Positions 1 through 64,000 of a stretch of 64,000 nucleotides of DNA are shown one piece after another (within the stretch, counting starts at the first letter, position 1; every line of letters starts with the position of its first letter). A program made the position numbers and the translations under genes. This DNA is from a virus (taxonomy: Duplodnaviria > Caudoviricetes), in the IMG/VR virus record IMGVR_UViG_3300028591_000070, positions 192,001 through 256,000 of that record; one strand, written 5' to 3'. The notes under the pieces were generated by a model, which did no database searches, had not been told where the DNA came from, and saw only the letters and a program-made list of their open reading frames with translations.

Positions 1-103
1 TAAAAATATTATCTACAGCATTAATTGTAGCATCATCATAGCGCTGACCACCTTTTGTATGAATGCTATATGTTTTTCCGATTTCAAAAATTGATTTTTC
101 CAT
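1..103 (-). CDS. hypothetical protein (5' part, runs off window)
   Basis: ATG at 103 (MEKSIFEIGKTY...), GAGG SD and early-type promoter upstream. Confidence 0.6.
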   Translation of the reverse strand, partial: MEKSIFEIGKTYSIHTKGGQRYDDATINAVDNIF

Positions 104-121
104 AGTATTTACCTCTTATGT

Positions 122-152
122 AGAATATACTACTAAAGATTAAATCGTTCAA
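122..152 (-). promoter_or_regulatory. early-type (host sigma70-like) promoter TTGAAC-N17-TATATT within GTATATTCTA
   Basis: Same GTATATTCT motif recurs upstream of genes at 7259, 12060, 17384, 24921, 32733 and 35642; variants at 9357 and 46714. Confidence 0.65.
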
Positions 153-153
153 T

Positions 154-185
154 AAAAAGAGGACCAACTTATTAGGTCCTCTTTA
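154..185 (-). terminator. intrinsic terminator
   Basis: AAAGAGGACC...GGTCCTCTTT inverted repeat with A/T tracts downstream of 193..498. Confidence 0.7.
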
Positions 186-192
186 GTTTTAA

Positions 193-498
193 TTAACTTC
201 GAAATTTTTCAATTGGAATATCGGTTGCATGCTTTTTATCGTATTCATTGAATTCATCTGGATGATTTGTAAAAAAGTCATAGATTTCTGCTTCACTTTT
301 TCCTTTAGTAAACTCTTCTGCATCTTTTTTACATTTTGTCATATCTGTACAATGACCTGTCCATAAATCCATGTAATAGTCATGTTCATCACTAAGAGTG
401 AAGTTTGCAGTCCACTTAGATGGATGATAAGCCATCTTAATAACTTTTAATGAGAATGTGTTCTCAATCAAAGAAATAAACTCTTTTCTTCCAATCAT
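193..498 (-). CDS. hypothetical protein
   Basis: ORF; ATG at 498 preceded by GAGGTGG SD. Confidence 0.7.
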   Translation of the reverse strand: MIGRKEFISLIENTFSLKVIKMAYHPSKWTANFTLSDEHDYYMDLWTGHCTDMTKCKKDAEEFTKGKSEAEIYDFFTNHPDEFNEYDKKHATDIPIEKFRS

Positions 499-547
499 TA
501 TAACCACCTCTTAATAAGATTTATTTATTATATGATATACCTGAATA

Positions 548-1105
548 TTAGTCTTTTTTCAAATCTTCTGTGGCATCAATGGTAATTGTAATTATTTCAT
601 CTTCATAGTAGTTGCTGAGCTTTTCTTCTTCAAATTTCTGATAAATATTTGGTGACCCAAGCTTTTCTGGATCTTCTGCTTTATATTTCACAAAATATTC
701 ATAATGATGGGTTTTTGCAAAAGGCTTAGGTATTTTAATATATTTTCGTAATCCTCGTTTAGACTTAACCCAAGGAATGCACCAATATTTTACATCTTTG
801 TCGTAAACATGAATCTGTGTAATATCTCCAAACTTTAAGCGTTCAATTGCATCCGATTCATCTTGACGGCCAAAAGTAGTTTTCTTATTTTTTAAAGCTT
901 CCTTATATAAAGAAATACAAGCTGTATAAGCACTTTCTATAGTATTAAATCCAGAAAAAGTATCTTTATCCTTATCATCAAAGTGTGGCAAATTATAGGT
1001 ATAAGCATATTTTTGAATATTATCAAGTGATAAATATTTAATATCTTTAGAACTTAATTTAAGAAATTCACAGTTTTCAAAAACAATTTCAACTTTTGTT
1101 ATCAT
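548..1105 (-). CDS. hypothetical phage protein
   Basis: 185 aa ORF with AGGAG SD. Confidence 0.75.
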   Translation of the reverse strand: MITKVEIVFENCEFLKLSSKDIKYLSLDNIQKYAYTYNLPHFDDKDKDTFSGFNTIESAYTACISLYKEALKNKKTTFGRQDESDAIERLKFGDITQIHVYDKDVKYWCIPWVKSKRGLRKYIKIPKPFAKTHHYEYFVKYKAEDPEKLGSPNIYQKFEEEKLSNYYEDEIITITIDATEDLKKD

Positions 1106-1114
1106 TCTATCTCC

Positions 1115-2014
1115 TTAAAAATTATAAAGCATTACATCTTTCTGTGTTGAGCGGTCTTGAGCTTTATCATGATTCATTCCATGAGGTGAAACTCCTTTAA
1201 AAGCTTTTTCAGATAAAACTAAAACTTTCCAGCCTGCATCAAAAAATGGCTTTAAATTTTTAGTATCACTGAAGTCGTCAACTTTTGTTGAACCAAATAA
1301 GCATACAGGATTTACTTTAGATTTTTCTGTTAACCAATTTACAAATCTCTCTGAGTCCCAACTTTCTGGCAAATAATCAGAATAAGTATTATCATAAGGT
1401 GGATCAACCATCAATAAACCTTTTTCAATAACCAAATCCTCATAATCATCTGGGTGTGTTTCAAACTCTTTGTTATTTACACAGGCCAATCCATTCTTTA
1501 ATGTTTCTTTAATATTATCTGCATTTACAACTTTACCATTATAAGCTTGATTAAAATACCAAGGATTACCAGGAATCTTATGGCCATTCCATCTTATTAG
1601 CGATGATGTGCAAGTGTGGTCCAACCAGAAAAATTGCATGCATCTTTGGTCAAAATCATCTAATTGATTATTAAATCTTTCTCTAACCTCAAAGTATCTT
1701 TCTTTTGAACCTATGTACCAAGCTTTTACTGATGAGTCAAACCATTCATCAAAAGTGCCATCCTTAAAATGACTATATGCTAATTCAATAAAGGTTGCAA
1801 TGAAAATGTTTTTCTCATTATAAACTAATCGGTCAAAATATGGTGCTAATTGACAAGTCAAAGAGCCAGAGCCACCAAAAATATCATATAAAGTCTTCTC
1901 ACCACATGACTTTATTACTTCAGCTATTTTTTCACCATATTTTCTTTTTGTACCCAAATATGATGATATAAATCTTGCATTTGCATTAATATTGCTCATC
2001 TTCAAATTCTCCAT
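1115..2014 (-). CDS. dam: DNA adenine methyltransferase (Dam/D12 class)
   Basis: YLGTK, YDIFGGSGS (SAM-binding) and VDPPY catalytic motifs. Confidence 0.88.
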   Translation of the reverse strand: MENLKMSNINANARFISSYLGTKRKYGEKIAEVIKSCGEKTLYDIFGGSGSLTCQLAPYFDRLVYNEKNIFIATFIELAYSHFKDGTFDEWFDSSVKAWYIGSKERYFEVRERFNNQLDDFDQRCMQFFWLDHTCTSSLIRWNGHKIPGNPWYFNQAYNGKVVNADNIKETLKNGLACVNNKEFETHPDDYEDLVIEKGLLMVDPPYDNTYSDYLPESWDSERFVNWLTEKSKVNPVCLFGSTKVDDFSDTKNLKPFFDAGWKVLVLSEKAFKGVSPHGMNHDKAQDRSTQKDVMLYNF

Positions 2015-2336
2015 CTTTTAAGATATGTACATGATAAAACTTTTCCAAAGAAGCCAAAATATCCCAAATAGCATCAATAGATGGGAACTTATCTTTTTTA
2101 CCTTTAGCTAAAACGCCAGCTATGTCTCCTAATTGTCGCCAAGCTTCAAGTTGTTTTTCCTTTGGAAGAGAGTCATAGTTTTTAAGGTTTTCTTTATAAT
2201 CTTCTTCTAAAAGGTCTAGTTCACCCTGAGGATATAATCCATTATTTTCTGCATCATCCAAAATAGCATTAAAAACAGTAATTATATTCTGAATAGATGG
2301 AGAAATTCTTTGCATAAATTCGTCTTCTGTCATCAT
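1986..2336 (-). CDS. hypothetical protein
   Basis: 116 aa ORF; GTTAATAT motif at 2348-2355 upstream. Confidence 0.7.
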   Translation of the reverse strand: MMTEDEFMQRISPSIQNIITVFNAILDDAENNGLYPQGELDLLEEDYKENLKNYDSLPKEKQLEAWRQLGDIAGVLAKGKKDKFPSIDAIWDILASLEKFYHVHILKDGEFEDEQY

Positions 2337-2404
2337 ATTAAATTTAAATATTAACTACTAATTATTAAATAAAGACTAATTATTTTATAAAAGGAGAAAA
2401 ATAA

Positions 2405-3073
2405 ATGGATAAATTAGAAGCCCTTATTTCTGAAGCTCTTCAGAAGTTCCCTTCAGAAGATATTCGTGAATTAGTTGCTAAAGAAACTGGTCTTACAGTA
2501 GAGCAGGTTTCTGAAAAAATGAATGAAGCTGCTAAAGCTGCAGGTGATGACTTCCCAGCTGTAGATTTCGCTTTATTTGAAACTAAAAAAGATGGTCTTA
2601 AGGCATCAGATATGAAACAGTATACTGATGACCTTGATGGTGATGGAGATGCTAATACTGAAAGTGATAAAGAAATTGCCGCAGAAAAAGTAACAGAAGC
2701 TATTGATACTAACAAAGATGGTAAGATCACTTATAAGATTGGATATCTTCCAGAACCAAGCTCAAATAATACAGACTGGTCTGGGTTTGGTAATATTGAA
2801 TTAAGTGATGTTCCATTTGAAACTAAAACTGCTAAGATTGGTATAACAGTGGCTGATGCTCTTAAAGGATATGACTATGATAGAGCATTCACAACATATT
2901 CTAAATATGTAAATGGTACTCATGAATATACAACATCAGCAGTTGATGAGAGTGCAGCTAAAACATTGAGTGACTTCTCTAACTTCGGAGATATTTATGA
3001 TGCTAACAACACATTCTTAGCTGATGGATCTATAATCCTTCTCTATAAGGGTGCTACTGACGAAGCAAACTAA
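2405..3073 (+). CDS. acidic late/virion protein
   Basis: ACTAAT motifs at 2357 and 2375, AAGGAG SD; acidic, with DxDxDG loops and LxE-like motifs. Confidence 0.6.
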   Translation: MDKLEALISEALQKFPSEDIRELVAKETGLTVEQVSEKMNEAAKAAGDDFPAVDFALFETKKDGLKASDMKQYTDDLDGDGDANTESDKEIAAEKVTEAIDTNKDGKITYKIGYLPEPSSNNTDWSGFGNIELSDVPFETKTAKIGITVADALKGYDYDRAFTTYSKYVNGTHEYTTSAVDESAAKTLSDFSNFGDIYDANNTFLADGSIILLYKGATDEAN

Positions 3074-3082
3074 TTATCTTAT

Positions 3083-3832
3083 ATGAAGATAGATATTGTA
3101 GTTTGTTTTTGTGATAAAGACTATACTTTAATTGATAGATTTTTAAGCTATATTAAAAGATTGACATTTGATTATCAGCTTACTTTAATTGATAATCGCG
3201 TTGATAAAAGTATTGATTTACATGAAAAATTAGCAAATTATAATTATCTTATACCCGAAAAAGATAGAGGTTTATTTGAATCTCGTCGTTATGGATTTGA
3301 GCACACCAATAATGATTTTATTTGGTTTGTTGATATCGACGACGAGATTTTTGATTTTGAATTAAATATCCAACCTACTGATGATATTGTTCTTTATAAT
3401 TTTAGGGTTCATGACTTAAATAAAGACATTATCGGCAATAATGAAAGATGTTATACTAATCGAATATATAAAATAGACCCAAACAATGATAGCCAAGTTG
3501 GATATGTCAATTATTATTTTATGCATGATGGTATATGGAATAAAATTTTTAATAGAAAAACCCTTAAAAAGTGCTATGACTCTATTCCATTTTTAGAAAA
3601 CTTTTTTATTTATGAAGACCTTTTCTTAGAAAAACACTTTTCTTATTTTGCATCAATTTTTAGAACTGATACTCAATATATTTATCAGTGGAATATGACA
3701 ACCACTTATGAGATTAAAGACCATATGGAGGATGGCGAAAGGTTTTATAACTTAATCGCCAACCCAAAATTAAAAAAAGAATATAGAAAATATCTAGATT
3801 TAATTTATATCCAACTAGACTCTGAAAATTAA
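3083..3832 (+). CDS. glycosyltransferase family 2
   Basis: IDIVV...LIDN...SRRYG...FIWFVDIDD (DxD)...IWNKIF...YEDLF, typical GT-A/GT2 pattern. Confidence 0.85.
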   Translation: MKIDIVVCFCDKDYTLIDRFLSYIKRLTFDYQLTLIDNRVDKSIDLHEKLANYNYLIPEKDRGLFESRRYGFEHTNNDFIWFVDIDDEIFDFELNIQPTDDIVLYNFRVHDLNKDIIGNNERCYTNRIYKIDPNNDSQVGYVNYYFMHDGIWNKIFNRKTLKKCYDSIPFLENFFIYEDLFLEKHFSYFASIFRTDTQYIYQWNMTTTYEIKDHMEDGERFYNLIANPKLKKEYRKYLDLIYIQLDSEN

Positions 3833-5739
3833 ACGTACCAAACAGATGGAGTTCTTTCATAAACTGTGGCAGTTCTATCATAGTCAATAATTTCATCATC
3901 TTCTTTTAAATCTTCAAAGTTTACCGAACCTCTTTGAGTAATAACTGCTAGGTATTCTGAATTATTCCAAACATTTCCTTTATCATCTTCAACCTCAAAT
4001 CCTTCGCGATTATAAGGTGAACAGAAGAAGCGTTTCATATAATCTGCGATTTCTCCACGAGCTGGTATTTGTTGGAAGTTTGGATCATTCATTGCATGTC
4101 GCATACTTGTTGTACCAAAAGCATTACAAGATGGATGAACTCTATCTGTATTATCATCATTATGGTGAACAACACAATCTCCCCAACCAATAATAAATGC
4201 ATTTCTTGCAACATTCAAAGAACGGAATCTTTTAAGAATATCAATTCCAGGTTTATTTAAACGTTTATATTCAGTCAAAGCAGCATCGGATGTTGGATAA
4301 ACACCTGTTTTTGCTCTTTCACCTACACAAGGCCAGCCTAATTTTTCAAAAAGTTTTCCAAGCTCAACAGTTGAAGTAAATGGGAACTGAGGAGAAACAC
4401 CCCAAATCTTGGCCATTTCTTTTTTACATTCTTCAATTTTCTGCTGAATTTCTTTATCAGCAAAATCCATATAAGGCTTATCAAAGAATACACCATTTAA
4501 TTCATTATCAATACAAGCACAAAGATTTGGCATCATAACTTCTTTATACCATCTGTAAATTGTCCATTCTGGGATTTTTTCATTTGGCATAATTTCATCT
4601 ATATGATGACACCAGGCATCCATAGCTACTTGCTGGCGCCATGTTGAAATAGGGTCCATACCAGCATATTCTTTAAGAATAGGGAATACAATTTGGAGAT
4701 ATGATGTTACCTTCATCTTTTTCTTAATTTTATCCAAGGCATCATCATATCCACCAAGACTTCCGCACCAGAACCATGTTCCAGGTTTCAAACCTTTTGG
4801 TCTATAACTACACATAGCATGTGATAAAAGACAAGTATCATCTGTTGGATAAACACCTTTTACTCCATTTACGAATAAGAACCTAATATCAAATTTACCA
4901 TTGGCTAAAGTAAGACGCTTTGCAGATTTTAATACTTTTGTAAACTTTCGCTTATATACTCTTAAATCAGACCAGCTAAAGAAATATCCAATTTGGCCAT
5001 CATTACAAAGCTGAACTGTTCCTAATTGATCTTCCCAACAATTGAATCCACCTGTTTCAGTATCGAGCGCAAGTAATTCTGAGTTCATCAAACTATCTAA
5101 AACTTCATCAATTTTATCAGGGTCGACTTCAATCACAATTGGGTCTCTTGTATCTAATCCATTTGTGGTAAAGTCGTCATCTTTCATCATAGCCATATGC
5201 TTTCTAAAAATACGAGTATGCATATTGACTACATCTGTTGAGTTTAATTCTTTATATGGATAAATTGCATTAATTGAGTTTACAGGATAAATCCATTTAT
5301 CTGGACCACCAACAAATTTAGAGCCACAAAAATAACGAATTGGAGCAAATAATTCATCTGTAAAATCAAAATAACTAATGTCTGCTGATTTATTTAAAAG
5401 ACGAATTGCCCAACCAAATGAAACAATGGCTGAACATTCTTTTTGCTGATAGTTAAGGTATTTTCTCCACTGAGATTCTTTTGCCATCAAATCTGTTGTT
5501 GATGTTTCTTCAAGTTTATCATAATCAACACAAGAGAGTGCGATATAAGAATCAATACCAATTACTTTCAAATCATTTTTAAGATTCTGAATAACTCTTT
5601 TATCTTTTTCAGCCACATCCAAAAGAAACATAAAAAATGTGGGTGATTCTGGGTTGATATTATCAATAATTAAAATATCTGATTTTTCTTTTTGTAAGTC
5701 TTTAATTTTTGTATTTACATTTACATGTCCGAAGTTCAT
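3829..5739 (-). CDS. polA: DNA polymerase family A, N-terminal fragment (UDG-like domain + 3'-5' exonuclease + thumb), Hint-like tail
   Basis: ExoI ALDTETGG, ExoII NGKFD, ExoIII YAGMD; RVHP...TTSMRHAMNDPNFQQIP; ends before motif A. Confidence 0.88.
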   Translation of the reverse strand: MNFGHVNVNTKIKDLQKEKSDILIIDNINPESPTFFMFLLDVAEKDKRVIQNLKNDLKVIGIDSYIALSCVDYDKLEETSTTDLMAKESQWRKYLNYQQKECSAIVSFGWAIRLLNKSADISYFDFTDELFAPIRYFCGSKFVGGPDKWIYPVNSINAIYPYKELNSTDVVNMHTRIFRKHMAMMKDDDFTTNGLDTRDPIVIEVDPDKIDEVLDSLMNSELLALDTETGGFNCWEDQLGTVQLCNDGQIGYFFSWSDLRVYKRKFTKVLKSAKRLTLANGKFDIRFLFVNGVKGVYPTDDTCLLSHAMCSYRPKGLKPGTWFWCGSLGGYDDALDKIKKKMKVTSYLQIVFPILKEYAGMDPISTWRQQVAMDAWCHHIDEIMPNEKIPEWTIYRWYKEVMMPNLCACIDNELNGVFFDKPYMDFADKEIQQKIEECKKEMAKIWGVSPQFPFTSTVELGKLFEKLGWPCVGERAKTGVYPTSDAALTEYKRLNKPGIDILKRFRSLNVARNAFIIGWGDCVVHHNDDNTDRVHPSCNAFGTTSMRHAMNDPNFQQIPARGEIADYMKRFFCSPYNREGFEVEDDKGNVWNNSEYLAVITQRGSVNFEDLKEDDEIIDYDRTATVYERTPSVWYV

Positions 5740-5746
5740 GTAAATG

Positions 5747-5754
5747 ATATTAAC
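5747..5754 (-). promoter_or_regulatory. middle-type promoter motif GTTAATAT
   Basis: Recurs upstream of replication genes: 2348, 8985, 10820, 13585(+), 27252, 29127, 29139(+), 31358, 44510, 57634, 57886, 62371(+). Confidence 0.7.
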
Positions 5755-5757
5755 TGA

Positions 5758-6150
5758 TTAATCAATCTTATCAACAGAATATTTTATTCTTTGTACACCT
5801 TTTTTATTTGTATAAATACGTTTTGTATAATAAACTTTTACAATATCGCCTTTATCATATTTGCCATAATAATAAGAGCTATCATATCCAATCTCAATTT
5901 CTCGGCCATCTTCTCGCATATACTTAAAATATACATCATCTTTAGACGGAATTGATGTTGGCATCCATCTGTAACCCATTTTTCCATCAGGTTTAAGGCC
6001 ATAAGAATATCTTAATTCTGTTCTGCCATCTTCATGGTATTTTGAAGTAACAATACCTTCTGAAACAAAGCTCTCTTGATAAGAGAGTTCTTCACATGAA
6101 ATAAATAATAAACTTGTTATTGCAATAACAATAAAAAATAATTTTTTCAT
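5758..6150 (-). CDS. putative lipoprotein
   Basis: MKK + hydrophobic stretch + LLFISC lipobox. Confidence 0.7.
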   Translation of the reverse strand: MKKLFFIVIAITSLLFISCEELSYQESFVSEGIVTSKYHEDGRTELRYSYGLKPDGKMGYRWMPTSIPSKDDVYFKYMREDGREIEIGYDSSYYYGKYDKGDIVKVYYTKRIYTNKKGVQRIKYSVDKID

Positions 6151-6563
6151 CGATATCTCCTTATTAAACCTGTGGTACCAACTTTACCATAGTCTGCATT
6201 CACAAATCCCATTAAAAATAAAATATAATTCTCATCAAAAAAGTGTTGATTACAAACTTGTATATGCATTAAGCCAATATGACCATAATGATAGTAGTCT
6301 GATGCAAAATTATCTTCTGACCTAACAAAGCCTTTGCATGCATCAAAAACTGGACGTAATTCTCTATGAATATAAATATTGGAAATGTTAAGAGCTGTTG
6401 CAAATTCTATAAACTTAGGTTCAAATGCTATTTTAATAAAATCTGAAAAATCCCGTCTATCTAGTTGGGTTAGATCAAAATGAAATGGCTGTATATAAGT
6501 TATTGCTTTTTTAAAACCTTGCGTTAGAAAATGCTCTTTCTCTTGAGTCCATATAGTGTCCAT
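6147..6563 (-). CDS. hypothetical protein (possible capsid-protein-derived domain)
   Basis: 138 aa ORF; weak resemblance to gp23 C-terminal region. Confidence 0.6.
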   Translation of the reverse strand: MDTIWTQEKEHFLTQGFKKAITYIQPFHFDLTQLDRRDFSDFIKIAFEPKFIEFATALNISNIYIHRELRPVFDACKGFVRSEDNFASDYYHYGHIGLMHIQVCNQHFFDENYILFLMGFVNADYGKVGTTGLIRRYR

Positions 6564-6564
6564 A

Positions 6565-7254
6565 TTACCATCCTAGTTTTTTATCAGGATTTTTTGCACG
6601 AACTAAAGTAATTTTATAAGGCTCAATACCATTCACTCTTGTTTCAGTAATTTTGTTTACCTTTTCTATAGTAACATATTTAGAATCTTTTCTCGTATAA
6701 GCAATATAATCTCCCATCTCAATTGGAATCTTATACCTATCTAAGTGAGTAGCTTGTTCATCACGCCATTCTTGTACTTCTTTTGGAAGAGATGTCCATT
6801 TATTTTTAGCATCATACCAGTGATTAAAGCTATAGCCATCTAAATTAAATTTGTCAAAAACAGCATTAGTTAAAGTATTGCATCTGTCCTTCAAAATGGT
6901 TTCGCCATCTGTATTACCTACAGCAGCTCTAACAGTGGTTACCCAACCATAGACTCTTGGCAAATGTTCGTCATCAACATGCCAAAGATTTTTTTCTATT
7001 TCAAAAAAGCCACTTCTAGTAATAGCTCCTAATACTTTTTCTTTTTTGGCTGAGAAATGTACAACTTCATTTTCATAAAAACTAGAGGAACCAAGTGTTG
7101 CATAAAACTCATGGTCCATAAATAAAGAATCATCTGGCTCTTTCTTTGTATAAAACTTTGCTTCGCGATAAAATGCTTTATTAAGAGAATTTAAAATAGT
7201 AATTTGTTTATTCCAATCTTTCCAAGGAATAAAGTGAGCTGTAAATTTGTCCAT
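6565..7254 (-). CDS. hypothetical early protein
   Basis: 229 aa ORF; GTATATTCT at 7259-7267. Confidence 0.75.
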   Translation of the reverse strand: MDKFTAHFIPWKDWNKQITILNSLNKAFYREAKFYTKKEPDDSLFMDHEFYATLGSSSFYENEVVHFSAKKEKVLGAITRSGFFEIEKNLWHVDDEHLPRVYGWVTTVRAAVGNTDGETILKDRCNTLTNAVFDKFNLDGYSFNHWYDAKNKWTSLPKEVQEWRDEQATHLDRYKIPIEMGDYIAYTRKDSKYVTIEKVNKITETRVNGIEPYKITLVRAKNPDKKLGW

Positions 7255-7267
7255 ATATAGAATATAC

Positions 7268-7966
7268 CTATTTTAGTATTATTTTTTCACCAAATAAAGC
7301 TTTATCATGTCCAAAAACAGCTATTACTTTATAGCATGAGTCTTTTTCATCTCTATAAATACCATGCATATAAGCTACACAATCACACCACTTTTTATAA
7401 GAGTCAGGAATTTTAATCTTATCTATAACTTCAACTGGTCCACCAGCATCTGCTTGATGTCTAACTTCCAAATTGTAATAAGAAAAACCAAAACTATCTT
7501 TGTAAGGTTTAGTCATATGGATAGTAATGGCATGCTTAAAACCTTTTTTATCATGAAACTCATAGAGATGATAGCAATCTTTTTTCTTATAGAAAGAAAG
7601 AGTGAATGTTACAGTTCCATCATCTGTATTGATAATATCATTTATATTACTTCTTGCAAGTTTAAGCCTTAATTTAGACTTAATCTCTGGTTTTCTATAA
7701 AAAGGCTGTTGTGGCATAATACTATAAGGAAGATATACATGGTCACCATATGCAATTTCTGGCGATGTATCAACACCTTTTTTCACACAAAGAAATTCAC
7801 CTTTTGGGACAAAATCACTTTCCACTATAGAAGTACCTTTTAATTTTAATTGTTCTATAGTATCTTCCGATATGACTTTTTTAGTCTCTGGATGCATTAC
7901 TAATGTATTAGACTTTGACTCTTCATCTAAGAGTCCATCAAATAATTTATCAATCTTTTTGCTCAT
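7268..7966 (-). CDS. hypothetical protein
   Basis: 232 aa ORF overlapping the 3' end of the upstream nuclease gene. Confidence 0.7.
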   Translation of the reverse strand: MSKKIDKLFDGLLDEESKSNTLVMHPETKKVISEDTIEQLKLKGTSIVESDFVPKGEFLCVKKGVDTSPEIAYGDHVYLPYSIMPQQPFYRKPEIKSKLRLKLARSNINDIINTDDGTVTFTLSFYKKKDCYHLYEFHDKKGFKHAITIHMTKPYKDSFGFSYYNLEVRHQADAGGPVEVIDKIKIPDSYKKWCDCVAYMHGIYRDEKDSCYKVIAVFGHDKALFGEKIILK

Positions 7967-8978
7967 CGTCTTCCTCCTCCTTAGGATAAACTACAGTTGC
8001 TGTTTCAGGGAACTCAAGGCCTGATGCAGCTGAAAGTGGACATAAATCTGGATGTCCACAATATTGGCAATATCCACAACTAAATGAAATATTTGCATTC
8101 ATTTTGGGGTCCATTGCTTCCCAATCTTTTGTCTGGTCATCTTGAATCACTCTCTCAAATGCTAACAAAGTATTGTTATAATCATCTGCAGAAAATTTAT
8201 ACTCAATAACATCTTTAAGCATACGAGCAGTAACTTTCTCATCTGTGGCCATTCTTGTTTTAATACCCACAAGTGGATAGAAGAGATAAAACTTAAAATT
8301 GTCAATAATGTCCTGTGCTGAATATCCTAATTGTTTTCCAATCATATATCCATACAAGAGCAATTGATTTTCATAACCTTCAAGATGAACACTTGAGCCA
8401 GTTTTATAGTCGTAAACTCTTACTTGAGCTTTACTTACAATTTCTTTGTCTTTAATAAATTCTCTGTAAGGTGTGTTGTCTCCTGTTTTAGGATCACCTT
8501 GAATAAATTCATATTTTACCTGAGCAAGTCCATTTCCTAAGTTTATAAGATTTTCGTTAATTTCATTTGTCTTAATAACTGGACCCTTAAAACAGAGAAC
8601 GTCGATTGCTCCACATAAAGGAGCTCCACCAATTGAAGAGTTTTCCCAATGCTCTTTAAATAATTCATAGTGCTGATTTTTTACCAAATCAACGACGTAT
8701 TTCTGCCACCATTTATAAAATATTGGAAATGATCTTTCTACTGGATATTTTTCCTTATCATAAGTATGTTCGTCAAGAGTTTTAAGACCTCTTTCTGTAA
8801 TTTGTTCTAAGGTATCATCAACAGATGTTTCTTCGGCGATCTTATGGAATGCAAGACCCTTTTGTTGTACATCAAATTCCCGTCCTTCAATTTTAATACC
8901 TTGAATATAAGCTAATTTGTACTTCTGTAGACAGCTAGAACGACAGCTAAATCTAGAAGCTGAATATTTGTTTGACAT
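7950..8978 (-). CDS. PD-(D/E)XK RecB/Cas4-like exonuclease
   Basis: YSASR..C, GLAFHKIAE, GAID, YDYKTG, QLLLY, C-terminal CGYCQYC..C. Confidence 0.85.
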   Translation of the reverse strand: MSNKYSASRFSCRSSCLQKYKLAYIQGIKIEGREFDVQQKGLAFHKIAEETSVDDTLEQITERGLKTLDEHTYDKEKYPVERSFPIFYKWWQKYVVDLVKNQHYELFKEHWENSSIGGAPLCGAIDVLCFKGPVIKTNEINENLINLGNGLAQVKYEFIQGDPKTGDNTPYREFIKDKEIVSKAQVRVYDYKTGSSVHLEGYENQLLLYGYMIGKQLGYSAQDIIDNFKFYLFYPLVGIKTRMATDEKVTARMLKDVIEYKFSADDYNNTLLAFERVIQDDQTKDWEAMDPKMNANISFSCGYCQYCGHPDLCPLSAASGLEFPETATVVYPKEEEDDEQKD

Positions 8979-8993
8979 GTTATAATATTAACT

Positions 8994-9018
8994 AAAAAGG
9001 GACCTATCTCTAGGTCCC
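8994..9018 (-). terminator. intrinsic terminator
   Basis: GGGACCTA-tctc-TAGGTCCC hairpin with U tract on the minus strand. Confidence 0.7.
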
Positions 9019-9050
9019 CAAATGAGTAAAAATTATAATTCTTTTATTTA

Positions 9051-9338
9051 TTACTTCAGGTACATTCTTGCTCGAGTTCTCCAGCAATTAGTGTTACCTT
9101 CATAATCAATTTGATGTGAAGACTTGTTATCATAAACAATCTTCATATTAGAATATTTTGTAGGAAGATTAGCACTAAACAATGCTGAACCAACCATACC
9201 TTCAATTACAACTTCCAAATCAAAAACTTTTGGAGAAACTTTATTAAGTCTCAACTGATGAAAATCAACACCACGGCAATTTTCATCAACAACTTTCATC
9301 AATTTGGCATGTAATTTTTCGATTAATTCCTTATGCAT
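9051..9338 (-). CDS. hypothetical early protein
   Basis: 95 aa ORF, GAGG SD, early-type promoter. Confidence 0.7.
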   Translation of the reverse strand: MHKELIEKLHAKLMKVVDENCRGVDFHQLRLNKVSPKVFDLEVVIEGMVGSALFSANLPTKYSNMKIVYDNKSSHQIDYEGNTNCWRTRARMYLK

Positions 9339-9387
9339 AATATTTACCTCTTATATAGATAATACTTTTTTGCAAGGAATTATTCAA

Positions 9388-10002
9388 TTATTTCTTAAGT
9401 CCGGTGCTCCCGAAGCCATTTTCTCCACGATTAGAATTATGATCTTTATAGAACTCTTCAGCAGTTGTCTGATTCTTCATATCCTTAAACTTTTCGATTG
9501 ATGAGTCATACCAAACATCTAAGTCATCTGCACAATACTTCTCTGGAACTCCCTGAGCAAGCTTCTGTCCAAACTCAATAATGCGTGATGAGTTAGAGTT
9601 ATTAAATACATGGATATGAATAATTCCTTCATATGTTGAGTCGATAACTTCTGCACCAACAACAAGCTTCTGCTTTGTACAAACACCAGATTTGTTAGCC
9701 ATACGAATATACATTCCTTCTGGAATACGAGACTTTACATATGTTGGAATAAGCAAATCTTCATGAGCTGGAAGAACAATAAATCCTGCCTTATTTGGCT
9801 CATTCTTGAATTCTTCTTCTGTGAGTGGAACCATCTGAACTTGATATTTCATAGGCGCACCTGGATTTTTGTCTGTAAGGTCTTTCAAAAACTGCTCACT
9901 AAAGTTTGGTACGAAGAAATCAATTCCTGCATCACCTTTAGCACGCTGTGGAGCCTTTACATCTCCGCAAACAAACAACTTAATGTCTGATGAATTTTCC
10001 AT
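9388..10002 (-). CDS. dut: dUTPase (trimeric)
   Basis: AGIDF, NKSG, VIDSTYEG, KLAQ and RGENGFGSTG motifs. Confidence 0.93.
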   Translation of the reverse strand: MENSSDIKLFVCGDVKAPQRAKGDAGIDFFVPNFSEQFLKDLTDKNPGAPMKYQVQMVPLTEEEFKNEPNKAGFIVLPAHEDLLIPTYVKSRIPEGMYIRMANKSGVCTKQKLVVGAEVIDSTYEGIIHIHVFNNSNSSRIIEFGQKLAQGVPEKYCADDLDVWYDSSIEKFKDMKNQTTAEEFYKDHNSNRGENGFGSTGLKK

Positions 10003-10029
10003 TCAATATTCTCCTATTTTTAATTTATA

Positions 10030-10806
10030 TTAACTTTTGCTATAATTATCTTTAAGTCTATTTACAAACTCTAATTCAAGCATTTCAATTGCATTGAGTT
10101 CTTTTTTAGATTTTGCAATATTCTTGAGATATTGCTCTTTAATGTGGCGATTACGAGGCTTCTTAAGACACAACTCTAAATAAAGAAGTGCCTTAAACAA
10201 TAGGGAATTATTGCCAACCACATCTTCATAGTCTTTTAAGATTTCCTGAATAATCTCATAAGGTGTAGACCTTAATCTAACAGAAGGATCACTATTCTCT
10301 TCACCATATAGTGTTTGTGCTCCAAATCTCTGCTGGTCATCAATAAAACTATATTCAGTATCTCCATTATTAAATGAAAAATCCAAAGAAAGAGTCTTAT
10401 CCTCATTCTTTGGACGATATAATACTTCAATAATCTTATAATTCAGATAACCTGCAAATGAAGCACCTACAAAAAACTCATAATTTATAACATAACAGCT
10501 CAAAAAAGCTGTAGTTGCTTGCAAAGCTTTCTCATAAACTTCTTCTGGCTCTAAGAAAGTTTTACTTTTGAGTTTCTGTAAGATTAGTGATTTTGAATAG
10601 CTGAGTAATACATCAAATAAAGCTGTCCATGCTTTAGAACGATCTTCAGGAGTATTAGCCATAAAATAATCATATTGATAAGCAAAACACTGTTGTTCTG
10701 TAGGAGGCTTTGTTTTAATGTCATTGATTAATGTTTTAGTATAAACTTTTTTAGCCAGCTTTTTAAGGTCTGGCTTTGGACTCTCAAAATAATTTACTAC
10801 ATCCAT
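10030..10806 (-). CDS. putative phage sigma factor (divergent, candidate late sigma)
   Basis: Helical region-2-like segment (EEVYEKALQA..AFL...SFAGYLNYKI..VLY) followed by TLSLD; no clear region 4. Confidence 0.5.
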   Translation of the reverse strand: MDVVNYFESPKPDLKKLAKKVYTKTLINDIKTKPPTEQQCFAYQYDYFMANTPEDRSKAWTALFDVLLSYSKSLILQKLKSKTFLEPEEVYEKALQATTAFLSCYVINYEFFVGASFAGYLNYKIIEVLYRPKNEDKTLSLDFSFNNGDTEYSFIDDQQRFGAQTLYGEENSDPSVRLRSTPYEIIQEILKDYEDVVGNNSLLFKALLYLELCLKKPRNRHIKEQYLKNIAKSKKELNAIEMLELEFVNRLKDNYSKS

Positions 10807-10836
10807 AGTTAATAATACTATATTAACATAGAATTT

Positions 10837-11055
10837 TTATTTAACCTGAATAATCTCTAATTTATAGTCTGGATGCTCTTTTGAAGCCTTATCTAGTGTC
10901 CGCTGAGCTTGAGAATATGTATAATTTCTTCCACCTAATATAGAATTATTGGCCTTATTTTTTACTAACCATATATGTGTTTCACCTAATGGACCTAAAT
11001 CATCTAATCCAAATAGGCTATCTAACTCATCTTGCTTAATTGATACGTTATCCAT
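10837..11055 (-). CDS. hypothetical protein
   Basis: 72 aa ORF in coupled small-gene operon. Confidence 0.65.
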   Translation of the reverse strand: MDNVSIKQDELDSLFGLDDLGPLGETHIWLVKNKANNSILGGRNYTYSQAQRTLDKASKEHPDYKLEIIQVK

Positions 11056-11281
11056 TTCTGTTTAAATTAGTTTCCATAAGTAGTTTACTAGCTTTTATTT
11101 TAATTCCCAAACTATAATAAGGATTTACATTAATATATTGACAAGCTTCTTCGGTTGTTAACTTAAACTCATTCATTATGAATTCAACTGTTTCTCGATA
11201 GCACTGTCGGTAAACTTCTATTTCTTTAGGTGTCATGCTAACTCCATCTATGAGTATATCCATGTTTTTTCTTGCATTCAT
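11048..11281 (-). CDS. small protein, 'F.LT.EEA..Y' family member 1
   Basis: IMNEFKLTTEEACQY. Confidence 0.7.
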   Translation of the reverse strand: MNARKNMDILIDGVSMTPKEIEVYRQCYRETVEFIMNEFKLTTEEACQYINVNPYYSLGIKIKASKLLMETNLNRNG

Positions 11282-11468
11282 CTTCTCGTTCTTTGCGTTT
11301 TATAGCTACTTCTAATCGAGCATTTTGTCTAACCTGTATACCATAGTCACGATTCATTTCAAAATATTTTGTTGCTTCTTCAGGAGTCAAACCAAATTCT
11401 TTTTGAATAGACTCAATTACCAACATATAATGTTTATACAAAATATCTTTGTCTAATACTGCAATCAT
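11238..11468 (-). CDS. small protein, 'F.LT.EEA..Y' family member 2
   Basis: IQKEFGLTPEEATKY. Confidence 0.7.
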   Translation of the reverse strand: MIAVLDKDILYKHYMLVIESIQKEFGLTPEEATKYFEMNRDYGIQVRQNARLEVAIKRKEREDECKKKHGYTHRWS

Positions 11469-11713
11469 ATATTATGATACCATTTATCTAAAGGAATTCT
11501 AGAAGCTCCATAATGTTTATCTACAAAATCTGCCCAAGAACGTTGTTTTACCATAGGCTCATAGTTTAATTGCTTAAAATAAGTAAGAGCTTCATTTTTT
11601 GTTAAATCAAATTTTTTCTGTAATTTAGAAACTACATATGATTTATGCTGGTCGTAAACTTTTTTATGTCCATCATCTAAATCTTTTAGAGAGACTGTCT
11701 TATTAGTTATCAT
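11465..11713 (-). CDS. small protein, 'F.LT.EEA..Y' family member 3
   Basis: LQKKFDLTKNEALTY. Confidence 0.7.
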   Translation of the reverse strand: MITNKTVSLKDLDDGHKKVYDQHKSYVVSKLQKKFDLTKNEALTYFKQLNYEPMVKQRSWADFVDKHYGASRIPLDKWYHNI

Positions 11714-11840
11714 AATTCCATAAGAGGATAACTACAAAAATTCCTAAAAAAGGATGACCACAACAACATAAAATTGCGCCTAAAAGAAATGCTAAACAGT
11801 TACTGAAAAATGCGTTGTCATTATCATTATTCTTTTTCAT
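11703..11840 (-). CDS. small membrane protein (45 aa, not in ORF track)
   Basis: MKKNNDNDNAFFSNCLAFLLGAILCCCGHPFLGIFVVILLWNYDN fills the gap in the operon. Confidence 0.6.
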   Translation of the reverse strand: MKKNNDNDNAFFSNCLAFLLGAILCCCGHPFLGIFVVILLWNYDN

Positions 11841-12057
11841 TATTATTCTCTTTTAATTGTTTTTCCCAAATCTCTTCATCAGAAGGTTTAATCTCATTTT
11901 CTTCTACAAGCATATCGAAGTATTTTTCAGCTTCATCATCCTGTAATGAATGTTGCTCCTTGAGTGAAGAAATCGCCACTTGTTCCAAACCAGTATCGAT
12001 ATCTAACTTGAAGACATCCTTGAAATCCTGGTTGCTTACACTTGTCTTCTTCATCAT
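11827..12057 (-). CDS. small protein, 'F.LT.EEA..Y' family member 4
   Basis: LKEQHSLQDDEAEKY; early promoter at 12060-12068. Confidence 0.7.
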   Translation of the reverse strand: MMKKTSVSNQDFKDVFKLDIDTGLEQVAISSLKEQHSLQDDEAEKYFDMLVEENEIKPSDEEIWEKQLKENNNEKE

Positions 12058-12068
12058 ATAGAATATAC

Positions 12069-12359
12069 CTATTTCCTTATTAATAATTCATATTTAATAC
12101 TATCCTTTAAGATAGTTGGCTTAATATTAGTGGCTCTTAATTTCTTCATATATAACAAATTAAACTTGACGTCTAAGCGCTCTATGCAAAATGAAGTGCC
12201 ATATTCATGCAAGCCAAAATTATTTACCTTTTCATTTTCTTTATTTTGTACAGCGGCATATTCCCACCATGAAAAAGGAACTACAAAAACACCAAAAGCT
12301 TGAGTCATTTTAATTATGTAATTCAATTTAATGTCAAAAACTTGTTCAATAGGCTGCAT
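12069..12359 (-). CDS. hypothetical late protein
   Basis: 96 aa ORF; ACTAAT on minus strand at 12368-12373. Confidence 0.6.
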   Translation of the reverse strand: MQPIEQVFDIKLNYIIKMTQAFGVFVVPFSWWEYAAVQNKENEKVNNFGLHEYGTSFCIERLDVKFNLLYMKKLRATNIKPTILKDSIKYELLIRK

Positions 12360-12367
12360 AGGATTTA

Positions 12368-12385
12368 ATTAGTTTTAAAACTAAT
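12368..12385. promoter_or_regulatory. divergent pair of late-type ACTAAT promoter motifs
   Basis: ATTAGT-tttaaa-ACTAAT, 6-8 nt from each ATG; motif recurs before tail, baseplate and internal-protein genes. Confidence 0.65.
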
Positions 12386-12391
12386 TAAAAC

Positions 12392-13174
12392 ATGATTTTA
12401 AATGTTATTGACTTTAATGATAATCTTAAAAAATCATATAGAAATAGATATTGCCTTTATCGAAATCTCGAATTAGGTCATGAAATTCATGTTTATAATG
12501 AGAATTCTAAATTAATGAAGGCTTGTCAAAGTACATTAACAGATGAGATGAAAAATATTTTAAAACGAACTCATTTTTCTCCAACATATGAATACTATAA
12601 ATTATTTTTAATGCAACACATAGAAGGATGGTTTACAGAAAGCGATACAATAGTCTATTCAACAAATTTAAATCCAAATAAAACTGTTCCAGGTACGATG
12701 CCAGTATATTATGACTCACAACATTGCTTACTTATACTTAATTTTTGTACTTGGATGCCAATTTATATTCATCTTGATGAAATTACAAAATTTTTTCTAA
12801 AAAAATCTTTTGATACTTTACACCTTTATATTAAAGAAGATATGTATCATAAGGGCTATATGATGAGTGAACTTTTTTGCCAAGAAATTATAGCTAAACC
12901 TTACTGCTCAAGCTATGATGAAGACCTTAAAGACCTTTGCGAAAAGTTTAATTTTATTAATATACCAGTAGACTTTGTTCATCATTCAGTTGGTAATCTT
13001 GAAACAATACCTCCTAATTATGTAAATCCTGATTCCCCAGAAAAAGTTCAAGATTATAAATCTGCAAAGCTTTGCTTAAAAAGAGACCAAGAAAATAATA
13101 TTCTTTTTATTGATAAGAGTCTTATTTATTATGATGATTTACTAAAATTTGATACTTTTAAAATTATGCCTTAA
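12392..13174 (+). CDS. putative glycosyltransferase (GT32/DXD-like)
   Basis: YEYYKLFLMQHIEGWFTESDT resembles the sDxxRlxxLxxxGGxyxDxD signature. Confidence 0.5.
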   Translation: MILNVIDFNDNLKKSYRNRYCLYRNLELGHEIHVYNENSKLMKACQSTLTDEMKNILKRTHFSPTYEYYKLFLMQHIEGWFTESDTIVYSTNLNPNKTVPGTMPVYYDSQHCLLILNFCTWMPIYIHLDEITKFFLKKSFDTLHLYIKEDMYHKGYMMSELFCQEIIAKPYCSSYDEDLKDLCEKFNFINIPVDFVHHSVGNLETIPPNYVNPDSPEKVQDYKSAKLCLKRDQENNILFIDKSLIYYDDLLKFDTFKIMP

Positions 13175-13571
13175 GAGCTATTTTTCTAAGCTTCATTTCC
13201 CAGTCTTCTTCTGGATTATAACTTATAACTGAATGTGTAACAATACGATACCACCAGTAAAAATGTTCATTTCTATCTACAGGATCACCATTTAAGGGAT
13301 TTTGATAATCATCCATTCTTCTGTGCACCCATCTTACTAAACAAACTACATTATGTGGATTATAAATATGCTCTGGCTCTTCTGAGGCTGCAAACACATG
13401 AGCATGATCAATTTGCATTTGATTTCCAGGCTTGCATTGGAAAGACTCTTTCATTGATAAACACATCTTAAATGTATCTTGACATCTATCTCTTTGGTCT
13501 ACTTTTCTTTTACATTCTTGCCAGAATGGGTCTGCATTAGACCTTCGTCCATATTCTACTTTATTAGCCAT
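13164..13571 (-). CDS. HNH-type endonuclease (late)
   Basis: Start reassigned to MANKVEY (ACTAAA upstream); QIDHAHVF...YNPHNVVCL..WVH. Confidence 0.65.
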   Translation of the reverse strand: MANKVEYGRRSNADPFWQECKRKVDQRDRCQDTFKMCLSMKESFQCKPGNQMQIDHAHVFAASEEPEHIYNPHNVVCLVRWVHRRMDDYQNPLNGDPVDRNEHFYWWYRIVTHSVISYNPEEDWEMKLRKIALKA

Positions 13572-13613
13572 ACTTAATTTAGTAGTTAATATTAACTCAA
13601 AGAGAGGTTTAAA

Positions 13614-13880
13614 GTGACACGATCTAAAGCAAATGACCTTTGGAAAAATTTTCATGATCGCTATGATTTATTTATTATAAATCCAGAAGTAGTACAAGAA
13701 CAAACTTGTGAAAAATTAAAATCAGATTTCGGCCTTTCAGATGATGAAGCCAAAAATTATTATGATATGATAAAAGACGAAGAAAACAATAAAATCATTA
13801 AAGAAGTTGAAAAAAAGGTAAGAGTAGAAGTAAAATCTACTAGTACTTTTAAGGTTGAATTTAATTATGGTAAACAATGA
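13614..13880 (+). CDS. small protein, 'F.LT.EEA..Y' family member 5
   Basis: LKSDFGLSDDEAKNY; GTTAATAT at 13585, GAGAGG SD. Confidence 0.7.
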   Translation: MTRSKANDLWKNFHDRYDLFIINPEVVQEQTCEKLKSDFGLSDDEAKNYYDMIKDEENNKIIKEVEKKVRVEVKSTSTFKVEFNYGKQ

Positions 13881-14115
13881 TAAAGATTTTCTTTCAGAGA
13901 ATTATCAAAAACACAAGAAAAATATGGTAGATGGTATTAAAAAGAAATATGGTCTAACAGATGAAGAAGCCGAAGAATATTATTATTTAGACCCTCAATA
14001 CGCTCAAGCAGCATTATTATGCGCAGCTATTGAAAATGGTCCACCTAGTTCTGAACCTAATACAGTCAATGTTACTGTGAGTCCTCAAGTTGCACAATTT
14101 TTGAAGTTGCTATAA
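13867..14115 (+). CDS. small protein, 'F.LT.EEA..Y' family member 6
   Basis: IKKKYGLTDEEAEEY; ATG at 13867. Confidence 0.7.
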   Translation: MVNNDKDFLSENYQKHKKNMVDGIKKKYGLTDEEAEEYYYLDPQYAQAALLCAAIENGPPSSEPNTVNVTVSPQVAQFLKLL

Positions 14116-14141
14116 TTTTCTAAGTATATTCTATGAAGTTG

Positions 14142-14165
14142 AAAGTGGCTTTTATGCCGCTTTTT
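14142..14165 (+). terminator. intrinsic terminator
   Basis: AAAGTGGC-tttat-GCCGCTTTTT. Confidence 0.6.
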
Positions 14166-14191
14166 ATATTTTAAAACTAATTTTAATAACT

Positions 14192-15403
14192 ATGAAAATT
14201 AAAGCTTTATTTATACATGGATTTGGTGGCTCTAAAGACTCTAGAACTGGTAAAGTAGTTGCTTCTATTTTGAAAGAGTACGATATTGAAACAATTACTG
14301 AAACTTTTAATCTATTAAATGTTGATGAGACTCTTGCTAAAATTGATAGTATCATATTAAAAAACAATGTACATCTTCTATTAGGTACTTCTTTAGGCGG
14401 TTTTTATACGTTAGCATATGATGGCCTTGTTGACAAAATTGTAATAAATCCATGTATGAAGCCTTCAGATGAAATCCCAAAATTAGACCCAAGCATTTCA
14501 GAAGAAACTATTTATGATTATATGGATTATGAAGACTATATCTTCGATTCTAAAAATAATATAAATACTCGTGGTATTTTTGGTACTAAAGATGAATTAT
14601 TTGGTGATAAATTTTTAATTCAATTCAAAAAATATTATGGTGCTGAAAATGCTTTTACTTTTAATGGTGGTCATCATGGAGCTGAAGGTGCTGAAAATGC
14701 TTTAAGAGATGCTATCGATTCTTTAGGAATTAAACAAGTTGATAAAATGTTTGATGATGAAGATGATGTAGCCGAGCCAATTTTCCATGTTGTAAGAGAA
14801 TCAAAATTAAGTGAAAGCTTTAAAAATCTTTTCCCAAAAGAACAAACTGTAGATGCTGGCCTTAAGCAAGAAGTGTATGATATTTTTAAAGAAGGATATG
14901 CTTCTATAGGTGGAATGGCTGGTGGTGAAACAATTGATAAGTTTTATTCCAAAGTTGATATGATTAAAATCAACAAAAAGGATGGTTCAATTGCTGCTCT
15001 ATGTGCATATCGTTTTGATAAAGGTGGTCGTAAATTAGTTTATTGTACTGCTAATAAAAAACATCCTAAAGGAAAAGAAGCTCTTATCCAAATAATGCAA
15101 GATGATATTAGAAGAACAGAGCGTGGTTTCTGGGGTGAAGTATCTGAACAACCTCTTCATATGTATATTAAATATGCCAACGCTCCTGTTATAAATGCTG
15201 ATGAAATGAAAAAATACATGAAAGGTGAAGATTTCATTGGCATAAATACTGAAAAAGATTTAAATAATATTGATCCAAAATTCAGAGATGAATATAAACA
15301 AGCTTATGTTCGTAAATTAGGTGATGGCAAATATCATGCAAAAGTAGGTATTGGACAGCTTCCATCTGAAAAAGTATTTGAGAACATCTTGCATACTAAT
15401 TAA
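14192..15403 (+). CDS. YqiA/UPF0227-like alpha/beta hydrolase fused to a second domain (late)
   Basis: FIHGFGGS, GTSLGG nucleophile elbow, INP, D and GGHH; linker VVRESKLSES. Confidence 0.8.
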   Translation: MKIKALFIHGFGGSKDSRTGKVVASILKEYDIETITETFNLLNVDETLAKIDSIILKNNVHLLLGTSLGGFYTLAYDGLVDKIVINPCMKPSDEIPKLDPSISEETIYDYMDYEDYIFDSKNNINTRGIFGTKDELFGDKFLIQFKKYYGAENAFTFNGGHHGAEGAENALRDAIDSLGIKQVDKMFDDEDDVAEPIFHVVRESKLSESFKNLFPKEQTVDAGLKQEVYDIFKEGYASIGGMAGGETIDKFYSKVDMIKINKKDGSIAALCAYRFDKGGRKLVYCTANKKHPKGKEALIQIMQDDIRRTERGFWGEVSEQPLHMYIKYANAPVINADEMKKYMKGEDFIGINTEKDLNNIDPKFRDEYKQAYVRKLGDGKYHAKVGIGQLPSEKVFENILHTN

Positions 15404-15406
15404 TTT

Positions 15407-16672
15407 ATGGAATTTACAGAAAAATTAGCAAACCTCATTATGATACAATATTATCTTGCCATGGACCTTGAAATTCATGACACAGATTTTTCTCTTAAAG
15501 AAGTAGAAATTGGACAAAAAGCCTTAGATGAAAATGGTGGCTCTGAAAAAGCTCTCTCAAATGCTTTAGATGATTATATTAAAGAAAATGACTGGACTGG
15601 ATATTTAGGAACTTTTGGTTCTGGAAATCGAGAAAGAGGCTTTGCCGTTGAAGGATTTTTTGAAGCTTGTGGTAGAAGCCTTACATATAATGAATTAGAA
15701 GAGTCTACAAAAATTAAGGAAAATGAAGAAGAAAGTCCTTGGTTTTGGATAGCTTATAATGAGGATGCTCATTCTTATGAAATTTTACAAGGCCCACCTA
15801 AAACTAAAGATTATGCCTCTTACTGTGAATTTGATAGAAAATATTTAGATAAAATAATAGATTTATTCCCTAAATTAAATTCCATAGCAGATAAACCTGT
15901 TGAAATTTGGGATGTTGTTGAATCTAATCCCTTCAGTGACCATTCTTCTAGTAATTGGTTCTTTAGTGAAGAAGAAGCTAATGATTATTATGATGAGCTT
16001 TGTGGTAATCAAGGCGGCAGAAGTTCTTATGACGATGACGAAGGTGGAATGGACTACAGTATTGATGAATTAGAACAGCCATTTAAGGATGTTTTATATG
16101 AATTATCTCAAGACATGAATAATGAAGAGCTTATTAGATATATTGAATCTTTTGATAGTGATGAATTAACTGAACGAGCTCTTGAAATAGGTAATGGTAA
16201 AGTTTATGCTGTTCAAGATGCTTTTTATACAAGAAAAACTCATGATGCTACTGGTGAAAAAGACATCATGATTAAAAATGGTGATAGAGATCCAAGCTTA
16301 ACTAATACTGAAAAAGATATTGCCAAAAAATCAATTGAAGTCCTAAAAAAGATGGGTAAATTAGGTGACATCAGCAAAGAATATAATGTAGACCATGGCC
16401 CAGATTTAACTTATATACCAGTAGAAGATACAGTAAAAGTTACGCCAGATAATGGCTCGCAACCTTATAAGATTAAAATTCCAGAAGCATTATCATTCTT
16501 AAAATCTTATGAATATGATATTTTAGATGAAGCAGTTGCAGTTTATACTAAAGCTGATGAATGTAAAAAAGCTTTACAAGAAAGCTTTTTGGTTATTGAA
16601 ACTGTAAGCCCTGCCGATAATAAAAATTTTGGATATTTAGAAAATGAAGTTACAATTTTCAAAGTAAAATAA
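15407..16672 (+). CDS. acidic late protein, putative internal head protein
   Basis: ACTAAT at 15395; very acidic; LEES/IKEN/LQES motifs. Confidence 0.65.
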   Translation: MEFTEKLANLIMIQYYLAMDLEIHDTDFSLKEVEIGQKALDENGGSEKALSNALDDYIKENDWTGYLGTFGSGNRERGFAVEGFFEACGRSLTYNELEESTKIKENEEESPWFWIAYNEDAHSYEILQGPPKTKDYASYCEFDRKYLDKIIDLFPKLNSIADKPVEIWDVVESNPFSDHSSSNWFFSEEEANDYYDELCGNQGGRSSYDDDEGGMDYSIDELEQPFKDVLYELSQDMNNEELIRYIESFDSDELTERALEIGNGKVYAVQDAFYTRKTHDATGEKDIMIKNGDRDPSLTNTEKDIAKKSIEVLKKMGKLGDISKEYNVDHGPDLTYIPVEDTVKVTPDNGSQPYKIKIPEALSFLKSYEYDILDEAVAVYTKADECKKALQESFLVIETVSPADNKNFGYLENEVTIFKVK

Positions 16673-16690
16673 AGTCATTTTTTATTTATA

Positions 16691-16826
16691 TCCAGTCAGT
16701 AAGGAACCTAAGGCGGTGCCGTGGTTCACTTTGGGGTTGCCGCGGCTAGCCCAAAGACATCTTTTTAGACTTGCAAAAGTCTGGAAAGTGGTCATCTTTA
16801 AATATAATTTAACAGTGACCAGTTTC
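16691..16826. ncRNA. candidate structured RNA
   Basis: GC-rich intergenic island with four stems: GAACC/GGTTC, CTTTGGG/CCCAAAG, AGACTT-GCAA-AAGTCT, GGTCA/TGACC. Confidence 0.45.
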
Positions 16827-16840
16827 ATGAGTTTTTAAAT

Positions 16841-17056
16841 ATGGGAAAGTATAAATTATTTGAAAGAATATTAAAAGAAAGCCTCACTCCTGAAGAAAAT
16901 GATATTTATACTGCTGGGTATAATGCTTTTTACAATGACAATGATGAATGTCCTTATGATCCTCAATTAAACATAACTGAATTTAAGATTTGGGTTTGGG
17001 GATATAAGGACGCTGAAGGTGAGCTTCTAGATAAAGAATATTTTGATTTCCAATAA
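16841..17056 (+). CDS. ribosome modulation factor (Rmf/CrpP)-like protein
   Basis: GYNA...CPY...WVWGYKDA matches the Rmf pattern GYxA...CPY...WxxGWxxA; N-terminal ILKES. Confidence 0.6.
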   Translation: MGKYKLFERILKESLTPEENDIYTAGYNAFYNDNDECPYDPQLNITEFKIWVWGYKDAEGELLDKEYFDFQ

Positions 17057-17353
17057 TTATTTAAAATAAATCATTAAATAATCATCTTTTATAAAATAGT
17101 TTATAATTTCTATATCTTTATGCAAATAATCTTCTATTAGAAATTTAAAGCCATTTATCATAATGTCATTCCATTCTATATTTGTTGGCTTCTTAATCTC
17201 AAAAAAATTAGTCATATTGCAATAGTCATTGGTCCTACTTAGATAAAGAATCCAATTATTAGAGTCTACTGCTATTTGAGGAAATTTTGTAATCCAATCT
17301 TTATCAAAATAAAATGCCATGCCATCAGCAAAGCAATGCCAACACCACTCCAT
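17057..17353 (-). CDS. hypothetical late protein
   Basis: 98 aa ORF; ACTAAA on minus strand at 17360-17365. Confidence 0.6.
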   Translation of the reverse strand: MEWCWHCFADGMAFYFDKDWITKFPQIAVDSNNWILYLSRTNDYCNMTNFFEIKKPTNIEWNDIMINGFKFLIEDYLHKDIEIINYFIKDDYLMIYFK

Positions 17354-17395
17354 AAAAAATTTAGTATTTTTGATAATTCTTAGGTATATTCTATT

Positions 17396-17893
17396 ATGAG
17401 GTTGGTCATGAGAACATCTATAAATAAATTAAGAAATCGAGCTAAGTTTAGAGCTCAAATTAAAGATAAAATAGCAGATTTCGAAGTTAGAAAATGGATT
17501 TTCTCTTATAGTATAAGAGAAAGGTGTGACTTGGCTCATGATACTCGGATATTTATTAGAGACTTAAAGAGGGAATTGAAAAGAAGTTTAGGATATGGTC
17601 ATATTATTCTTCCTAAACGCGAAAGCTATAGGGACATTTGGAGATTCAATACTGATCCACATTTTGTCAGCTCAGATATAGCATATATTTACAGTAAGTT
17701 GCAGAAGGTATTTATAGATATTGATTCAATATATTTGTCTATAAGGTTCTGCAAATCATGGTGGGAAGATCTTAATGGTAACTGTCACTATAACTTGGAT
17801 TATCTTACTAGAATGCCTGACGAACTTCATATAGTGGAGTTCAATTTATGTGAGGCAAAACCTGATATAAAAAAACTTATTAAGGAGGAATAA
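17396..17893 (+). CDS. hypothetical early protein
   Basis: GTATATTCT at 17384-17392, 3 nt before the ATG. Confidence 0.7.
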   Translation: MRLVMRTSINKLRNRAKFRAQIKDKIADFEVRKWIFSYSIRERCDLAHDTRIFIRDLKRELKRSLGYGHIILPKRESYRDIWRFNTDPHFVSSDIAYIYSKLQKVFIDIDSIYLSIRFCKSWWEDLNGNCHYNLDYLTRMPDELHIVEFNLCEAKPDIKKLIKEE

Positions 17894-17896
17894 ATT

Positions 17897-18634
17897 ATGG
17901 CATTAACAAAGGAACAGCAATATAAACTCATTAATAGGTATCAGAGTGGGGATAAGACTGCTTTAGTTGAATTGATTAAAGCAAATGAAGGTCTTGTCTG
18001 GGATAGTGCCTATAAGTTTTACAATATCCATAAGTCACGTTTGAAGACTGTAGCAGAAGCAGCAGATTTTGCCCAAGAAGGGTATATTGGCCTTATTGAA
18101 GGTATTAGACGCTTTGATACAACAAAAGATGTTGAGTTTAGTACTTATGTTAGATTTTGGATTGAACAAAGATGTCGCCTTTTTGCAAGAGAATATTACT
18201 CTTCTGTAAAAATTTCTACTACAAAATATGAACAGCTTATGAGAAAAAAGATGTATGAATCTTTTGGAGTAGACTGCATCAAGTCATCTACTTTGGATGA
18301 AGTTGATAGAATGGCAAAGGTCTCAAGTCTTAATGTTATTATAGGTGACTCATATGACGAAATGATCGACCTTTTGGCAGATAATAATGCAGAAGACCCA
18401 CTAAATAAATGTGCGCAAGCATCAGAGCATGATTATTTGCAGCATCTATTTGATAAATATCTTACTGAAAGAGAGCAGCATATCATTAAACTTAGAACAA
18501 ACTGGGATAAGTGCATGGAAGATTTTGCTACTCTTCAAGAAATCGGTGATGATATGGGCATTACTCGTGAAAGAGTTCGCCAAATCGAAAACAAAGCATA
18601 TAAAAAGTTAAAGTCACATCTTAAAGATTACTAA
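17897..18634 (+). CDS. sigma-70 family RNA polymerase sigma factor
   Basis: LIKANEGLV, DFAQEGYIGL...RFD...FSTYVRFWI (region 2); TLQEIG..MGITRERVRQIE (region 4). Confidence 0.93.
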   Translation: MALTKEQQYKLINRYQSGDKTALVELIKANEGLVWDSAYKFYNIHKSRLKTVAEAADFAQEGYIGLIEGIRRFDTTKDVEFSTYVRFWIEQRCRLFAREYYSSVKISTTKYEQLMRKKMYESFGVDCIKSSTLDEVDRMAKVSSLNVIIGDSYDEMIDLLADNNAEDPLNKCAQASEHDYLQHLFDKYLTEREQHIIKLRTNWDKCMEDFATLQEIGDDMGITRERVRQIENKAYKKLKSHLKDY

Positions 18635-18666
18635 TCTTCGGGTTTTCCTTATAAACTAAATTTATT

Positions 18667-19404
18667 ATGAAGTTTATATTAGGAAAACCTGAAAATTATT
18701 GTTCTCAAAGAAACAATAAATACAAGAAAACAATGACTGGAAACATGGGTACTTCTAAAATGGAAGCCTCATGTATGTGTAATGTTACAGTTTTATCTGA
18801 AGCATTAGAAATTGGAGAATGGATTCAACCTAAAGGACAATATGACCAAAATGAGGATAATCTTTGTGATTATATTGTAACTGAGTCTGAAAAGCCAGAT
18901 TCTTATTATGCTATTCATTTTCCAGCAATGTGGAAAGAATGGATTGAAGGTAAGAAAGATGCTTATTGGCCAAATGAAGTCCATAAAGTTTTAGAAAATG
19001 GAGTAAACTCTTGGCTTGGATGTTCTCACGCAGATACTTTTATTGAAAGTTGTGCCATTAGTGATTTAATCAAACAGCTTTGGTATGTTAGAATGCCAAT
19101 TCCTATTTCAGTTAAATTTGGAAATCTAAATCATATTGTTTTATTAGAAGGTTTTGAAACATCTATGAGCGAGGCTGAATTAGCTAGAGCAGTAAATAAT
19201 AAAACAGCTGTTAAAATTGATAAATGGTATTATGATGATCCTTATGGAGCTTTTGATTGGAAGTCAAAAACATATCTTCCAAATAGAGGTTCAGGTGATG
19301 ACCAAGTTTTAACAAATGCTCAGTTTAATGAGAGTGTTAAGCCTCTTGGAAATACCAAAGTAAAATATGCCCATATCTTACATAGACCTGCAGCAGTAGT
19401 TTAA
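18667..19404 (+). CDS. C39-like cysteine peptidase (late; candidate lysis/virion enzyme)
   Basis: YCSQRNN, CNVT, NHIVLLEG, DDPYG: Q-C-H-D arrangement of C39-like peptidases. Confidence 0.65.
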   Translation: MKFILGKPENYCSQRNNKYKKTMTGNMGTSKMEASCMCNVTVLSEALEIGEWIQPKGQYDQNEDNLCDYIVTESEKPDSYYAIHFPAMWKEWIEGKKDAYWPNEVHKVLENGVNSWLGCSHADTFIESCAISDLIKQLWYVRMPIPISVKFGNLNHIVLLEGFETSMSEAELARAVNNKTAVKIDKWYYDDPYGAFDWKSKTYLPNRGSGDDQVLTNAQFNESVKPLGNTKVKYAHILHRPAAVV

Positions 19405-19418
19405 TGACTAATTAATTC

Positions 19419-20708
19419 ATGAATGCTAAGACATATTTTGTCCCAATCTTAAATGCAACTACTGAATTAGATCCTGCTTTCATTCGTGAATTTGTATTTG
19501 TATCTTCAATCTCAGGACAACTCCCTCTTGGATATTTTGATTATTTTGACCAAGAGGGCTCTTTTTTAAAAAGTTATGAAAATCTTTCTGTAGGTACTCC
19601 TATTACATTTGAAACATACACTGATAGTGAAAGTAAAGACCTTAAAAATTTTAAGTTTAAGAATTATGTAATTCTTTATGTAGAAAGTTTGAATGGAGAG
19701 GGTGACTCAGGCCAATTTGATGGAATTGAAGGAAATATTCGTGTATGGTTTGGTCATAAATGGTATTTATATAAAGATACTAAAAATCATGCTTATGCTC
19801 CAATGAAAAACTCAAAACTTGTAGAAAAAATCTTAAAAGATGATACAAGAGGTGTTTCTTTCAAAATAAAAAATCTTGTAGAGAGCGATGATGATGGAAA
19901 AGTTTCACGCTATAAAACATGTGAAACAGATATTGAGTTTTTAAATAATAAAGTTATTCCATTCTGTTCACATAAAAAACTTCCAATGTATTTATTCTGT
20001 GATATTTCAGGAGATTTTTCATTCAGCTCTTTTGCAAGACTATATGAACAAAAACCAAAGATTTTTTATACTCCTGCAACTATTTCTGAAGATGAGGGTT
20101 ATGATACTGTAGCAGCATCATTAGAACAAGATGCCCTTAAATGTGAAGCAACTAGCGATTTTATGTTCGCTACTATCGCAATGGGTAATAAGAAATTTTT
20201 AGATGAATCTAGAATGAAACTTTTCTTAGAGGATGCCGAAGAAGGTTCATTTATTTCTGGAACTAAAAATCCATTAAATACAGCTGGAAAAAGTACTGGC
20301 AGCCATTTCTATAATTTACTTCCACTTAATAAACACTATGCTATGACCTCTATGGGAACATCTGTATTTACAGTTAGAAATAGAGTTATGCAAGATGCTA
20401 TGTCATTAGCTTATTCTCATGTAAAAGATTTAGACAGTTGTTTTAAACTAACTATTTCAGGTTATTTTGATGCCAAACAGTATAACGTTGGCGAAACAGT
20501 AAATGTATATTTTAATTTAGGAAACTGGATGAATGGTAAATGGTTAATTGAATCATTTATGGTTGGCACAGGAGAAGGTGATGGTAAAAAAGATAACCTT
20601 CTTCAAAGTTTAGTTTTAATTCGCCCTACATTCTGTGGTGATGAGAATACTACTACTTTGGATAAGAAGACACGACTTTTCATGTATTCAGTTAAGGAGA
20701 ACAATTAA
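19419..20708 (+). CDS. putative baseplate hub protein
   Basis: Late motif; ETDIEFL, LTISG...VGETVNV...NGKWLIES pattern of gp27/gpD-like hubs; precedes spike-like gene. Confidence 0.55.
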   Translation: MNAKTYFVPILNATTELDPAFIREFVFVSSISGQLPLGYFDYFDQEGSFLKSYENLSVGTPITFETYTDSESKDLKNFKFKNYVILYVESLNGEGDSGQFDGIEGNIRVWFGHKWYLYKDTKNHAYAPMKNSKLVEKILKDDTRGVSFKIKNLVESDDDGKVSRYKTCETDIEFLNNKVIPFCSHKKLPMYLFCDISGDFSFSSFARLYEQKPKIFYTPATISEDEGYDTVAASLEQDALKCEATSDFMFATIAMGNKKFLDESRMKLFLEDAEEGSFISGTKNPLNTAGKSTGSHFYNLLPLNKHYAMTSMGTSVFTVRNRVMQDAMSLAYSHVKDLDSCFKLTISGYFDAKQYNVGETVNVYFNLGNWMNGKWLIESFMVGTGEGDGKKDNLLQSLVLIRPTFCGDENTTTLDKKTRLFMYSVKENN

Positions 20709-21463
20709 TGTTTGAAACTGAGTTTTTAATTCCGCAAGAGCCAGAAATATCAGATGAACTTGTCTTAAGAAAGGCTCGTATATATGACATTATAGACCAA
20801 GATAATAATCAACTCAAAGTATGGCCATTACCAGACTTGGCAGGTATTCCAGAAAATGAATATGATAATCTTCCTGTGTTTCAGCCTTTTTATCCAGGCA
20901 CTTATGTTTCAGGTCGTACAGTTAAAAAAGATGGAAAAGAAAAAGCAGATTTAGTTTGGTGTGTATGCACTAAAGATTTTCAAACAGGATATATTTTAGG
21001 ACTCTGTTCTCAGTTTTACTGGGATGACGACCAGAAAGCTAAAGCAGGTTCCGTTAGATTTGAAAAATTGGCAAATTATTGTCGTGAGAGAAAATGTTGG
21101 GCATCAGATTTCAAATATGAAGATCTGGTAGTAGTAAAAGCAACTCAAAATCCAAGCTCAGGTGGTTTAATAGAATTTTACAACAGAAATACAGGAGATT
21201 GGTTTTTGATAAATACAACTGGTGCAATGATTTCTGTACAACGCAGTAAGATTTATTTAAGGGTAGGTTCACCAGGAAAATCTTTCTCTTCAATCGATAT
21301 GTCTGGTAATAGTATCGATTTTAAAACAAATGAAGTAAACTTTTCAAAGTGCCAGAATATTACTCTTGGCCATAGCGGCATGCTATTAGCTACAATACCA
21401 AGTGGTACCTGTATAGGTCGTAATGGTGTTATGGTTAGTAATGCATCCAATATTCATGTCTAA
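20708..21463 (+). CDS. putative baseplate spike (gp5/gpV-like)
   Basis: N-terminal OB-like segment and beta-rich C-terminus; coupled to hub gene. Confidence 0.5.
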   Translation: MFETEFLIPQEPEISDELVLRKARIYDIIDQDNNQLKVWPLPDLAGIPENEYDNLPVFQPFYPGTYVSGRTVKKDGKEKADLVWCVCTKDFQTGYILGLCSQFYWDDDQKAKAGSVRFEKLANYCRERKCWASDFKYEDLVVVKATQNPSSGGLIEFYNRNTGDWFLINTTGAMISVQRSKIYLRVGSPGKSFSSIDMSGNSIDFKTNEVNFSKCQNITLGHSGMLLATIPSGTCIGRNGVMVSNASNIHV

Positions 21464-21480
21464 CTAGAGGAGGTTTTCAC

Positions 21481-21660
21481 ATGGACGAAAAGATTCTTAA
21501 AGAAGAGTTAGATCTTCGAAAAGAAATTCAGGTTCGGCTTAATAAGATTAAAAAGATTAAGCGGAAGATCAAAGATTTAGGTTATTCTATGGAAGGTTAT
21601 GAAGCCGAAATAAAAGACCTAGAGGAAGATATTAAAAAATTACAGAAAAAGACTAAATAA
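21481..21660 (+). CDS. small coiled-coil protein (59 aa, not in ORF track)
   Basis: MDEKILKEELDLRKEIQVRL...; strong GAGGAGG SD. Confidence 0.7.
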   Translation: MDEKILKEELDLRKEIQVRLNKIKKIKRKIKDLGYSMEGYEAEIKDLEEDIKKLQKKTK

Positions 21661-21680
21661 TTATAAAGGAAATAATATAA

Positions 21681-22547
21681 ATGAATAATTTAAATGAAAT
21701 GGGAATGAGAAAGCCAACAACCTCTTTTAATGTTCAGCATCTAAATAAATGTCTTGGAATTATTCAAGCAGAAATGGGTGCAAATTTTGAAAAAGAAGGT
21801 GTTAAGAACACAGTTCGCTATGAAGAAAAGCCAGGAGTAAATGATGCTTGTATTATTACATTTACAAAGCCTTTGAGAGATGAAACTGGTAGAAATTATA
21901 TGGATAAAGCTGAGAGTTATTTAAGAGGTGCTAAATTAAATCTTGCAAGCATTCCAGCAGATCCTGAGATTTTAAGTTCTCTTGCTTCTATTGCTTATTG
22001 TATCGACTATGATAATGCTACTTTTATAAATGACCATGAAGTAGAATTGATAAATCCAGAAGTTACAAGTTATGATGTACAGCTTATTGTGCCAAACCCT
22101 ACTGGAAGATCTAGCAAACCTAAAATTGCAGAAGAGAAAGTTTATTATGGTATTTTCTCAGATACAGGATATGGCCCAAGAAGTTCAACAATCATACCAA
22201 AGATTAAGAAAAGAATTCTTCAAGATTGTTTCGAATGTATTTCTAATCCAGAACATGAGATTTACAGAGACAACGGTAGCATTTATGGTATTTTTGAAGA
22301 CAGAAGTGATGCAGCAAACGCAATTAGAAGTAGAAGAGACGATGAAGCTTATAGTGCACAATATTCAAGAGGCTATTATAGAACAGCTTACATTGTATAC
22401 AAATGTAATAAAGATGGTGAGTTAATTATGTCTTTAAGAGATTTCTATGACCCAACTCTTTGGGATAAATATCCAAGTGAAGACGAAATTAGAGAGTGTA
22501 TTAAAGCATATAATGCATCAATCTTAAATAGAGGAGCAAATGAATAA
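21681..22547 (+). CDS. putative internal head protein
   Basis: ACTAAA at 21652; N-terminal LNE motif. Confidence 0.6.
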   Translation: MNNLNEMGMRKPTTSFNVQHLNKCLGIIQAEMGANFEKEGVKNTVRYEEKPGVNDACIITFTKPLRDETGRNYMDKAESYLRGAKLNLASIPADPEILSSLASIAYCIDYDNATFINDHEVELINPEVTSYDVQLIVPNPTGRSSKPKIAEEKVYYGIFSDTGYGPRSSTIIPKIKKRILQDCFECISNPEHEIYRDNGSIYGIFEDRSDAANAIRSRRDDEAYSAQYSRGYYRTAYIVYKCNKDGELIMSLRDFYDPTLWDKYPSEDEIRECIKAYNASILNRGANE

Positions 22548-23059
22548 TGTTTTATGATGGCGATTGGGTAGAAGCTTACGATGCAAACTTTGCAACACCT
22601 TGGAAAGGACAAATTGCTCATAATGCAGATGGCGAATTAATCGTCATCAAAGAAAATGGAGATTATCGATATTTCTATAATCTTGCAAAAATTAAAAGAG
22701 CAGCTGCTCCTAGAAAAGATTACGACTTTGGTTTAAGGGAAGCTGAAGAAGAATTCAAAAACTATAATGATTATTTATCATACCAGATCCATAGTAATAT
22801 GGAGAAAGGTGTTGACTATACAAAAGCTAATGATTTACAGAAAAAAGAATTAGCTAAAAACTATGCAACTGTGGCAGCATCACAGAAAAATAAAATGGAG
22901 AATACTCCAAAAAATGATAAAGAAGCTGAAGACTCTTTTAACGGTGCTTTAGCTAATGAGTTGTTATCTCAAAATTCTGAAAAAGCTGCAACAGCTCAGA
23001 AAAATATTGATGAGATTAGTTCAAAAATACAAGAACAAATAATGGGAGAACTTAAATAA
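22547..23059 (+). CDS. putative internal head protein
   Basis: Translationally coupled; internal LREAEE. Confidence 0.55.
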   Translation: MFYDGDWVEAYDANFATPWKGQIAHNADGELIVIKENGDYRYFYNLAKIKRAAAPRKDYDFGLREAEEEFKNYNDYLSYQIHSNMEKGVDYTKANDLQKKELAKNYATVAASQKNKMENTPKNDKEAEDSFNGALANELLSQNSEKAATAQKNIDEISSKIQEQIMGELK

Positions 23060-24447
23060 TGACAAAATTGCATGAAGCACAAGCCAATATGGCATATTAT
23101 GGATTTAAGAGAGTTCCTGAAAGAGATTTCTCAGATGATGGAACAAGATTCTTTATGTGGGTTTGGGACCCAGAAGATACAGGTCATTCACCATTCTACT
23201 TTTCAAAAGCGGGTGGATATGATATGGTTTTCTTTTCAGAACATTTTGGCTCAAATGTTCGTCAAGAATGTCGTAGACATGGCTATAATAACTTAGATGA
23301 CTTAAATGGCATTTCTAAGAGTGCATTTACCGATGAAGCATTAGGTAAAATTGTAGCTCAATTACAAAAGATTCGTGAATCAGATTGGTTTGAATCTCTT
23401 TGTCCTGAGTTTTCAACAAGAGGTGCTATTGACCAAGGTATTGAAGTAAAAGACTATAATGCTGATAAAGATCATCAGAGAGTTATGGATTTTGCTAAAC
23501 GCGCTGGTGGCGATACTGATAAAATGATTAAATTAGCAGCTAATATGGCTAAAGCTATTAAAGATGAAGAAAAAATGAGATCAAGATGGCAAGCAGCAGT
23601 TGATATTTATGGATCAGAGAGTCCTGTTGCAAAAGCATTTGAAGCTCAAGCTAATGCTAATCATTGGCATATCAATATTAGACCTCGTTCAGGTGATATT
23701 GACTGGTCATCTTTATTTGAAAGTACTATCCGAGAAAATGTAAAAGATGAAAGCATTTATAACGCTCATGCTGAATATGAGAAAGACCAATTAAAGAAAA
23801 AAGAAGAGGAAGATAATCAGGAAAACTTTACTTTTGATGAAGGTTCTGTAAAGTTGGCAACAGTTGTTAAGGAATCAGAAGAAAGAAAATATTGGAATAA
23901 TTTCTTTGATAAACTTACAGAATCTACAGATGTCGATAGAACTGAAGACCTTCTTAAAGATTATTTTGATACAACAAACGTTGAACTTTCAGACGAAACT
24001 TGTTGGGGATTGCCAGTTTATATCGTAGATAATAAGAGATATGCTGTTGGAGATAGTGATGAAGCTTATGATGCTGCAGTTCGACAAGCTATTAGTGTAT
24101 TTGAAGATGATACAGATGAAGGCAAAATAAGATGGCTTCAAAAAAATAACTGGCCTGGAATTGATGAGGACTCAGTTTGCGATGATTTAGGTGATGACCC
24201 AGCTGATTATGAAGAAGGAGAATTAATTTATAGACCTAGTTCAATAAGTGAATATTTAGATACTATGGGTTATTCTGATGCAGCAGATGCTTTCTCTATG
24301 GCCTTTATAGGAAATTATTTAAATAAACGTGAATTAGGAGAATATGTTGTTGACTCAGATGGAGTTGGACCTTTAGCATCAGAAGATGGTAAAGAAATTT
24401 CAATTGGTGATGGTTTATCAGCATTTTGTTTAGGAGGAGCATACTAA
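23059..24447 (+). CDS. modular putative internal head polyprotein
   Basis: N-terminal LHEA; internal LFES/IREN/VKES/LTES motifs between domains. Confidence 0.6.
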   Translation: MTKLHEAQANMAYYGFKRVPERDFSDDGTRFFMWVWDPEDTGHSPFYFSKAGGYDMVFFSEHFGSNVRQECRRHGYNNLDDLNGISKSAFTDEALGKIVAQLQKIRESDWFESLCPEFSTRGAIDQGIEVKDYNADKDHQRVMDFAKRAGGDTDKMIKLAANMAKAIKDEEKMRSRWQAAVDIYGSESPVAKAFEAQANANHWHINIRPRSGDIDWSSLFESTIRENVKDESIYNAHAEYEKDQLKKKEEEDNQENFTFDEGSVKLATVVKESEERKYWNNFFDKLTESTDVDRTEDLLKDYFDTTNVELSDETCWGLPVYIVDNKRYAVGDSDEAYDAAVRQAISVFEDDTDEGKIRWLQKNNWPGIDEDSVCDDLGDDPADYEEGELIYRPSSISEYLDTMGYSDAADAFSMAFIGNYLNKRELGEYVVDSDGVGPLASEDGKEISIGDGLSAFCLGGAY

Positions 24448-24752
24448 TGGAAGTAAAATTTTTTAAAGCAGTTTATAATGAGTATGATAGAAGCTTAGAT
24501 AGAGGCGTTTATTATATTCAAGAATTAGACGACGCGTCTGATTTTTTTGATGATAGGAGATTTGAGTATGTAGAGTTTGCTCAACCTTGTACAGTTGATG
24601 ATTTAGATGACATTATTGGAAAAGATTCTCCTTTTGCTAAAAATGAAAGTCTTAGAAAATTTATTGAAGCTGTTGATGAAGCAGAATCTATTTTCTGTTA
24701 TGGAGAAGGTGGCGGAACATCTTTCTGTAATTACTATCTTGTAAATATTTAA
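24447..24752 (+). CDS. hypothetical protein
   Basis: Start at MEVKFF, TAATG coupling, GGAGG SD. Confidence 0.7.
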   Translation: MEVKFFKAVYNEYDRSLDRGVYYIQELDDASDFFDDRRFEYVEFAQPCTVDDLDDIIGKDSPFAKNESLRKFIEAVDEAESIFCYGEGGGTSFCNYYLVNI

Positions 24753-24755
24753 TAC

Positions 24756-24787
24756 AAAAAGCCGAGTGTTTACTCGGCTTCTTTTTT
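24756..24787. terminator. bidirectional intrinsic terminator
   Basis: AAGCCGAGT-gttt-ACTCGGCTT flanked by A and T tracts. Confidence 0.7.
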
Positions 24788-24916
24788 GTATTTTGGATTC
24801 ATCCATCTGCGTTCATAAGTAGTACAATGTTCTTTAACAGTAAAAATTAAACCATCTTCTGATTTATATTTTGTAATCTGTTTACCATTCTTATCTTTAG
24901 AAATAATAATCTTCAT
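24770..24916 (-). CDS. small early hypothetical protein
   Basis: MKIIISK start; GTATATTCT at 24921-24929. Confidence 0.55.
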   Translation of the reverse strand: MKIIISKDKNGKQITKYKSEDGLIFTVKEHCTTYERRWMNPKYKKEAE

Positions 24917-24949
24917 ATTAAGAATATACTTTTTTATTCTAAAAAATAT

Positions 24950-24979
24950 AAAAGCCACTCAAAAAAGTGGCTTTATTTT
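24950..24979 (-). terminator. intrinsic terminator
   Basis: AAAGCCACT...AGTGGCTTT. Confidence 0.65.
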
Positions 24980-25944
24980 TATCTAACATCCCAACAAGTA
25001 ACATCTTCTAGATTATCTTCAATATATTTAGCAAGCATACCTGAATTTGCAAAGTTATCAATAATATCAGCTAAATGGTCTTCAAGAGCTTCATTTTCTG
25101 GCTCATCGGTTTTGAGATCCCAAAATTCTGCTTCAATATCATCATAAACATCTCCGGTCAACCATTCCTCTCCATCAGGTGGCTCCCAATAACTGCCAGG
25201 TGTAGACCAACCAGCTGCTCCTGCAGTAAATTTTACCTCATATATAAGTTTATAAAGGGCTTTTGTAATTCTATCTTTGAAAATAAATGCAATTTTATTA
25301 ATAAATGTTGCTGAACCACCATCATCATCTAAGTCCAAATCTGGGTCATTACATTCTTCAGGCTCAATAGATACGATATATTTTGCAAGGTCTTCTTCTG
25401 AAATAGCACCAGATTTAACAAAAAGATCTCTATAATAAGCTTGTTCTTTCTTATATTTTTCTAAATTACGTCTGGCTTTAGCACTTGCTCTTTTATCGGT
25501 AACATCTTTGTCTGGTAAATTTTGACTATTAAATGTTGCTTCTATAGAAAGCATTTTTGAAGTAATCTTTAATGCAGCTAAAGAAACATCTACGGGAACA
25601 TTATATTTGTTTTCACAATTTTTTGCTTCATCTGTTAAATAATTTATATCTCTATCTTTAACAAAATAAAGATTTTTCCAATAAAAAATTTCTTTATCAT
25701 TTAAAGAGATATGGCCTGGAAAAGATGAATTACTATAATAAACCCTAAAATTATAATTTTGAGGTAAGTTAAATCGCAATGAAAAACTATATCTATCTTT
25801 TTTAAGAATTTTTCCATTTAAGCTTTTAGCCAAAATTATAGCTAGTCTTTCTGTTTTCGATAAATTGGTATTATAAGCGATAGAAATTTCACTTCTATTA
25901 GCTTCTTTTAAGGATGCTTTAATAAATTCTTGTACTATATCCAT
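24979..25944 (-). CDS. putative internal head protein
   Basis: ACTAAT at 25953-25958; N-terminal SLKEA; acidic C-terminal domain. Confidence 0.6.
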   Translation of the reverse strand: MDIVQEFIKASLKEANRSEISIAYNTNLSKTERLAIILAKSLNGKILKKDRYSFSLRFNLPQNYNFRVYYSNSSFPGHISLNDKEIFYWKNLYFVKDRDINYLTDEAKNCENKYNVPVDVSLAALKITSKMLSIEATFNSQNLPDKDVTDKRASAKARRNLEKYKKEQAYYRDLFVKSGAISEEDLAKYIVSIEPEECNDPDLDLDDDGGSATFINKIAFIFKDRITKALYKLIYEVKFTAGAAGWSTPGSYWEPPDGEEWLTGDVYDDIEAEFWDLKTDEPENEALEDHLADIIDNFANSGMLAKYIEDNLEDVTCWDVR

Positions 25945-25953
25945 ATGAATAAA

Positions 25954-26235
25954 TTAGTTAGATTTTATGTTTATTCCTGAGTTTTTACATTTAATTTTGA
26001 ATTCATCAGTGATAATTTCAAATTTACTTTCACCCATATCCTGATTTAGAAAGCCATCTCTTAAAAAGTAATTATCGATTTGAAATTTACCGATCATGCA
26101 TCCTTTAAGATCAATATCGAATTTCTGAGGAGGTCTATTGGCCAATGGGTCACTATTTATTATCTGATTATTATGAAAAAACTCTTGAACTTCTGCACAT
26201 TCTCTTGGATTGTCAAATGAAAAAGTTATTGTCAT
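25954..26235 (-). CDS. hypothetical protein
   Basis: 93 aa ORF coupled to the PolA C-fragment. Confidence 0.65.
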   Translation of the reverse strand: MTITFSFDNPRECAEVQEFFHNNQIINSDPLANRPPQKFDIDLKGCMIGKFQIDNYFLRDGFLNQDMGESKFEIITDEFKIKCKNSGINIKSN

Positions 26236-27245
26236 TGTAAAACTTCCTTATTATCAATAATATACTCATAGCCTCTAGGGTCTGTAGTTCTTCGAGGAAC
26301 ATATTGAACACCAATCTTTGGAGTTAAGTCAATAACACCATGAAGAGGAATCCATCCATTTTTAACTGCGTCAATATCATCAAAGGTAAAGTTTTTACCA
26401 AACTTTTCATTCCATTTTGCTAACTCAACTTTAATATCAAACTTTTCAATATTTATTTCTCTACCTTGACGGAATACTTCTCCTGCTGATGGGTCTGCTT
26501 CCTCAACGTCAATATGCATTGGAATACCAAAATTAGGTTGACGAGCAACTGAAGCAAGATAGTTTAGATAAGCATACATTAAATCTCTTTCAGGTTTGTA
26601 AACATATAACTCCTGAGAGTCATGTACATAATTAAATACTCTAGAACGCAATCCTAATTTCTTAATCATACCACAAACTGCTGTTACATTAGGCATGGCT
26701 TGGTAAACTTCTTCTGTCTGAACTGGGGAGTTTGTAGCATCATTTTTAAGGTGTTTAAACATAGCACTAAACAATTTTTTGTCTGCGCCTACGACTTCAC
26801 CTTTAGCATTTCTTTTCATAAAACGGAATTCTTGAAGATGGCGAACAGGACCAGTCCAAGTTCTAACATATCCATGTGTCATAGCAAAATTTTGCTCACG
26901 TTCAGTACGACCAAAGAGTCCTGGATATGTATCAGCGAATAATTCACGGATTTTAGTGCCAATTAAAGAATATTTAATATCGAGTGGATCTTGATTTGGC
27001 TTTTTAGCCAATATAGCTTGATTTATAGCATCAGTAAGTCCAAAAGCTTTTGCAGCTTTATCACAATCTTCTTCACTAAAACCACTTTGTCTCATCTGAG
27101 AACCTAAAGCTGAACCCGAACAAGCAAAAATTGTAGCAAAGTTTACTGTTTTAGAGTTTTGTCTATCATCACTGTAGGGTTTTATTTTTTTAACTTTAAG
27201 AAAGTCAGCCAACTCCATTGGCCTTTTTGTAATTGTATAAGACAT
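26232..27245 (-). CDS. polA: DNA polymerase family A, C-terminal fragment (fingers/palm)
   Basis: Motif B RQNSKTVNFATIF, GYVRTWTGPVR, ATNSPVQ, motif C VHDS. Confidence 0.88.
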   Translation of the reverse strand: MSYTITKRPMELADFLKVKKIKPYSDDRQNSKTVNFATIFACSGSALGSQMRQSGFSEEDCDKAAKAFGLTDAINQAILAKKPNQDPLDIKYSLIGTKIRELFADTYPGLFGRTEREQNFAMTHGYVRTWTGPVRHLQEFRFMKRNAKGEVVGADKKLFSAMFKHLKNDATNSPVQTEEVYQAMPNVTAVCGMIKKLGLRSRVFNYVHDSQELYVYKPERDLMYAYLNYLASVARQPNFGIPMHIDVEEADPSAGEVFRQGREINIEKFDIKVELAKWNEKFGKNFTFDDIDAVKNGWIPLHGVIDLTPKIGVQYVPRRTTDPRGYEYIIDNKEVLQ

Positions 27246-27283
27246 AACATTATATTAACTAATTTATTCAAGGAGAAATATAA

Positions 27284-28270
27284 ATGGACGATTTTCCAGT
27301 ACTCATACCAGAAGATGGTGGTTTTGCAATATATTTAAATGATGAAAGAGTAGATTGGTATAACAATGAAGCCGATGCTGAAGGTGTTGCTCTTTCTATG
27401 GTTGATGAAGAATTAAATGATGAAAGTTTTTTTGATAGACCACTTGAAGAGTCGGTAAACTTAAAAGAATCTTTTAGTAGTCCTATATACACTGGTCTAG
27501 CTTACAAGGAAGCTTATGCAAATATTATTTCAAGTTTTGTTGGACAGATTTGGGATGGTATTGGCGAGAGTGACAGCAGAGAAGGCAGAATATTTAATTA
27601 TTATTACAAACATATTGATTATGTTCATGCCGGCGAAGAAAATGGTGAATTCGTAGTATATATTTATCCATATGATATTGACTCTCTTATTAGAGGTATT
27701 TGGAGAGTTGCACAGATTGAGAGAAGCGATAATGGCTCGACTGATAAAAATATATATTATGATTATTTGGATGCTGATTGGTCTGATATTTGTAAATTAC
27801 AAGGAGCTTTAAAATCTATTTCTAAAAGATGGAATCAAGATCCTTCTAACTTCAAAAATGAACCTTGGTCTGATGAGAAAAAAGCTGAAAATGACGCAAG
27901 AATAGCTAAAGCAAAAGCTGAGGCAGAGGCAAAAGCAGCGGCCGAAAAGAAAGCTAAAGAAGAAGCTGAAGCAGCCGAAAAAGCAAGATTTGATCAAAAA
28001 CAAGCTGATATTGCAGCAAATATTCATCCTGATGCTAAAGATATTATGAGAGCATCAGATGCTTGGAAGAGAACGTTTAATAAACCAGGTAGATTACAAA
28101 ACTTATATTATCAGATGCAGAGACAGTTGGATAAAATTACTGACTTAAATAAAGCAAAACGTAGAATCGTTGCCTTCTATCAAGAAGCCTTAAAGCACCC
28201 AGATGTAGATAGCTATGATTATTGGATTAAGCGCTTTAAAGAAAAAATGGATAGAGATATTGACTTATAA
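27284..28270 (+). CDS. putative internal head protein
   Basis: ACTAAT at 27258; LEES/LKES motifs; AK-rich linker. Confidence 0.6.
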   Translation: MDDFPVLIPEDGGFAIYLNDERVDWYNNEADAEGVALSMVDEELNDESFFDRPLEESVNLKESFSSPIYTGLAYKEAYANIISSFVGQIWDGIGESDSREGRIFNYYYKHIDYVHAGEENGEFVVYIYPYDIDSLIRGIWRVAQIERSDNGSTDKNIYYDYLDADWSDICKLQGALKSISKRWNQDPSNFKNEPWSDEKKAENDARIAKAKAEAEAKAAAEKKAKEEAEAAEKARFDQKQADIAANIHPDAKDIMRASDAWKRTFNKPGRLQNLYYQMQRQLDKITDLNKAKRRIVAFYQEALKHPDVDSYDYWIKRFKEKMDRDIDL

Positions 28271-28274
28271 AAAT

Positions 28275-28301
28275 AAAGGTGAGCATTAAGCTCACCTTTT
28301 T
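28275..28301. terminator. bidirectional intrinsic terminator
   Basis: AAAGGTGAGC-atta-AGCTCACCTTTT between convergent genes. Confidence 0.75.
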
Positions 28302-28304
28302 AAT

Positions 28305-29120
28305 TTAGATTAGTCCCCATTCAGCAAACTTTTCAAAACCACCTTTCGATTTAATAAAATCTCTAGCAATTTCTACAATTTCGCTGTAAGGCTTTCCATC
28401 TACAGTATCATCTCCGATAGCTGTACAGATTTCTACATCTTTCTTAAGTTCCTGTGCTTTAAGGTAAGCATAGATATTTACAGAAACATCAGCTTTAGAG
28501 AGGTCTTTACCATGGAGTCCACCACCTGTAACTCCTCTTCCCATATCAGAGCCTAATTTACGATTGGTGGCGCCAGTATCAACATCAATACCACCTGTCC
28601 AAGGACCTAATGGATTTACAATCTGTGTTATTCCTGCTGGCAAATTATGAATAATTTCTTTTTCATCTGTGCAAGACTGGCAAATAATGAGCTTAGAGCT
28701 ATTATAGTCTAAAATATACTTACCATCTGTAGGATATTTTTCATAAATAACACGAGCAATTTCTGATAAATACCTTTCTTCATCAGAAGTATAAACTCCC
28801 TTAAAAATACCATTATCACCTGTTCTGAAACCGTTTTCCTGGTTTTTAGCAAGCTCTACATCTTGTGGATGGTAAACAATTTGAATTTCTTCAAAATCAT
28901 TACGACCTGAAATACGTTTTACAGCCTCAGTGATTCTGTACTGTAAGCTACTATCAGCAAAGTTTACTGATGATTCAATAATAATAAAACATTTACGATG
29001 ACCAATTAATACTTCTACCGCAACTTTAGGATTAGTATATTCATAGGCCATATCAACAATCGCTCCGGCGATTCTATCTGCAACCTTATCAGGATGCATT
29101 GGGTTAACCTTTTCAAACAT
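28305..29120 (-). CDS. metK: S-adenosylmethionine synthetase (compact form)
   Basis: HPDKVADRI, GDNG, DGK, GGIDVDTGATNRKL, GGGLHGKDLSKAD. Confidence 0.92.
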   Translation of the reverse strand: MFEKVNPMHPDKVADRIAGAIVDMAYEYTNPKVAVEVLIGHRKCFIIIESSVNFADSSLQYRITEAVKRISGRNDFEEIQIVYHPQDVELAKNQENGFRTGDNGIFKGVYTSDEERYLSEIARVIYEKYPTDGKYILDYNSSKLIICQSCTDEKEIIHNLPAGITQIVNPLGPWTGGIDVDTGATNRKLGSDMGRGVTGGGLHGKDLSKADVSVNIYAYLKAQELKKDVEICTAIGDDTVDGKPYSEIVEIARDFIKSKGGFEKFAEWGLI

Positions 29121-29153
29121 AGAATAATATTAACCGAGGTTAATATTTTAAAC

Positions 29154-29939
29154 ATGATAACAAAAAGACGAATTAAGAAAGCAATAAAATATTATAGAGA
29201 GTGTTGTACTTATTTAAAAGAAATATTAGACTTTTGCGATTTGAATGGATATAACTATGCTTTTGTAGGTGGCTTTATAAAATGGTGTCTTGATAAAGAT
29301 TTTGAGTCTACTGGACCACGGGATTTAGATATAATTATTGATATGCCTAAAGAAGAATTGCTTTGGTTTTTAGATTCTAATAAAATTAAGTTTAGAAAAA
29401 ATAACTGTGGTGGATGTAAAGTTTTCCCACATTATGATGACTATTATGCAAAAGAATTAGATATCTGGACATTAGACTCTCATCAACCTTTTGTACCTTT
29501 TGAGCATACAGTAGAATATAGAAATATTAAAAGAACCTTTAAGAATGTAACTAAAACATCTTGGCTCTCTACTGATGGAGCTATTTATGATGTTGGCAAA
29601 AATAAGTTATATGCTAAAGCTTGTAAAAAATCACTTAAGGAAAAATGTGTTAGATTTCAACATTATGATATTTATAAAGACAATTCATATGTTGAATTTA
29701 AGGTTGGAATAGTCGCTAAAATTATAAAACTAATGAAAGATGGTTATCGTGTAGATGACACTTGTGAAAAAGTATTAAAAGATTATTTTAATAAGAAAGA
29801 TGAAACTAAACTTGTAAAATATATGGAAAAGCATTATGACGACCAGTTCATTGATTGGCGAAATGAAGTAAATCTCTTCAAAGCCTCAATTAAAGCTTTA
29901 GAAGAGATTGACAGAATAAATAAAATGTTAGGTTGTTAG
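29154..29939 (+). CDS. class II nucleotidyltransferase (CCA/poly(A) polymerase head-like)
   Basis: AFVGG...PRDLDII...ELDIW; start reassigned to MITKRR after GTTAATAT. Confidence 0.7.
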   Translation: MITKRRIKKAIKYYRECCTYLKEILDFCDLNGYNYAFVGGFIKWCLDKDFESTGPRDLDIIIDMPKEELLWFLDSNKIKFRKNNCGGCKVFPHYDDYYAKELDIWTLDSHQPFVPFEHTVEYRNIKRTFKNVTKTSWLSTDGAIYDVGKNKLYAKACKKSLKEKCVRFQHYDIYKDNSYVEFKVGIVAKIIKLMKDGYRVDDTCEKVLKDYFNKKDETKLVKYMEKHYDDQFIDWRNEVNLFKASIKALEEIDRINKMLGC

Positions 29940-30454
29940 TAAGCCATCTTCCATCTTAGATAATCTAAACTGCCATATATGCTATCTTTGCCTTTACTTT
30001 TTCTAGCATAAACTAAAATCGAAATATAGGGAATAGATATATATGGCCCTTCTCTTTCAAAGATACTTTTAGACATATTAATGATTTCTTCTGCATTTTG
30101 TGCCAAAAAAGATGCTTTTATTGTATAACATTCTTGGTCATTTTCACTTGTAAAAGAAGAAACTGGGGTTTCTAACCCAACTACATTAAAACCATTTTTA
30201 ATAAGACTCTTATAAGCATTTATAGTATTTCTTATATGTTCTTCTGGACTTTTTATACTGAAGCGCTCAAATTCTTTAGAAGATAAACTTTTCAACCATT
30301 TAGCTGTATTATTTAATATAATTGCTAGATTTCTTTGCTGTTGAATTGTTAAACCATCAAAATCTTCTCCAAGAATTTGAGACCATAGACTTGTTAATTT
30401 TTGAGAACGATCAATTCTAGCAGCAAGAGCTACATTAAATCTTGTTTCACTCAT
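29936..30454 (-). CDS. hypothetical protein with gp23 N-terminal-like segment
   Basis: KLTSLWSQIL...LAIILNN resembles the T4 gp23 propeptide. Confidence 0.55.
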   Translation of the reverse strand: MSETRFNVALAARIDRSQKLTSLWSQILGEDFDGLTIQQQRNLAIILNNTAKWLKSLSSKEFERFSIKSPEEHIRNTINAYKSLIKNGFNVVGLETPVSSFTSENDQECYTIKASFLAQNAEEIINMSKSIFEREGPYISIPYISILVYARKSKGKDSIYGSLDYLRWKMAY

Positions 30455-30792
30455 TAACTTTCACAATGCTCCATTGTTGTATTAGCAGCACTATTTGCTG
30501 TAGAAGTAATTGTAACTCCTGTATATAGAGGATCCTGATCAGGATGAACCTTAAACATATCATTGTTATAAGGATGAATTATGTCATTTGCATCAATTAT
30601 ACCTTTCGCATTAGTAGTTATTGTTGGCCAAAAGCCAGGGCTAGTAGGTGTCAATGTCTGCGGTCTAAGAGCATCCAAAATAGTCAAAATTTCATCTTCA
30701 GTAAAAATGTCTTTTAATTGGCTATCATAAGAGTCAATAATCTTCTTTCTTAATTCTTCATTATCATTCAAAGTCTTTTTCCTCCATTCCAA
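30454..30792 (-). CDS. hypothetical protein
   Basis: 112 aa ORF in operon. Confidence 0.65.
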   Translation of the reverse strand: MEWRKKTLNDNEELRKKIIDSYDSQLKDIFTEDEILTILDALRPQTLTPTSPGFWPTITTNAKGIIDANDIIHPYNNDMFKVHPDQDPLYTGVTITSTANSAANTTMEHCES

Positions 30793-31111
30793 AAGATTTA
30801 CCTATATTTTTCCAATCAATGGATATTCGTGGCCATGCCATATCATCTATATAGATATCAGCCACTATTTTTCTAGATTTATAATAACTATCAGCATTAT
30901 CATTAAAGGCATCAAATTCTAATTCATTCTCTTCTAGTAATTCCTTAGCATTCTCTAAAGCTCTACCTTCTCTACAAGTCCATAAAATTAAAGTAGCACC
31001 TTTAGATTTAAGCCATTTAATTACACTAGCTGCATTTGGACGAATCTCACCTTTATTTGGGTAAGCATCACTATTTATTATAGTTCCGTCATAATCAATT
31101 GCTATTACCAT
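30764..31111 (-). CDS. HAD-superfamily phosphatase
   Basis: IAIDYDGT, LWTCR, RKIVADIYIDD. Confidence 0.85.
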   Translation of the reverse strand: MVIAIDYDGTIINSDAYPNKGEIRPNAASVIKWLKSKGATLILWTCREGRALENAKELLEENELEFDAFNDNADSYYKSRKIVADIYIDDMAWPRISIDWKNIGKSFGMEEKDFE

Positions 31112-31340
31112 CTGTTGCCTCAATAAGACCAAAATCAATATGGTCGTTTATTTTAGAAATTAGTGCATCTAATGAATTGTCAAAAAGTTGATATTTCATT
31201 TTCTCCATATTAAGGTCCATACAAATTCTTCCATTCTGTTCAAAGAAACACATATAACCATTTTTATATGTTTCATCATCAATTGTACAAGACTCAACTT
31301 TATAAGCGATTGGTAAAAAATTTACTACACCTAGTTTCAT
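31095..31340 (-). CDS. hypothetical protein
   Basis: AAGGAG SD; GTTAATAT at 31358. Confidence 0.65.
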   Translation of the reverse strand: MKLGVVNFLPIAYKVESCTIDDETYKNGYMCFFEQNGRICMDLNMEKMKYQLFDNSLDALISKINDHIDFGLIEATDGNSN

Positions 31341-31366
31341 ATAATACTCCTTAATAAATATTAACT

Positions 31367-31398
31367 AAAAAGGCCTGCTTTATGGATTAAGCAGGCCT
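31367..31398 (-). terminator. intrinsic terminator
   Basis: AGGCCTGCTT...AAGCAGGCCT. Confidence 0.7.
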
Positions 31399-31456
31399 CT
31401 TGGTATTTTTAAATAACTTTTTTAAATAAAAGCTCTCACGCTTCGATGTCCAACTT

Positions 31457-31801
31457 TTAGTAATATGAAATAGACAATGACTCACTGTCAATAATTCGGT
31501 ATTTACTTACTTTTTCCTTAGATCCATCACCTTTATAAATAGTAATATCACCCTTTATTTCATAAACATAAAATTGAATTTTATTACCATTTGTCATGGA
31601 AAACATTGACTCATTAGTCTGGACCAAAATAGATACTTCTGCGTTTGTAGCTTCACAGGTTACTCTTCCACCATTGTCAAACTGAATGAAGCTTACTCGT
31701 TCAGGAATTCCAACATCCTTAAGACGTTTACCTTCTGTATAAGCAAAAGCTGAGCATACAAATATAAACATCAATACCACTGCAATAAAAAGTTTTTTCA
31801 T
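31457..31801 (-). CDS. secreted/periplasmic hypothetical protein
   Basis: MKKLF...SAFA signal peptide; AGGAG SD. Confidence 0.7.
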   Translation of the reverse strand: MKKLFIAVVLMFIFVCSAFAYTEGKRLKDVGIPERVSFIQFDNGGRVTCEATNAEVSILVQTNESMFSMTNGNKIQFYVYEIKGDITIYKGDGSKEKVSKYRIIDSESLSISYY

Positions 31802-31815
31802 TTATTTTCTCCTTT

Positions 31816-32028
31816 TTAAGTGTTTAATAGTTCTTTTGTGTATAAAACACAAATAGTATTTGGAATGATTTCTGGATGAGTATCTGTGATATGTTCTATC
31901 AGTTCATTCCATTGATCAACTCTGGCAAGTCCTTCCATTCTAAAAATATCCATACCACACACCATTCCAGAAGGTGAGCCATCTTTTAATCTGTACTGAA
32001 AATTATAAGTTACTACTATTCTTTTCAT
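31816..32028 (-). CDS. hypothetical protein
   Basis: 70 aa ORF in operon. Confidence 0.6.
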   Translation of the reverse strand: MKRIVVTYNFQYRLKDGSPSGMVCGMDIFRMEGLARVDQWNELIEHITDTHPEIIPNTICVLYTKELLNT

Positions 32029-32407
32029 TTTCCCAAAATCCTAATTTTTTAAGAGTTTTTGCCATATCAATATCAGGATATAGCTTTTGCCAAGTTTCAT
32101 AAGCTGTTAATTGTTTTTCAGGCTTTGTAAATCTAGCACTTTCCCAATCAATAACAGCTTCAACTTTATTTGGAATATCACGATATGTATTTACTCCATC
32201 AGAATAAATATGGTCGTGGTGTCCAGAAAACTTTCTATGAAGTTTTGTTGCAATTTTATCGCCAAAGATAAAAACATTTATCATTTTTAGAAAGTCATGA
32301 AAAGGAAAAGAATAGCCTTTTTCCTTAGCAATTCTCTGAACTTCTTTACGGTGTCTTTGAATATTTTTGATTTCAGTAATTCTGTTATGCATAAATGTCA
32401 ATCGCAT
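32003..32407 (-). CDS. HD-domain-like protein (DUF5662-like)
   Basis: HR..V, HD..K, HR..S.HH and VIDW motifs. Confidence 0.6.
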   Translation of the reverse strand: MRLTFMHNRITEIKNIQRHRKEVQRIAKEKGYSFPFHDFLKMINVFIFGDKIATKLHRKFSGHHDHIYSDGVNTYRDIPNKVEAVIDWESARFTKPEKQLTAYETWQKLYPDIDMAKTLKKLGFWENEKNSSNL

Positions 32408-32714
32408 TTTTTGGTCTAGGCCTTACAACGATATCATCTGGCACAACAATGTTTACCATGTGAAAGTTTCTGTCGATACCTGCTTTTAAGTATTCTGCAG
32501 CTTTATTGCCAGACTTTTCCAAAGATTGAACCTTTTTAACAAGAGCAAGCTGCTCTTCAAATTTCTGTTCTTTGTTAGCTCGCATTACTTCTGCAGTTGG
32601 GAACATATCCATAATAGATTCTTCTTTTTTCTGGTGCTTTTTCTTTTTGTCACCATTGAAAGACTGCTGATTACCCATCAAATTGTTATTAGATTGATAT
32701 ACTGCTTCTACCAT
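32385..32714 (-). CDS. hypothetical early protein
   Basis: GAGG SD; GTATATTCT at 32733-32741. Confidence 0.7.
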   Translation of the reverse strand: MVEAVYQSNNNLMGNQQSFNGDKKKKHQKKEESIMDMFPTAEVMRANKEQKFEEQLALVKKVQSLEKSGNKAAEYLKAGIDRNFHMVNIVVPDDIVVRPRPKNAIDIYA

Positions 32715-32740
32715 AGATATTACCTCTTATATAGAATATA

Positions 32741-33154
32741 CTATTCTTCGTCCTCTTTTTCAAGAAGTGACGTATCTGAATCATCGATACTCATTATTTC
32801 TGCTATAGCTAATCCTACTACACACAGGAGAGATATGATAAATAATGTCCAACATACGCCTGTGGCTCCATCAAAAAAGCCCAACTTGGTAGTATCAACT
32901 TTCGCAATAGCCAAAAGTGCAACAAAGATGGCCCTTATGCATGAAACAATACAGCAACCTATACCAGAGATAATTGAGGTATAGATACTAAGCATAAACA
33001 TTTTTCCACAAAATGTAAGCTTTGTTGACTCAAAAAGCTGGTCAATTTTCGCTTTCAACTTTTTGTAAAAACGATTGTTTTTCTTTTCAATCTTAGCAAG
33101 TCTTTTAGCTTCCTGCTCTTCCAATTTCTTCTGTTTCTTTTCTTCTCTTGTCAT
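32741..33154 (-). CDS. membrane protein (2 TM)
   Basis: Basic N-terminus followed by two hydrophobic segments. Confidence 0.7.
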   Translation of the reverse strand: MTREEKKQKKLEEQEAKRLAKIEKKNNRFYKKLKAKIDQLFESTKLTFCGKMFMLSIYTSIISGIGCCIVSCIRAIFVALLAIAKVDTTKLGFFDGATGVCWTLFIISLLCVVGLAIAEIMSIDDSDTSLLEKEDEE

Positions 33155-33387
33155 CTACTACACTCCATTTCATCTTTAGCTTCTTCAAAAGTTTTACTCA
33201 ATTCTGCATAAAGTTTATCAGCGGTTGCACTATTATCACAATTGATATTGTGCGTTGCGCCATAAATTGTTTTTAGAAAAATTGTTTTACTATGTTCATC
33301 ATGCCCAACAAGCCAAACGTCTTCCCAGTCCATAGTTAAACAATTATTAACTCTAGTAATTATTTTTTTCATTTTTTCTCCTACCAA
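33151..33387 (-). CDS. hypothetical protein
   Basis: 78 aa ORF in operon. Confidence 0.6.
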   Translation of the reverse strand: MVGEKMKKIITRVNNCLTMDWEDVWLVGHDEHSKTIFLKTIYGATHNINCDNSATADKLYAELSKTFEEAKDEMECSR

Positions 33388-34724
33388 ATCTCTGGCAATT
33401 CAATTAAAGCCTCATCTTTTTTATCCATAGCATGCCAATATGAAGCATAAGCAAGAAGCATATCATCTAACTCTTCATAAGAAGAACTTGAGTCTGGTTT
33501 ATCTGTAATACCTTCATATGGATTTTCAAATGTAGCACTTTCATCTTTGCTAACATTCATTCTAACTGTAGAATATCCATTATCAAAGTCAAATACTTTT
33601 ACCGTCTTATCTTCAAGAAGTTTATCAACAGCGCAAATTTTCCATGCTCCTTCACCTGCTTCCTGATAGCCTACACCAAAAATAGGATGATCCATTTCAA
33701 ATGTATCTTTCTTAGCAGGATATTTCTGTCGATATGCAGTCCACCATTCTTTAAGGTAATCCCATTCGTCGAATGACATTGCAAAACATTGATGATGAGT
33801 TCCATCAGCATCACCAAACATTACATCTGCATCAATAGAAATTGTGGTAAATGACTGTTTTGAGTATTGCTCAAGGAAAGAATTTTTAAACTCATCCAAT
33901 AAACCTTTATTCTTGATAAAGTCTAATAACTCATCTGGTGTGCTACAAAGAATTTCGTCTAAGCGAGACTGAGCAATAGACAATTTTTCTTCAGCAGAAG
34001 GTTCTACATTCTTTTTAGGAGCGCGAGGCTTTGCAGATTTATATTCATCTGTAAAAGTAATATTTTTCTGCCAGCATTTACCAAAAGCAGTTTTTTCAAT
34101 AAATTCTTTTAATAGTTCATTAAACTTTTCAACAAGTTCTTTTGGATCTGAAAAATCTTCAAAAAAGAAACGAATATTTGAGTCGGCTTCTTTAAACCAT
34201 GATCTTTCTCTCCAATCCCACCAGCACAATTTGGTATTCCAACCTGGCCTAATACAATCATTAAATCCACGTGGATAAATATAACAAATTTCTTTTCCAA
34301 TATTTTTTTCGATAAGCCTAAAAAGCTGGAAAACAACAAAGCTTGAAAGTGACATATCTTTATAGCCGATAGTATTATCATAGTCATCGTGCTTTTTAAA
34401 ATCTGTTAATCCATGTTCTTTTAAGAATTCTTCAAAGTTTTTAAGTCCATTAATACAAGCATCATCATATTCTGTCTTTGGATGGTCTTTATATGGTGGT
34501 ATAAGAACGTTATACCAGTCAACTCGCCATACTGGATATTTATCAATAAACTCATACCATTCATGTTCTTTTCCAGTATTCCAATCTCTGTCATACCTGC
34601 GTTCCATTCTATTTCTATACATAGAAGGTGCTTTTTCCAAAGTATGAATGTCTACATAAGGTAATTTTTTCTTTTTAAGAGTGGCTAAATCAACCAACTC
34701 ACTCTGGTCATCATATTCTTTCAC
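33381..34724 (-). CDS. hypothetical protein (C-terminal half paralogous to 34724..35365)
   Basis: Shared VMxGDADG and LxxWxxAYxxKYP motifs. Confidence 0.75.
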   Translation of the reverse strand: MKEYDDQSELVDLATLKKKKLPYVDIHTLEKAPSMYRNRMERRYDRDWNTGKEHEWYEFIDKYPVWRVDWYNVLIPPYKDHPKTEYDDACINGLKNFEEFLKEHGLTDFKKHDDYDNTIGYKDMSLSSFVVFQLFRLIEKNIGKEICYIYPRGFNDCIRPGWNTKLCWWDWRERSWFKEADSNIRFFFEDFSDPKELVEKFNELLKEFIEKTAFGKCWQKNITFTDEYKSAKPRAPKKNVEPSAEEKLSIAQSRLDEILCSTPDELLDFIKNKGLLDEFKNSFLEQYSKQSFTTISIDADVMFGDADGTHHQCFAMSFDEWDYLKEWWTAYRQKYPAKKDTFEMDHPIFGVGYQEAGEGAWKICAVDKLLEDKTVKVFDFDNGYSTVRMNVSKDESATFENPYEGITDKPDSSSSYEELDDMLLAYASYWHAMDKKDEALIELPEIW

Positions 34725-35365
34725 TAGAAAGGCTCCTGTTCTTTATAAGGCAAAAGATAGTCATCCTGGTAGTCATGCTGCTTCCACCAAAGAGCATAAG
34801 GCATAACTCCAAAGAAGAGACCATTTTCGCAGCCATACATTATATATTTATCAAAATCTTCTTCATCAGGTATTTCTGAAATTTCTTCTTCAAGGTCAAA
34901 GTCATTTAAGTCAACTGAGTCATATTCAAGGCTGAATTCATAACAACTTCTACTTGGCGCTTCATATCTGTCATCACAAGAAAATGGTTTTTCAGCATAA
35001 ATGATAGCTTTAAGAACTTGCCAATTTATACAACCTGAAGGACCATCACAATGACCAACATTATCCAACCAGAAATATTCATTATTGACATCTTCTGGAT
35101 ATTTCTTACTGTAAGCTTCAAACCACTTACGTAATAATGGAAGATCTTTCAGTGGGAAAGTTGCTTCATAATCATCATCACCATCAGCATCGCCGAGCAT
35201 AACATTTATATAAGCTGTAAAGCTGTTGTATTCTACATCTTTATTTTGGTCTGCAAAATACTTTTCGAGCTTATCTTTAAGAGAGTTTTTCTCAATAAAA
35301 CTCTGTACGAACTCCGGAACTTTAGCATACTCAGTTTCAAAAACTTCTTTAAGTTTTGGATCCAC
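34724..35365 (-). CDS. hypothetical protein
   Basis: VMLGDADG motif; AGGAG SD. Confidence 0.75.
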   Translation of the reverse strand: MDPKLKEVFETEYAKVPEFVQSFIEKNSLKDKLEKYFADQNKDVEYNSFTAYINVMLGDADGDDDYEATFPLKDLPLLRKWFEAYSKKYPEDVNNEYFWLDNVGHCDGPSGCINWQVLKAIIYAEKPFSCDDRYEAPSRSCYEFSLEYDSVDLNDFDLEEEISEIPDEEDFDKYIMYGCENGLFFGVMPYALWWKQHDYQDDYLLPYKEQEPF

Positions 35366-35633
35366 TATTTTTCTCCTTTCTTTTATTATATTTTAAACCC
35401 CATTTAATTAATGGTTTTAAATTTTTCATATATGCTTTTGTCATTGTAAAGACTTTATATTGAAATGTTTCAGGCTTCATACATATGAGCATATAAAACA
35501 TTCGATTTGGAGTTGGTATAAACTTATAAAATGGGAATTCTGTAAATAAATTTCCCAAAATATATTCATCATGAGAGTCATCTGGTTCGAGTGGAATATT
35601 TTCCCAAGCTATTAAAAAACTTTGATTTATCAT
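35349..35633 (-). CDS. hypothetical early protein
   Basis: Start MINQSF; TTGACC-N17-TATATT promoter at 35642-35672. Confidence 0.6.
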   Translation of the reverse strand: MINQSFLIAWENIPLEPDDSHDEYILGNLFTEFPFYKFIPTPNRMFYMLICMKPETFQYKVFTMTKAYMKNLKPLIKWGLKYNKRKEKNSGSKT

Positions 35634-35660
35634 ACTATAATAGAATATACTTTTAAAATG

Positions 35661-35688
35661 AAAAAAGGTCAACATTTAGTTGACCTTT
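35661..35688 (-). terminator. intrinsic terminator (overlaps -35 of next early promoter)
   Basis: AAAGGTCAAC-attta-GTTGACCTTT. Confidence 0.7.
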
Positions 35689-35695
35689 CTTAAAA

Positions 35696-35959
35696 CTACT
35701 CTAAAGTTTTTCCATCTGGCAGCTTTTCAGCATTTTCAAACTTACTTTCTGCAAGTTTTTCCTGCTTCTGAATAACCTTATTAAGGTGTTTCTGCCAAAC
35801 TTTCTTCTGATGCTTTTTAGCAGAAGGCTTTACGAAATAACGCTTTTCTTCATAAGCTTTCATAATACCTTCTTTCATGACTTCCTTCTTAAACTTCTTG
35901 AGAGCACGCTCAAGATTAGGATTTCCATCACGATCTTCCAAAACTTTAACTGTAACCAT
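35696..35959 (-). CDS. rpsU: 30S ribosomal protein bS21
   Basis: VKV...LERALKKFKK.V.KEGI......YFVKPS. Confidence 0.88.
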   Translation of the reverse strand: MVTVKVLEDRDGNPNLERALKKFKKEVMKEGIMKAYEEKRYFVKPSAKKHQKKVWQKHLNKVIQKQEKLAESKFENAEKLPDGKTLE

Positions 35960-36231
35960 TATTTATCACCTCCTTCCTTCTTCTCTTTACCAAGCAGGTA
36001 ATTAAGGCGATTCTCAAGACAGAACATATAAAGTTCCAGTGCATCACGCTCGTGAACCATGAAGAACATTTCTGTTTCGTCAAAGCCAGCTTTTTCACGA
36101 GTCTTTTTTCCATCATCATCAAATCCAGTAAGTGAATAAAGCTCTTTAAGCTTCTTACCTACATTGTCAATTTCCTGACGAATGAAAGCTGTTTTTCCAA
36201 CTTCTTTCGAAGTTGTGTCTTTTTTAGCCAT
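35959..36231 (-). CDS. hypothetical protein (crAss001_48-like helical family)
   Basis: E...KLKEL...M...ALELY..CLENRL pattern. Confidence 0.5.
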   Translation of the reverse strand: MAKKDTTSKEVGKTAFIRQEIDNVGKKLKELYSLTGFDDDGKKTREKAGFDETEMFFMVHERDALELYMFCLENRLNYLLGKEKKEGGDK

Positions 36232-36242
36232 TCCGGCCTCCT

Positions 36243-37202
36243 TTATTTAGTTTTCCCAAACCAAGATTTAGTGTCAACTTTGAAGATAGACTGTCGGATG
36301 ACACTATTATATTCTGGTTTTTCAGGATTAAAATGTATATACTTGCTAATGTCCTTTCCTTCTAGTAAAGAACGAACAACGGACATGTTTAGTATAGTCT
36401 TATCAATTATATTAACCTGTTTTGAATTCATTGCAAAAGCAAAAAGAAGCTGTTCAAGAGGTGTTTCGCCCATATGACCTACATCAAAATGCTGGCCTTT
36501 TTTAAGGTCTGCTTCTACATCAGCTAAAGTTTTACCAGTTTCACCAACTTCTTTAATATAATTATAGCATAACTCTTTAATGTTATTTACAAGTTTAGTT
36601 TTATCTAAATAAATTGAACCTTTAATATTATCAGACTCATCACCATATAAAGCTTTGTAAAGTGTAATAGATGCTTTTGTTGGTTTGAATAAAAATTTTT
36701 CTTCAAAATCTTTAACAGAAAATGGTTTATCTAATCCCTTATTTATCATGTGAACATCTTCTGAAATATAACGAGACCAATCATAGTCTGTTGTCACCAA
36801 AGCAACTTTTTTATTAGGTCCGATCATTGCTAAAAGAGGCTCTACAAAGTCATCGGCTTCATATTCCTGAGAATAAATGGTCTTAACTTTATCACCTCTG
36901 TATGTATAATATTTTTTGTATAATACAATTGACTGATAATAAAGTGAACTATATTGGCGATTTGCTTTATAATTTTCATCAATCTTTTTTCTTTCTGAAG
37001 ATGGAAACTTAAATGACTTAGATTCGCCCAAGTCATATTCTGAAATTGGGTCAAAAATAATGTAAAGAGTATCATTTAAGGATTGTCTTAAATCCTCAGT
37101 AAAAGAAATCATTTTTCTAACAACTTGTTCTGCTGTCTCATTTTTGCCTAAACATCTATAGAAAAGGTTTGCAGAATCAATAATTATATAATCATAAAGC
37201 AC
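36243..37202 (-). CDS. 5'-3' exonuclease / T4 RNase H (FEN-like)
   Basis: IIDSANL, IFD, RK....YKANR, EADD, TTDYDW, GDESDNI. Confidence 0.9.
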   Translation of the reverse strand: MLYDYIIIDSANLFYRCLGKNETAEQVVRKMISFTEDLRQSLNDTLYIIFDPISEYDLGESKSFKFPSSERKKIDENYKANRQYSSLYYQSIVLYKKYYTYRGDKVKTIYSQEYEADDFVEPLLAMIGPNKKVALVTTDYDWSRYISEDVHMINKGLDKPFSVKDFEEKFLFKPTKASITLYKALYGDESDNIKGSIYLDKTKLVNNIKELCYNYIKEVGETGKTLADVEADLKKGQHFDVGHMGETPLEQLLFAFAMNSKQVNIIDKTILNMSVVRSLLEGKDISKYIHFNPEKPEYNSVIRQSIFKVDTKSWFGKTK

Positions 37203-37215
37203 TATTTATTTTCTC

Positions 37216-37596
37216 CTATTCTTTTGTACTCCAAACTGGTTTATCACAGTAATATTCCCAAATAGGAGTACCATTTATAAAATCTTTATGCTCAAAATCA
37301 ATTCCAATAATTTCAGTTCCTCTAAATGAGTCTTCTATCGCTCTAAAGATCTGGTCATCTTCAAAAGTACCGTGGTATGACTCAAGCATAAAAGTTTTTG
37401 TCATATTATATTTTACACCATTTTTATCATAAGCATCAAAAGTAACAGTAACTGGCTCTAATACAGCTTTTCTACGTTTTGGTGGCTTATATTTAAATCC
37501 TTCAGTTTGAGGCAATTTAGACCAATTAACATTTACAGTTTTTGGCTCTACTTTCATTTCATAAGCCGTAAGTTCAATATTTTCTAAATCTTCCAT
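37216..37596 (-). CDS. hypothetical protein
   Basis: 126 aa ORF. Confidence 0.65.
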   Translation of the reverse strand: MEDLENIELTAYEMKVEPKTVNVNWSKLPQTEGFKYKPPKRRKAVLEPVTVTFDAYDKNGVKYNMTKTFMLESYHGTFEDDQIFRAIEDSFRGTEIIGIDFEHKDFINGTPIWEYYCDKPVWSTKE

Positions 37597-37614
37597 ATAT
37601 TAATTATAATAACA

Positions 37615-38931
37615 TTACCTCTGGAAAGTAAATCCAATGAGCTTATCACTCAATTTTCCACTTCCACCCTCAGGCATAATTGATTTTCCATCTGTTTTTA
37701 ATTTAAGATTATACGTAATTTTTGTATCATTATTAGAATAAGCGATAACAGTACACTCATAAGTTGAGCCTGGATTTAATCCTTGAATAACAATTTCATT
37801 CGCATTACAGTCATAAACTCCCTGGCTACAAATACCTGGAATATAGAATGTAAGTGACTTAAAGTTTGTAATTTCAGACTCTCTAATGGTCCAAGAAATT
37901 GTAACTGAATTTTCTGTTTGAGCTGATTGTTTTAACTCATCTAGATTACAATCTCTGTCTTGATTAAAATAACCCTCAATAGTATCAGCAATTACATCAT
38001 CGATTTTTTCTTTTACTGTTTTTCCATTATTATTGATAATGACTTCTTTTCCCTGCTTATCAGTATAAATAGCCTCTTTATCTTCTGAGTCGTCTAACTG
38101 AAGAGTATGCCTCATATCTGGAAGAAGATCTTTTGCATCCATTTCTTTTAGATTTAATTCAGACTTAATATGAGGTGTCCATTTTTCATTAGCCCAAACT
38201 AATGAAGTTTTCTGTGTAAATACAATATCCTCATCATTATAGGCATATAAACCTGAGAATCTAACAGGAAGCTTAATTGTATTTTCAAAGTCTTCAATTA
38301 AGATTTGATATGTTCTAACTGTAAGACCAACTTTAACTGGGAAAATTTTAGCTTCATTAAGCCATTTCTTTTCAGCATATTCTGGATTTTGGTCAATTGA
38401 CTCTATAGTAACATTGACAGGCACATCTACTTTCATACCCGCAACATCATTTTCAACTGACATATAAAGTGGAGCTTTTGGGTATTGTTCCCAGAATAAG
38501 AATGTTGCAGCTTTATCGGTATCTCTTAATTTAGAATAAAATGCTGTTGCTTGATAATTTATTTTTACTGGCATCGCTTTTACTACAATACCAGTTTCAG
38601 GTGAAGTCCAACCTTTAACAGCTGCGGCCGTATTCATAGAGGCTGTTCGGTCATCTTCTTCAAAAGAACCAGCAGCACTATAACAAGCAAAAGGTAAATC
38701 TAGTGACACATAATTTATATTATTATCACCTTTAACAAAGCCTTTTCCAACTGTCTCAGTTCTGCGTCTAAATACAATGTCCTCTTTAGAATAAAGAACT
38801 CGGCTTACATCACCCTTAAATAAAAGAGTAGATAGAAACCATTCGAGTCCTACTTTTACCATGAGGTCGGTACTAATATAATCTTTTCTGTCTAAGCTAT
38901 CATAATAGCCCTTAATTGTTAGATCTTGCAT
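37615..38931 (-). CDS. putative tail completion/neck protein with C-terminal fibronectin-III domain
   Basis: LPF...PVKINYQ (gp15-like); SVTISW...IQGLNPGSTYECTVIA (FN3). Confidence 0.55.
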   Translation of the reverse strand: MQDLTIKGYYDSLDRKDYISTDLMVKVGLEWFLSTLLFKGDVSRVLYSKEDIVFRRRTETVGKGFVKGDNNINYVSLDLPFACYSAAGSFEEDDRTASMNTAAAVKGWTSPETGIVVKAMPVKINYQATAFYSKLRDTDKAATFLFWEQYPKAPLYMSVENDVAGMKVDVPVNVTIESIDQNPEYAEKKWLNEAKIFPVKVGLTVRTYQILIEDFENTIKLPVRFSGLYAYNDEDIVFTQKTSLVWANEKWTPHIKSELNLKEMDAKDLLPDMRHTLQLDDSEDKEAIYTDKQGKEVIINNNGKTVKEKIDDVIADTIEGYFNQDRDCNLDELKQSAQTENSVTISWTIRESEITNFKSLTFYIPGICSQGVYDCNANEIVIQGLNPGSTYECTVIAYSNNDTKITYNLKLKTDGKSIMPEGGSGKLSDKLIGFTFQR

Positions 38932-39511
38932 TTTTAAACGATGTCAATATTTTATCAGCTCTTTCACTGAAAATATTCATAACATTATATTTAGTGGATT
39001 TAATACTATTAATCAAACTATCATCAATTATCAAGTCGGGATCATCACTATAACATAAATAAAATTTATCACCTAAAGCCACATATTTATAATCTTTGGT
39101 GCATTCTGCAAAAACTGTTAAAAGATGCCCTTTTTCAGATTCATTAAGATTATAATGATCATCAATTTTAGGTATTAATCCTAAAGAGCCAAATATATCT
39201 GGTGTCATTTCTGAAGTTAAAACAATTGAAATGATATTAAGTTCAAGTAAAAAAATATATAATTTTAAGTCTTCTGAATGTAAAGCAACATATTTTTCAG
39301 ATAAAATTTTATTATTTAGTAAGTCTTGAATATCTTCTTTTGAACAATCTCTATCTAAGCAATAAACACCGTTCTTTTTAAGAATTTCTTTTTCAGTGTC
39401 CGAACGATAAAAAAATACCACTTTTGTAAGGATATTTTCTGGAGCTTTATAATCTGTTAAACCATAAATAAATTGAATTAAACTTTTTGCATCATTTAAG
39501 CTATATTTCAT
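38912..39511 (-). CDS. hypothetical protein
   Basis: 199 aa ORF, AGGAG SD. Confidence 0.7.
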   Translation of the reverse strand: MKYSLNDAKSLIQFIYGLTDYKAPENILTKVVFFYRSDTEKEILKKNGVYCLDRDCSKEDIQDLLNNKILSEKYVALHSEDLKLYIFLLELNIISIVLTSEMTPDIFGSLGLIPKIDDHYNLNESEKGHLLTVFAECTKDYKYVALGDKFYLCYSDDPDLIIDDSLINSIKSTKYNVMNIFSERADKILTSFKNARSNN

Positions 39512-39532
39512 TTGAAGATCTCCTTTAAAACT

Positions 39533-39560
39533 AAAAAAGCTCCAGCTATAGCTGGAGCTA
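39533..39560 (-). terminator. intrinsic terminator
   Basis: AGCTCCAGC-tata-GCTGGAGCT after SSB gene. Confidence 0.65.
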
Positions 39561-39580
39561 TATTATTGTTATATTAACAA

Positions 39581-40999
39581 CTATTCGAATTTAACACCAC
39601 AAACTGGACAGTGTGTTGTTCCTTCTTCAGGAGACATAGCACCACAAGTATCACAAGCAAGACAGTCAGCTTCTGTGTCCCAAACAATATTTACTTTACC
39701 ATTGATATTTGTTACATCCTTAATACGCTTTTTTGAAGCTTCTGGAAGCATATCATAACCCTTAAGAAGGGCAATCTTATCTGCTGTTAAACTAGTAGCT
39801 GCTGAACGACGAGTTTTTGGAGCTTCAACATTAGCTGTTTCCATATTATCAAAAGATGGAGCTGCCATTGGATCTGGCATTGTATCTGTTGAAGCAACTT
39901 CATTCATTTCATCTTCTGTCATATTAAGATTTTCACGAATTGCAGCATTCTCAGCTTCTGCCTGAGCAGCTTCTGTTTCAGCTCTCTTAGCTTCCCATTC
40001 AGCCTTTTCTCTTTCAGCAAGACCCTGTAATTCTTCGAAATAATTTGTTCCAAGTGATGCATCACAAAGCTTAAATACAGAAGGAATTCTCTTAAGAAGT
40101 TTGTAATATGGAGTTGGTCCGAAGAGCTTCTCAATATCATACTTCTTATAAGCCATTTCTTCCTGTGTAAGATTACCTTCGACAATAAGAGCTTCATCTA
40201 CTTGAGATCCATCATTGTTGATGAGCTCTTCCATCATCTCTTTTTCCTTGAGACGAGAAGCATTCTTTACATCAAATGGATTATCTTTTTCACCATTCTT
40301 TTTAATGGCTACATCATACTTTTCATAATTACCATATTTACCAATCAAATCACGGATTTTTGTAACAAAACCAAATGACTTAATACCTTCCTTTGCCCAT
40401 ACTCTGTTCTGGTCATCGATTGTAACATCACGAGCAAGAATCTTAGTATGCTTATTTTTAGCACACCAATCATCTGAACGGTCAATTACATTGTAAATTG
40501 TAACGCGGTCACCTTTGAAACCTTTTGAATAAGTGAAGGCAAATCCATCAGACTCCTTAAATCCACCTTTTGAAACAGCTTTGAAGAGTTCTGGAAATTT
40601 AGCCTCATTTACAAATACTGGCTTCTTATTTACATAAGTCTTCTCCATAACTTTGTTATAAAGTCTCAAAAGAATATAGTTATCTGATTCTCTTTCTGCT
40701 GGAATTGGCATACGAATTGTAAAACGCTTTCCATCATCGTCTTTTACATCAGCGATAAGCATTTCATGAGGATCGTAAGGTGATCTCTTGAATGAGGACA
40801 TTACTGATTCTGTTCCGATTGGGGCGCCGAGAAGGCGAACGATACGATACTGACCTTTATCAGTTCCTGTGTAGGCTACATCTTCATAAGTTTTTGAAGG
40901 TGTGTAAGATGAACCCTTATTTTTAGAGTTCTGTTCTTCTTGTTCTTTGAGTTTCTTCGCATACTCTGTGAAGAACTCATCATTGAGTTGTTCTGACAT
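39581..40999 (-). CDS. single-stranded DNA-binding protein (gp32-like) with C-terminal zinc ribbon
   Basis: IVRLL, YNVIDR, YDVAIKK pattern; acidic linker; C-terminal CxxC...CPVC. Confidence 0.6.
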   Translation of the reverse strand: MSEQLNDEFFTEYAKKLKEQEEQNSKNKGSSYTPSKTYEDVAYTGTDKGQYRIVRLLGAPIGTESVMSSFKRSPYDPHEMLIADVKDDDGKRFTIRMPIPAERESDNYILLRLYNKVMEKTYVNKKPVFVNEAKFPELFKAVSKGGFKESDGFAFTYSKGFKGDRVTIYNVIDRSDDWCAKNKHTKILARDVTIDDQNRVWAKEGIKSFGFVTKIRDLIGKYGNYEKYDVAIKKNGEKDNPFDVKNASRLKEKEMMEELINNDGSQVDEALIVEGNLTQEEMAYKKYDIEKLFGPTPYYKLLKRIPSVFKLCDASLGTNYFEELQGLAEREKAEWEAKRAETEAAQAEAENAAIRENLNMTEDEMNEVASTDTMPDPMAAPSFDNMETANVEAPKTRRSAATSLTADKIALLKGYDMLPEASKKRIKDVTNINGKVNIVWDTEADCLACDTCGAMSPEEGTTHCPVCGVKFE

Positions 41000-41083
41000 A
41001 TTGCATTTTCTCCTTATATATTACATTAAATTACAGCAACTGCTGTATGATTTAATTAGTACATATCTAAATATTAACAGACC

Positions 41084-41404
41084 TTAAATCGTCTTTTCTT
41101 CAGGGTCTTTATCTGGATTCCAATCTTTCCAAGGACCATAATTCAATTTATATTTACTAAGCTGATTATCATTCAAGGACTCAGCAAACTGTGATACTTC
41201 AAAAGCGCCATATCTAGCTAAAGTAATAAGCTGAACTGCATTTGCTCTGTCCAAAGCCTCAAAATTAAAACCTGGACATTCTTTTTTATTTATCCATTTT
41301 TCAGCTTTAACTTCAGTCATAGACCGCTTAATCATTTTAAAATCTTCAAAATATGAAGAAGTTACTTCTGTAAAGTTTTTTCTAGGTTTAAAAATTAAAC
41401 TCAT
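41084..41404 (-). CDS. hypothetical protein
   Basis: 106 aa ORF coupled to clamp-like gene. Confidence 0.7.
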   Translation of the reverse strand: MSLIFKPRKNFTEVTSSYFEDFKMIKRSMTEVKAEKWINKKECPGFNFEALDRANAVQLITLARYGAFEVSQFAESLNDNQLSKYKLNYGPWKDWNPDKDPEEKTI

Positions 41405-42573
41405 TATGCATCCACCTTTGTAAGAGCTATATCCATAAAGCTATTTTTGATATGAATAATAATGTGAGCATCATTATCAAAATCAAAACTAAACTTAAAT
41501 GTTTCTTCTTTGAGTAAATCCTCTTTCAAAAATTTCATATGTAAAGTTGGGAAAAGGAAAAGTCCATCAATCAATCTATCTTTGTCAACCGAAACAATTG
41601 GAAGATCTGCACTAACCTCTGAAACCATATTATCATAATGAAGCAAAATCTTTGATTTATCAGTTGGGTCAAAACTTGCTTTAAGCTGTTTATATTTCCA
41701 AGAGTCTGCATCAAATACACCTTCAAACTTTTCAATTGCTTCATAAAAATCTGCAGTCTTAATTGTCAACTCAGATTCTGCATCTGCTGGAGCTGACATT
41801 GCAGTAATTTCTTCATCTGAAGGAATCTGGAAATCAACTTCTGGCTCGTTAAACCACATCTTAATTCCAAGAGAATCAATGTTGATATAAATATATGGGT
41901 TGATTGAATTATCCAAAGAACTTTCAAAATTACAAATCTTAAATTCTCTAGCATCTTTAAGGAGTGGAGAGATTGTTCTTAAAAGATAAAAATCTTTTCC
42001 ATTTGCGCCTGTCTGAATTTTCTTTGTAATAATAGAAGTGTTATCTACACTTGTCACGCCTTCATCTGAAATCTTAATAAACTTATTACAGTTCAAAAGA
42101 CCAGCCATACTACTCATGTAAGAGATTGTATTTTTAAGGTCATCTGTAAGTGAAATTGTTGTGGCATTTGTAAATGCATTAGATGTTTCAAAATCAGAAA
42201 TGGCCTTCATATCATCAGCGGCTTCTTCTTCAATTGTGTTCAAACAAACCTGAGAGTATTTTGCTGAAGTCTGGTCACCAGTGAAAACAAGCTTTGAATT
42301 TGCATAAGAAATAGTGTTTACATCTGAATTTACTTTTTCAAGGTAATTCAAAAACTTAGAAAAGTCGATTGTAAACTTAAATGAATCATTTGATTCTATA
42401 TCAAAGTCTGCCGTAATATGTCCACTTGCTCCATTTCCATAAACTGACAACTTATTATTGTCAATTACGAAAAGCTGTTCTGCTTTAAGAGCCGCAGTGT
42501 TATTACAACTTTTCAAATACGAATTAAATACTTTTAATCTGTTAATTTCATCTTTTTTCAAATTAAATTGCAT
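41404..42573 (-). CDS. putative sliding clamp (DnaN beta-like)
   Basis: 389 aa acidic protein with three repeated beta-alpha-beta units; middle promoter; clamp loader in same window. Confidence 0.55.
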   Translation of the reverse strand: MQFNLKKDEINRLKVFNSYLKSCNNTAALKAEQLFVIDNNKLSVYGNGASGHITADFDIESNDSFKFTIDFSKFLNYLEKVNSDVNTISYANSKLVFTGDQTSAKYSQVCLNTIEEEAADDMKAISDFETSNAFTNATTISLTDDLKNTISYMSSMAGLLNCNKFIKISDEGVTSVDNTSIITKKIQTGANGKDFYLLRTISPLLKDAREFKICNFESSLDNSINPYIYINIDSLGIKMWFNEPEVDFQIPSDEEITAMSAPADAESELTIKTADFYEAIEKFEGVFDADSWKYKQLKASFDPTDKSKILLHYDNMVSEVSADLPIVSVDKDRLIDGLFLFPTLHMKFLKEDLLKEETFKFSFDFDNDAHIIIHIKNSFMDIALTKVDA

Positions 42574-42614
42574 TGATTAGTTTCTCCTTACTATAAAAAT
42601 TGTTTTAATTGATA

Positions 42615-43007
42615 TTAACTTCTAATTCTAAATTCATTACACTCTACTAAACCACTTTTATTAAGCCATTCAGCTACTAAATGCCTATGGCAAAAGTCTC
42701 CAGGTTTCTCATAACATAATAATACAACTTTATTTATATCAAAGTCACCACATAATTTTGAAATGTCGCCTAAAACCTGATCATATGTCAGATGATTTAA
42801 TACTTCATCATTAAAATGTTGGATATAATAGTCATTGTCTCTTTTATGTTCTGTACCATTTTTCCATTCATTAAAGAATGACCACTTAGGAGCGAGTTTT
42901 TTATACCAAAGACCTTTATACCAGTTTGGTATTCCACCACAAATTGCAATAGGTATAAGGCCTAATCTTTCATAATCTTTTAATTTTGCGAAATATCCTG
43001 TGTACAT
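42615..43007 (-). CDS. DUF488-family protein
   Basis: YTGYFA, LAPKW, LLCYEKPGDFCHRHLVAEWL. Confidence 0.8.
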   Translation of the reverse strand: MYTGYFAKLKDYERLGLIPIAICGGIPNWYKGLWYKKLAPKWSFFNEWKNGTEHKRDNDYYIQHFNDEVLNHLTYDQVLGDISKLCGDFDINKVVLLCYEKPGDFCHRHLVAEWLNKSGLVECNEFRIRS

Positions 43008-43209
43008 ATTCTATTCTTCCAAATCCATATTTTATAAAATGCCATTTTCCATCAATTTCTTCACATTCAGAATATATAACAAAAGGTTTATTTGTATAAA
43101 ATTGAATAAACCTTAAAATTGGATTTATAATACATTTCAGTGGAGTCCTATGCATCCAACAATTATATTCTTTATTATAAATAAAATAATCATCTTTTTG
43201 TTTAAGCAT
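42970..43209 (-). CDS. hypothetical protein
   Basis: 79 aa ORF in operon. Confidence 0.6.
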   Translation of the reverse strand: MLKQKDDYFIYNKEYNCWMHRTPLKCIINPILRFIQFYTNKPFVIYSECEEIDGKWHFIKYGFGRIEYVHRIFRKIKRL

Positions 43210-44089
43210 TATTCATTTTCTCAAGCATCCAATCTTGAACTTTACTATCAAAATAATAAATTAAAATAAACTCATACCAACTTGGAGTATTAGCTTCTAC
43301 AATATAATCATCAATCTTAAAATAAGGTGGCTTATTAGTTCCTTTAATAACATATGGGTCATGTGGCTTTTTAAGTTTTTCAACCATTTTTTCCCAATCA
43401 GATTTCTTAAACCATCTACCTAAAACTGGAGTATAAAAATGACTCATGAGTTTATATTTTTCTGAGCCAGGACTTGTTATAATGAAGTCCTTTTCAAGAA
43501 GTTCTTGCTTTACTACTTTCATAGTATGCTCAGTTTTATATAAGCGGTCTCGTTCGACACAAGTATTAATCTCTAATCCAGCTGCTGAAACTGGAATAAT
43601 ATCTTCAGCCTCAACTATAAGAGATGTACACATTAAGTGGTCATAGTCTTTTTTAGAGACGGTTTTTCCATCTATGATCCATTCGTGTGGATCTTTTTCA
43701 TAATTTTGATAAAGTTCTTTTTCTTTTTTAGAAACAATATAATATGAATATTCATTATCCCAGCGTTTTCTACCTATAATTGTTGCATTTTTAAATTCTT
43801 CGACGTTTAATAATTTTTTGTAGTCATCACATATTGACACAGGCTCACAATCACTTGGATAACAAAAGCGAATATGTAAATTATTTATTGTATCATAGTG
43901 ATTATTTTTCACTAAAAAACAATCTTTATCATAAATAGAGCCATGAACAAAAATTATATTATCATAATCTGTTCTTCCATCATAGGCAATTCCATTTTCT
44001 CCGATACATTTCCAAACCTTGGTTTCAACATAATTTCCTTCCCATGTATCTTCTTTATGAGAAGGCTGTGCACTTTTAAACCAGTCCAT
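43202..44089 (-). CDS. hypothetical protein
   Basis: 295 aa ORF, GGAG SD. Confidence 0.75.
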   Translation of the reverse strand: MDWFKSAQPSHKEDTWEGNYVETKVWKCIGENGIAYDGRTDYDNIIFVHGSIYDKDCFLVKNNHYDTINNLHIRFCYPSDCEPVSICDDYKKLLNVEEFKNATIIGRKRWDNEYSYYIVSKKEKELYQNYEKDPHEWIIDGKTVSKKDYDHLMCTSLIVEAEDIIPVSAAGLEINTCVERDRLYKTEHTMKVVKQELLEKDFIITSPGSEKYKLMSHFYTPVLGRWFKKSDWEKMVEKLKKPHDPYVIKGTNKPPYFKIDDYIVEANTPSWYEFILIYYFDSKVQDWMLEKMNNA

Positions 44090-44097
44090 ATATTCTC

Positions 44098-44502
44098 CTA
44101 ACTTGGTAAATTCATTTCGTCTTTAAGTTCCATCTCAGCTAAAGTAAGAGGAGCTAAAGCGGCTTTACATCTAGTATCATCTAATTCTGTATCACTTTTA
44201 AAAGCTTCAGGTGGAAGCATCTTTTTCTTACGTAATTCTTGAATAAAAAGAGGGAAATACTTCATAGCTTCAGCTTCAGTCTTAAAAACATCTGAAGAAT
44301 AATATGGGAATGTAAAGCGAGGTTCTTCTTTTACTCTCAATAATTTACAAATCTTTCTAGATGGGATTGCAATTTCCTCTGAAACAGGCTCTGAATAGAA
44401 AACAACACATTGAAAAAATAATGCTGCTCTATCTGCTGTTTTATTTGCTCTTTCTAATGTACGTTGAAAAAGAGCGTTTACTTCATCTTTTTTATTTTCC
44501 AT
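44098..44502 (-). CDS. hypothetical middle protein
   Basis: GTTAATAT at 44510-44517. Confidence 0.7.
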   Translation of the reverse strand: MENKKDEVNALFQRTLERANKTADRAALFFQCVVFYSEPVSEEIAIPSRKICKLLRVKEEPRFTFPYYSSDVFKTEAEAMKYFPLFIQELRKKKMLPPEAFKSDTELDDTRCKAALAPLTLAEMELKDEMNLPS

Positions 44503-44569
44503 AGAGTTAATATTAACCTATAACTAATTAAGCTTGATTTAAAAATAGTTTGCCCACCTATGAATTATT

Positions 44570-45625
44570 ATGATGAATTTGAAACAATATTTTTTAGACA
44601 CTTATTCTACTGAGTTTCGTAGAGATAAGCATGAGGACTTCTTTTGGGTTCAAATGCTTATGACAATTGCATGTTCTCTTTTAAATAGTCTTTGGTTATT
44701 AAAAGATGTATTTGTAAAAGGTATCGGTCCTGAAGGAAATTTATATTTTGTTATTTTATGTCGTCTTATTCCTTCTGTATTACTTATCCCATTTATTCTA
44801 TGGTCTTTCTCAAATAAAAAGATTGAGCCTTACTTTGCTAATTTTCTATTATACATTAATCTTTTTGCACAAATTTTTGCTATTCATTTTTCAGGTAAAC
44901 CTACTAGTGGAACTGGCCATACGATTATGAGCTTAGCTATTTTCATGCTAGAGTATGCCTCAGTATCTGGAGTGGCTCAGATTTTAGCTCAGATTTTATA
45001 TCCATTTTTAATGTATATAAGTTCTCAAGCTGTTTTAGGACTTTTTATAACGTCTAATGACCCAGCAGGATTACTATTTTCAAATTGTATTATGTCTATA
45101 GCTAGTTTAATTTCTGCCACAATTTTAAGAATAAATTATTATAATTCATGGATTATAAAACGCAAACTGGTGCTAGCTGCAAAAATGGATTCTATGACAG
45201 GTCTTTGGAATAGAAAAAGAATAAATGATATTACTAGCAAAGATTTATTATTAGAAGACTCAACTATTTTAATGATAGATATCGATAATTTTAAGTCTAT
45301 AAATGATAATAATGGCCATGACTTTGGTGATAAAGCTATTCTAGACACGGTCGACTATTTAAAAAAATCTTTTTCAACTGCAAATATTATTCGATATGGT
45401 GGTGATGAATTTTTAATTATTATTTCAGAAAATATGAAATTATCAAAAGTTAAAATTAGATTAAGTGCCAATCGTTCTAGAGATGACATTACCTATTCAA
45501 TAGGTATTGCTTATGGAAATAAAGATGATAATATCTATGGAATAATAAAACACGCTGATATAGCACTATATAAATCTAAAGAAACTAAAAATTGTATAAC
45601 ATTATTTAATGACATATTAAAATAA
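44570..45625 (+). CDS. membrane-bound diguanylate cyclase (GGDEF)
   Basis: About 5-6 TM helices, then DSMTGLWNR, MIDIDNFKSINDNNGHDFGD, RYGGDEF, SIG, ADIALYKSK. Confidence 0.92.
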   Translation: MMNLKQYFLDTYSTEFRRDKHEDFFWVQMLMTIACSLLNSLWLLKDVFVKGIGPEGNLYFVILCRLIPSVLLIPFILWSFSNKKIEPYFANFLLYINLFAQIFAIHFSGKPTSGTGHTIMSLAIFMLEYASVSGVAQILAQILYPFLMYISSQAVLGLFITSNDPAGLLFSNCIMSIASLISATILRINYYNSWIIKRKLVLAAKMDSMTGLWNRKRINDITSKDLLLEDSTILMIDIDNFKSINDNNGHDFGDKAILDTVDYLKKSFSTANIIRYGGDEFLIIISENMKLSKVKIRLSANRSRDDITYSIGIAYGNKDDNIYGIIKHADIALYKSKETKNCITLFNDILK

Positions 45626-45627
45626 AT

Positions 45628-45658
45628 AAAAGCCTCTCAAATGAGAGGCTTATTTTTT
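45628..45658. terminator. bidirectional intrinsic terminator
   Basis: AAGCCTCTC-aaat-GAGAGGCTT between convergent genes. Confidence 0.75.
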
Positions 45659-46709
45659 AAGCTGGAAAGTCGCCTTTATTGATTACACGTACAATATTTC
45701 CATACTGGAAAGTTCCAGGAACAGGCACCATGGCATTAGTATTATAAACAAGTTCATCAATCAATTCACCATTTTTTACAAGTCGTGTGGATCCATCTGG
45801 ATGTGGCATAGGTGACTCAATTTCAAGACGTTTGAAATCTTCAATAAAAGTATTTGGATTCCAATGGATAATGTCTTTATTTACCATTGTATGGTAACCA
45901 CCCGAAGTAGCAACTATTACATAATTTCCTTTTCCAAGTTTTTCATTGCAGTAGTCCATCCAGCCTTCAAGAAGTGGAAATCCATCTACATAATAATCTC
46001 GGATATATTTACCCCAATCATTTAGGTCGAGATCAAAGTCTACCCAATATTTTGTACCAACATTGTCGAACTGAAGGCGCTTCATCTTAGAGAGTGATTT
46101 ACACATCTTATAAAGAGACTGGCTTGTACCACTCTCATCAGATCTCATTTTTAGTGAACCGATTCTCTTTGTAATAGCATCCAAACTTTCGGCAGTAGGA
46201 TTATTCAAATAGCCAGACAAATCAGGACCAAGAATATTTGCAATAAAGTTTGCGCGATCAATATCTTTAATAGCTGAGTTTATCAATTCCTGCTCATGAA
46301 TATTGATATATCCTTTCAAGTCTTCAATAACTTTAAGCTCATCACAAGGATTAATATGGAAATAAACAACCATTGCTTTAGGTGGAAGTGTATGTCCTCC
46401 ATATGCAAAAGCTTCTTTATGGCACTCATAAGAACGAATACCTTTCTTCCAGCGTTCATATGTTGTTTCACCATCTTTAGTTGCAAAAACTACCTGTGGG
46501 TCAAGCATTTCTACACGACCTAAAGGTGATTTTAAATCTTCCTCATTAAGCTTTTTCTTACGAATTGAGAGACAGAAAGCATAAGCCTCATTTCTCTTTA
46601 GAGGATGCACACAATGGTCATAAAACCACTTAAGTTCATCTTCGTCAGCAATAAGCTTATAATGCTCGAGAGACTCCAACATTTTGATATTTTCTTCTAC
46701 AGTACTCAT
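45657..46709 (-). CDS. putative archaeo-eukaryotic primase (AEP/Prim-Pol) superfamily protein
   Basis: WVDFDLD (motif I), TSGGYH (motif II), VPVPGT; early promoter TTGAAA-N17-TATAAT. Confidence 0.55.
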   Translation of the reverse strand: MSTVEENIKMLESLEHYKLIADEDELKWFYDHCVHPLKRNEAYAFCLSIRKKKLNEEDLKSPLGRVEMLDPQVVFATKDGETTYERWKKGIRSYECHKEAFAYGGHTLPPKAMVVYFHINPCDELKVIEDLKGYINIHEQELINSAIKDIDRANFIANILGPDLSGYLNNPTAESLDAITKRIGSLKMRSDESGTSQSLYKMCKSLSKMKRLQFDNVGTKYWVDFDLDLNDWGKYIRDYYVDGFPLLEGWMDYCNEKLGKGNYVIVATSGGYHTMVNKDIIHWNPNTFIEDFKRLEIESPMPHPDGSTRLVKNGELIDELVYNTNAMVPVPGTFQYGNIVRVINKGDFPA

Positions 46710-46730
46710 AATTAGATTATACTTTTTATT

Positions 46731-47567
46731 TTAAAGATTTTCAACTAGTTTTTTAGCCTCATCATCATAGATATCTGGACTTATTTGGACATAATCAATA
46801 CCATGAATTTTAAAGAAAGTTTTTACTTCTTTTATCTCTGAGAAAGCAGGTTTCTTTAAAGTAAAGTTGACAAAAATACTTTGTGATCCAAAGGTATCTC
46901 TTAAATATAGAAGATTATCCATAACCTTTTCCCAACTAGCTCCAATTCTAATGGCCTCAAAACTTTCTTTAGTTATACCATCAATAGATGGGGAAAAATT
47001 ATAAATCACTCCTGTTGTGTCACTTATCGCTTTAAGTTCATCTATTCTAGAATGAGAAAGTAAAGTTAAATTAGATTGAAAGTCTACAATTCTTGTATCT
47101 TTTGGAGATAAACCTTTTAAAAATTGAATTACTTTATAATAATAAAAGAAGACTTCGCCAGAGCTTATTAAATGAATTTTTTCTAATGAATGTCCTTTAA
47201 TTTTTTCTAATGTTTCAAATTGAAGGTCTCTAGTGTCTGGCTCATCTTTATGTTCTGTAAAAAAACAATGATAACAATGTAAATTACAAGCTTTAGAAAA
47301 AGATACAGTAACTACTTCTATTTTAGGACTTAAAGTACATGGGCAAGTGCACCATCCTTCATAAGCAGGCTTTTTAGAAATATTTACTTTTGATGATTCT
47401 TCTTCTGCAAATGAAATAAGATCCTTTATCTTTAAAAAATCTTTAATTGGCATATCTACCACAAAAGGATAGATATAACAACACCTAGAAAGACAAACTG
47501 TTTTTCCTTTTGGCTCATAAGTAATTTCTAGTCTAGAAGGCATTACACATTTATTAAAAACTTCCAT
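46731..47567 (-). CDS. radical SAM protein 1 (N-terminal Twitch/SPASM-like Cys)
   Basis: CNLHCYHCFF, SSGEVF, SIDG...IR.GA.W; N-terminal C...RCC...CxCxC. Confidence 0.9.
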   Translation of the reverse strand: MEVFNKCVMPSRLEITYEPKGKTVCLSRCCYIYPFVVDMPIKDFLKIKDLISFAEEESSKVNISKKPAYEGWCTCPCTLSPKIEVVTVSFSKACNLHCYHCFFTEHKDEPDTRDLQFETLEKIKGHSLEKIHLISSGEVFFYYYKVIQFLKGLSPKDTRIVDFQSNLTLLSHSRIDELKAISDTTGVIYNFSPSIDGITKESFEAIRIGASWEKVMDNLLYLRDTFGSQSIFVNFTLKKPAFSEIKEVKTFFKIHGIDYVQISPDIYDDEAKKLVENL

Positions 47568-48403
47568 TACATTTCCTCAAACACTTTCTTTGCTTCTTCG
47601 TCAAAGCAGTCGTATGTCACAAAAGTATAGCCTATATTAAAATTTCTTGAAAAAAATTCTTTAACATTTTTATCTTTAAAATTTGGTTTTTTAATAACAT
47701 AGTTAATGCATATGTTCTCTGACCCAAATTCTTTAACCATTAACTCAAGGTTGTTCATAACTTTTTCAAAGTTTGCGCCTATTCTAGTTGCTTCAAACGT
47801 TTCTTTTGTAATTCCATCAATTGAAACAGTGATGTTTTTATATGGAATTCCTGTATTATCACTTACTTGTTTTAATTCTTTAATTCTAGTCTCATTTAAT
47901 GTAGAAAGACTTGATACAAAACTTACTTGTTTAGTATCTTTACATGGGTCTAAAGACTTTAAATAATTAAGTGTTTGATTATAATAAAAAAATGGTTCAC
48001 CTCTATCATTTAATCTTATTTCAGTAAGACAATTTCCTTTAATATTTTCTAAAGTTTTAAAATATAATTGTTTTGTTTCAGGGCTATCTTTATGCATTCC
48101 ATCCCAAAAGCAATGATAGCAACGTAAATTACAAGCCTTTGATAAGCCAACCGTTACTTTTTCAATTTTCTTAGGGAAATGACAAACTAAGCAACTGTCT
48201 TTGTGTTCATCATTAAAAACAGGTGGGACATTACAATGCTGATAAGCATATTCAATTATATTATTAATTTTTAAAAAATCCTCAATTGATAAAATTGAAA
48301 ATGGCTCAAGATAACAACATCTGCGTAAAAAAACTTTATCTTCTTGATTTAATATAATTGATAGTTCACCTAAAGGATTCCAACATTTTCTATTAATTTC
48401 CAT
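47567..48403 (-). CDS. radical SAM protein 2
   Basis: CNLRCYHCFW, DRGEPF, SIDG; N-terminal C...RCC...CxxC. Confidence 0.9.
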   Translation of the reverse strand: MEINRKCWNPLGELSIILNQEDKVFLRRCCYLEPFSILSIEDFLKINNIIEYAYQHCNVPPVFNDEHKDSCLVCHFPKKIEKVTVGLSKACNLRCYHCFWDGMHKDSPETKQLYFKTLENIKGNCLTEIRLNDRGEPFFYYNQTLNYLKSLDPCKDTKQVSFVSSLSTLNETRIKELKQVSDNTGIPYKNITVSIDGITKETFEATRIGANFEKVMNNLELMVKEFGSENICINYVIKKPNFKDKNVKEFFSRNFNIGYTFVTYDCFDEEAKKVFEEM

Positions 48404-48405
48404 AA

Positions 48406-49254
48406 TTATCCCCTATAGTTATAAAATGCTTTTTTGCAATTCTCATCTAACATATCATAGTAAATATTAACTTCTACACCTTTTGAATTAAAAAAGGGTT
48501 TTATATTTGGCAAATCTTTAATAGAAGCTTCTCGAATAGTACAACAAACGCAAATATCTTTTTTATCAAAAATGGAAATTAAGTTATCAAAGTTTTCCAT
48601 AACTTGTTCCCAATTTGCGCCACATCTTGTTCCTTCAAAACTCTCTTTAGTTATGCCGTCTATAGAAGCAACAAACATATATTTAACACCAGTTTGTTCA
48701 CTTATTTTCTTTAATTCTAAAATACGATTTTTATTTAATAAAGTCATATTAGTAAAAAACCGCATAGTTTCAGTATCATTAAGAGTAAGACTCCTTAAAA
48801 ATTTAACAACCTCATTATAATAAAAGAATGGCTCTCCTTGGTCTGTGAGTTGTAGTTGATAAAGCTGATGACCTTTAACACTGTATAATGTTTTAAAAAA
48901 TAAATCTTTAATCTGTTTAGTATCTGTGTGATGTCCATCAAAAAAACAATCATGACAATGAATATTACAAGCATGAGATAAAGATACCACTACTTGTTTA
49001 ATTTTATCGGGTGGAAAATAACAAGTAGTACATCTATCCATGGTCATTTGTTTTCGTAATTCTTCAGGAGAAGGATATTTAAACGTCTTTGTATAATCTA
49101 TTATATCATCTATTTTTGAAAATTCTTCAAAGCTCAGGGTTTTAAAAGGAGCTAAATGACAACATCTTTTTAGAGCAACTTCTGTATCATTTTCTCTTGT
49201 AATCCAAAGCGCACCATAAGGAATGGTACAATTTCCATGATTTGCGAATTCCAT
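48406..49254 (-). CDS. radical SAM protein 3
   Basis: CNIHCHDCFF, DQGEPF; start reassigned to MEFANHG after ACTAAT. Confidence 0.9.
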   Translation of the reverse strand: MEFANHGNCTIPYGALWITRENDTEVALKRCCHLAPFKTLSFEEFSKIDDIIDYTKTFKYPSPEELRKQMTMDRCTTCYFPPDKIKQVVVSLSHACNIHCHDCFFDGHHTDTKQIKDLFFKTLYSVKGHQLYQLQLTDQGEPFFYYNEVVKFLRSLTLNDTETMRFFTNMTLLNKNRILELKKISEQTGVKYMFVASIDGITKESFEGTRCGANWEQVMENFDNLISIFDKKDICVCCTIREASIKDLPNIKPFFNSKGVEVNIYYDMLDENCKKAFYNYRG

Positions 49255-49263
49255 AACAATAAA

Positions 49264-49276
49264 ATTAGTGACTAAT
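49264..49276. promoter_or_regulatory. divergent late-type promoter pair ATTAGT-g-ACTAAT
   Basis: Inverted repeat between ATG 49254(-) and ATG 49283(+). Confidence 0.7.
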
Positions 49277-49282
49277 TTCAAT

Positions 49283-50116
49283 ATGAATAAATGCCATAGA
49301 AAAATATATTCTATACAAGTAGATTTTACTATAAATAAAGTTGAACTAACAAAATGCTGCTATTTACATGGAAATAAAATTTCAATTGAAGAATTTAAGG
49401 CATTAGATAATATTATTATTCCACCAAATGAATTACCTTCTAATCCTTACCATATTGAAAATTGTTTAATGAATTGCGACTTTGATGATAATAAATATCA
49501 AACAATAGATATTTGTTGCAGTAGTTTATGTAATGCAAAATGTTATCATTGTTGTGCTGCAGATCATTCTCATCCCGACCCTAGAGAAAGAGATTTACTT
49601 TATAATTTTATTTTACCAAAAGTAAAAGGTTTTGGATATGGAACTCTTCAACTAGATGGGAAAGGAGAAGTATTTTTAAATTATAAAGAAATAACAGCAT
49701 TTTTAAAAACTCTTTCTGCTGAAAAAGATTTTAAGACTGTAAGATTTTTAACAAATGGTTCAACACTCACTAAAGAACGATTATTAGAATTAAAATCTAT
49801 TAGTGATATGACAGGTATAAACTATATTTTTGCAATTTCAGTAGATGGCATTAGTAAAAAAACCTTTGAAGCAGTGAGATGTGGACTTTCTTTTGAAAAT
49901 GTAATGGCTAATTTGCAGAACACTGTAGAGATTTTTGGAAATAATAATGTAGATATTACTTTTACGATTAAAGAACCTAACAAAGAAGACACTCCTTATG
50001 TGAAAGATTTTTTAGTAAATAATTATAATATTTTACCTGAAAGAATCGCTATGCAAAGTGATTTTTTAGATAAAAATATGAATCAATATTTAACAAATTA
50101 TTTTAAAGATCGTTAA
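49283..50116 (+). CDS. radical SAM protein 4
   Basis: CNAKCYHCCA, DGKGEVF, TNG, SVDG; start MNKCHRK. Confidence 0.9.
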   Translation: MNKCHRKIYSIQVDFTINKVELTKCCYLHGNKISIEEFKALDNIIIPPNELPSNPYHIENCLMNCDFDDNKYQTIDICCSSLCNAKCYHCCAADHSHPDPRERDLLYNFILPKVKGFGYGTLQLDGKGEVFLNYKEITAFLKTLSAEKDFKTVRFLTNGSTLTKERLLELKSISDMTGINYIFAISVDGISKKTFEAVRCGLSFENVMANLQNTVEIFGNNNVDITFTIKEPNKEDTPYVKDFLVNNYNILPERIAMQSDFLDKNMNQYLTNYFKDR

Positions 50117-50958
50117 AACTTTTCAATAAATAATTTTTTACAATCTTCATCAAAAAAGTCATAAGTAATAACTACCCATACACCTAAATTTCTGAAAAAC
50201 GTTTCAATCTCTTCTCTTGAGGCAGCCATATTAGGTTTTTTAATAGTGTAATTTACTAAAACATCATCAAAATTATTTAATAAATATTTTAGATTTGTGA
50301 TAGTCTTATCAAACTTTCCATAAATACGAGTAGCTTCATAAGCTTCTTTTGTGATACCATCTATAGAGGCCTCAAACTTATAGTGAATACCAGTTTTTTC
50401 ACTTATATCTTTAAGTTCTTTAATTCTTTCTTCCGATAATAAATTTAAATTTGTTAAAAACTTTATTGTTTTTGCATCTTCAGTAGTTAAAGTTTTTAAG
50501 TAATCTCTTATCTTATAATAATAAAAGAAGGGCTCACCTCTGTCAGTAAACTCAATAATATCTAAGTCATGACCTTTAATTTTTTCTAAAGTTTCAAAAT
50601 ATAATTCTTTTAATTCTTTTGTGTCTCTATGATTTTCATAGAAACAATGATAACAATTTAGATTACAAGCATAAGATAGCCCAACAGTTACTCTTTTTAT
50701 TTCATTTTTTGGAAAATAACAAGGATGGCAAAAATTATCTTCTTTAGAAGAAAAATTAGTATTTGCATATTTACTATAGTCTAAATATTCAAAAGTTTTA
50801 GAAAATTCAATAGGATCTTTTATTTTAAGAAATTCTTCAATAGAACAACTATAAAAAGGCTTACCACGACAGCAGCGTTTTAGGTCAATTTTATTTTCAA
50901 AAAAATTAATATTTAATTCACCACCTTCATAAGCAGTACAATTTACTAGTTTACTCAT
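50113..50958 (-). CDS. radical SAM protein 5
   Basis: CNLNCYHCFY, DRGEPF, SIDG. Confidence 0.9.
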   Translation of the reverse strand: MSKLVNCTAYEGGELNINFFENKIDLKRCCRGKPFYSCSIEEFLKIKDPIEFSKTFEYLDYSKYANTNFSSKEDNFCHPCYFPKNEIKRVTVGLSYACNLNCYHCFYENHRDTKELKELYFETLEKIKGHDLDIIEFTDRGEPFFYYYKIRDYLKTLTTEDAKTIKFLTNLNLLSEERIKELKDISEKTGIHYKFEASIDGITKEAYEATRIYGKFDKTITNLKYLLNNFDDVLVNYTIKKPNMAASREEIETFFRNLGVWVVITYDFFDEDCKKLFIEKF

Positions 50959-50961
50959 TAC

Positions 50962-51813
50962 TTAATCCCATCTTTTATTTAAAGGTACATATTTAGAACA
51001 ATACTCTTCATCAAAATAGTCAGAGCTCCATAAAACATTTGATCCTAGATTTTTAAAAAATTCTTCTACTTGAGGCACATCTTCTATGTTAGGCCGTTTA
51101 ACTGTAAATGTGACCAAAGTATTTCCAAAAAGATTATTTAATTTTTTTAAAACTAAAATTACTTTGTTAAAATCAGCACCTGGTCGACATTTCGAAAAAG
51201 TATCTTCTTTAATTCCATCTATTGAAAGATTAAACTGATAATTTACACCAGTTTTTTTAGATATTTCATATAATTGATTTATTCTATCTTCGTTTAAAAG
51301 AGTACCATTAGTCATAAAAAATATATTTTTAATATTATTACTTGTAATGCTATTTAAATATGTTATTAAATCATTATAATAAATGAAAATCTCGCCGGAG
51401 CCATCTAAGAATAAAGTACCAATATTTGAGTTTTTTAATAAGTTTAACATTTTAAATAAAAATTCTTTTGCTTTTAATGGATTATTTTGCTCTTTATTTA
51501 AAGGACTCCATCCATCAATAATTCCACCAAAACCTGCACAACAGTGATAACATCTTAAATTACAAGCCTTAATGACATTAAGGGTAACATTTTTTATCTG
51601 ATTTGAAAATGCACAATTCTTTTGGCATTGATTTTCATGACCTTCTTTAAACTCGGAAGAAATTGCAAGTTCACCTAAGTCATTTAAACTTTTATTTAAA
51701 AATTCTTCTAAAGAAATAGTTTTTTGTATAAGTTGACAACATCTACCTATATCTATAGTTTGATTTATATTATCATATGAAACTAATAAATCTGAAGTTT
51801 TACAACAAAACAT
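50962..51813 (-). CDS. radical SAM protein 6
   Basis: CNLRCYHCCA, DGSGEIF, TNG, SIDG. Confidence 0.9.
   Translation of the reverse strand: MFCCKTSDLLVSYDNINQTIDIGRCCQLIQKTISLEEFLNKSLNDLGELAISSEFKEGHENQCQKNCAFSNQIKNVTLNVIKACNLRCYHCCAGFGGIIDGWSPLNKEQNNPLKAKEFLFKMLNLLKNSNIGTLFLDGSGEIFIYYNDLITYLNSITSNNIKNIFFMTNGTLLNEDRINQLYEISKKTGVNYQFNLSIDGIKEDTFSKCRPGADFNKVILVLKKLNNLFGNTLVTFTVKRPNIEDVPQVEEFFKNLGSNVLWSSDYFDEEYCSKYVPLNKRWD
50983..51018. repeat. 36-bp exact direct repeat shared with 52692..52727
   Basis: AGGTACATATTTAGAACAATACTCTTCATCAAAATA at the 3' ends of rSAM genes 6 and 8. Confidence 0.85.
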
Positions 51814-51823
51814 ATATAGTAAA

Positions 51824-51835
51824 TTTAGTACTAAT
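51824..51835. promoter_or_regulatory. divergent late-type promoter pair TTTAGT-ACTAAT
   Basis: Between ATG 51813(-) and ATG 51842(+). Confidence 0.7.
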
Positions 51836-51841
51836 TTTAAT

Positions 51842-52669
51842 ATGCAAAAATGTCGAAGAACTAATGAATTATATATAACTTTAAATGACCAAAATAATAT
51901 ATATTTACAAAGATGTTGTGCGGCTTCAGGAGAAGTTATTAGTTTAGATGATTTTTTTAATTATTCTATAGATGAACTCAGCGAAATTCCAATAAATGGA
52001 CATACCCTAAATGAAAGAAAAAGTGGTTGTAGTAATAAATGCAATTTTTCAAAAAACATTAAAACAATATTTTTTAATGTGATTAATGTTTGTAATATTA
52101 AATGTTATCATTGCTGCGCCGGATGTGACCATAAAGGTTTAGGTAATATATCATTTAGAAAAAAGCAATTTTTTAAAATAATAAATACTATAAAAAATGC
52201 GCATCTTGATTCTATTGGATTCGATGGCACTGGAGAAATATTTCTCTTTTATAAAGACTTAGTGTCTTTATTAAAAACACTAACTCCAAATGATACTAAA
52301 GATATACGATTTTTAACAAATGGTACTCTTTTAAATGAAGACCGACTAAAAGAACTCTATCAAATAAGTAAAGACACAGGAATAAATTATAGGTTTGGTT
52401 TATCGGTAGATGGTTTAACAAAAGAAACTTATGAGAAAATAAGAGTGGGTGCAAATTTTGAACATACAATAGATATTATTGATTCTATAAAGAATATTTT
52501 TAATAATCCACCTGAAATTATTTTTACTATTAAAAAATATAATATCCAAGAAGTACCTTTTGCAAAAGATTTTTTTATACAACTAGGTTGCTCTTATATT
52601 GAATTTTTATATGACATATTTGATTCAGAATGTGGTAAATATATGCCAGAAGATTGTAGAATTGGTTAA
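51842..52669 (+). CDS. radical SAM protein 7
   Basis: CNIKCYHCCA, DGTGEIF, TNG, SVDG. Confidence 0.9.
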   Translation: MQKCRRTNELYITLNDQNNIYLQRCCAASGEVISLDDFFNYSIDELSEIPINGHTLNERKSGCSNKCNFSKNIKTIFFNVINVCNIKCYHCCAGCDHKGLGNISFRKKQFFKIINTIKNAHLDSIGFDGTGEIFLFYKDLVSLLKTLTPNDTKDIRFLTNGTLLNEDRLKELYQISKDTGINYRFGLSVDGLTKETYEKIRVGANFEHTIDIIDSIKNIFNNPPEIIFTIKKYNIQEVPFAKDFFIQLGCSYIEFLYDIFDSECGKYMPEDCRIG

Positions 52670-52670
52670 T

Positions 52671-53516
52671 TTATGAATATCTTTTATCTACAGGTACATA
52701 TTTAGAACAATACTCTTCATCAAAATAATCTGAATTCCATGTGATACTAACATCATAAGGTTCAAAAAACTTTTCAACAAAAGGTACATCTTCTACATTA
52801 GGTCGTTTAACTGTAAATATTACAGTAGTATATGGGAATAATTTTGATATAAACTTTAAGTTATCTAATACCCTATTAAAATCAGCACCTGGTCTACAAG
52901 CATTAAAAGTTTTTTCGCTTATACCATCTACCGATATTACGAATCTATACTGAACATTTGTCGTTTTACTTATTTTTAATAAATTAACAATTTTATTTTT
53001 ATTTAAAAGAGTAGCATTTGTTTGAAAATAAATTATTTTTGTATTTTCACCTGAAAAAGATTTTAAAGCTTCAATGAGGTCATCATAATAAATAAATATT
53101 TCGCCAGAGCCATCCATACTAATAGAAGAAAGTTTTTTTGTTCTTAAGTAAGAAAGTGCATCAAAAAGAAAATTTTTTCTATCTTGTAATTCTTCTTTAC
53201 AAATATTTTTAGCATTCCATTCACTAATTGAACCACTCTGTCCTGCACAGCAATGAAGACAAGATAAATTACATTTAGCAATAGCTGATATAACTACGTC
53301 TGTTATAGGCTCTACAAAGCCACAATTAAATTGACACTGATGCATATGATCTGGCCTAAGCTCAATAGGAGTATTTGAAGCTAAATCTTCTAAACTATTT
53401 AAAAATAAATCTGCTCTAGAAAATTGGTGTTCTTTTAAATGACAACATCTACTTATTAAAATAAATCCAGGTTTGTCATATGATATATTTATAATCGAGG
53501 ACCTTGAACATGACAT
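52671..53516 (-). CDS. radical SAM protein 8
   Basis: CNLSCLHCCA, DGSGEIF, SVDG. Confidence 0.9.
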   Translation of the reverse strand: MSCSRSSIINISYDKPGFILISRCCHLKEHQFSRADLFLNSLEDLASNTPIELRPDHMHQCQFNCGFVEPITDVVISAIAKCNLSCLHCCAGQSGSISEWNAKNICKEELQDRKNFLFDALSYLRTKKLSSISMDGSGEIFIYYDDLIEALKSFSGENTKIIYFQTNATLLNKNKIVNLLKISKTTNVQYRFVISVDGISEKTFNACRPGADFNRVLDNLKFISKLFPYTTVIFTVKRPNVEDVPFVEKFFEPYDVSITWNSDYFDEEYCSKYVPVDKRYS

Positions 53517-53531
53517 ACTAATTTAATTAGT
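53517..53531. promoter_or_regulatory. overlapping late-type promoter pair ACTAAT-tta-ATTAGT
   Basis: Fills almost all of the 16-bp gap between ATG 53516(-) and ATG 53533(+). Confidence 0.7.
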
Positions 53532-53532
53532 T

Positions 53533-54372
53533 ATGTGTCATCCATGGGAAAATTCTTTAGTAATTAATCAATTCGAAGGCTTAGATGGCTTTGAGGTTAG
53601 TAGATGCTGTATATTGAAAAGTAAAAAAATATCAAAAGAACAATTTTTTGAGTCATCCTTAAATGATGTTGGCAGGTTTGCTAAACCTGAGTCTTTTATC
53701 CAAGATGACTTATCACTATGTGCTCATGATTGTAATTTTTTAGAAGATATAAGTAAAGTTCATTTAAATATTATTCATAATTGTAATTTAAGATGTTATC
53801 ATTGTTGTGCAGGCTTTGATAAAAATGACCCAAGATTATGTTTTGGACTTAATAAATCTTTAGAATATCATCAACAGAAAAAAGAGTCATTTTTTCAAGT
53901 TTTAAATTATTTAAAAAACTATCCATTAAAAATAATATCAATGGATGGATCTGGAGAAATTTTTTTATATTATAAAGACCTAATTCATTACTTATTGTCA
54001 GTAAGATCTCACAATGTAGAAGAAATTTGTTTTTTAACAAATGGTACATTATTAACTGAAGAAAAAATTATTACTTTAAGTAAAATAAGTGAAAAAACAA
54101 AAATCAAATATAGTTTCGACCTCTCAATAGATGGTGTAACTAAAGAAAGTTTTGAATCAATTAGACATGGTGCAAAGTTTGAACAAATAATAGAAACAGC
54201 ATATCTTTTAAAAAATTATTTTGATACACAGATTAATTTTACTATTAAAAAACCAAATATCAGTGATATTGATAAGGTAGCAGATTTTTTTAAAGATTTT
54301 AGACTTTTCTGGTCATATGATTATTATGATCCTGAATGTGCGAAATATTTAAAAAATAAATGGGGAGAATAA
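53533..54372 (+). CDS. radical SAM protein 9
   Basis: CNLRCYHCCA, DGSGEIF, TNG, SIDG. Confidence 0.9.
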   Translation: MCHPWENSLVINQFEGLDGFEVSRCCILKSKKISKEQFFESSLNDVGRFAKPESFIQDDLSLCAHDCNFLEDISKVHLNIIHNCNLRCYHCCAGFDKNDPRLCFGLNKSLEYHQQKKESFFQVLNYLKNYPLKIISMDGSGEIFLYYKDLIHYLLSVRSHNVEEICFLTNGTLLTEEKIITLSKISEKTKIKYSFDLSIDGVTKESFESIRHGAKFEQIIETAYLLKNYFDTQINFTIKKPNISDIDKVADFFKDFRLFWSYDYYDPECAKYLKNKWGE

Positions 54373-54385
54373 ATCTCCCCTCATA

Positions 54386-56260
54386 TTAAGCCATATCAAT
54401 ATGAAACTCTCTTCCTCTTAAATAATTTTTACGAGGAGTTGAGTCATCACCATACCATTCTTCAATAGTTGTTTTAGCTCTATCATCCATTTCAAAAGGT
54501 TTAAGAAGTTTATCCATTCCACCAACTTTTTCGATAATTTGTTTTAAGTCTTCTTTTACCCAAGAACCCAATCCTTTCAAATAAAAATATTCAAGATTTT
54601 TCTTAAGTTCTGAATTTTTAGGAAATGCAAAATAATACTCTTCTACGCTATTACCTTTTTTACCAATCAAAAGAGGTGTTTCCAATCTACAAACTCTTCC
54701 TTGTTCAAGCATTTTAGGAGCAACTATACTAAAGAATGTGAGAATAAGACCAGCAATAGCACAACCATCTGGGTCGGCGTCAGTAAGAATTACAACTTTA
54801 TCATAAGTCATATCTTCTGTATTACCATTGGCATCTAAACCTAAAATATCACACAACTCCTTGATTTCGCGATTCTTCATAAACTCAACTGGCTTTTCAC
54901 CGAAGATATTCATCAACTTACCACGAAGCATATAATATCCAATACCTTTTCTACCTAAAATTGGAGAAATACCTGAAAAGGCAGAGAAACCCTCAGTTAT
55001 CATAAGATAATTTTTTCCAGTTTTTCCAATAGGTCCAAAATATTTATCAGACTCAACTTCCTTCTTACCTTTATTTAACTTTGCCAACTCTTTCTGTTCA
55101 GCTAATTCTTCTTTAAGTCTAAATAAATCAGTAATGTTATTAACAATTTCTTTTTCTCTAAGAATTTTAGCTGTAAAGCCATCCATATCAAGTTGATTAT
55201 CTCTAATAAAGTCGCCTACTTCTCCCCAAGAGTTTGTAAGTTTCTTTTTAGTCTGACTATCAAATGCACAGTTCAAAAATCCTTTTAAGAAAATTACAAT
55301 ACCGATGCGGTTACGAATATCAGCCGGTTTAATTGCTTTATATTTCTTTGAAACTTTATCACGAATATCACTTACAATTTTGTTTGTGATATAGTCAGCA
55401 TGGGTTCCACCTTCCTTCAATGAAATACCATTTACATAAGTAAGTGTATAAGGCTCTTCAGAAGGATAAACACAGATATAAGCATTTGGCTCATTCATAA
55501 CAATTGCTGGCTGTGGAAATAATGAACTTAAATCTTTGGCTGCTTTAATATTTACTTTTTCACCATTGAAAGTAAAAGTACAATCTGGATAAAACCATGA
55601 CAAAAACTTCAATCTAGTTTTTACAAGCAAAATAATATCTTCATCAAATCCTTTTACTGAAAATTTTTCAAAATCAGGTGAGAAAGTAATTTTTGTTCCA
55701 GTCTTGTTATTAGCTGCAAGTTCTTTTACATTGATTTTAGAAAGATTATTTTCACAAGAGATTTTCATCTTTCCTTGGCCATCACAAGTAATACATTCAA
55801 ATGTTTTTGAGAAAATAGATGCGGCCTTAATTCCAATACCATTTGTACCAATTGTCTCACGATTTTCATCATTGAAGTTTGAACCTGACATTGGAACTGT
55901 TACAGCATTTACACACATCCAATCTCCATTATCCATTTTCTTAACTGGAATACCACGGCCATTATCTTCAATAGAGAAAGTATTTTTGTCCATTGTGATA
56001 TTTATTTTTGTTGAATACTTCCAACCTGTTTTAATACCTTCGTCAACCGAATTATCAATTGCTTCATTTACAATCTTGTGAAGACCTTCTACAATATTTA
56101 CAGTTTTTAATTCAATTCCGCCTTCTTCATTCAAAGTCCACTCCATAGTATCAGAAGGTTTCATACCGCCTACATACATCTGTGGTCTCGCCAAAATATG
56201 TTCTACTGGAGAAAGTGATTTAATTGATCTATCATCTACTTGTTTCTTTTTTGCTGCCAT
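54386..56260 (-). CDS. DNA topoisomerase II large subunit (T4 gp39+60/GyrB-like)
   Basis: HILARPQMYVG, EAIDNSVDE, DNGRGIP, GTNGIG, ITEGFSA, LRGK, TDADPDG, YLKGLG. Confidence 0.95.
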   Translation of the reverse strand: MAAKKKQVDDRSIKSLSPVEHILARPQMYVGGMKPSDTMEWTLNEEGGIELKTVNIVEGLHKIVNEAIDNSVDEGIKTGWKYSTKINITMDKNTFSIEDNGRGIPVKKMDNGDWMCVNAVTVPMSGSNFNDENRETIGTNGIGIKAASIFSKTFECITCDGQGKMKISCENNLSKINVKELAANNKTGTKITFSPDFEKFSVKGFDEDIILLVKTRLKFLSWFYPDCTFTFNGEKVNIKAAKDLSSLFPQPAIVMNEPNAYICVYPSEEPYTLTYVNGISLKEGGTHADYITNKIVSDIRDKVSKKYKAIKPADIRNRIGIVIFLKGFLNCAFDSQTKKKLTNSWGEVGDFIRDNQLDMDGFTAKILREKEIVNNITDLFRLKEELAEQKELAKLNKGKKEVESDKYFGPIGKTGKNYLMITEGFSAFSGISPILGRKGIGYYMLRGKLMNIFGEKPVEFMKNREIKELCDILGLDANGNTEDMTYDKVVILTDADPDGCAIAGLILTFFSIVAPKMLEQGRVCRLETPLLIGKKGNSVEEYYFAFPKNSELKKNLEYFYLKGLGSWVKEDLKQIIEKVGGMDKLLKPFEMDDRAKTTIEEWYGDDSTPRKNYLRGREFHIDMA

Positions 56261-57624
56261 TAAAGTCTACCCTCCTTTTTAAGTTCTTTTTCTAACTCAT
56301 CAATATCTTTAAGCCAAAGTGTAACTGGAGTTTCGTTCTTAATAAAATTGTCTAATTCTTCAACTTTAGCTTGATACTTTTCTTCCATCTCTTTTGCTTT
56401 ATCAGATGTAATAGAATAAAGTGGCATAGAAATAAGTTTATCGATATTAATATATTTCTTTTTCTTCATATCTGCTTCTACAACAGATTTTTTAAATTTA
56501 AGATTTATAGTTCCTGCAATTACTTCTTTAATAAAGCGAACGACTTCAGCTAAATAAATCTTTTCATTTTCAAGTCGCTTTTCTTCAGACTTCTTACGCT
56601 TCTCCATATATTTAAGCTTAATATCATAATAAGCATTAAATACATCTGTTGCATCTTTAAAACCATCTTCAACGGCATTATTTTCATTAATCAATGTTGG
56701 ATTTTCGGTGATTACTTCAACTAAGCCCAAATCTTTAAGAATTGTTTCTTGTGGTAGGGCGGCTTCTTCATCAGTAAGAGTTATTTCAAAGTGAAAAGTA
56801 TCTACCTCTGGGTCAGATCCATCAATATATTTTTCAATTCTCTTTTTCTCTTTAGGTTTTTTAGGATCTGGATTTTTATATTTAGATAAAAGAGCTAAAT
56901 ACTTTTGTAAATCCCAGGTAATAGGAAGTTCATCAATTACAACTTTTTTACCTTGGATAGTTGCAACTCCACGAACCTCATATTTATTTGGCTCTAATTC
57001 AGCAACCGTTCCTTTAAATCCCTGCCAATTTGGGAGTAATAAATCCTTTTTAATTCTTTTGCCTTCCAATTTATTTCGAGTAAGCTTAATAATATTTTCA
57101 ATTGGGCGAGCATACATTTGGCCTGCAAAACCTACGCCAATACCTTCTGCTCCATTCACCAAAATCATAGGTAAAGTTGGCACATAAAATCTTGGCTCAA
57201 TTTCGTCACCTTCAAATTCCTGAGAAATAAGATTTTCATCATCACTTTTTCTAAAAATTAAATCTGAATAGTCTGCCATTCTCGCAAAAATATAACGAGG
57301 AGCAGAAGCTTCTGGAATAAGACGAGTTCCAAAAGAACCTTCACCTTTAACATAAGGTAAATTATTAGCTCCACAATAATCTGCTGCCAATGTTACAATT
57401 GTACCTTGAATTCCTGAGTCACCATGTAAATAACCAGCTTCCATAATAATAGAACTTGCTAATGCTGATACTTTAATTTTGCTTTTAATGTTACGTTGCT
57501 TTACTGTATAAATTACTTTTCTACCTGAGTTTTTCAAACCGTCAATATATGATGGCAAAGACCTATATGCCATATACAAAGCGCTTTGACTATACTCTTC
57601 ATTTAAAAACTTTGTAATATCCAT
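56260..57624 (-). CDS. DNA topoisomerase II medium subunit (T4 gp52/GyrA-like)
   Basis: RSLPSYIDGLK..RK, YLHGD, SAPRY catalytic Tyr, LVNGAEGIGVGF. Confidence 0.95.
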   Translation of the reverse strand: MDITKFLNEEYSQSALYMAYRSLPSYIDGLKNSGRKVIYTVKQRNIKSKIKVSALASSIIMEAGYLHGDSGIQGTIVTLAADYCGANNLPYVKGEGSFGTRLIPEASAPRYIFARMADYSDLIFRKSDDENLISQEFEGDEIEPRFYVPTLPMILVNGAEGIGVGFAGQMYARPIENIIKLTRNKLEGKRIKKDLLLPNWQGFKGTVAELEPNKYEVRGVATIQGKKVVIDELPITWDLQKYLALLSKYKNPDPKKPKEKKRIEKYIDGSDPEVDTFHFEITLTDEEAALPQETILKDLGLVEVITENPTLINENNAVEDGFKDATDVFNAYYDIKLKYMEKRKKSEEKRLENEKIYLAEVVRFIKEVIAGTINLKFKKSVVEADMKKKKYINIDKLISMPLYSITSDKAKEMEEKYQAKVEELDNFIKNETPVTLWLKDIDELEKELKKEGRL

Positions 57625-57647
57625 AATAAATAAATATTAACTGAAAT

Positions 57648-57675
57648 AAAAAAGGACGGCCTGAACCGTCCTCTT
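57648..57675 (-). terminator. intrinsic terminator
   Basis: AGGACGG-cctgaa-CCGTCCT with U tract on the minus strand. Confidence 0.65.
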
Positions 57676-57677
57676 AG

Positions 57678-57878
57678 CTAAGCATTCTTAGGCTTAACAA
57701 CTGTGTTTTCACTCGCAAAAGGAGCAACTAATAAATCACTAATCACTCCAGATGCAAGATTACCTGCAAATTCACAGCCAATCTTAAAGCCTACAATTAA
57801 AGCATCCACCTGTTGCTTAGGATAACCCTGAGCCATATAAGCCTGCTCAAGTTTAGAAATATATTCAGGAATAGTCAT
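57678..57878 (-). CDS. small middle hypothetical protein
   Basis: GTTAATAT at 57886-57893. Confidence 0.65.
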   Translation of the reverse strand: MTIPEYISKLEQAYMAQGYPKQQVDALIVGFKIGCEFAGNLASGVISDLLVAPFASENTVVKPKNA

Positions 57879-57924
57879 AAAAATAATATTAACATGGGGC
57901 GTTTTTAATTTTACTAATTAAAGT

Positions 57925-59118
57925 ATGTTAGGAAGTCCAAATCTAGTTTCTGCAGCTTGGAGAAGTCAAAGTGGTGATAAAAATGACCCATTAACTGACT
58001 ATCAGGGATATAAAAATATTTATATTTCCGACCCAAAATTTGAAAATTATTATATAAATCATGTCTCTGTTCCAAACCCTGTAGTAGATGCTATGGACTC
58101 ATCTATTGCAGGTGAAGGCTCTCATGCACAAGAAAGTGTAAACTATTTTAGGACTATAGATATTAAAATTGTTCAAGATGCTGGAGCTTATACTAGTTGG
58201 TATGCTAATAAAACAAAAGGATGGGGAAATTGGCGAAGTAACAGTATAAAAGTTGATGATAGAGTTACTCTCTATATAGATGACCTTTCTAAAATAGGAA
58301 TGACTTATTCTCAAAACTTTGGTTATGCTTGGGATGAAATTGCTGGATCAGGAGCTATTGGTAAAGTAGCTGATATGGCCAAGAAAATCCAAAATAATGC
58401 AGCTATGTTAGCAGCTGCTAATGGAAGTTCAATGGATGTTGATTCTTCTACTCCAATGGGAAAATATCAAAAAGTACCATATATTAAGTCAGTAGAACCT
58501 TTTAAGATTGAGCCATCTTCTTTAACATTTAATTTCAACTTTGGGCAAGCAGGTATTTTTAGTGGTGAACAAGAAGTTGTAAGACCTATTTTAGCTTTAG
58601 CTCGTATCTTTTTACCTTATCAATCACCTTATAAAGAAGATGGAACAGGTGGAGATTGGTTAAATTTAGCTGCTCCTACTCAAGCTCAAGTATATGCCAA
58701 TATTGCCTCTGTTATGGGTGGTTTTATTAGTGAGCAAGGAAAAAACTTATCTGATAAACTTTCTGAAATGGGAAGTGCATTAAAAGAAGATTTTGATATT
58801 TCTCATCCAGTCGACTCTACTAAAAAAGCATTAGGAGATGGAGCTGCTGCAGCTTCAAATATAGCTACTACATTTATTAAAGGCTTATATAAACGTATTG
58901 ACCAAGGCCTTAAAACATCAATGGAGAAGAATAGTAAAAGTATTATTCTTAGAATAGGCCGCTATCAATTGCCACCTTGTTTTCCAAGTAGTGTTTCGTG
59001 GAATTTTGATTTTACACAAGTTGATGAGTATGGATTCCCAAGAGGTGGTACTATTACTTTTGAAGGACTTCAGTCACCTAAATGTGGTGAACTTACTGAT
59101 ATTGGTTTATTATCTTAA
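57925..59118 (+). CDS. putative baseplate/tail-tube initiator protein
   Basis: ACTAAT at 57913; LTFNFNF...LRIG...SVSWNFD...GFP tube-fold-like pattern; adjacent to tape-measure-like gene. Confidence 0.55.
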   Translation: MLGSPNLVSAAWRSQSGDKNDPLTDYQGYKNIYISDPKFENYYINHVSVPNPVVDAMDSSIAGEGSHAQESVNYFRTIDIKIVQDAGAYTSWYANKTKGWGNWRSNSIKVDDRVTLYIDDLSKIGMTYSQNFGYAWDEIAGSGAIGKVADMAKKIQNNAAMLAAANGSSMDVDSSTPMGKYQKVPYIKSVEPFKIEPSSLTFNFNFGQAGIFSGEQEVVRPILALARIFLPYQSPYKEDGTGGDWLNLAAPTQAQVYANIASVMGGFISEQGKNLSDKLSEMGSALKEDFDISHPVDSTKKALGDGAAAASNIATTFIKGLYKRIDQGLKTSMEKNSKSIILRIGRYQLPPCFPSSVSWNFDFTQVDEYGFPRGGTITFEGLQSPKCGELTDIGLLS

Positions 59119-62100
59119 AGTTGAAGCTTCCTGATCTGTCCAAGTTTTTCCTTCCTTAAGACTTTCAATTGCATTTAAGATTCTTTCAAGCATTGCTTCA
59201 AGATTACTATTATCAACATTTACATTAGTTGTAGGAGTATTCTTTTTATTTTCGGCACCCATTGCAGAACTACTTGTTTCTCTAAAGTTGAGAGAGCCTT
59301 CAATACCTAAAGTTTTAGCAATACTAGATGAGTCTATTTTTGAGAATCTTTCTAGAGCATCTGTTAGTCTATCAACTTTATTTATCATATCATCTGCATT
59401 CTTATTCATTTTAATATTGAACAATGTTGTAATAGCAGTTTTAATTTCTTTTGCTTTCTTGTTTAAGCCATCACCTTCTGGTAAACTTTGAAGTCTTTCA
59501 ATTCCAGGCATAATTGATTCTATATTTGCATTAAACTTATTGCCATCAATTGTGTCTATTTGAGATGTGAGTTCATTTACTCCAGCAATTGCATTTTTAA
59601 TTGCTTTTGTATTAGGAGAAGCTTTCATACTTTGTATTTTGTTTAAGGCATCTAAGAAGATTGAAATACCATCTAAGTTGATACCCTTTAATTGATCACT
59701 TAAATTTCTCATAGGGCCTACTGAGTCTGACATTTTATTGATTAAATCTGCTACAGTAGTTCCCATCTTATCTGAAACCCAAGATGCTGCTGCTTCATGA
59801 ACACTTGCCAATAATCCAGGACTTCTTGCTTTTTCTGCAATCAATTCCATAGTATCTAAGTATTTTATAACAGCTTCTGTATCAACTCCATTTTTAGATA
59901 ATTCAGTGAGCTGTTCCATTGCATCTAATGATTTTTTAAGTGTTGAGAAGAATAAACTCATAAGAACAGCTGAAATAGTACCTAATAAGAAATGGATAGT
60001 ACCACCTACTAAAGTTTTAGCTGCAATAACAGCTCCTGCTAAGAATGGAATTAAGCCATATTTACTCTGGAATGGCTTTAAGATATTATCACCATACATA
60101 GCATCCACTAAGTTTGGGTCAGATCTCTTTCCAAAGAATTTTGCAACCTTTGAAAATATAAATAATGCTGGTGTTAAAGTTATAAGTACAGCTGAAATTA
60201 AAGTAGCACCAACCATGGCAATTGGACCTAACGCAGCTGTTAAACCTAATAAACTAATAGTAAGGGTCATTGCGTTTACAAAACCTAAAATACCAGTCTT
60301 AGCTAATGCTGGATTTGTCTCTGTAAATAATGGCTCATTACCCAGCATTTCTGATATAGCTTTGAAAGGTAATGCAACCATAGCCAACATGGTAATTGCA
60401 GCCATAATAGGTGGTAAACTAGCCATAGCAATTATAGCTGCAGGAGCGGTTACTGCTGTAGCCGCAAATGGAAGGGCCATAAGAGTGATATTTTTAGCAG
60501 ATAATTTAATCTGGTCTTTATCTATTTTACTTAATGCTGAAACAGCAACTTTAGATCCAACAGCAAAAGCAGCTAACATTAAAGCTGCAGGCATAGATGT
60601 TGCCATAGCCAATAAAGCGACTGGACCAACTAAAGCTAAAGGCATAGTAGCAGTGAATAAGCCAATAAGACCTGGGCCTTCATCTCCACCAGCCATAACA
60701 GTTACAGCATGTTGGATATCAGTTGGATTTATCATTGCTAAAGTTTTCAAAGCAAGGAATGCAGTTAATGCGAATGTAGTTGTAAGAATAGCTGCAGCCA
60801 CTCCTAATGCTAATGGAGCCATAACATACATGGCTGCCGCACCTAATAAAGCTGTAACTGCCATAACTCCAACAAATCCTAAAACAGCTATCATAGCAAC
60901 TCCAACCATTTTAGGAGTAATTGAACTTAATGCCTTTAATGCGACGAACGCTAAACCTGCAAATACAGTAGTGAGTACGGCCGCTAATAAACCTTGAGCA
61001 ATCTTATCTGTCATTTTGCCCATTAGATTTAAGGCAAAAGTCATGCCTATAGCAAATAGTCCAAGGGCTGCTGCTCCAACTAATGCTTTAACAGCAATAG
61101 GAGTTATCAATGAAGTTATAATCATTGAGACAGAGGTAAGAGTAACTAACAGAACGATGGCTTTAATGGCTCTTGTACTTTTCTGTATTTTCTTTAAGTC
61201 AAATTTATCTGAAACAAAATCTAGAAATATCGCTAATTCCTTTACAAAAAACTTTGCAGCCATTGCTCCAAATTTACCTAATATTGCAAATGGAGTTATA
61301 ATAGCAAAAGTTTTACAAGTTTTTAAGGTATTCACAGCGATGTCTTTGATACTCTCCATTGATTTAGCTAAACTTTTAATTTTTGATAGCTTCATATCTT
61401 CAAGAGTATCTATCAAAGGCTGAATACCTTTTGTAAAGAAACTTTTTATATTTTTTACTGAGCTAATAGCCAATTTAGAAATTAAACTAGACTTAATAAT
61501 GGCTTTCATAGAGTCATTGATACATGATGCTGCAAGAGCTAGATTTGTAGCAAAATTACCAATATTATCTCCCATACCACTAAGCCGTTCAAGATATTTA
61601 TCCATATCATCTAGTTTGGCGTTTGCTTTTTTGAAGTTTATAAAATGTGTAAGTGCATTTAAGGATATAACTTGTTTTACAACTTGACCAAAGTTTGCAG
61701 TAATAGAACCCATTTGCTTTGTAAACTTTTCAGAGTTCTTTGTATTAACTTTAGTATGAGTAGTTTTATCCATAGACTCAGTAAGTTCATCCAATCTTTT
61801 CTGAGTATCTTTGAACACACCTATATCTAATGGCTTTTGATTTGAAACAAAGTTTGTTAATTCTTGAAAATCTTTAATATATTTTTTAGAGTTTTCAACA
61901 TTAGATCCTAAAACAATAACTCCTGCTGCTGAAATAGGATTATTTTTAGAAGCAGTTATTTCTTTTACAGGCTTATTTAAGATTTTAATAATATCATCTA
62001 TTTTGGCACCCAAATATAAAGCAGGAGTACCATATTTTGCAGCCAATTTTTTAACATCATTTATTTTATCAGTTGGTTTCTGGAAATGTTCTTTTGGCTC

Positions 62101-62346
62101 TTCTGGAGTTTTAGGTTCATTAGCAAATATTTCATTAACAATTGACTGGCCTGTTGCTTGTAAAGTTTCTTTTAATACTTGTCTAAAAGACTCTGGCATA
62201 TCTTTAATAGCTTGCATAAGCTCAGATTGCTCATCTTTTTTAAAGAGTTTTTTAGTATCATCTCCTTTAGGTGTTAATCCAATACCTTCAAGGGATTTTG
62301 TATTGAGTGTTACTTTATCTGCATTAAGGGTAATTCCATCAGGCAT
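59110..62346 (-). CDS. tape measure-like protein
   Basis: 1078 aa, helical, long Ala/Gly/Leu-rich hydrophobic central region; ACTAAT at 62353-62358. Confidence 0.65.
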   Translation of the reverse strand: MPDGITLNADKVTLNTKSLEGIGLTPKGDDTKKLFKKDEQSELMQAIKDMPESFRQVLKETLQATGQSIVNEIFANEPKTPEEPKEHFQKPTDKINDVKKLAAKYGTPALYLGAKIDDIIKILNKPVKEITASKNNPISAAGVIVLGSNVENSKKYIKDFQELTNFVSNQKPLDIGVFKDTQKRLDELTESMDKTTHTKVNTKNSEKFTKQMGSITANFGQVVKQVISLNALTHFINFKKANAKLDDMDKYLERLSGMGDNIGNFATNLALAASCINDSMKAIIKSSLISKLAISSVKNIKSFFTKGIQPLIDTLEDMKLSKIKSLAKSMESIKDIAVNTLKTCKTFAIITPFAILGKFGAMAAKFFVKELAIFLDFVSDKFDLKKIQKSTRAIKAIVLLVTLTSVSMIITSLITPIAVKALVGAAALGLFAIGMTFALNLMGKMTDKIAQGLLAAVLTTVFAGLAFVALKALSSITPKMVGVAMIAVLGFVGVMAVTALLGAAAMYVMAPLALGVAAAILTTTFALTAFLALKTLAMINPTDIQHAVTVMAGGDEGPGLIGLFTATMPLALVGPVALLAMATSMPAALMLAAFAVGSKVAVSALSKIDKDQIKLSAKNITLMALPFAATAVTAPAAIIAMASLPPIMAAITMLAMVALPFKAISEMLGNEPLFTETNPALAKTGILGFVNAMTLTISLLGLTAALGPIAMVGATLISAVLITLTPALFIFSKVAKFFGKRSDPNLVDAMYGDNILKPFQSKYGLIPFLAGAVIAAKTLVGGTIHFLLGTISAVLMSLFFSTLKKSLDAMEQLTELSKNGVDTEAVIKYLDTMELIAEKARSPGLLASVHEAAASWVSDKMGTTVADLINKMSDSVGPMRNLSDQLKGINLDGISIFLDALNKIQSMKASPNTKAIKNAIAGVNELTSQIDTIDGNKFNANIESIMPGIERLQSLPEGDGLNKKAKEIKTAITTLFNIKMNKNADDMINKVDRLTDALERFSKIDSSSIAKTLGIEGSLNFRETSSSAMGAENKKNTPTTNVNVDNSNLEAMLERILNAIESLKEGKTWTDQEASTLR

Positions 62347-62401
62347 AATTTAATTAGTAAAATCATGACTGTTAATATTTTTTGTATAGGAGAAAATATT
62401 A

Positions 62402-63595
62402 ATGACCGAGAATGGTATTGAAATGAAATCAGATTGGTTTATCACAGATGCTCCAAAACAGTTATCTGATGTTAAATCTCAAGACACAATTATTAAGTAT
62501 TACACAAAAAAATTTGCTTCAGGTTCAATGGATAAAAATACAATGTTCCTTGGACAGTTTGGTTCTGGTAAAACAGTTATGGCCAAAATTATCGCAAAGT
62601 CATTGGTATGTAAAGACCTTGATGCTGGTGGAAATCCTTGTGATAAGTGTGCAGCTTGTCAGGCAATCAATAATGAAACTTATAACCGTGATTGTCTCTA
62701 TATTGATGCTGAAAAAATGAGTGCTCAGGATGTTCGTGATGAAGTTGAAAAGTTTACAGCGACAAGAGCTATTCGTGACCGTAATAAGGTAATTATTTGT
62801 GATGAAGCTCAGGCACTTTCAAAAGAAGCAGTTGAAGCCTTCCTTACAGTAACTCAGAATCCAAAACCTGGTTTTTATTTTATTTTTACAGCAATGTCAA
62901 AACTTCAGGGACCAAAGGCCGGAGCTCTTCAGTCACGTTGTAAAGTTTGGAAAATGAAGACACCTCAGGTTGATGATACTTATATGTATTTGGCATCAAT
63001 TGCTCAGAAGAAAAACCTTATTGCTGACACTTCAGTTCCAAAAGAATTCTGGACAGATGGCTTGAAATTTATCGCACAGAATTCAGAGTATTCTTTCCGT
63101 AAAGGTATTCAAATGCTTGAACAGTGTTATGAAGGAAGAATCTTTACTCAGAAAGAAATGGAAGAGACTTTTGGTCTTGTCTCATATGATGATGCTGTTG
63201 CAGCACTTATCCAATTTGGAAATAAGGAAATCACTCGTACAACTTGGAATATTGTAAACGGTGAAGATTATATCGACAAGTTTAATCTTTTGATTAAGAT
63301 TATTGGTGATGCTCAGGCAGTAAAAACATTTGGTACTGAATTTATTGAAGAAGGTGACAAATGGAAGTGGGATCAAGCCGTTCAGCTTTCTAAGACAAAA
63401 TACTTTGATGAAATGCGTGATGTATTTATGGAATTAGGAAAACAAGCTTGGTTGAAAAATGGTACTTGGAGAAGTTCTCTTGCATTATATCTTGAGTCTG
63501 GTACAAAAGCAGGTGAAGCTCCAAAACCTGAGCATTTGCAGGAAACAGTTCCACCTACAACAGGAAGACGTAGAAGGGTAGCAGTAGCAGAATAA
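62402..63595 (+). CDS. dnaX: clamp loader, DNA polymerase III gamma/tau-like
   Basis: GQFGSGKT Walker A, C...PCDKCAAC zinc site, IICDEAQ Walker B, LQSRC. Confidence 0.88.
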   Translation: MTENGIEMKSDWFITDAPKQLSDVKSQDTIIKYYTKKFASGSMDKNTMFLGQFGSGKTVMAKIIAKSLVCKDLDAGGNPCDKCAACQAINNETYNRDCLYIDAEKMSAQDVRDEVEKFTATRAIRDRNKVIICDEAQALSKEAVEAFLTVTQNPKPGFYFIFTAMSKLQGPKAGALQSRCKVWKMKTPQVDDTYMYLASIAQKKNLIADTSVPKEFWTDGLKFIAQNSEYSFRKGIQMLEQCYEGRIFTQKEMEETFGLVSYDDAVAALIQFGNKEITRTTWNIVNGEDYIDKFNLLIKIIGDAQAVKTFGTEFIEEGDKWKWDQAVQLSKTKYFDEMRDVFMELGKQAWLKNGTWRSSLALYLESGTKAGEAPKPEHLQETVPPTTGRRRRVAVAE

Positions 63596-63852
63596 TGACA
63601 ACTATCGAAATTATTGAAAAAGAAAGATTAGAATTAGCTAAAAATGATGATTGTGATACAAAACAATATATGTCTAATGAATTTTTCTATGAAAAACTTT
63701 ATAATCAAATTCATTGGGATAAAAATCACATGACAACTGAAGGTGAAATTTCAAAACTTGCTCTTAGAGCTATGATAGAAATGGCTTATAGAGAAGGTAA
63801 AATAGATGGTCTAGAAAGAGCATCTGAAATTATAATTCAAAATCAGTCATAA
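63595..63852 (+). CDS. hypothetical protein
   Basis: TAATG-coupled 85 aa ORF. Confidence 0.65.
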   Translation: MTTIEIIEKERLELAKNDDCDTKQYMSNEFFYEKLYNQIHWDKNHMTTEGEISKLALRAMIEMAYREGKIDGLERASEIIIQNQS

Positions 63853-63856
63853 AAAT

Positions 63857-63882
63857 AAAGCTCCTCAAATGAGGAGCTTTTT
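63857..63882. terminator. bidirectional intrinsic terminator
   Basis: AAAGCTCCTC-aaat-GAGGAGCTTTTT. Confidence 0.75.
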
Positions 63883-63887
63883 ATTTA

Positions 63888-64000
63888 CTACATATTTTTG
63901 ATGTCATCTTCAAGAGACTTAAACTTTTCCATCATTTCTTTCATGCAGTCTTTCCAGCCACGTTTATATGACTCAGTATCGATACCTTCATCTACTGGTT
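63888..64000 (-). CDS. hypothetical protein (3' end only)
   Basis: Open frame ...SYKRGWKDCMKEMMEKFKSLEDDIKNM* converging on the terminator. Confidence 0.55.
   Translation of the reverse strand, partial: PVDEGIDTESYKRGWKDCMKEMMEKFKSLEDDIKNM

Follow-up and report, generated by a model that had tools for sequence, protein, structure and literature searches.

Inteins are regarded as selfish elements, with splicing as their only retained activity. In the "fractured genes" of phages, genes of DNA metabolism are broken at a split intein; these inteins are complete, the two halves are neighbors with a free-standing homing endonuclease gene between them, and complementary charges on two long strands have been proposed to steer the association (Dassa et al. 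2009, PMC2677866). An acidic N-terminal and a basic C-terminal half were described there for the DnaE-type split inteins, and the eight types of enzyme given for fractured genes do not include PolA (PMC2677866). Phage polymerases made from separately encoded parts have also been described. The S-SBP1-like T7-type cyanophages have a PolA split into exonuclease and polymerase (Czernecki et al. 2023, PMC10201439), and the B-family polymerase of PhiKZ is split into DNAP-N and DNAP-C, which are reported to form a stable non-covalent complex (Basu et al. 2026, preprint, PMC13648687).

The window analyzed here (the whole stretch of 64,000 nucleotides) is part of a 386-kb virus record, and the whole record was searched for polymerase genes. 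A family A polymerase was found to be encoded by three scattered genes, designated N, Mid, and C, which are 23–176 kb apart (Table 1). The exonuclease and the polymerase motifs A, B, and C are all present and distributed across the three genes (PF00476 with PF01612). Both breaks lie within the catalytic domain, one before motif A (site 1) and one between motifs A and B (site 2). The 386-kb record yielded neither PolB nor Pol III alpha, and the three-piece PolA is the sole detectable DNA polymerase of this giant phage. The PolA proteins of the closest named phages are distant (21–31% identity). To our knowledge, no family A polymerase with two cuts within the catalytic core has been described previously.

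Table 1. Coordinates of the polymerase pieces and associated elements (positions in the window unless another sequence is named).
Feature	Position	Strand	Basis
PolA N-piece gene, 636 aa	3829..5739	(-)	ORF and translation
Hint-like tail core of the N-piece, residues 581-620 (FEVEDD...IIDY), five short predicted beta strands, acidic	3880..3999	(-)	AF2, VIA-align, Foldseek, conservation
C-terminal extension of the tail, residues 621-636 (DRTATVYERTPSVWYV)	3832..3879	(-)	AF2 and alignment
GTTAATAT motif, 7 nt upstream of the N-piece start codon	5747..5754	(-)	
PolA C-piece gene, 337 aa	26232..27245	(-)	ORF; Pfam DNA_pol_A, profile 239-375 (motifs B and C, 199-375)
N-terminal strand of the C-piece, MSYTITK, basic	27225..27245	(-)	start conserved in homologs
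GTTAATAT motif, 6 nt upstream of the C-piece start codon	27252..27259	(-)	
Mid piece, motif A, 139 aa	G000:C1:43003-43419	(-)	blastp with a relative's segment, E 4.6e-16

The N-piece, for which 31 homologs of 355–696 aa were collected, consists of an N-terminal domain of unknown family, a 3′–5′ exonuclease, the thumb, the first palm strands, and a tail (Pfam DNA_pol_A_exo1 at residues 207–314; DNA_pol_A at residues 427–576, profile positions 7–149 of 381). The DNA_pol_A match ends after "...PNFQQIP...KRFFCSP", just where the strand of motif A is due, and residue 576 is followed by a conserved tail of 60 aa (59–63 residues). The C-piece (56 homologs) contains the fingers O-helix with motif B (SKTVNFATIF), the palm motif C (YVHDSQE), and a C-terminal extension of ~70 aa. 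In the 386-kb record, Pfam DNA_pol_A matches only these two pieces and leaves profile positions 150–198 uncovered. A search of the whole genome with a regular expression for the canonical motif A (DYSQIE-like) returned nothing relevant, and Mid was detected only when a DFRSLQ-type segment of a relative served as the query. Motif A of Mid reads LLVDADFRSLQ, with D20 invariant; its gene lies ~150 kb from that of the N-piece and adjoins a gene for a DnaG-like primase. The GTTAATAT motif, which occurs 21 times in the window (5.8 expected), also precedes the start of Mid, at a distance of 10 nt. Matches of Mid to giant repeat proteins (Big_7, PKD, and ricin types; P0043, P0065, P0070) were sums of weak per-repeat matches, with BLAST E values of 4e-4 to 0.5 per repeat, and were judged compositional.

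The original prediction had placed a degenerate intein-like tail, possibly a splicing-dead docking module, at positions 3829–4008 and had asked whether the missing middle fragment has complementary strands. These positions are indeed the last 59 codons and the stop codon of the N-piece, the string quoted for the module (FEVEDD...EDDEII) corresponds to residues 581–618, and Mid, as anticipated, begins with a basic strand, MALKIKK.

The reading that we favor, with a probability of roughly 0.6, is that the tails of N and Mid are splicing-dead relics of split inteins that serve as non-covalent clasps. The leftover of ~50 residues on each of these two pieces probably clips the next piece on. The N tail would be the shrunken N-fragment of a naturally split intein, whose Hint fold is reduced to the half with block B and N4. 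Loss of block A, of the block-B histidine, and of blocks F/G would have made splicing impossible, and the remaining part would be the one through which the fragments of natural split inteins recognize their partners. The upstream piece would end in an acidic beta module, and the downstream piece would begin with a short basic strand (xKIxK) that completes the sheet of this module. Two such clasps, one per break, would hold N, Mid, and C together non-covalently as an active family A polymerase, and no peptide bond would be formed between the pieces.

The two tails are distantly related copies of one module. A genome-wide search with a tail HMM yields exactly two copies, one at the C-terminal end of N and one at that of Mid, and HMMs of the N-tail and Mid-tail families detect each other's set in register (best E values 1.4e-4 and 3.1e-4, Z = 1000). 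A borderline third copy at window positions 48409–49359 (E 0.08) was dropped; that region shows a weak radical-SAM match instead. The tail of the N-piece is kept in 29 of 29 relatives split at site 1, in most of them with 49–87% identity to that of this phage; residues N593, G604, F608, D615, and Y620 are invariant or nearly so. Since it is conserved in all 29 of these relatives, the tail is not a chance run-on of the reading frame.

Comparison of the relatives revealed several states of the two sites. Site 1 is fused and lacks an insert in P0030, P0031, and G002–G004, carries the module in-line in P0053 (N-tail HMM, E 2e-8), and is split with the module in 29 proteins. Site 2 is split, or carries the module in-line in P0080 and P0088, which represent clusters of 17 and 11 members, respectively. 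A split without a module was not seen among the relatives examined. In relatives, the N+Mid and C genes overlap by 8 nt or are separated by a LytB gene (Pfam E 1.7e-61) or by two small ORFs; no homing endonuclease was found in these gaps, and the two small ORFs have no endonuclease match. No relative with a complete intein at either site was found among the homologs retrieved for N, Mid, and C. Both of these negative results count against the favored reading.

The downstream pieces open with a conserved basic xKIxK strand, and the tails are acidic. Homologs of Mid start with MLKIKK, MLKITK, or MACKITKE, and the consensus start of the C-piece family is MYKITKR. The MSYTITK strand of the C-piece recalls the strand that opens the C-fragment of a split intein, and the MALKIKK start of Mid is similar to it. 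The N tail of this phage has a net charge of −9 over its last 55 aa; in relatives, the same segment carries −4 to −12 in 11 of 12 cases (−1 in P0032), and the last 50 aa of the Mid tails mostly carry −2 to −13. On the opposite side, the first 24 aa of the C-pieces of relatives carry +1 to +7, and the start of Mid has +3 over 10 aa in this phage and −2 to +4 in relatives. The two halves are complementary in charge, with the polarity described for the DnaE-type split inteins (PMC2677866).

A complex of N (residues 380–636), Mid, and C was also modeled. Its ipSAE was 0.84, compared with 0.02 for the best control, and passed a mark that 58 of 80 solved complexes and 2 of 110 mismatched pairs attain; this pass surely reflects in part the likeness to solved PolA structures. 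At least 96% of the contacts agree between runs, with a partner pLDDT of 89 or more. The three-chain model sets each tail against the N-terminus of the next piece. N-tail residues 574–586, 594, 611–615, 617, 626, and 630 touch Mid, and the interface includes residues 1–12 of C and residues 93–101, 107–113, and 130–139 of the Mid tail, although contacts of Mid are not resolved by chain in the output and the share of the tails is not separable from that of the polymerase core. The MSYTITK strand of the C-piece is predicted to pack on the Mid tail. Docking by the tails is suggested by their co-occurrence with the splits, the charge complementarity, and this predicted complex.

The same model leaves room for the view that the tail comes from a split intein but has no job and is merely tolerated, the palm and fingers interfaces driving the assembly. 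The contacts of lowest predicted error lie mostly in the palm (Mid 13–18 with C 213–217 and 247–251), the exonuclease and polymerase parts of a split T7-like PolA were predicted to associate without an added module (PMC10201439), and the fused forms without the site-1 module point in the same direction. A tolerated remnant would nevertheless have to account for a tail that persists across deep divergence in every relative split at site 1 with its invariant positions, for a conserved charge pattern that is matched by the partner strand, and for in-line forms that retain module, linker, and strand together. Useless sequence is usually deleted by phage genomes, and we consider this explanation unlikely.

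As for the fold, AF2 models show five beta strands in each tail, with a pLDDT of 81.5 for the N tail and 83.1 for the Mid tail. In the N tail, the core has a pLDDT of ~91, and residues 621–636, which are conserved in part (YD...Y....W.Y), are modeled with lower confidence (54–65). The predicted fold is Hint-like. In a VIA-align search of 48,161 PDB representatives, all 20 matches of the N tail at Z ≥ 2 were inteins or a hedgehog Hint domain (Z 2.1–3.5, rmsd 2.4–4.0, 41–55 aligned residues). Of the 38 matches of the Mid tail, 24 were Hint folds, among them the top 14, with Z up to 5.0. Hedgehog 1at0 is among the structural matches to the tails. The low Z values (2–5) are due to the module comprising only ~50 residues. 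Foldseek found nothing at E ≤ 0.001 for the tail, and its matches with TMq ~0.5 and rmsd of 2.3–2.4 Å (E ~2) were all inteins.

In the structure alignment, the core of the N tail corresponds to the half of a split-intein N-fragment that holds block B and N4. The aligned ranges are residues 49–96 of 101 in the IntN of Npu DnaE and residues 72–120 in Aes123 (IntN of 120 aa), and the alignment ends at the canonical natural split site, after the N4 strand. According to the search with the Mid-family profile, the best PDB match is 9hth, the fused Aes123 PolB1 split intein (E 0.0026, over block B and N4); the link of the N tail to inteins at the sequence level runs through the Mid tail. A lack of similarity to the Hint fold had been named as an outcome that would refute the original prediction, but such similarity was found; the prediction is supported, also by the paralogous Mid tail and the match of its family profile to a phage split intein.

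Other searches for intein families were negative. At E ≤ 10, neither the tails nor any of the 19 Mid homologs matched an intein, Hint, or SH3 family in Pfam or NCBIfam, PF14890 had no match in the whole genome, and phmmer searches of single tails against PDB gave chance-level matches only, with no intein among them. This genome also holds a real, atypically split intein; hhalign of the tail alignment with it gave a probability of 0.6%, a value that carries no information with a single sequence as the template.

A generic small beta-barrel is a less likely identity of the tail, suggested by a de novo designed SH3-like barrel as the second PDB match of the Mid-family profile (E 0.15). It would be an insertion of this PolA clade, e.g., a knob of the palm and fingers that binds DNA or a partner, within which the breaks fell since it is a surface insertion, and its resemblance to half a Hint domain would be incidental. 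The low Z values, the negative Pfam and NCBIfam scans, the BAH and GINS domains that appear lower down in the match list of the Mid tail, and the existence of in-line versions agree with this. The exclusive presence of Hint folds among the 20 and top 14 matches is, however, hard to obtain by chance from 48,161 chains, a split intein of a phage polymerase gives the best sequence match, which spans block B and N4, and the genome contains a real split intein. The break, which lies at the canonical site of split inteins, and the polarity, acidic on the N and basic on the C side, also fit an intein (PMC2677866). An origin outside the inteins is improbable.

Judged from sequence, the tails are predicted to be unable to splice. 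Block A is absent, as the original prediction had stated for the N tail, which directly follows the extein strand "...RFFCSPYNREGF", and neither tail family has a conserved Cys, Ser, or Thr at the junction of extein and tail. The histidine of the block-B TxxH motif is missing as well: TADH of Aes123 aligns with G-E-D-Q in Mid, and in the N-piece the profile and tail alignment places S594-E595-Y596-L597 at this position. The earlier claim that NSEY replaces TxxH is therefore one residue out of register, and its essential part, the loss of the histidine, holds in either register. HN-C/S/T (blocks F/G) was not found in Mid, C, or their homologs, which agrees with what had been noted for the MSYTITKR start of the C-piece. 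The extein resumes after ~13 residues in Mid (YLLVDADF) and after ~8 in C (..LADFLK.., O-helix); blocks F/G, the terminal Asn, and the nucleophile are absent because so few residues (7–10 by another count) precede the resumed extein. In place of a complete Hint horseshoe of ~130–150 residues, there are ~50 residues on the N-piece and ~7 on Mid, and of an IntC of ~35–40 residues, only the first strand (~7 residues) is recognizable.

No splicing is expected because block A, the TxxH histidine, blocks F/G, the terminal Asn, and the +1 nucleophile are absent. A still active, very unusual split intein that joins the pieces into one chain by trans-splicing could be argued from the Hint-like fold, from the break position and polarity typical of split inteins, and from the existence of atypical inteins, one of them in this genome; the missing residues, together with in-line forms that keep the module as a permanent insertion, make it very improbable. 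Equally little weight can be given to decaying pseudogene fragments or an assembly artefact in a phage replicated by another polymerase: the pieces are spread over 176 kb, but all three are intact ORFs with the catalytic residues kept, they are 45–96% identical across dozens of independent metagenomic contigs, the same three-gene layout is found in a complete relative of 301 kb that has terminal repeats, and no other replicative polymerase of the types sought was detected.

Returning to the clasp reading, we infer intein ancestry, strand complementation, and a contribution of the tails to assembly. More specifically, and with odds slightly short of even, the tails and strands may constitute two minimal heterodimerization pairs (~50 + 7 residues) derived from split inteins, which lost the chemistry, are specific to their junctions, and hold a replicative polymerase together. 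No paper describing a splicing-dead split-intein clasp was found. If the reading is true, this would be the first natural domestication of an intein as a pure assembly device, and the time and place at which the small motif A subunit is produced, from its gene next to that of the primase, could serve to control replication. Splicing lost while the recognition half is kept under selection would indicate a fate of dead split inteins, which hosts can co-opt. The clasp pairs would separate the "capture" step of split-intein assembly from its chemistry, and two short natural non-splicing association tags, possibly orthogonal and tolerant of insertion in surface loops, could become engineering tools.

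Compared with known systems, the polymerase of PhiKZ is similar in being a replicative enzyme of a jumbo phage made from separately encoded pieces; it differs in belonging to family B and in having two pieces, and no intein-like element is mentioned in its abstract (PMC13648687). Like the S-SBP1-type PolA, the polymerase described here is a family A enzyme formed by separate, presumably associating products. The S-SBP1-type split lies between domains and involves two adjacent genes, without a module and with solvent-exposed new termini, whereas here two breaks lie within the catalytic domain, the genes are dispersed, and a Hint-like module is predicted at each break. The fractured genes differ in the arrangement of the halves: the pieces of this phage are dispersed, and where the genes of relatives are adjacent, their gaps have no endonuclease match. 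Non-splicing use of a Hint fold is known in the Hint superfamily, namely, in the hedgehog autoprocessing domain (1at0) and bacterial intein-like domains, but these have a complete Hint domain and autocatalytic cleavage, whereas the tails correspond to a half-domain without catalytic residues. The canonical split inteins closest to this system are Npu/Ssp DnaE, gp41-1, NrdJ-1, and Aes123 PolB1 (PDB 4lx3, 6riz, 8ubs, 9hth). These have ~100–120 + 35–40 residues, compared with ~50 + 7 here, and the present system is further distinguished by the absence of splicing residues, by two pairs in one enzyme, and by in-line versions in relatives that are not excised. As in canonical split inteins, the module terminates the upstream piece, can be superposed on the later half of IntN (block B to N4), and ends at the split site; the start of the downstream piece resembles the first IntC strand, the N side is acidic and the C side basic, and the host gene encodes a phage replication enzyme.

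In the 385,934-bp virus record (~31% G+C), of which the window covers bases 192001–256000, matches to the Pfam DNA_pol_A profile were found only in the N- and C-pieces of the family A DNA polymerase (PolA), with profile positions 150–198 uncovered. According to the Pfam analysis, the N-piece contains a 3'-5' exonuclease domain (residues 207–314) and the first part only of the polymerase domain (residues 427–576, profile positions 7–149 of 381). The match runs no further than PNFQQIP...KRFFCSP, in all PolAs the partner strand of the motif A strand; where motif A is expected, the protein has 60 more residues and then the stop. Positions 3829–4008 comprise the final 59 codons and the stop codon; the stretch quoted in the original prediction, which described this tail as a degenerate intein (Hint)-like and perhaps splicing-dead docking module, corresponds to residues 581–618. 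The tail, its coordinates and the MSYTITKR start of the C-piece were all borne out by ORFs, translation and Pfam limits. Related N-pieces are 613–696 aa long, except P0004 (355 aa, partial). Residues 1–200 (5140–5739, minus strand) are well conserved across the clade without a Pfam family match. The glycosyltransferase gene is convergent with the N-piece gene and overlaps it by 4 nt at the stop codon of the latter.

Features of the three-gene polymerase, its surroundings and its relatives (bare coordinates refer to the window; G000, whole virus record; L-numbers, loci)
Feature	Position	Strand	Basis
D12-class N6-adenine DNA methyltransferase, near N-piece gene	1115-2014	-	Pfam E 1e-12
Family 2 glycosyltransferase gene	3083-3832	+	Pfam E 2.5e-6
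N-piece gene, 636 codons	3829-5739	-	ORF
GTTAATAT upstream of N-piece	5747-5754	-	motif count
C-piece gene, 337 aa, motifs B and C, N-terminus MSYTITKR	from 27245	-	ORF, Pfam
GTTAATAT upstream of C-piece	27252-27259	-	motif count
Mid gene, 139 aa, ~150 kb from the window	G000:C1:43003-43419 (L004:7004-7420)	-	six-frame ORF search
DnaG-like primase, 378 aa, CHC2-type zinc-finger motif and Toprim-like region	L004:5864-7000	-	by-eye reading
ORF beginning with an intein-like C-part, 142 aa (AGEH block-B-like motif, ...IHHN/T junction), fused to ATPase	G000:C1:340130-341524 (L027)	-	ORF
LytB/IspH gene, isoprenoid-pathway enzyme, relative G002 (329 kb)	L010:7151-7993	+	Pfam E 1.7e-61
N+Mid / C overlap, 8 nt, different frames, relative G004	L011:8004-8011

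In two N-piece homologs, P0030 and P0031, a similar tail is preceded by a motif A with the form LLVNADFRSLQL. A search of all six-frame ORFs of the genome with a motif A segment of this type gave one match (E 4.6e-16), the Mid gene. The missing middle fragment anticipated by the original prediction was thereby found; its product starts with MALKIKKQEK, contains motif A (LLVDADFRSLQ) and a DAHSxT helix, and ends in its own tail of ~50 residues, the N-terminal strand MALKIKK being the counterpart of MSYTITK in the C-piece. As searches of the record revealed no PolB or Pol III alpha, the three-gene PolA is the only replicative polymerase found. The Mid gene lies directly upstream of the primase gene, and primase and the motif A subunit may be expressed together. 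Motif A in this polymerase clade is DFRSLQ, as opposed to DYSQIE, whose glutamate is the sugar steric gate in Klenow and Taq. Most Mid homologs have Gln at this position and a few (P0049, P0057, P0063) have Glu; the Gln might alter ribonucleotide discrimination. The octamer GTTAATAT is present in 21 copies in the window versus 5.8 expected (none of 100 shuffles reached 21), mostly on the coding strand and close upstream of start codons. Each of the three polymerase pieces has a copy 6–10 nt upstream (10 nt for the Mid start), and the octamer probably acts as a shared promoter or translation-start element.

A tail HMM matched the genome exactly twice, once at the C-terminus of the N-piece and once at that of Mid. 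HMMs built from either set alone recognised the other set, in register whichever of the two was used (best E 1.4e-4 and 3.1e-4; Z=1000). The two tails are distant paralogues and did not arise by recent duplication. Every relative split at the N/Mid break (site 1) keeps the N tail, with N593, G604, F608, D615 and Y620 invariant or nearly so. A short conserved strand opens the proteins downstream of both breaks: Mid homologs start with MLKIKK, MLKITK, MACKITKE or MVKINKE, and C-piece homologs with MYKITKR followed by (E)MTLEDFLKLKK. Tails and downstream starts are charge-complementary. The last 55 residues of the N tail have a charge of −4 to −12 in 11 of 12 relatives and the Mid tail mostly −2 to −13; the first 24 residues of the C-piece are basic (+1 to +7), and the Mid start in this phage is +3.

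When the Mid-family profile was searched against all PDB sequences, the best match was 9hth_A (E 0.0026), a T4-like phage's Aes123 PolB1 split intein in fused, cysteine-less form; the second was a designed SH3-like barrel (E 0.15). The 9hth alignment was confined to the tail and covered block B with the following N4 strand (...VTADHSVMVKRDGK...MKQTDRVV). The AlphaFold2 model of the N tail (16 aligned sequences) has five strands and a mean pLDDT of 81.5 (~91 over residues 11–50). Its Foldseek comparison with the PDB, a check proposed with the original prediction, gave nothing significant (E ~2); the matches with TMq ~0.5 and rmsd 2.3–2.4 Å over ~40 columns were all inteins (Npu DnaE IntN, MchDnaB-1, gp41-1, Mtu RecA, Ssp DnaB). 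In VIA-align, run over 48,161 representative chains, all 20 chains at the cut-off of Z>=2 were inteins or a hedgehog Hint domain (Z 2.1–3.5, rmsd 2.4–4.0, 41–55 residues), the N tail aligning to Npu IntN 49–96. For the Mid tail model (pLDDT 83.1), the top 14 and 24 of 38 matches were Hint folds, Z reaching 5.0. The absolute structural scores are low because the module has only 50 residues; this notwithstanding, the Hint-only match list is striking. Single-sequence scans of Pfam, NCBIfam and PDB with the tails found no intein, and hhalign gave no informative match between the tail and the phage's own atypical intein. On balance, a Hint/intein ancestry of the tail is probable. The intein-like C-part fused to an ATPase, an ORF not detected by Pfam PF14890, indicates that real split inteins are present in this genome.

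Judging by its residues, the tail cannot be a working intein. It directly abuts the extein strand, without block A or a conserved nucleophile, and at the position of block B TxxH, Mid has G-E-D-Q and the N-piece S-E-Y-L. Polymerase sequence restarts 8–13 residues into the downstream proteins, and therefore blocks F/G, the terminal Asn and the +1 nucleophile are missing. The predicted splicing-dead features (no block A, TxxH replaced, no HN-C/S/T end) agree with these alignments. Certain relatives keep the module as a permanent in-line insertion. In P0053 a single chain runs from N through the tail, a linker and LLKIEH to motif A (N-tail HMM E 2e-8); in P0080 and P0088, with clusters of 17 and 11 members, Mid is followed in the same chain by the tail, a linker of 13 residues, RVTLTER and C.

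Natural split inteins have two long antiparallel strands of opposite charge (Dassa et al., PMC2677866). The break position is the canonical split-intein site, and the retained portion would correspond to the last IntN strands and the first IntC strand, used by split inteins for mutual recognition. The tails would then dock the next polymerase piece as a clasp. Complex prediction for N-piece 380–636, Mid and C-piece, each chain with its own alignment, gave an ipSAE of 0.84 versus 0.02 for the best control, with contact agreement between runs of at least 96% and partner pLDDT of at least 89. The mark used is reached by 58 of the 80 solved complexes and by 2 of the 110 mismatched pairs. N-tail residues 574–586, 594, 611–615, 617, 626 and 630 contact Mid in the predicted complex, whose interface includes C-piece residues 1–12 and Mid tail residues 93–101, 107–113 and 130–139. 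Since resemblance to solved PolA structures must account for much of this score, and the tail-to-strand pairs are unlisted, the prediction is consistent with strand complementation and does not prove it. A docking function is probable, and for intein ancestry and docking together the probability is roughly 0.6. The proposed domesticated split-intein remnant is supported by the three-gene architecture, the Hint-like predicted fold, the two related and conserved tails, the missing splicing residues, the charge complementarity and the in-line and split variants.

The series of split and in-line states in relatives fits a clasp. Site 1 is unsplit without an insert in P0030, P0031 and the genomes G002–G004, has the module in-line in P0053, and is split with the module in 29 proteins and the complete 301-kb relative G001; site 2 (Mid/C) is in-line or split. 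No split without the module was seen among the relatives examined. Where N+Mid and C are neighbours, the two genes share 8 nt, or the LytB gene or two small ORFs lie between them, and no endonuclease is present; in G002 the LytB/IspH gene occupies exactly the position between fused N+Mid and C. The overlap in G004 resembles translational coupling. It represents the site-2 split in its simplest form and points to a break that arose in place, with the pieces dispersing later.

Full-text literature searches for degenerate, inactive or domesticated inteins found nothing comparable. Among known systems, the nearest are the canonical naturally split inteins and the 'fractured genes' of phages; unlike them, the present case lacks every catalytic feature, falls short on IntC length and has no intervening endonuclease. 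The only PolA split found in the literature is that of T7-like cyanophages, where exo and pol are separated between domains with no added module (PMC10201439). phiKZ has a split PolB (PMC13648687), and some jumbo phages have a split Pol III alpha (PMC7824862); both belong to polymerase families other than this PolA.

Follow-up and report, generated by a model that had tools for sequence, protein, structure and literature searches.

Six small paralogues on a shared helical hairpin form a variable accessory array around an HNH-like gene in a jumbo phage

Organization of the locus

The locus lies in a 64,000-nucleotide window (positions 192,001 to 256,000 of IMG/VR virus record IMGVR_UViG_3300028591_000070; coordinates below are those of the window unless genome positions are given) of a 386-kb jumbo phage genome. 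The host is probably a gut Treponema, as two genes only, for flagellin and EF-Ts, suggest; no account of jumbo phages from gut Treponema turned up in a literature search. A minus-strand operon ends with a conserved 72-aa gene (10837..11055) at which the initial annotation had begun its array of six paralogues, but this gene is not a family member. On the same strand lie member D (11048..11236), member C (11238..11468; 76 aa, basic), member B (11465..11713; 82 aa, basic) and member A (11827..12057; 76 aa, acidic, pI 4.4), together with a 45-aa hydrophobic ORF (11703..11840, minus) that belongs to the array but not to the family and has a 40-aa relative in the related loci L007 and L008. Member D had been taken with its whole open frame, which extends to 11281; its membership stands, while its likely ATG is at 11236, giving 62 aa, as its orthologues are called.

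A conserved HNH-like gene of 135 aa (13164..13571, minus) anchors the array. Member A directly follows it in most relatives; only here and in the related locus L289 is a divergent pair of non-member genes with ACTAA motifs inserted (12069..13174; 96 aa on the minus strand and 260 aa on the plus strand). On the other side, member E (13614..13880, plus; 88 aa), which adjoins the HNH gene in all loci extending that far, is followed by the acidic member F (13867..14115, plus), whose start is likely at 13867, giving 82 aa. A terminator-like hairpin (14141..14164, plus) lies downstream of both.

The two promoter-like motifs that the initial annotation had placed before the member operons are real. 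The motif AGGTATATTCT (12060..12070, minus) directly precedes the four minus-strand member genes, immediately before member A, and is retained in related phages. Overlapping copies of AGTTAATAT on both strands (13584..13597) lie between the HNH gene and member E, preceding the two plus-strand member genes; this motif has 39 copies, compared with 6-16 after shuffling; most stand directly before genes, and many of these genes serve replication. The operons may be 'early' and 'middle', respectively.

Identification of the paralogue family

The six ORFs had first been singled out by a shared motif, and all six were present and carried it. Its strict pattern occurred eight times genome-wide, in the six array ORFs and at genome positions 80363 and 281836, and a weak ninth family copy was found at genome position 80560. 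When 2005 genome ORFs were screened with leave-one-out HMMs, every held-out member was regained (E 1.6e-3 to 4.6e-10), and no non-member had an E below 0.01. The six ORFs are a genuine, uncatalogued paralogue family with two or three further copies elsewhere in the genome, and scans with Pfam, PHROGs, NCBIfam and PADLOC gave nothing above cut-off. The phage genome also holds other paralogue arrays, and a nearby PD-(D/E)XK gene is of the PDDEXK_1 type.

In total, 283 homologues were found. The true homologues are all small proteins, and those with known context belong to the same phage lineage. A search of a 1.84-billion library returned 24 matches, none of them an Rpn: 19 family members, four ankyrin false positives and one doubtful match, P0023, a small protein of an unrelated phage. 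INPHARED phages contained no family match, an ESM Atlas search by features gave no usable match, and a search of longer proteins gave none at E<=1, which is weak evidence.

The part shared family-wide is a helix-cap-helix hairpin of about 28 residues, in which only core and capping positions are conserved (I/L, F/Y, L, S/T, E, A, Y), while the residues between them differ in charge and type. Net charge ranges from -11 to +5; members A, E and F, half of the six, are acidic. Two structure models predicted the hairpin at pLDDT 85-90 with further helices besides (7-25, 29-38 and 40-68 in member C) and a pTM of 0.44-0.56. The best fold-search matches reached Z 5.4-5.7, none of them at a Foldseek E<=0.001; RpnAS (PDB 7TH0), a compact three-helix bundle, is missing from the matches listed, an absence that excludes nothing. 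Mimicry of bL12 was rejected (PF00542 matched no member; HHalign 1%), as was mimicry of EF-Ts/UBA.

Array dynamics and selection

Related phages carry three to eight family copies, shuffled in order around the fixed HNH-like gene. The family comprises about ten subtypes, whose identity across phages is mostly 65-95%, against about 11-33% between paralogues, and dN/dS values of 0.14-0.38 indicate purifying selection in each orthogroup; for the HNH-like gene, identity in relatives is 92-93% and dN/dS 0.06. The tree, built on 56 columns with long branches, resolved the orthogroups but not the branching order among them. Within member E the core is constant and both termini are mosaic, with swapped ends. 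The subtypes form stable orthogroups maintained by purifying selection and are not copies that follow hypervariable tails in the host.

T4-like and jumbo phages have variable arrays of small accessory genes, such as the T-even internal-protein loci. These likewise consist of tandem small genes gained, lost and shuffled at a fixed locus, but have no sequence relation to the present family.

Relationship to Rpn C-terminal tails

The initial annotation had noted a likeness to the C-termini of Rpn (YhgA-like) proteins of gut anaerobes, and this likeness proved genuine. The family profile matched 38 among 121 Lachnospiraceae-family genomes, Rpn-type C-termini making up 13 of the 30 best loci. The best match of the family, confined to helices 2-3 of the Lachnospiraceae-type tail, reached an HHalign value of 97% over about 30 columns, with 88-96% for each subtype. 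A reciprocal HMM built from these tails placed the eight phage members at the top of the 2005 ORFs (E 1e-7 to 1.5e-4). Since the tails were pre-selected with the phage profile, the comparison is partly circular and these scores are inflated.

Profile-profile comparison gave a match to this tail type only. Treponema Rpn tails reached an HHalign of 2-3% (positive control 98.9%), and none of the 28 carried the motif; Treponema and mixed Clostridia tails showed no likeness to the family, a negative limited to those tail types. The matching tail occurred on an Rpn in two of 301 Treponema-family genomes and in none of 33 nuclease-selected Lachnospiraceae tails, being a minority type even in Lachnospiraceae. 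The long first helix with its 4-residue G-x-x-E-G repeats was found in 0 of 134 phage members but in 27 of 28 Treponema tails. This repeat-bearing helix is the dimer interface and specificity element of RpnS, which is toxin-specific and also encoded by stand-alone rpnS genes (Zhong et al. 2023; PMC10327210).

These data bear on the proposal that the array is a panel of antitoxin mimics, each member docking the C-terminal bundle of a different host RpnL and keeping it inactive. Toxin-specific RpnS would call for such a panel, stand-alone rpnS genes offer a precedent, and Rpn genes are common in the host family (47 of 61 Treponema-family genomes, with up to 38 matches each). Of this proposal the likeness in helices 2-3 holds, but the repeat helix is missing and the match to host tails is absent. 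The phage itself carries no Rpn gene (TIGR01784 matched nothing in its 386 kb); a mimic would not require its own nuclease gene. For member C paired with a single Rpn of Treponema bryantii, complex prediction scored 0.00, which gives no verdict and is evidence neither way. Like the C-terminal domain of Rpn (TIGR01784, COG5464), the family is small and all-helical with alignable helices 2-3; it differs in its extra C-terminal helices and its stable orthogroups. On balance, we consider inhibition of host Rpn by the panel unlikely. The ICP1 mimic against DarTG (10.1101/2023.12.14.571748) embodies the same idea, a phage gene that looks like a host antitoxin; the present, putative case would differ in comprising three to eight diverged paralogues.

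Other candidate functions

Similarly doubtful is a role as phage transcription regulators, either dimerising DNA-binding half-HTH proteins or sigma/RNA-polymerase co-factors like T4 AsiA or gp33. In this genome a sigma-70-type gene sits 3.8 kb from the array, and four relatives have one within about 4 kb of theirs, but it is not beside the array in L288 or in the GCA_016648615 locus; at least three promoter-like motifs are in use in the genome. Weak matches to the HTHs of excisionase and TrmB, and to segments of RNA polymerase beta-prime (Z 5.4, rmsd 4.1, 65 aligned), point the same way, but every match is at noise level. Recognition-helix residues are not conserved, copy number ranges from 3 to 8, and the acidic members speak against DNA binding. 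What the initial annotation had offered as its fallback, a diversified small DNA-binding helical family, is retained as a diversified small helical family, in which DNA binding is doubtful.

It is very unlikely that the members mimic the small partner proteins of DUF3990 three-gene operons of putative toxin-antitoxin type. DUF3990 belongs to the ADP-ribosyltransferase (ART) clan (PMC7955679), and its operon may act in defence. DUF3791 was above cut-off in five of eight Treponema genomes tried, usually adjoining DUF3990 and a second small gene, and both partners are similar in size to the members and have a comparable hairpin at the N-terminus (HHalign 35% and 65%; 37% for member B and 57% for member D). 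However, most subtypes scored below 7%, the best member reached 14.2 bits with the DUF3791 profile PF12668 against a cut-off of 25, and the conserved C-terminal halves of the partners have no counterpart in the family.

We see little chance that the members are degenerate ANTAR-like RNA-binding antiterminators, although ANTAR proteins (PF03861; EutV, NasR, AmiR) likewise have a helix-cap-helix with L-T-x-x-E-A-x-x-Y spacing. They recurred in the fold searches with member E (NasR Z 4.8, EutV 4.4, AmiR 4.3-4.8; four of ten Atlas rows), HHalign values of 79-88% were the best of 178 decoy windows, and subtype D2 aligned over 39 columns without gaps. The three-helix fold comparison gave weak similarity (Z 4.2-4.8, rmsd 4.5-5.0 Å, 52-56 aligned). 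PF03861 matched nothing in the phage genome at E<=10, and a custom ANTAR HMM peaked at 17 bits, on subtype D2. The RNA contacts of EutV (R142, K149, E160, Y164, R168 and M172; PMC8934654) are not conserved in the family, which also lacks a sensor domain. A dual-hexaloop target site overlapped one of 53 terminators (expected 0.16, P 0.14), no significant enrichment.

Least credible is that the members confer immunity to the neighbouring HNH-like nuclease or act as its partners. They flank its gene in all loci reaching it (E divergently, A usually next), but this protein is nearly invariant and needs no varied panel, small genes do not directly adjoin a 53%-identical HNH in a distant phage, and the shared divergent promoter site may simply be an insertion hot spot.

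Discussion

We give an even chance to the reading that the hairpin is a scaffold with subtype-specific flanks, each subtype having its own binding partner among the proteins of host or phage. The locus would be an accessory 'accordion' array in a jumbo-phage lineage of gut Treponema, each gene encoding a small protein on one two-helix hairpin with a hydrophobic core and an S/T-x-x-E capping box. The likeness of this hairpin to the second half of the helix-turn-helix in some Rpn tails would reflect either relationship or convergence. The hairpin would serve for folding or docking, while subtype-specific flanks and exposed faces would select the partner; during takeover or counter-defence, each subtype would most likely bind a different protein, of host or phage, and block or redirect it. 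Subtypes would be gained, lost and reordered by recombination among phages. We infer the scaffold role, the protein binding, the timing and the purpose of the array from these comparisons. The charge spread of -11 to +5 is easier to reconcile with different partners than with a single nucleic-acid ligand. Given how seldom the matching tail occurs in the host, the genes more likely encode small binding proteins with different targets than copies of Rpn antitoxins. Against this scaffold reading, purifying selection and stable subtypes would also fit conserved phage-internal roles, the close Lachnospiraceae-type match may exceed mere scaffold sharing, and the two-gene basis of the host assignment weighs here too.

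A bolder reading, unlikely in our judgement, is that the final two helices of an Rpn-type tail gave rise to the array as a set of phage inhibitors, each docking a different host toxin of Rpn or DUF3990 type. If true, it would be the first anti-Rpn counter-defence, according to our literature search, and a spirochaete phage would carry a cassette of antitoxin mimics in several copies.

The array is clearly bounded, selected and variable, and has no family assignment. As phages often store counter-defence and takeover genes in such arrays, the about ten subtypes form a short list worth testing. Should a member neutralise an Rpn nuclease, it would be the first anti-Rpn factor and a tool to study RpnL release; otherwise, the array would be a modest case in which a single helical scaffold serves for several targets.

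Six paralogues flanking an HNH-like gene

The six ORFs proposed in the initial annotation were all present, each carrying the common motif, at window 11048-14115 (members A-D on the minus strand, E and F on the plus strand), and leave-one-out profiles regained every member among 2005 ORFs (E 1.6e-3 to 4.6e-10), establishing them as one family. The ORF at 10837, which had been included in the annotated range, is not a member. Outside the array the genome has two further copies. One forms the C-terminal end of a 164-aa protein, which is immediately preceded (locus L002:2086-3835) by two neighbouring ORFs that look like a type IB topoisomerase split in two.

Members A-D and E-F are separated by an HNH-like gene (window 13164-13571, minus strand), and family genes flank this same gene in nine related phage loci, with three copies in L005 and L288, five in L284 and L003 (one cut short), six in L287 and L289, seven in L352 and eight in L007, in an order that changes between loci. 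The HNH-like gene is 92-93% identical across related phages, and its behaviour is that of a core gene rather than of a mobile endonuclease. The family copies sort into orthogroups with dN/dS of 0.14-0.38, compared with 0.04 for dUTPase and 0.06 for the HNH-like gene; they are selected genes, and their subtypes are kept across phages. Decay of a single array member was seen in L003 (2487-2597), where the member-A orthologue stops after 36 codons. A search of 1.84 billion representatives returned 19 small homologues and no Rpn among them, a larger database returned 283, and none of the homologues found bore a Pfam domain or name.

In models of members C and E, a confidently predicted two-helix hairpin spans the motif and one more helix comes after it; the overall packing is uncertain (pTM 0.56 and 0.44, respectively). 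Sequence conservation falls on the hydrophobic core and an S/T-x-x-E capping box, with variable exposed positions and a net charge ranging from -11 to +5. Variants of member E share a constant core but have swapped N- and C-terminal segments. By itself the motif is a poor guide, since unrelated host proteins, among them an excisionase, ClpP and an ANTAR regulator, have this short pattern too.

The phage and its probable host

The virus record, of which the window is bases 192001-256000, comprises 385,934 bp with a GC content of 31.7%, 46 tRNA calls and one tmRNA, and the virus is a jumbo phage. Its flagellin gene (L010:1442-2164; genome 330942-331664, minus strand) is 72-77% identical to Treponema flagellins, and nearly all of the best 80 records, save a few, are titled Treponema or spirochaete. 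The phage-encoded EF-Ts (L011:756-1532) likewise has spirochaete proteins as best matches (about 45% identical). Because these two genes are spirochaetal in their matches, a gut or rumen Treponema is the most likely host. The flagellin open frame apparently lacks the N-terminal ~40 residues of full FlaB.

Genomic neighbourhood and a possible role in transcription

The motif AGGTATATTCT lies upstream of the four minus-strand members and is modestly above chance in number (11 versus 2-9), with most copies at gene starts. AGTTAATAT, upstream of the two plus-strand members, occurs 39 times in the genome versus 6-16 times in shuffles, mostly immediately 5′ of genes, many of them replication genes. 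A divergent gene pair with a common palindromic ACTAA element (window 12069-13174) is inserted into the array here and in L289 only, and a paralogue of its 260-aa protein is encoded at genome 37260. In a distant phage (L009) the HNH-like gene is 53% identical and stands among large core-like genes. A 71-aa gene (window 16841-17056, plus strand), 90% conserved in L003, weakly matches ribosome modulation factor (E 0.02).

A conserved 258-aa protein without a family match (window 10030-10806, minus strand) is a candidate divergent sigma factor of the phage, its middle resembling sigma region 2 by eye. As a sigma-70-type gene is often found near the array, a role of the family in transcription is possible, although several members are acidic. 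ANTAR domains recurred in fold searches (Z 4.2-4.8) and scored 79-88% against the family in HHalign (best of 178 decoy windows). The RNA-contact residues defined for EutV (PMC8934654), however, are not conserved in the family, and ANTAR target motifs are not enriched in the phage; by the defining features of ANTAR the family is not a member. Two hexaloop hairpins with A1/G4 were observed 3′ of the probable major capsid gene, outside the window (genome 19826-19890), the second overlapping a terminator stem as in ANTAR targets; with one such case in 53 terminators (P 0.14), the pair is possibly due to chance.

Comparison with Rpn C-terminal domains

The initial annotation, likening the ORFs to the C-termini of gut-anaerobe Rpn nucleases, had proposed antitoxin mimics matched to host Rpn toxins. 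A motive exists, since Rpn genes are abundant in Treponema (found in 47 of 61 genomes). The proposed likeness proved correct for one tail type: the family profile matched 38 of 121 Lachnospiraceae genomes, 13 of the 30 best loci were Rpn-type C-termini, and these tails, themselves chosen by the phage profile, aligned to the phage core at 97% by HHalign over 30 columns. A profile of the tails in turn placed the eight phage members at the top of 2005 ORFs (next ORF, E 0.082). The match is confined to helices 2-3, and the type is a minority one, found in none of 33 Lachnospiraceae tails picked by a nuclease model. The likeness did not extend to 28 Treponema tails (HHalign 2-3%, motif 0/28) or to about 40 mixed-Clostridia tails. 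Among 301 Treponema-family genomes this tail type matched nine loci: two are Rpn-like, of which one sits on a short contig from a binned genome, and the other seven encode a small acidic stand-alone protein.

RpnS antitoxins are three-helix bundles in which a long first helix bearing four-residue repeats is both the dimer-forming element and the determinant of specificity (PMC10327210). This repeat helix is absent from all 134 family members, against its presence in 27 of 28 Treponema tails, and by RpnS defining features the family is not a member. Given these absences and the few matching Treponema-family loci, the family by sequence resembles an Rpn tail that is rare in the probable host and lacks the portion responsible for antitoxin activity, and we consider inhibition of Rpn unlikely.

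The stand-alone protein of gut Treponema genomes (L446-L452; e.g. L447:1432-1698) is conserved, 88-98 aa long and has no nuclease beside its gene; its three-helix domain resembles an Rpn tail (HHalign 95% to the Lachnospiraceae type) and lies between two very acidic tracts, and the protein is possibly a DNA mimic. A three-gene operon of DUF3990 (ART clan), DUF3791 and a second small protein, recurrent in Treponema and Lachnospiraceae (L459, L464, L466, L467, L468), looks like a putative toxin-antitoxin or defence module; in Treponema both small proteins start with a hairpin similar to that of the phage family, but score no more than 35-65% in HHalign. Likenesses to bL12 and EF-Ts failed on comparison with the family.

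A proposed diversified hairpin scaffold

The array is real, uncatalogued and lineage-specific. Its most economical reading, to which we give even weight for and against, is that a single hairpin scaffold, which may derive from an HTH of the Rpn-tail type, has diversified into about ten subtypes, each with its own protein partner during takeover or counter-defence. The array would thereby work like the variable small-gene arrays of other large phages.

Follow-up and report, generated by a model that had tools for sequence, protein, structure and literature searches.

The Campylobacter phages CP220 and CPt10 carry 11–12 radical-SAM genes each, including an interchangeable five-gene module, for which no function is known (PMC2853527). 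In pelagimyophages, the host recognition cluster is a hypervariable glycosyltransferase island, and two close phages differ by extra radical-SAM cassettes (PMC7029224). Mycobacteriophages decorate capsid and tail proteins by means of phage-encoded glycosyltransferases (Freeman et al. 2023, summarised in PMC12619734); that summary does not mention a radical-SAM step. Here, we analysed a 64,000-nucleotide window of the 386-kb genome of an uncultured phage from the sheep/cattle gut, the host of which is probably a Treponema of the ruminant gut. The genome encodes 15 members of one radical-SAM family, nine of which form an array within the window. As in CP220 and CPt10, the radical-SAM genes of this phage are numerous and interchangeable but, unlike in those phages, they comprise a single paralogous family in which individual genes come and go at no fewer than three genome sites, and show no sequence match (tblastn) to the Campylobacter phage genes. 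Indeed, tblastn with the family found no match among INPHARED phages (50,697 records), and we encountered no description of it in the literature on N-terminal Twitch domains, on radical SAM and capsid glycosylation, or on Treponema jumbo phages. The pelagimyophage cluster shares the combination of glycosyltransferases and variable radical-SAM cassettes, but it is a single island beside the tail fibres. With the mycobacteriophages, the common element is phage glycosyltransferases, and a decorated virion would be the likely end product for our phage.

The array consists of nine adjacent ORFs of 275–283 aa (window positions 46731–54372), as the original prediction held, with pairwise identities of 28–48%. 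The genes do not, however, form the head-to-tail row that it described: the strand order -,-,-,+,-,-,+,-,+ resolves into three divergent pairs and three trailing genes. Paralogue 1 (46731..47567, -; 278 aa; dN/dS ~0.10 vs relatives) is the final gene of the leftward unit, and its start is overlapped by the stop of paralogue 2 (47567..48403, -; 278 aa). Paralogue 3 (48406..49254, -) diverges from paralogue 4 (49283..50116, +), and their likely starts were revised to the ATGs at 49254 and 49283, giving 282 and 277 aa, respectively; between them lie back-to-back ACTAAT sites (49264..49276, no strand assigned), putative leaderless late promoters. Back-to-back ACTAAA/ACTAAT sites (51824..51835, no strand assigned) separate paralogue 6 (50962..51813, -; 283 aa), downstream of which lies paralogue 5 (50113..50958, -; 281 aa), from paralogue 7 (51842..52669, +; 275 aa), which is missing from relatives L005 and L011. 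The third pair, paralogues 8 (52671..53516, -; 281 aa) and 9 (53533..54372, +; 279 aa), flanks overlapping back-to-back ACTAAT sites (53517..53531, no strand assigned). Long contigs from an independent bovine sample span most of the array at ~96% identity or better, with two short gaps, which rules out an assembly artefact. The family proteins are small, without obvious membrane anchors, and the array leaves no room for an adjacent RiPP precursor.

All nine proteins display the anticipated CxxxCxxC, GE(P/I/V)F and SxDG...R motifs, one copy having R-x-x-G in place of R-x-G. Residues C7, C29, C30, C73, C77, C94, C98, C101, G137, E138, F140, S194, D196, G197 and R207 are invariant throughout the array, and the SAM motifs are near-invariant over the 44 types of our clade sample. 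The Pfam Radical_SAM profile matches eight of the nine, seven of them above the cut-off, and paralogue 3, which it misses, is a full family member, scoring 373 bits on the family profile. Judging from these sequences, the radical-SAM genes of the array are intact and encode a SAM-cleaving core, with catalysis predicted. Assignment to a well-characterised housekeeping family finds no support, the array proteins failing to reach the MoaA, NirJ and Ahb equivalog cut-offs; they likewise fall far below the cut-offs of the RiPP maturase models CcpM, SkfB, SCIFF, YydG and PapB. A model among the matches of all nine is NF033640 (N_Twi_rSAM, twitch domain-containing radical SAM protein, function unknown), with which they share a Cys-rich domain ahead of a SPASM/Twitch-type core and weak Pfam scores; however, this match covers only the core, at 27–45 bits against a curated cut-off of 170, and the array proteins, at ~280 aa, are shorter than the 398-position model.

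The N-terminal C...(R/K)CC...C-x2/3-C set is also found in every array protein. Evidence on its proposed likeness to a Twitch/SPASM domain is mixed: the order of Cys, beta-hairpin, Cys(Cys), helix and CxxC fits, as does the secondary structure, whereas Pfam SPASM (PF13186) detects no N-terminal domain, has no match in the genome and is not among the 25 families listed for 90 N-terminal segments of relatives. When aligned to Twitch with hhalign, the cysteines fall in register, but at a probability of 4–7%, with scores of 16–17 vs ≤13 for shuffles. Folded alone, the 70 N-terminal residues yield a model with pLDDT 91, with a best Z of 2.7 and no Foldseek match, the domain being too small to be informative. 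A Twitch-type Fe-S site is thus plausible, these data being suggestive only. The model of paralogue 6 (pLDDT 90) shows, along with the small Cys domain, a partial (beta/alpha)6 barrel that bears the GGE-like and ribose motifs. Its best 49 structural matches are all radical-SAM structures, led by SkfB (Z 13.3), MoaA (13.2), NifB (12.7), viperin (12.5) and BlsE (12.3), and are scattered across peptide, nucleotide and sugar enzymes; the full-length TM to Atlas clusters is 0.75, with SPASM in about half of the cluster members. BtrN and BlsE are sugar-acting Twitch radical-SAM enzymes. Both are among the PDB matches (4m7t and 7vob), BlsE with an rmsd of 3.1 over 186 aligned residues and BtrN with a weak sequence match (E 0.004), and both resemble the array proteins in combining a compact core with a small domain of four to five cysteines, but their own Twitch domain is C-terminal, they belong to antibiotic pathways, and other enzymes match the array proteins equally well.

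The motif is much more frequent than chance would give: 41 ACTAAT sites lie exactly 6 nt ahead of an ORF-starting ATG, no other spacing yields more than 5, and control hexamers show no spacing peak. ACTAATT at this fixed distance is probably a leaderless promoter of presumably late timing. The claim that all nine genes lie downstream of the motif holds for six with their own ACTAA(T/A) site, whereas the genes at 46731, 47567 and 50113 are downstream of it only within presumed operons. Of the tail, baseplate and head genes that the motif was said to precede, a baseplate wedge and a tape-measure-like gene with a weak match were recovered; profiles for the T4 portal and sheath had no match, and the basis for speaking of head and tail genes is therefore the capsid and baseplate matches together with the weak tape-measure one. 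The motif also precedes amidase genes, and replication enzymes are in the motif-less set. Late expression is not required for all family copies, since some are motif-less and located downstream of topoisomerase genes or of a GTTAATAT site. One sheep metatranscriptome contains two short, low-depth contigs within the array, which DNA carry-over could explain.

Relatives with flanking genes >90% identical carry one, eight or nine copies at the array site. The array is, by this comparison, an accessory cassette pool, with copies gained and lost among close relatives. The dN/dS values of 0.06–0.43 indicate purifying selection on each copy and, with the genes intact, rule out an array of pseudogenes. 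The 44 types, grouped by a quick tree with long branches that was used for this purpose only, differ at putative active-site positions. Within-type conservation at alternate beta-strand positions, the putative lumen, is 0.82 vs 0.64 at other variable columns, and these same positions differ between types; the permutation p of ~1e-4 is optimistic because the lumen positions were chosen from strand alternation after the table was seen.

A candidate partner for the array is the GT2 glycosyltransferase at 3083..3832 (+), 43 kb away and with an upstream ACTAAW site, which is homologous to GT2 domains fused to the same radical-SAM family in other phages. Pfam confirms this gene as one of the two late glycosyltransferases originally called, but finds no match for the other (12392–13174), and no glycosyltransferase lies in or adjoining the array. 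Of the 10 long relatives chosen for scanning, 7 join a GT2-type domain to radical SAM, and five of the fused GT2 domains match GT2 genes of the source phage (window 3083 and genome 34768) with E values of 1e-5 to 1e-12. The fusion-bearing phages are unrelated to the source phage, and the fusion is often right behind tail genes: it follows them directly at two loci of temperate siphophages, and a third locus has large virion-type genes ahead of it. In the source genome, the major capsid gene is followed by five paralogues and, further on, by GT2 and UDP-galactopyranose mutase genes; the family copy at genome 23946, which also lies behind the capsid gene, is fused to a GT2-like domain with a weak GT2 match (E 1e-4, below the cut-off). 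Phage-encoded glycosyltransferases are linked to virion genes by the motif-bearing GT2 genes, by this fusion and by the fusions behind tail genes elsewhere. Distant phage members of the family neighbour GT2/GT92, DegT aminotransferase, Gfo/Idh/MocA and ATP-grasp genes. Near the five paralogues, the genome also encodes giant Cys-repeat proteins, two of them with 65–68 cysteines (genome 30.2–33.6 kb). The genome also has a repeated domain at position 16089, whose Atlas match to DUF1919 (0.80) serves as no more than a lead; a DUF1796 search gave no match, its controls being silent too. A MetK-like gene exists, albeit short (271 aa); its distance of 18 kb and missing motif leave it with no positional or promoter link, and a dedicated SAM supply is not supported.

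Except for the MetK link, the evidence speaks for the notion of a late, diversified tailoring system; the GT2 fusions, the capsid- and tail-side positions and the sugar-enzyme neighbourhoods narrow it toward glycans. On sequence and model evidence, we give an even chance to the array being part of an accessory pool of separately wired radical-SAM enzymes that tailors a glycan built by phage GT2 enzymes, most likely on the virion. That the substrate is a sugar, wherever located, appears rather likely, and the odds of the target glycan being virion-bound seem evenly balanced. In such a system, the N-terminal cysteines would bind an auxiliary [4Fe-4S] cluster in a Twitch domain relocated to the N terminus; the 5'-deoxyadenosyl radical would abstract hydrogen at a sugar carbon and an electron would pass to that cluster, so that the sugar is oxidised as by BtrN or undergoes a related epimerisation or dehydration. 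Each paralogue may have its own sugar or position, so that the paralogue set of a phage would determine its glycan type. Expression would be mostly late, via the ACTAATT promoters, and variation of the glycan on virion proteins would change surface recognition. More tentatively, a Treponema jumbo-phage lineage might maintain >40 sugar-editing radical-SAM enzymes on promoter-bearing single-gene cassettes and shuffle them into a strain-specific virion glycan coat. Several observations sit uneasily with glycan tailoring: 15 tailoring enzymes face few recognisable glycosyltransferases, an odd ratio; one relative retains a single copy at the array site; and the array has no neighbouring glycosyltransferase, the structural matches are spread over substrate classes, and the Twitch assignment is weak.

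Which acceptor is used does not follow from the GT2 fusions, and the same sugar chemistry could act on host surface or flagellum glycans, or on the sugars of phage DNA bases, excluding other phages or evading nucleases. The phage encodes a Treponema-like flagellin (72–77% identical), the pelagimyophage islands were interpreted as modifiers of host O-chains (PMC7029224), and DNA glycosylation by phage glycosyltransferases is known (cited in PMC12619734). However, DNA modification could already be served by a T4 beta-glucosyltransferase-like gene with sugar/nucleotide enzymes (genome 185–190 kb), a locus with neither radical-SAM genes nor the motif, and the temperate-phage fusions are collinear with the tail genes instead of adjoining the integrase; we consider such targets unlikely, though with an appreciable chance. 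Maturases cross-linking or epimerising virion proteins, such as the Cys-repeat proteins, at one site per copy, would account for the five paralogues 4–10 kb upstream of the Cys-repeat genes and for SkfB and EpeE/YydG among the top matches. Yet two other radical-SAM-like genes (26520 and 28989) stand between those family copies and the Cys-repeat genes, the examined DNA of fusion-bearing loci in other phages contains no Cys-rich ORF, and with every maturase model far below its cut-off this reading seems improbable.

It is similarly doubtful that the enzymes make small diffusible products, for example, viperin-like modified nucleotides, against competing phages or host defence, with variation reflecting an arms race: the size and fold are viperin-like (Z 12.5) and the family is accessory and turns over fast, but the array proteins score ≤38 bits on the viperin model NF038283 (cut-off 180), and the GT2 fusions and tail-module position would be left unexplained. 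Finally, the genes could be auxiliary metabolic genes aiding an anaerobic host, as suggested for the CP220/CPt10 radical-SAM genes (PMC2853527), or recombination could have spread copies that are for the most part redundant, in line with as few as one copy at the array site. Type-specific conservation speaks against redundancy, and the unreached housekeeping cut-offs and the viral nature of the closest Atlas clusters speak against a metabolic role, so that we deem this pair of options a long shot.

The reason for so many radical-SAM genes in phages has been a standing question since CP220 and CPt10 (PMC2853527). The present family provides a testable answer: candidate GT2 partners can be named within one genome, fusions exist in nature, and the dozens of natural variants differ in their putative active-site linings. 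If the array edits a virion glycan, phage particle glycosylation would gain a further level of tailoring, sugar C-H editing a new set of enzymes, and the N-terminal-Twitch architecture a first function. Should the shuffled cassette library also hold, this would amount to combinatorial surface variation through oxygen-independent radical chemistry.

The interval 46731-54372 is filled by nine ORFs of 275-283 aa, flanked by a 350-aa gene without assigned function on one side and two type II topoisomerase genes on the other. All motifs named in the original prediction were found in the array proteins; Pfam Radical_SAM leaves one of the nine unmatched, but the family profile scores every one above 340 bits. 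The paralogues are adjacent, as claimed, but do not form a head-to-tail row: strands alternate, giving three divergent pairs, with 16-28 bases between the genes within pairs, and three trailing genes. Pairwise identity is 28-48%, G+C 25-29% (versus 32-36% in flanking genes) and dN/dS against orthologues in relatives 0.06-0.43, and an independent bovine sample also covers most of the array. An assembly artefact and a decaying gene set were both rejected; the nine-gene array is real. Close to it lies a membrane GGDEF-domain gene (44570-45625) that is kept in relatives.

The window takes up bases 192001-256000 of the source record (385,934 bases, 31.7% G+C), which is estimated complete; near-identical DNA is present in sheep and cattle gut metagenomes. 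The record also encodes a 231-aa flagellin-like protein (L106:3942-4637; genome 330942-331637), either a fragment or a short flagellin, with 72-77% identity to flagellins of Treponema, and the host is therefore probably a gut Treponema.

A structure model of one paralogue (pLDDT 90) shows a partial radical-SAM barrel, best matched by SkfB (Z 13.3, rmsd 3.8, 202 aligned), with MoaA, NifB, viperin and BlsE within about 1 Z. Its N-terminal domain runs from a cysteine through a beta-hairpin, a Cys-Cys pair and short helices to C-x2/3-C. Twitch domains have this same order of cysteine, beta-hairpin, Cys-Cys, helix and CxxC-type elements. This order is suggestive of the predicted Twitch-like character, but neither Pfam SPASM nor the fold searches bore it out; profile comparison with the C-terminal Twitch domains of homologues aligned the cysteines and exceeded 40 shuffles, but at 4-7% probability. 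No NCBIfam model, NF033640 included, reached its cut-off on the array proteins, and the Atlas clusters nearest the family are viral.

ACTAAT stands exactly six bases 5′ of an ORF-starting ATG at 41 sites, any other spacing occurring at 5 sites at most, and control hexamers show no spacing peak. Shine-Dalgarno-like words precede 2 of these 41 genes versus 183 of 274 others. The motif would fit a -10-type element that yields leaderless transcripts; this would account for divergent pairs packed into less than 30 bases. Genome-wide, ACTAATT-N5-ATG sites, many back-to-back, almost lack Shine-Dalgarno words, which suggests a largely leaderless late programme. Of the nine array genes, six carry a site of their own, at the exact spacing for two and at 9-10 bases for the other four, with back-to-back sites at 49264-49276, 51824-51835 and 53517-53531. 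Since motif-bearing genes include the baseplate wedge, a tape-measure-like protein, amidase, homing endonucleases, one GT2 and the three largest proteins, whereas NrdD, RecA, DnaB, ligase, Thy1 and PolA lack it, late expression of the motif-bearing array genes is likely. In relatives, the motif is usual on inverted copies, and some copies behind topoisomerase genes lack it.

The genome holds 15 family members: nine in the array, five directly behind the major capsid gene and one adjoining the probable terminase gene. Among relatives with closely similar flanks, the array site differs in content: nine copies in L005 (one lost, one other gained), eight in L011, at least eight, with replacements, in L013, and one in L027, where flanking DNA is 94% identical; in one metagenome contig, about 900 other bases replace the last three genes. 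The capsid-side site carries eleven members in L007 and six genes in L016. L003, with backbone proteins mostly 95-100% identical, lacks the terminase-side copy but, at a divergent motif pair where our phage has no copy, carries two inserted ones; a 30-base direct repeat, containing the motif and the first codons of the neighbouring downstream gene, flanks the second (L003:10814-11743) and is possibly a trace of the insertion mechanism. Relatives also encode double fusions with two family domains per polypeptide (L016:4405-6108, L021:3610-5427, L007:4309-5943), a GH5 glycoside hydrolase within a capsid-side array (L021:7136-8161) and, inside arrays, a 190-aa domain (L007:9395-9970; L021:370-999) that is doubled in our phage (L001:16089-17267), its sole lead to identity being a weak one to DUF1919/DUF1796.

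In this clade, 89 domains form 44 types at 62% identity. Alternate barrel-strand positions, which strand alternation would place facing the lumen, are conserved within types and differ between them (0.82 versus 0.64 at columns of equal variability; p ~1e-4 by permutation, with 18 independent pairs); the positions were chosen after seeing the table, so that the test is supportive, not decisive.

A search of 1.8 billion representatives returned 172 proteins at E < 1e-30. Of these, 10 long ones were scanned; the family domain is joined to a GT2-type domain in 7 of them, five of the seven GT2-type domains matching the phage's two motif-bearing GT2 genes, and the phage's own gene at genome position 23946 has a GT2-like tail. 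At two temperate siphophage loci, the fusion is co-oriented with the tape-measure, NlpC/P60 and large tail genes that precede it; at a third, it stands behind large virion-type genes and ahead of another GT2. Other phage contigs carry two to four members amid GT2, GT92, DegT, Gfo/Idh/MocA and ATP-grasp genes. These associations point to a sugar substrate, in a glycan at whatever location, as the probable one. Editing of host-surface or DNA-linked glycans appears unlikely; the T4 beta-glucosyltransferase-like gene belongs to a different cluster, which has no radical-SAM genes and also holds, in one block, sugar-isomerase-like and FAD-oxidoreductase genes (L101:10976-16097; genome 185-190 kb), likely a DNA base-sugar modification cluster.

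Maturation of proteins by the family is improbable; no Cys-rich ORF was found in available DNA around the fusions. Elsewhere (L002:13227-16565; genome 30226-33564), a pair of proteins carries CxxC/CxxxC repeats with 65 and 68 cysteines, and the N terminus of one weakly resembles histidine phosphatases. Their genes lie directly 3′ of two further radical-SAM-like genes and may belong to a protein-maturation module distinct from the family. Small paralogous proteins starting with a FETNSSS motif (L095:1538-5394, L108:16349-16966) form an array behind a different radical-SAM gene, located at genome 74481. We give no more credence to small-molecule products or general metabolic support than to protein maturation by the family. 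MetK, originally cast as fuelling the array, did not bear out that role: the MetK-like gene (28305-29120; 271 aa, about 110 residues below solved MetK enzymes) lies 18 kb off and lacks the motif.

Multiple radical-SAM genes occur in an interchangeable module of CP220/CPt10 (PMC2853527), but these show no sequence match to our family; pelagimyophages gained radical-SAM cassettes in a glycosyltransferase-rich island (PMC7029224), and virion glycosylation is known in mycobacteriophages (via PMC12619734). Particular to this phage is the expansion of a single family to 15 copies in the genome and 44 types in the clade sample, its genes turning over one at a time at promoter sites. In the likeliest mechanism, each paralogue would edit, by radical chemistry and with its own specificity, a sugar of a phage-made glycan, most likely on the phage particle; we consider the chances of this particle-bound version about even.
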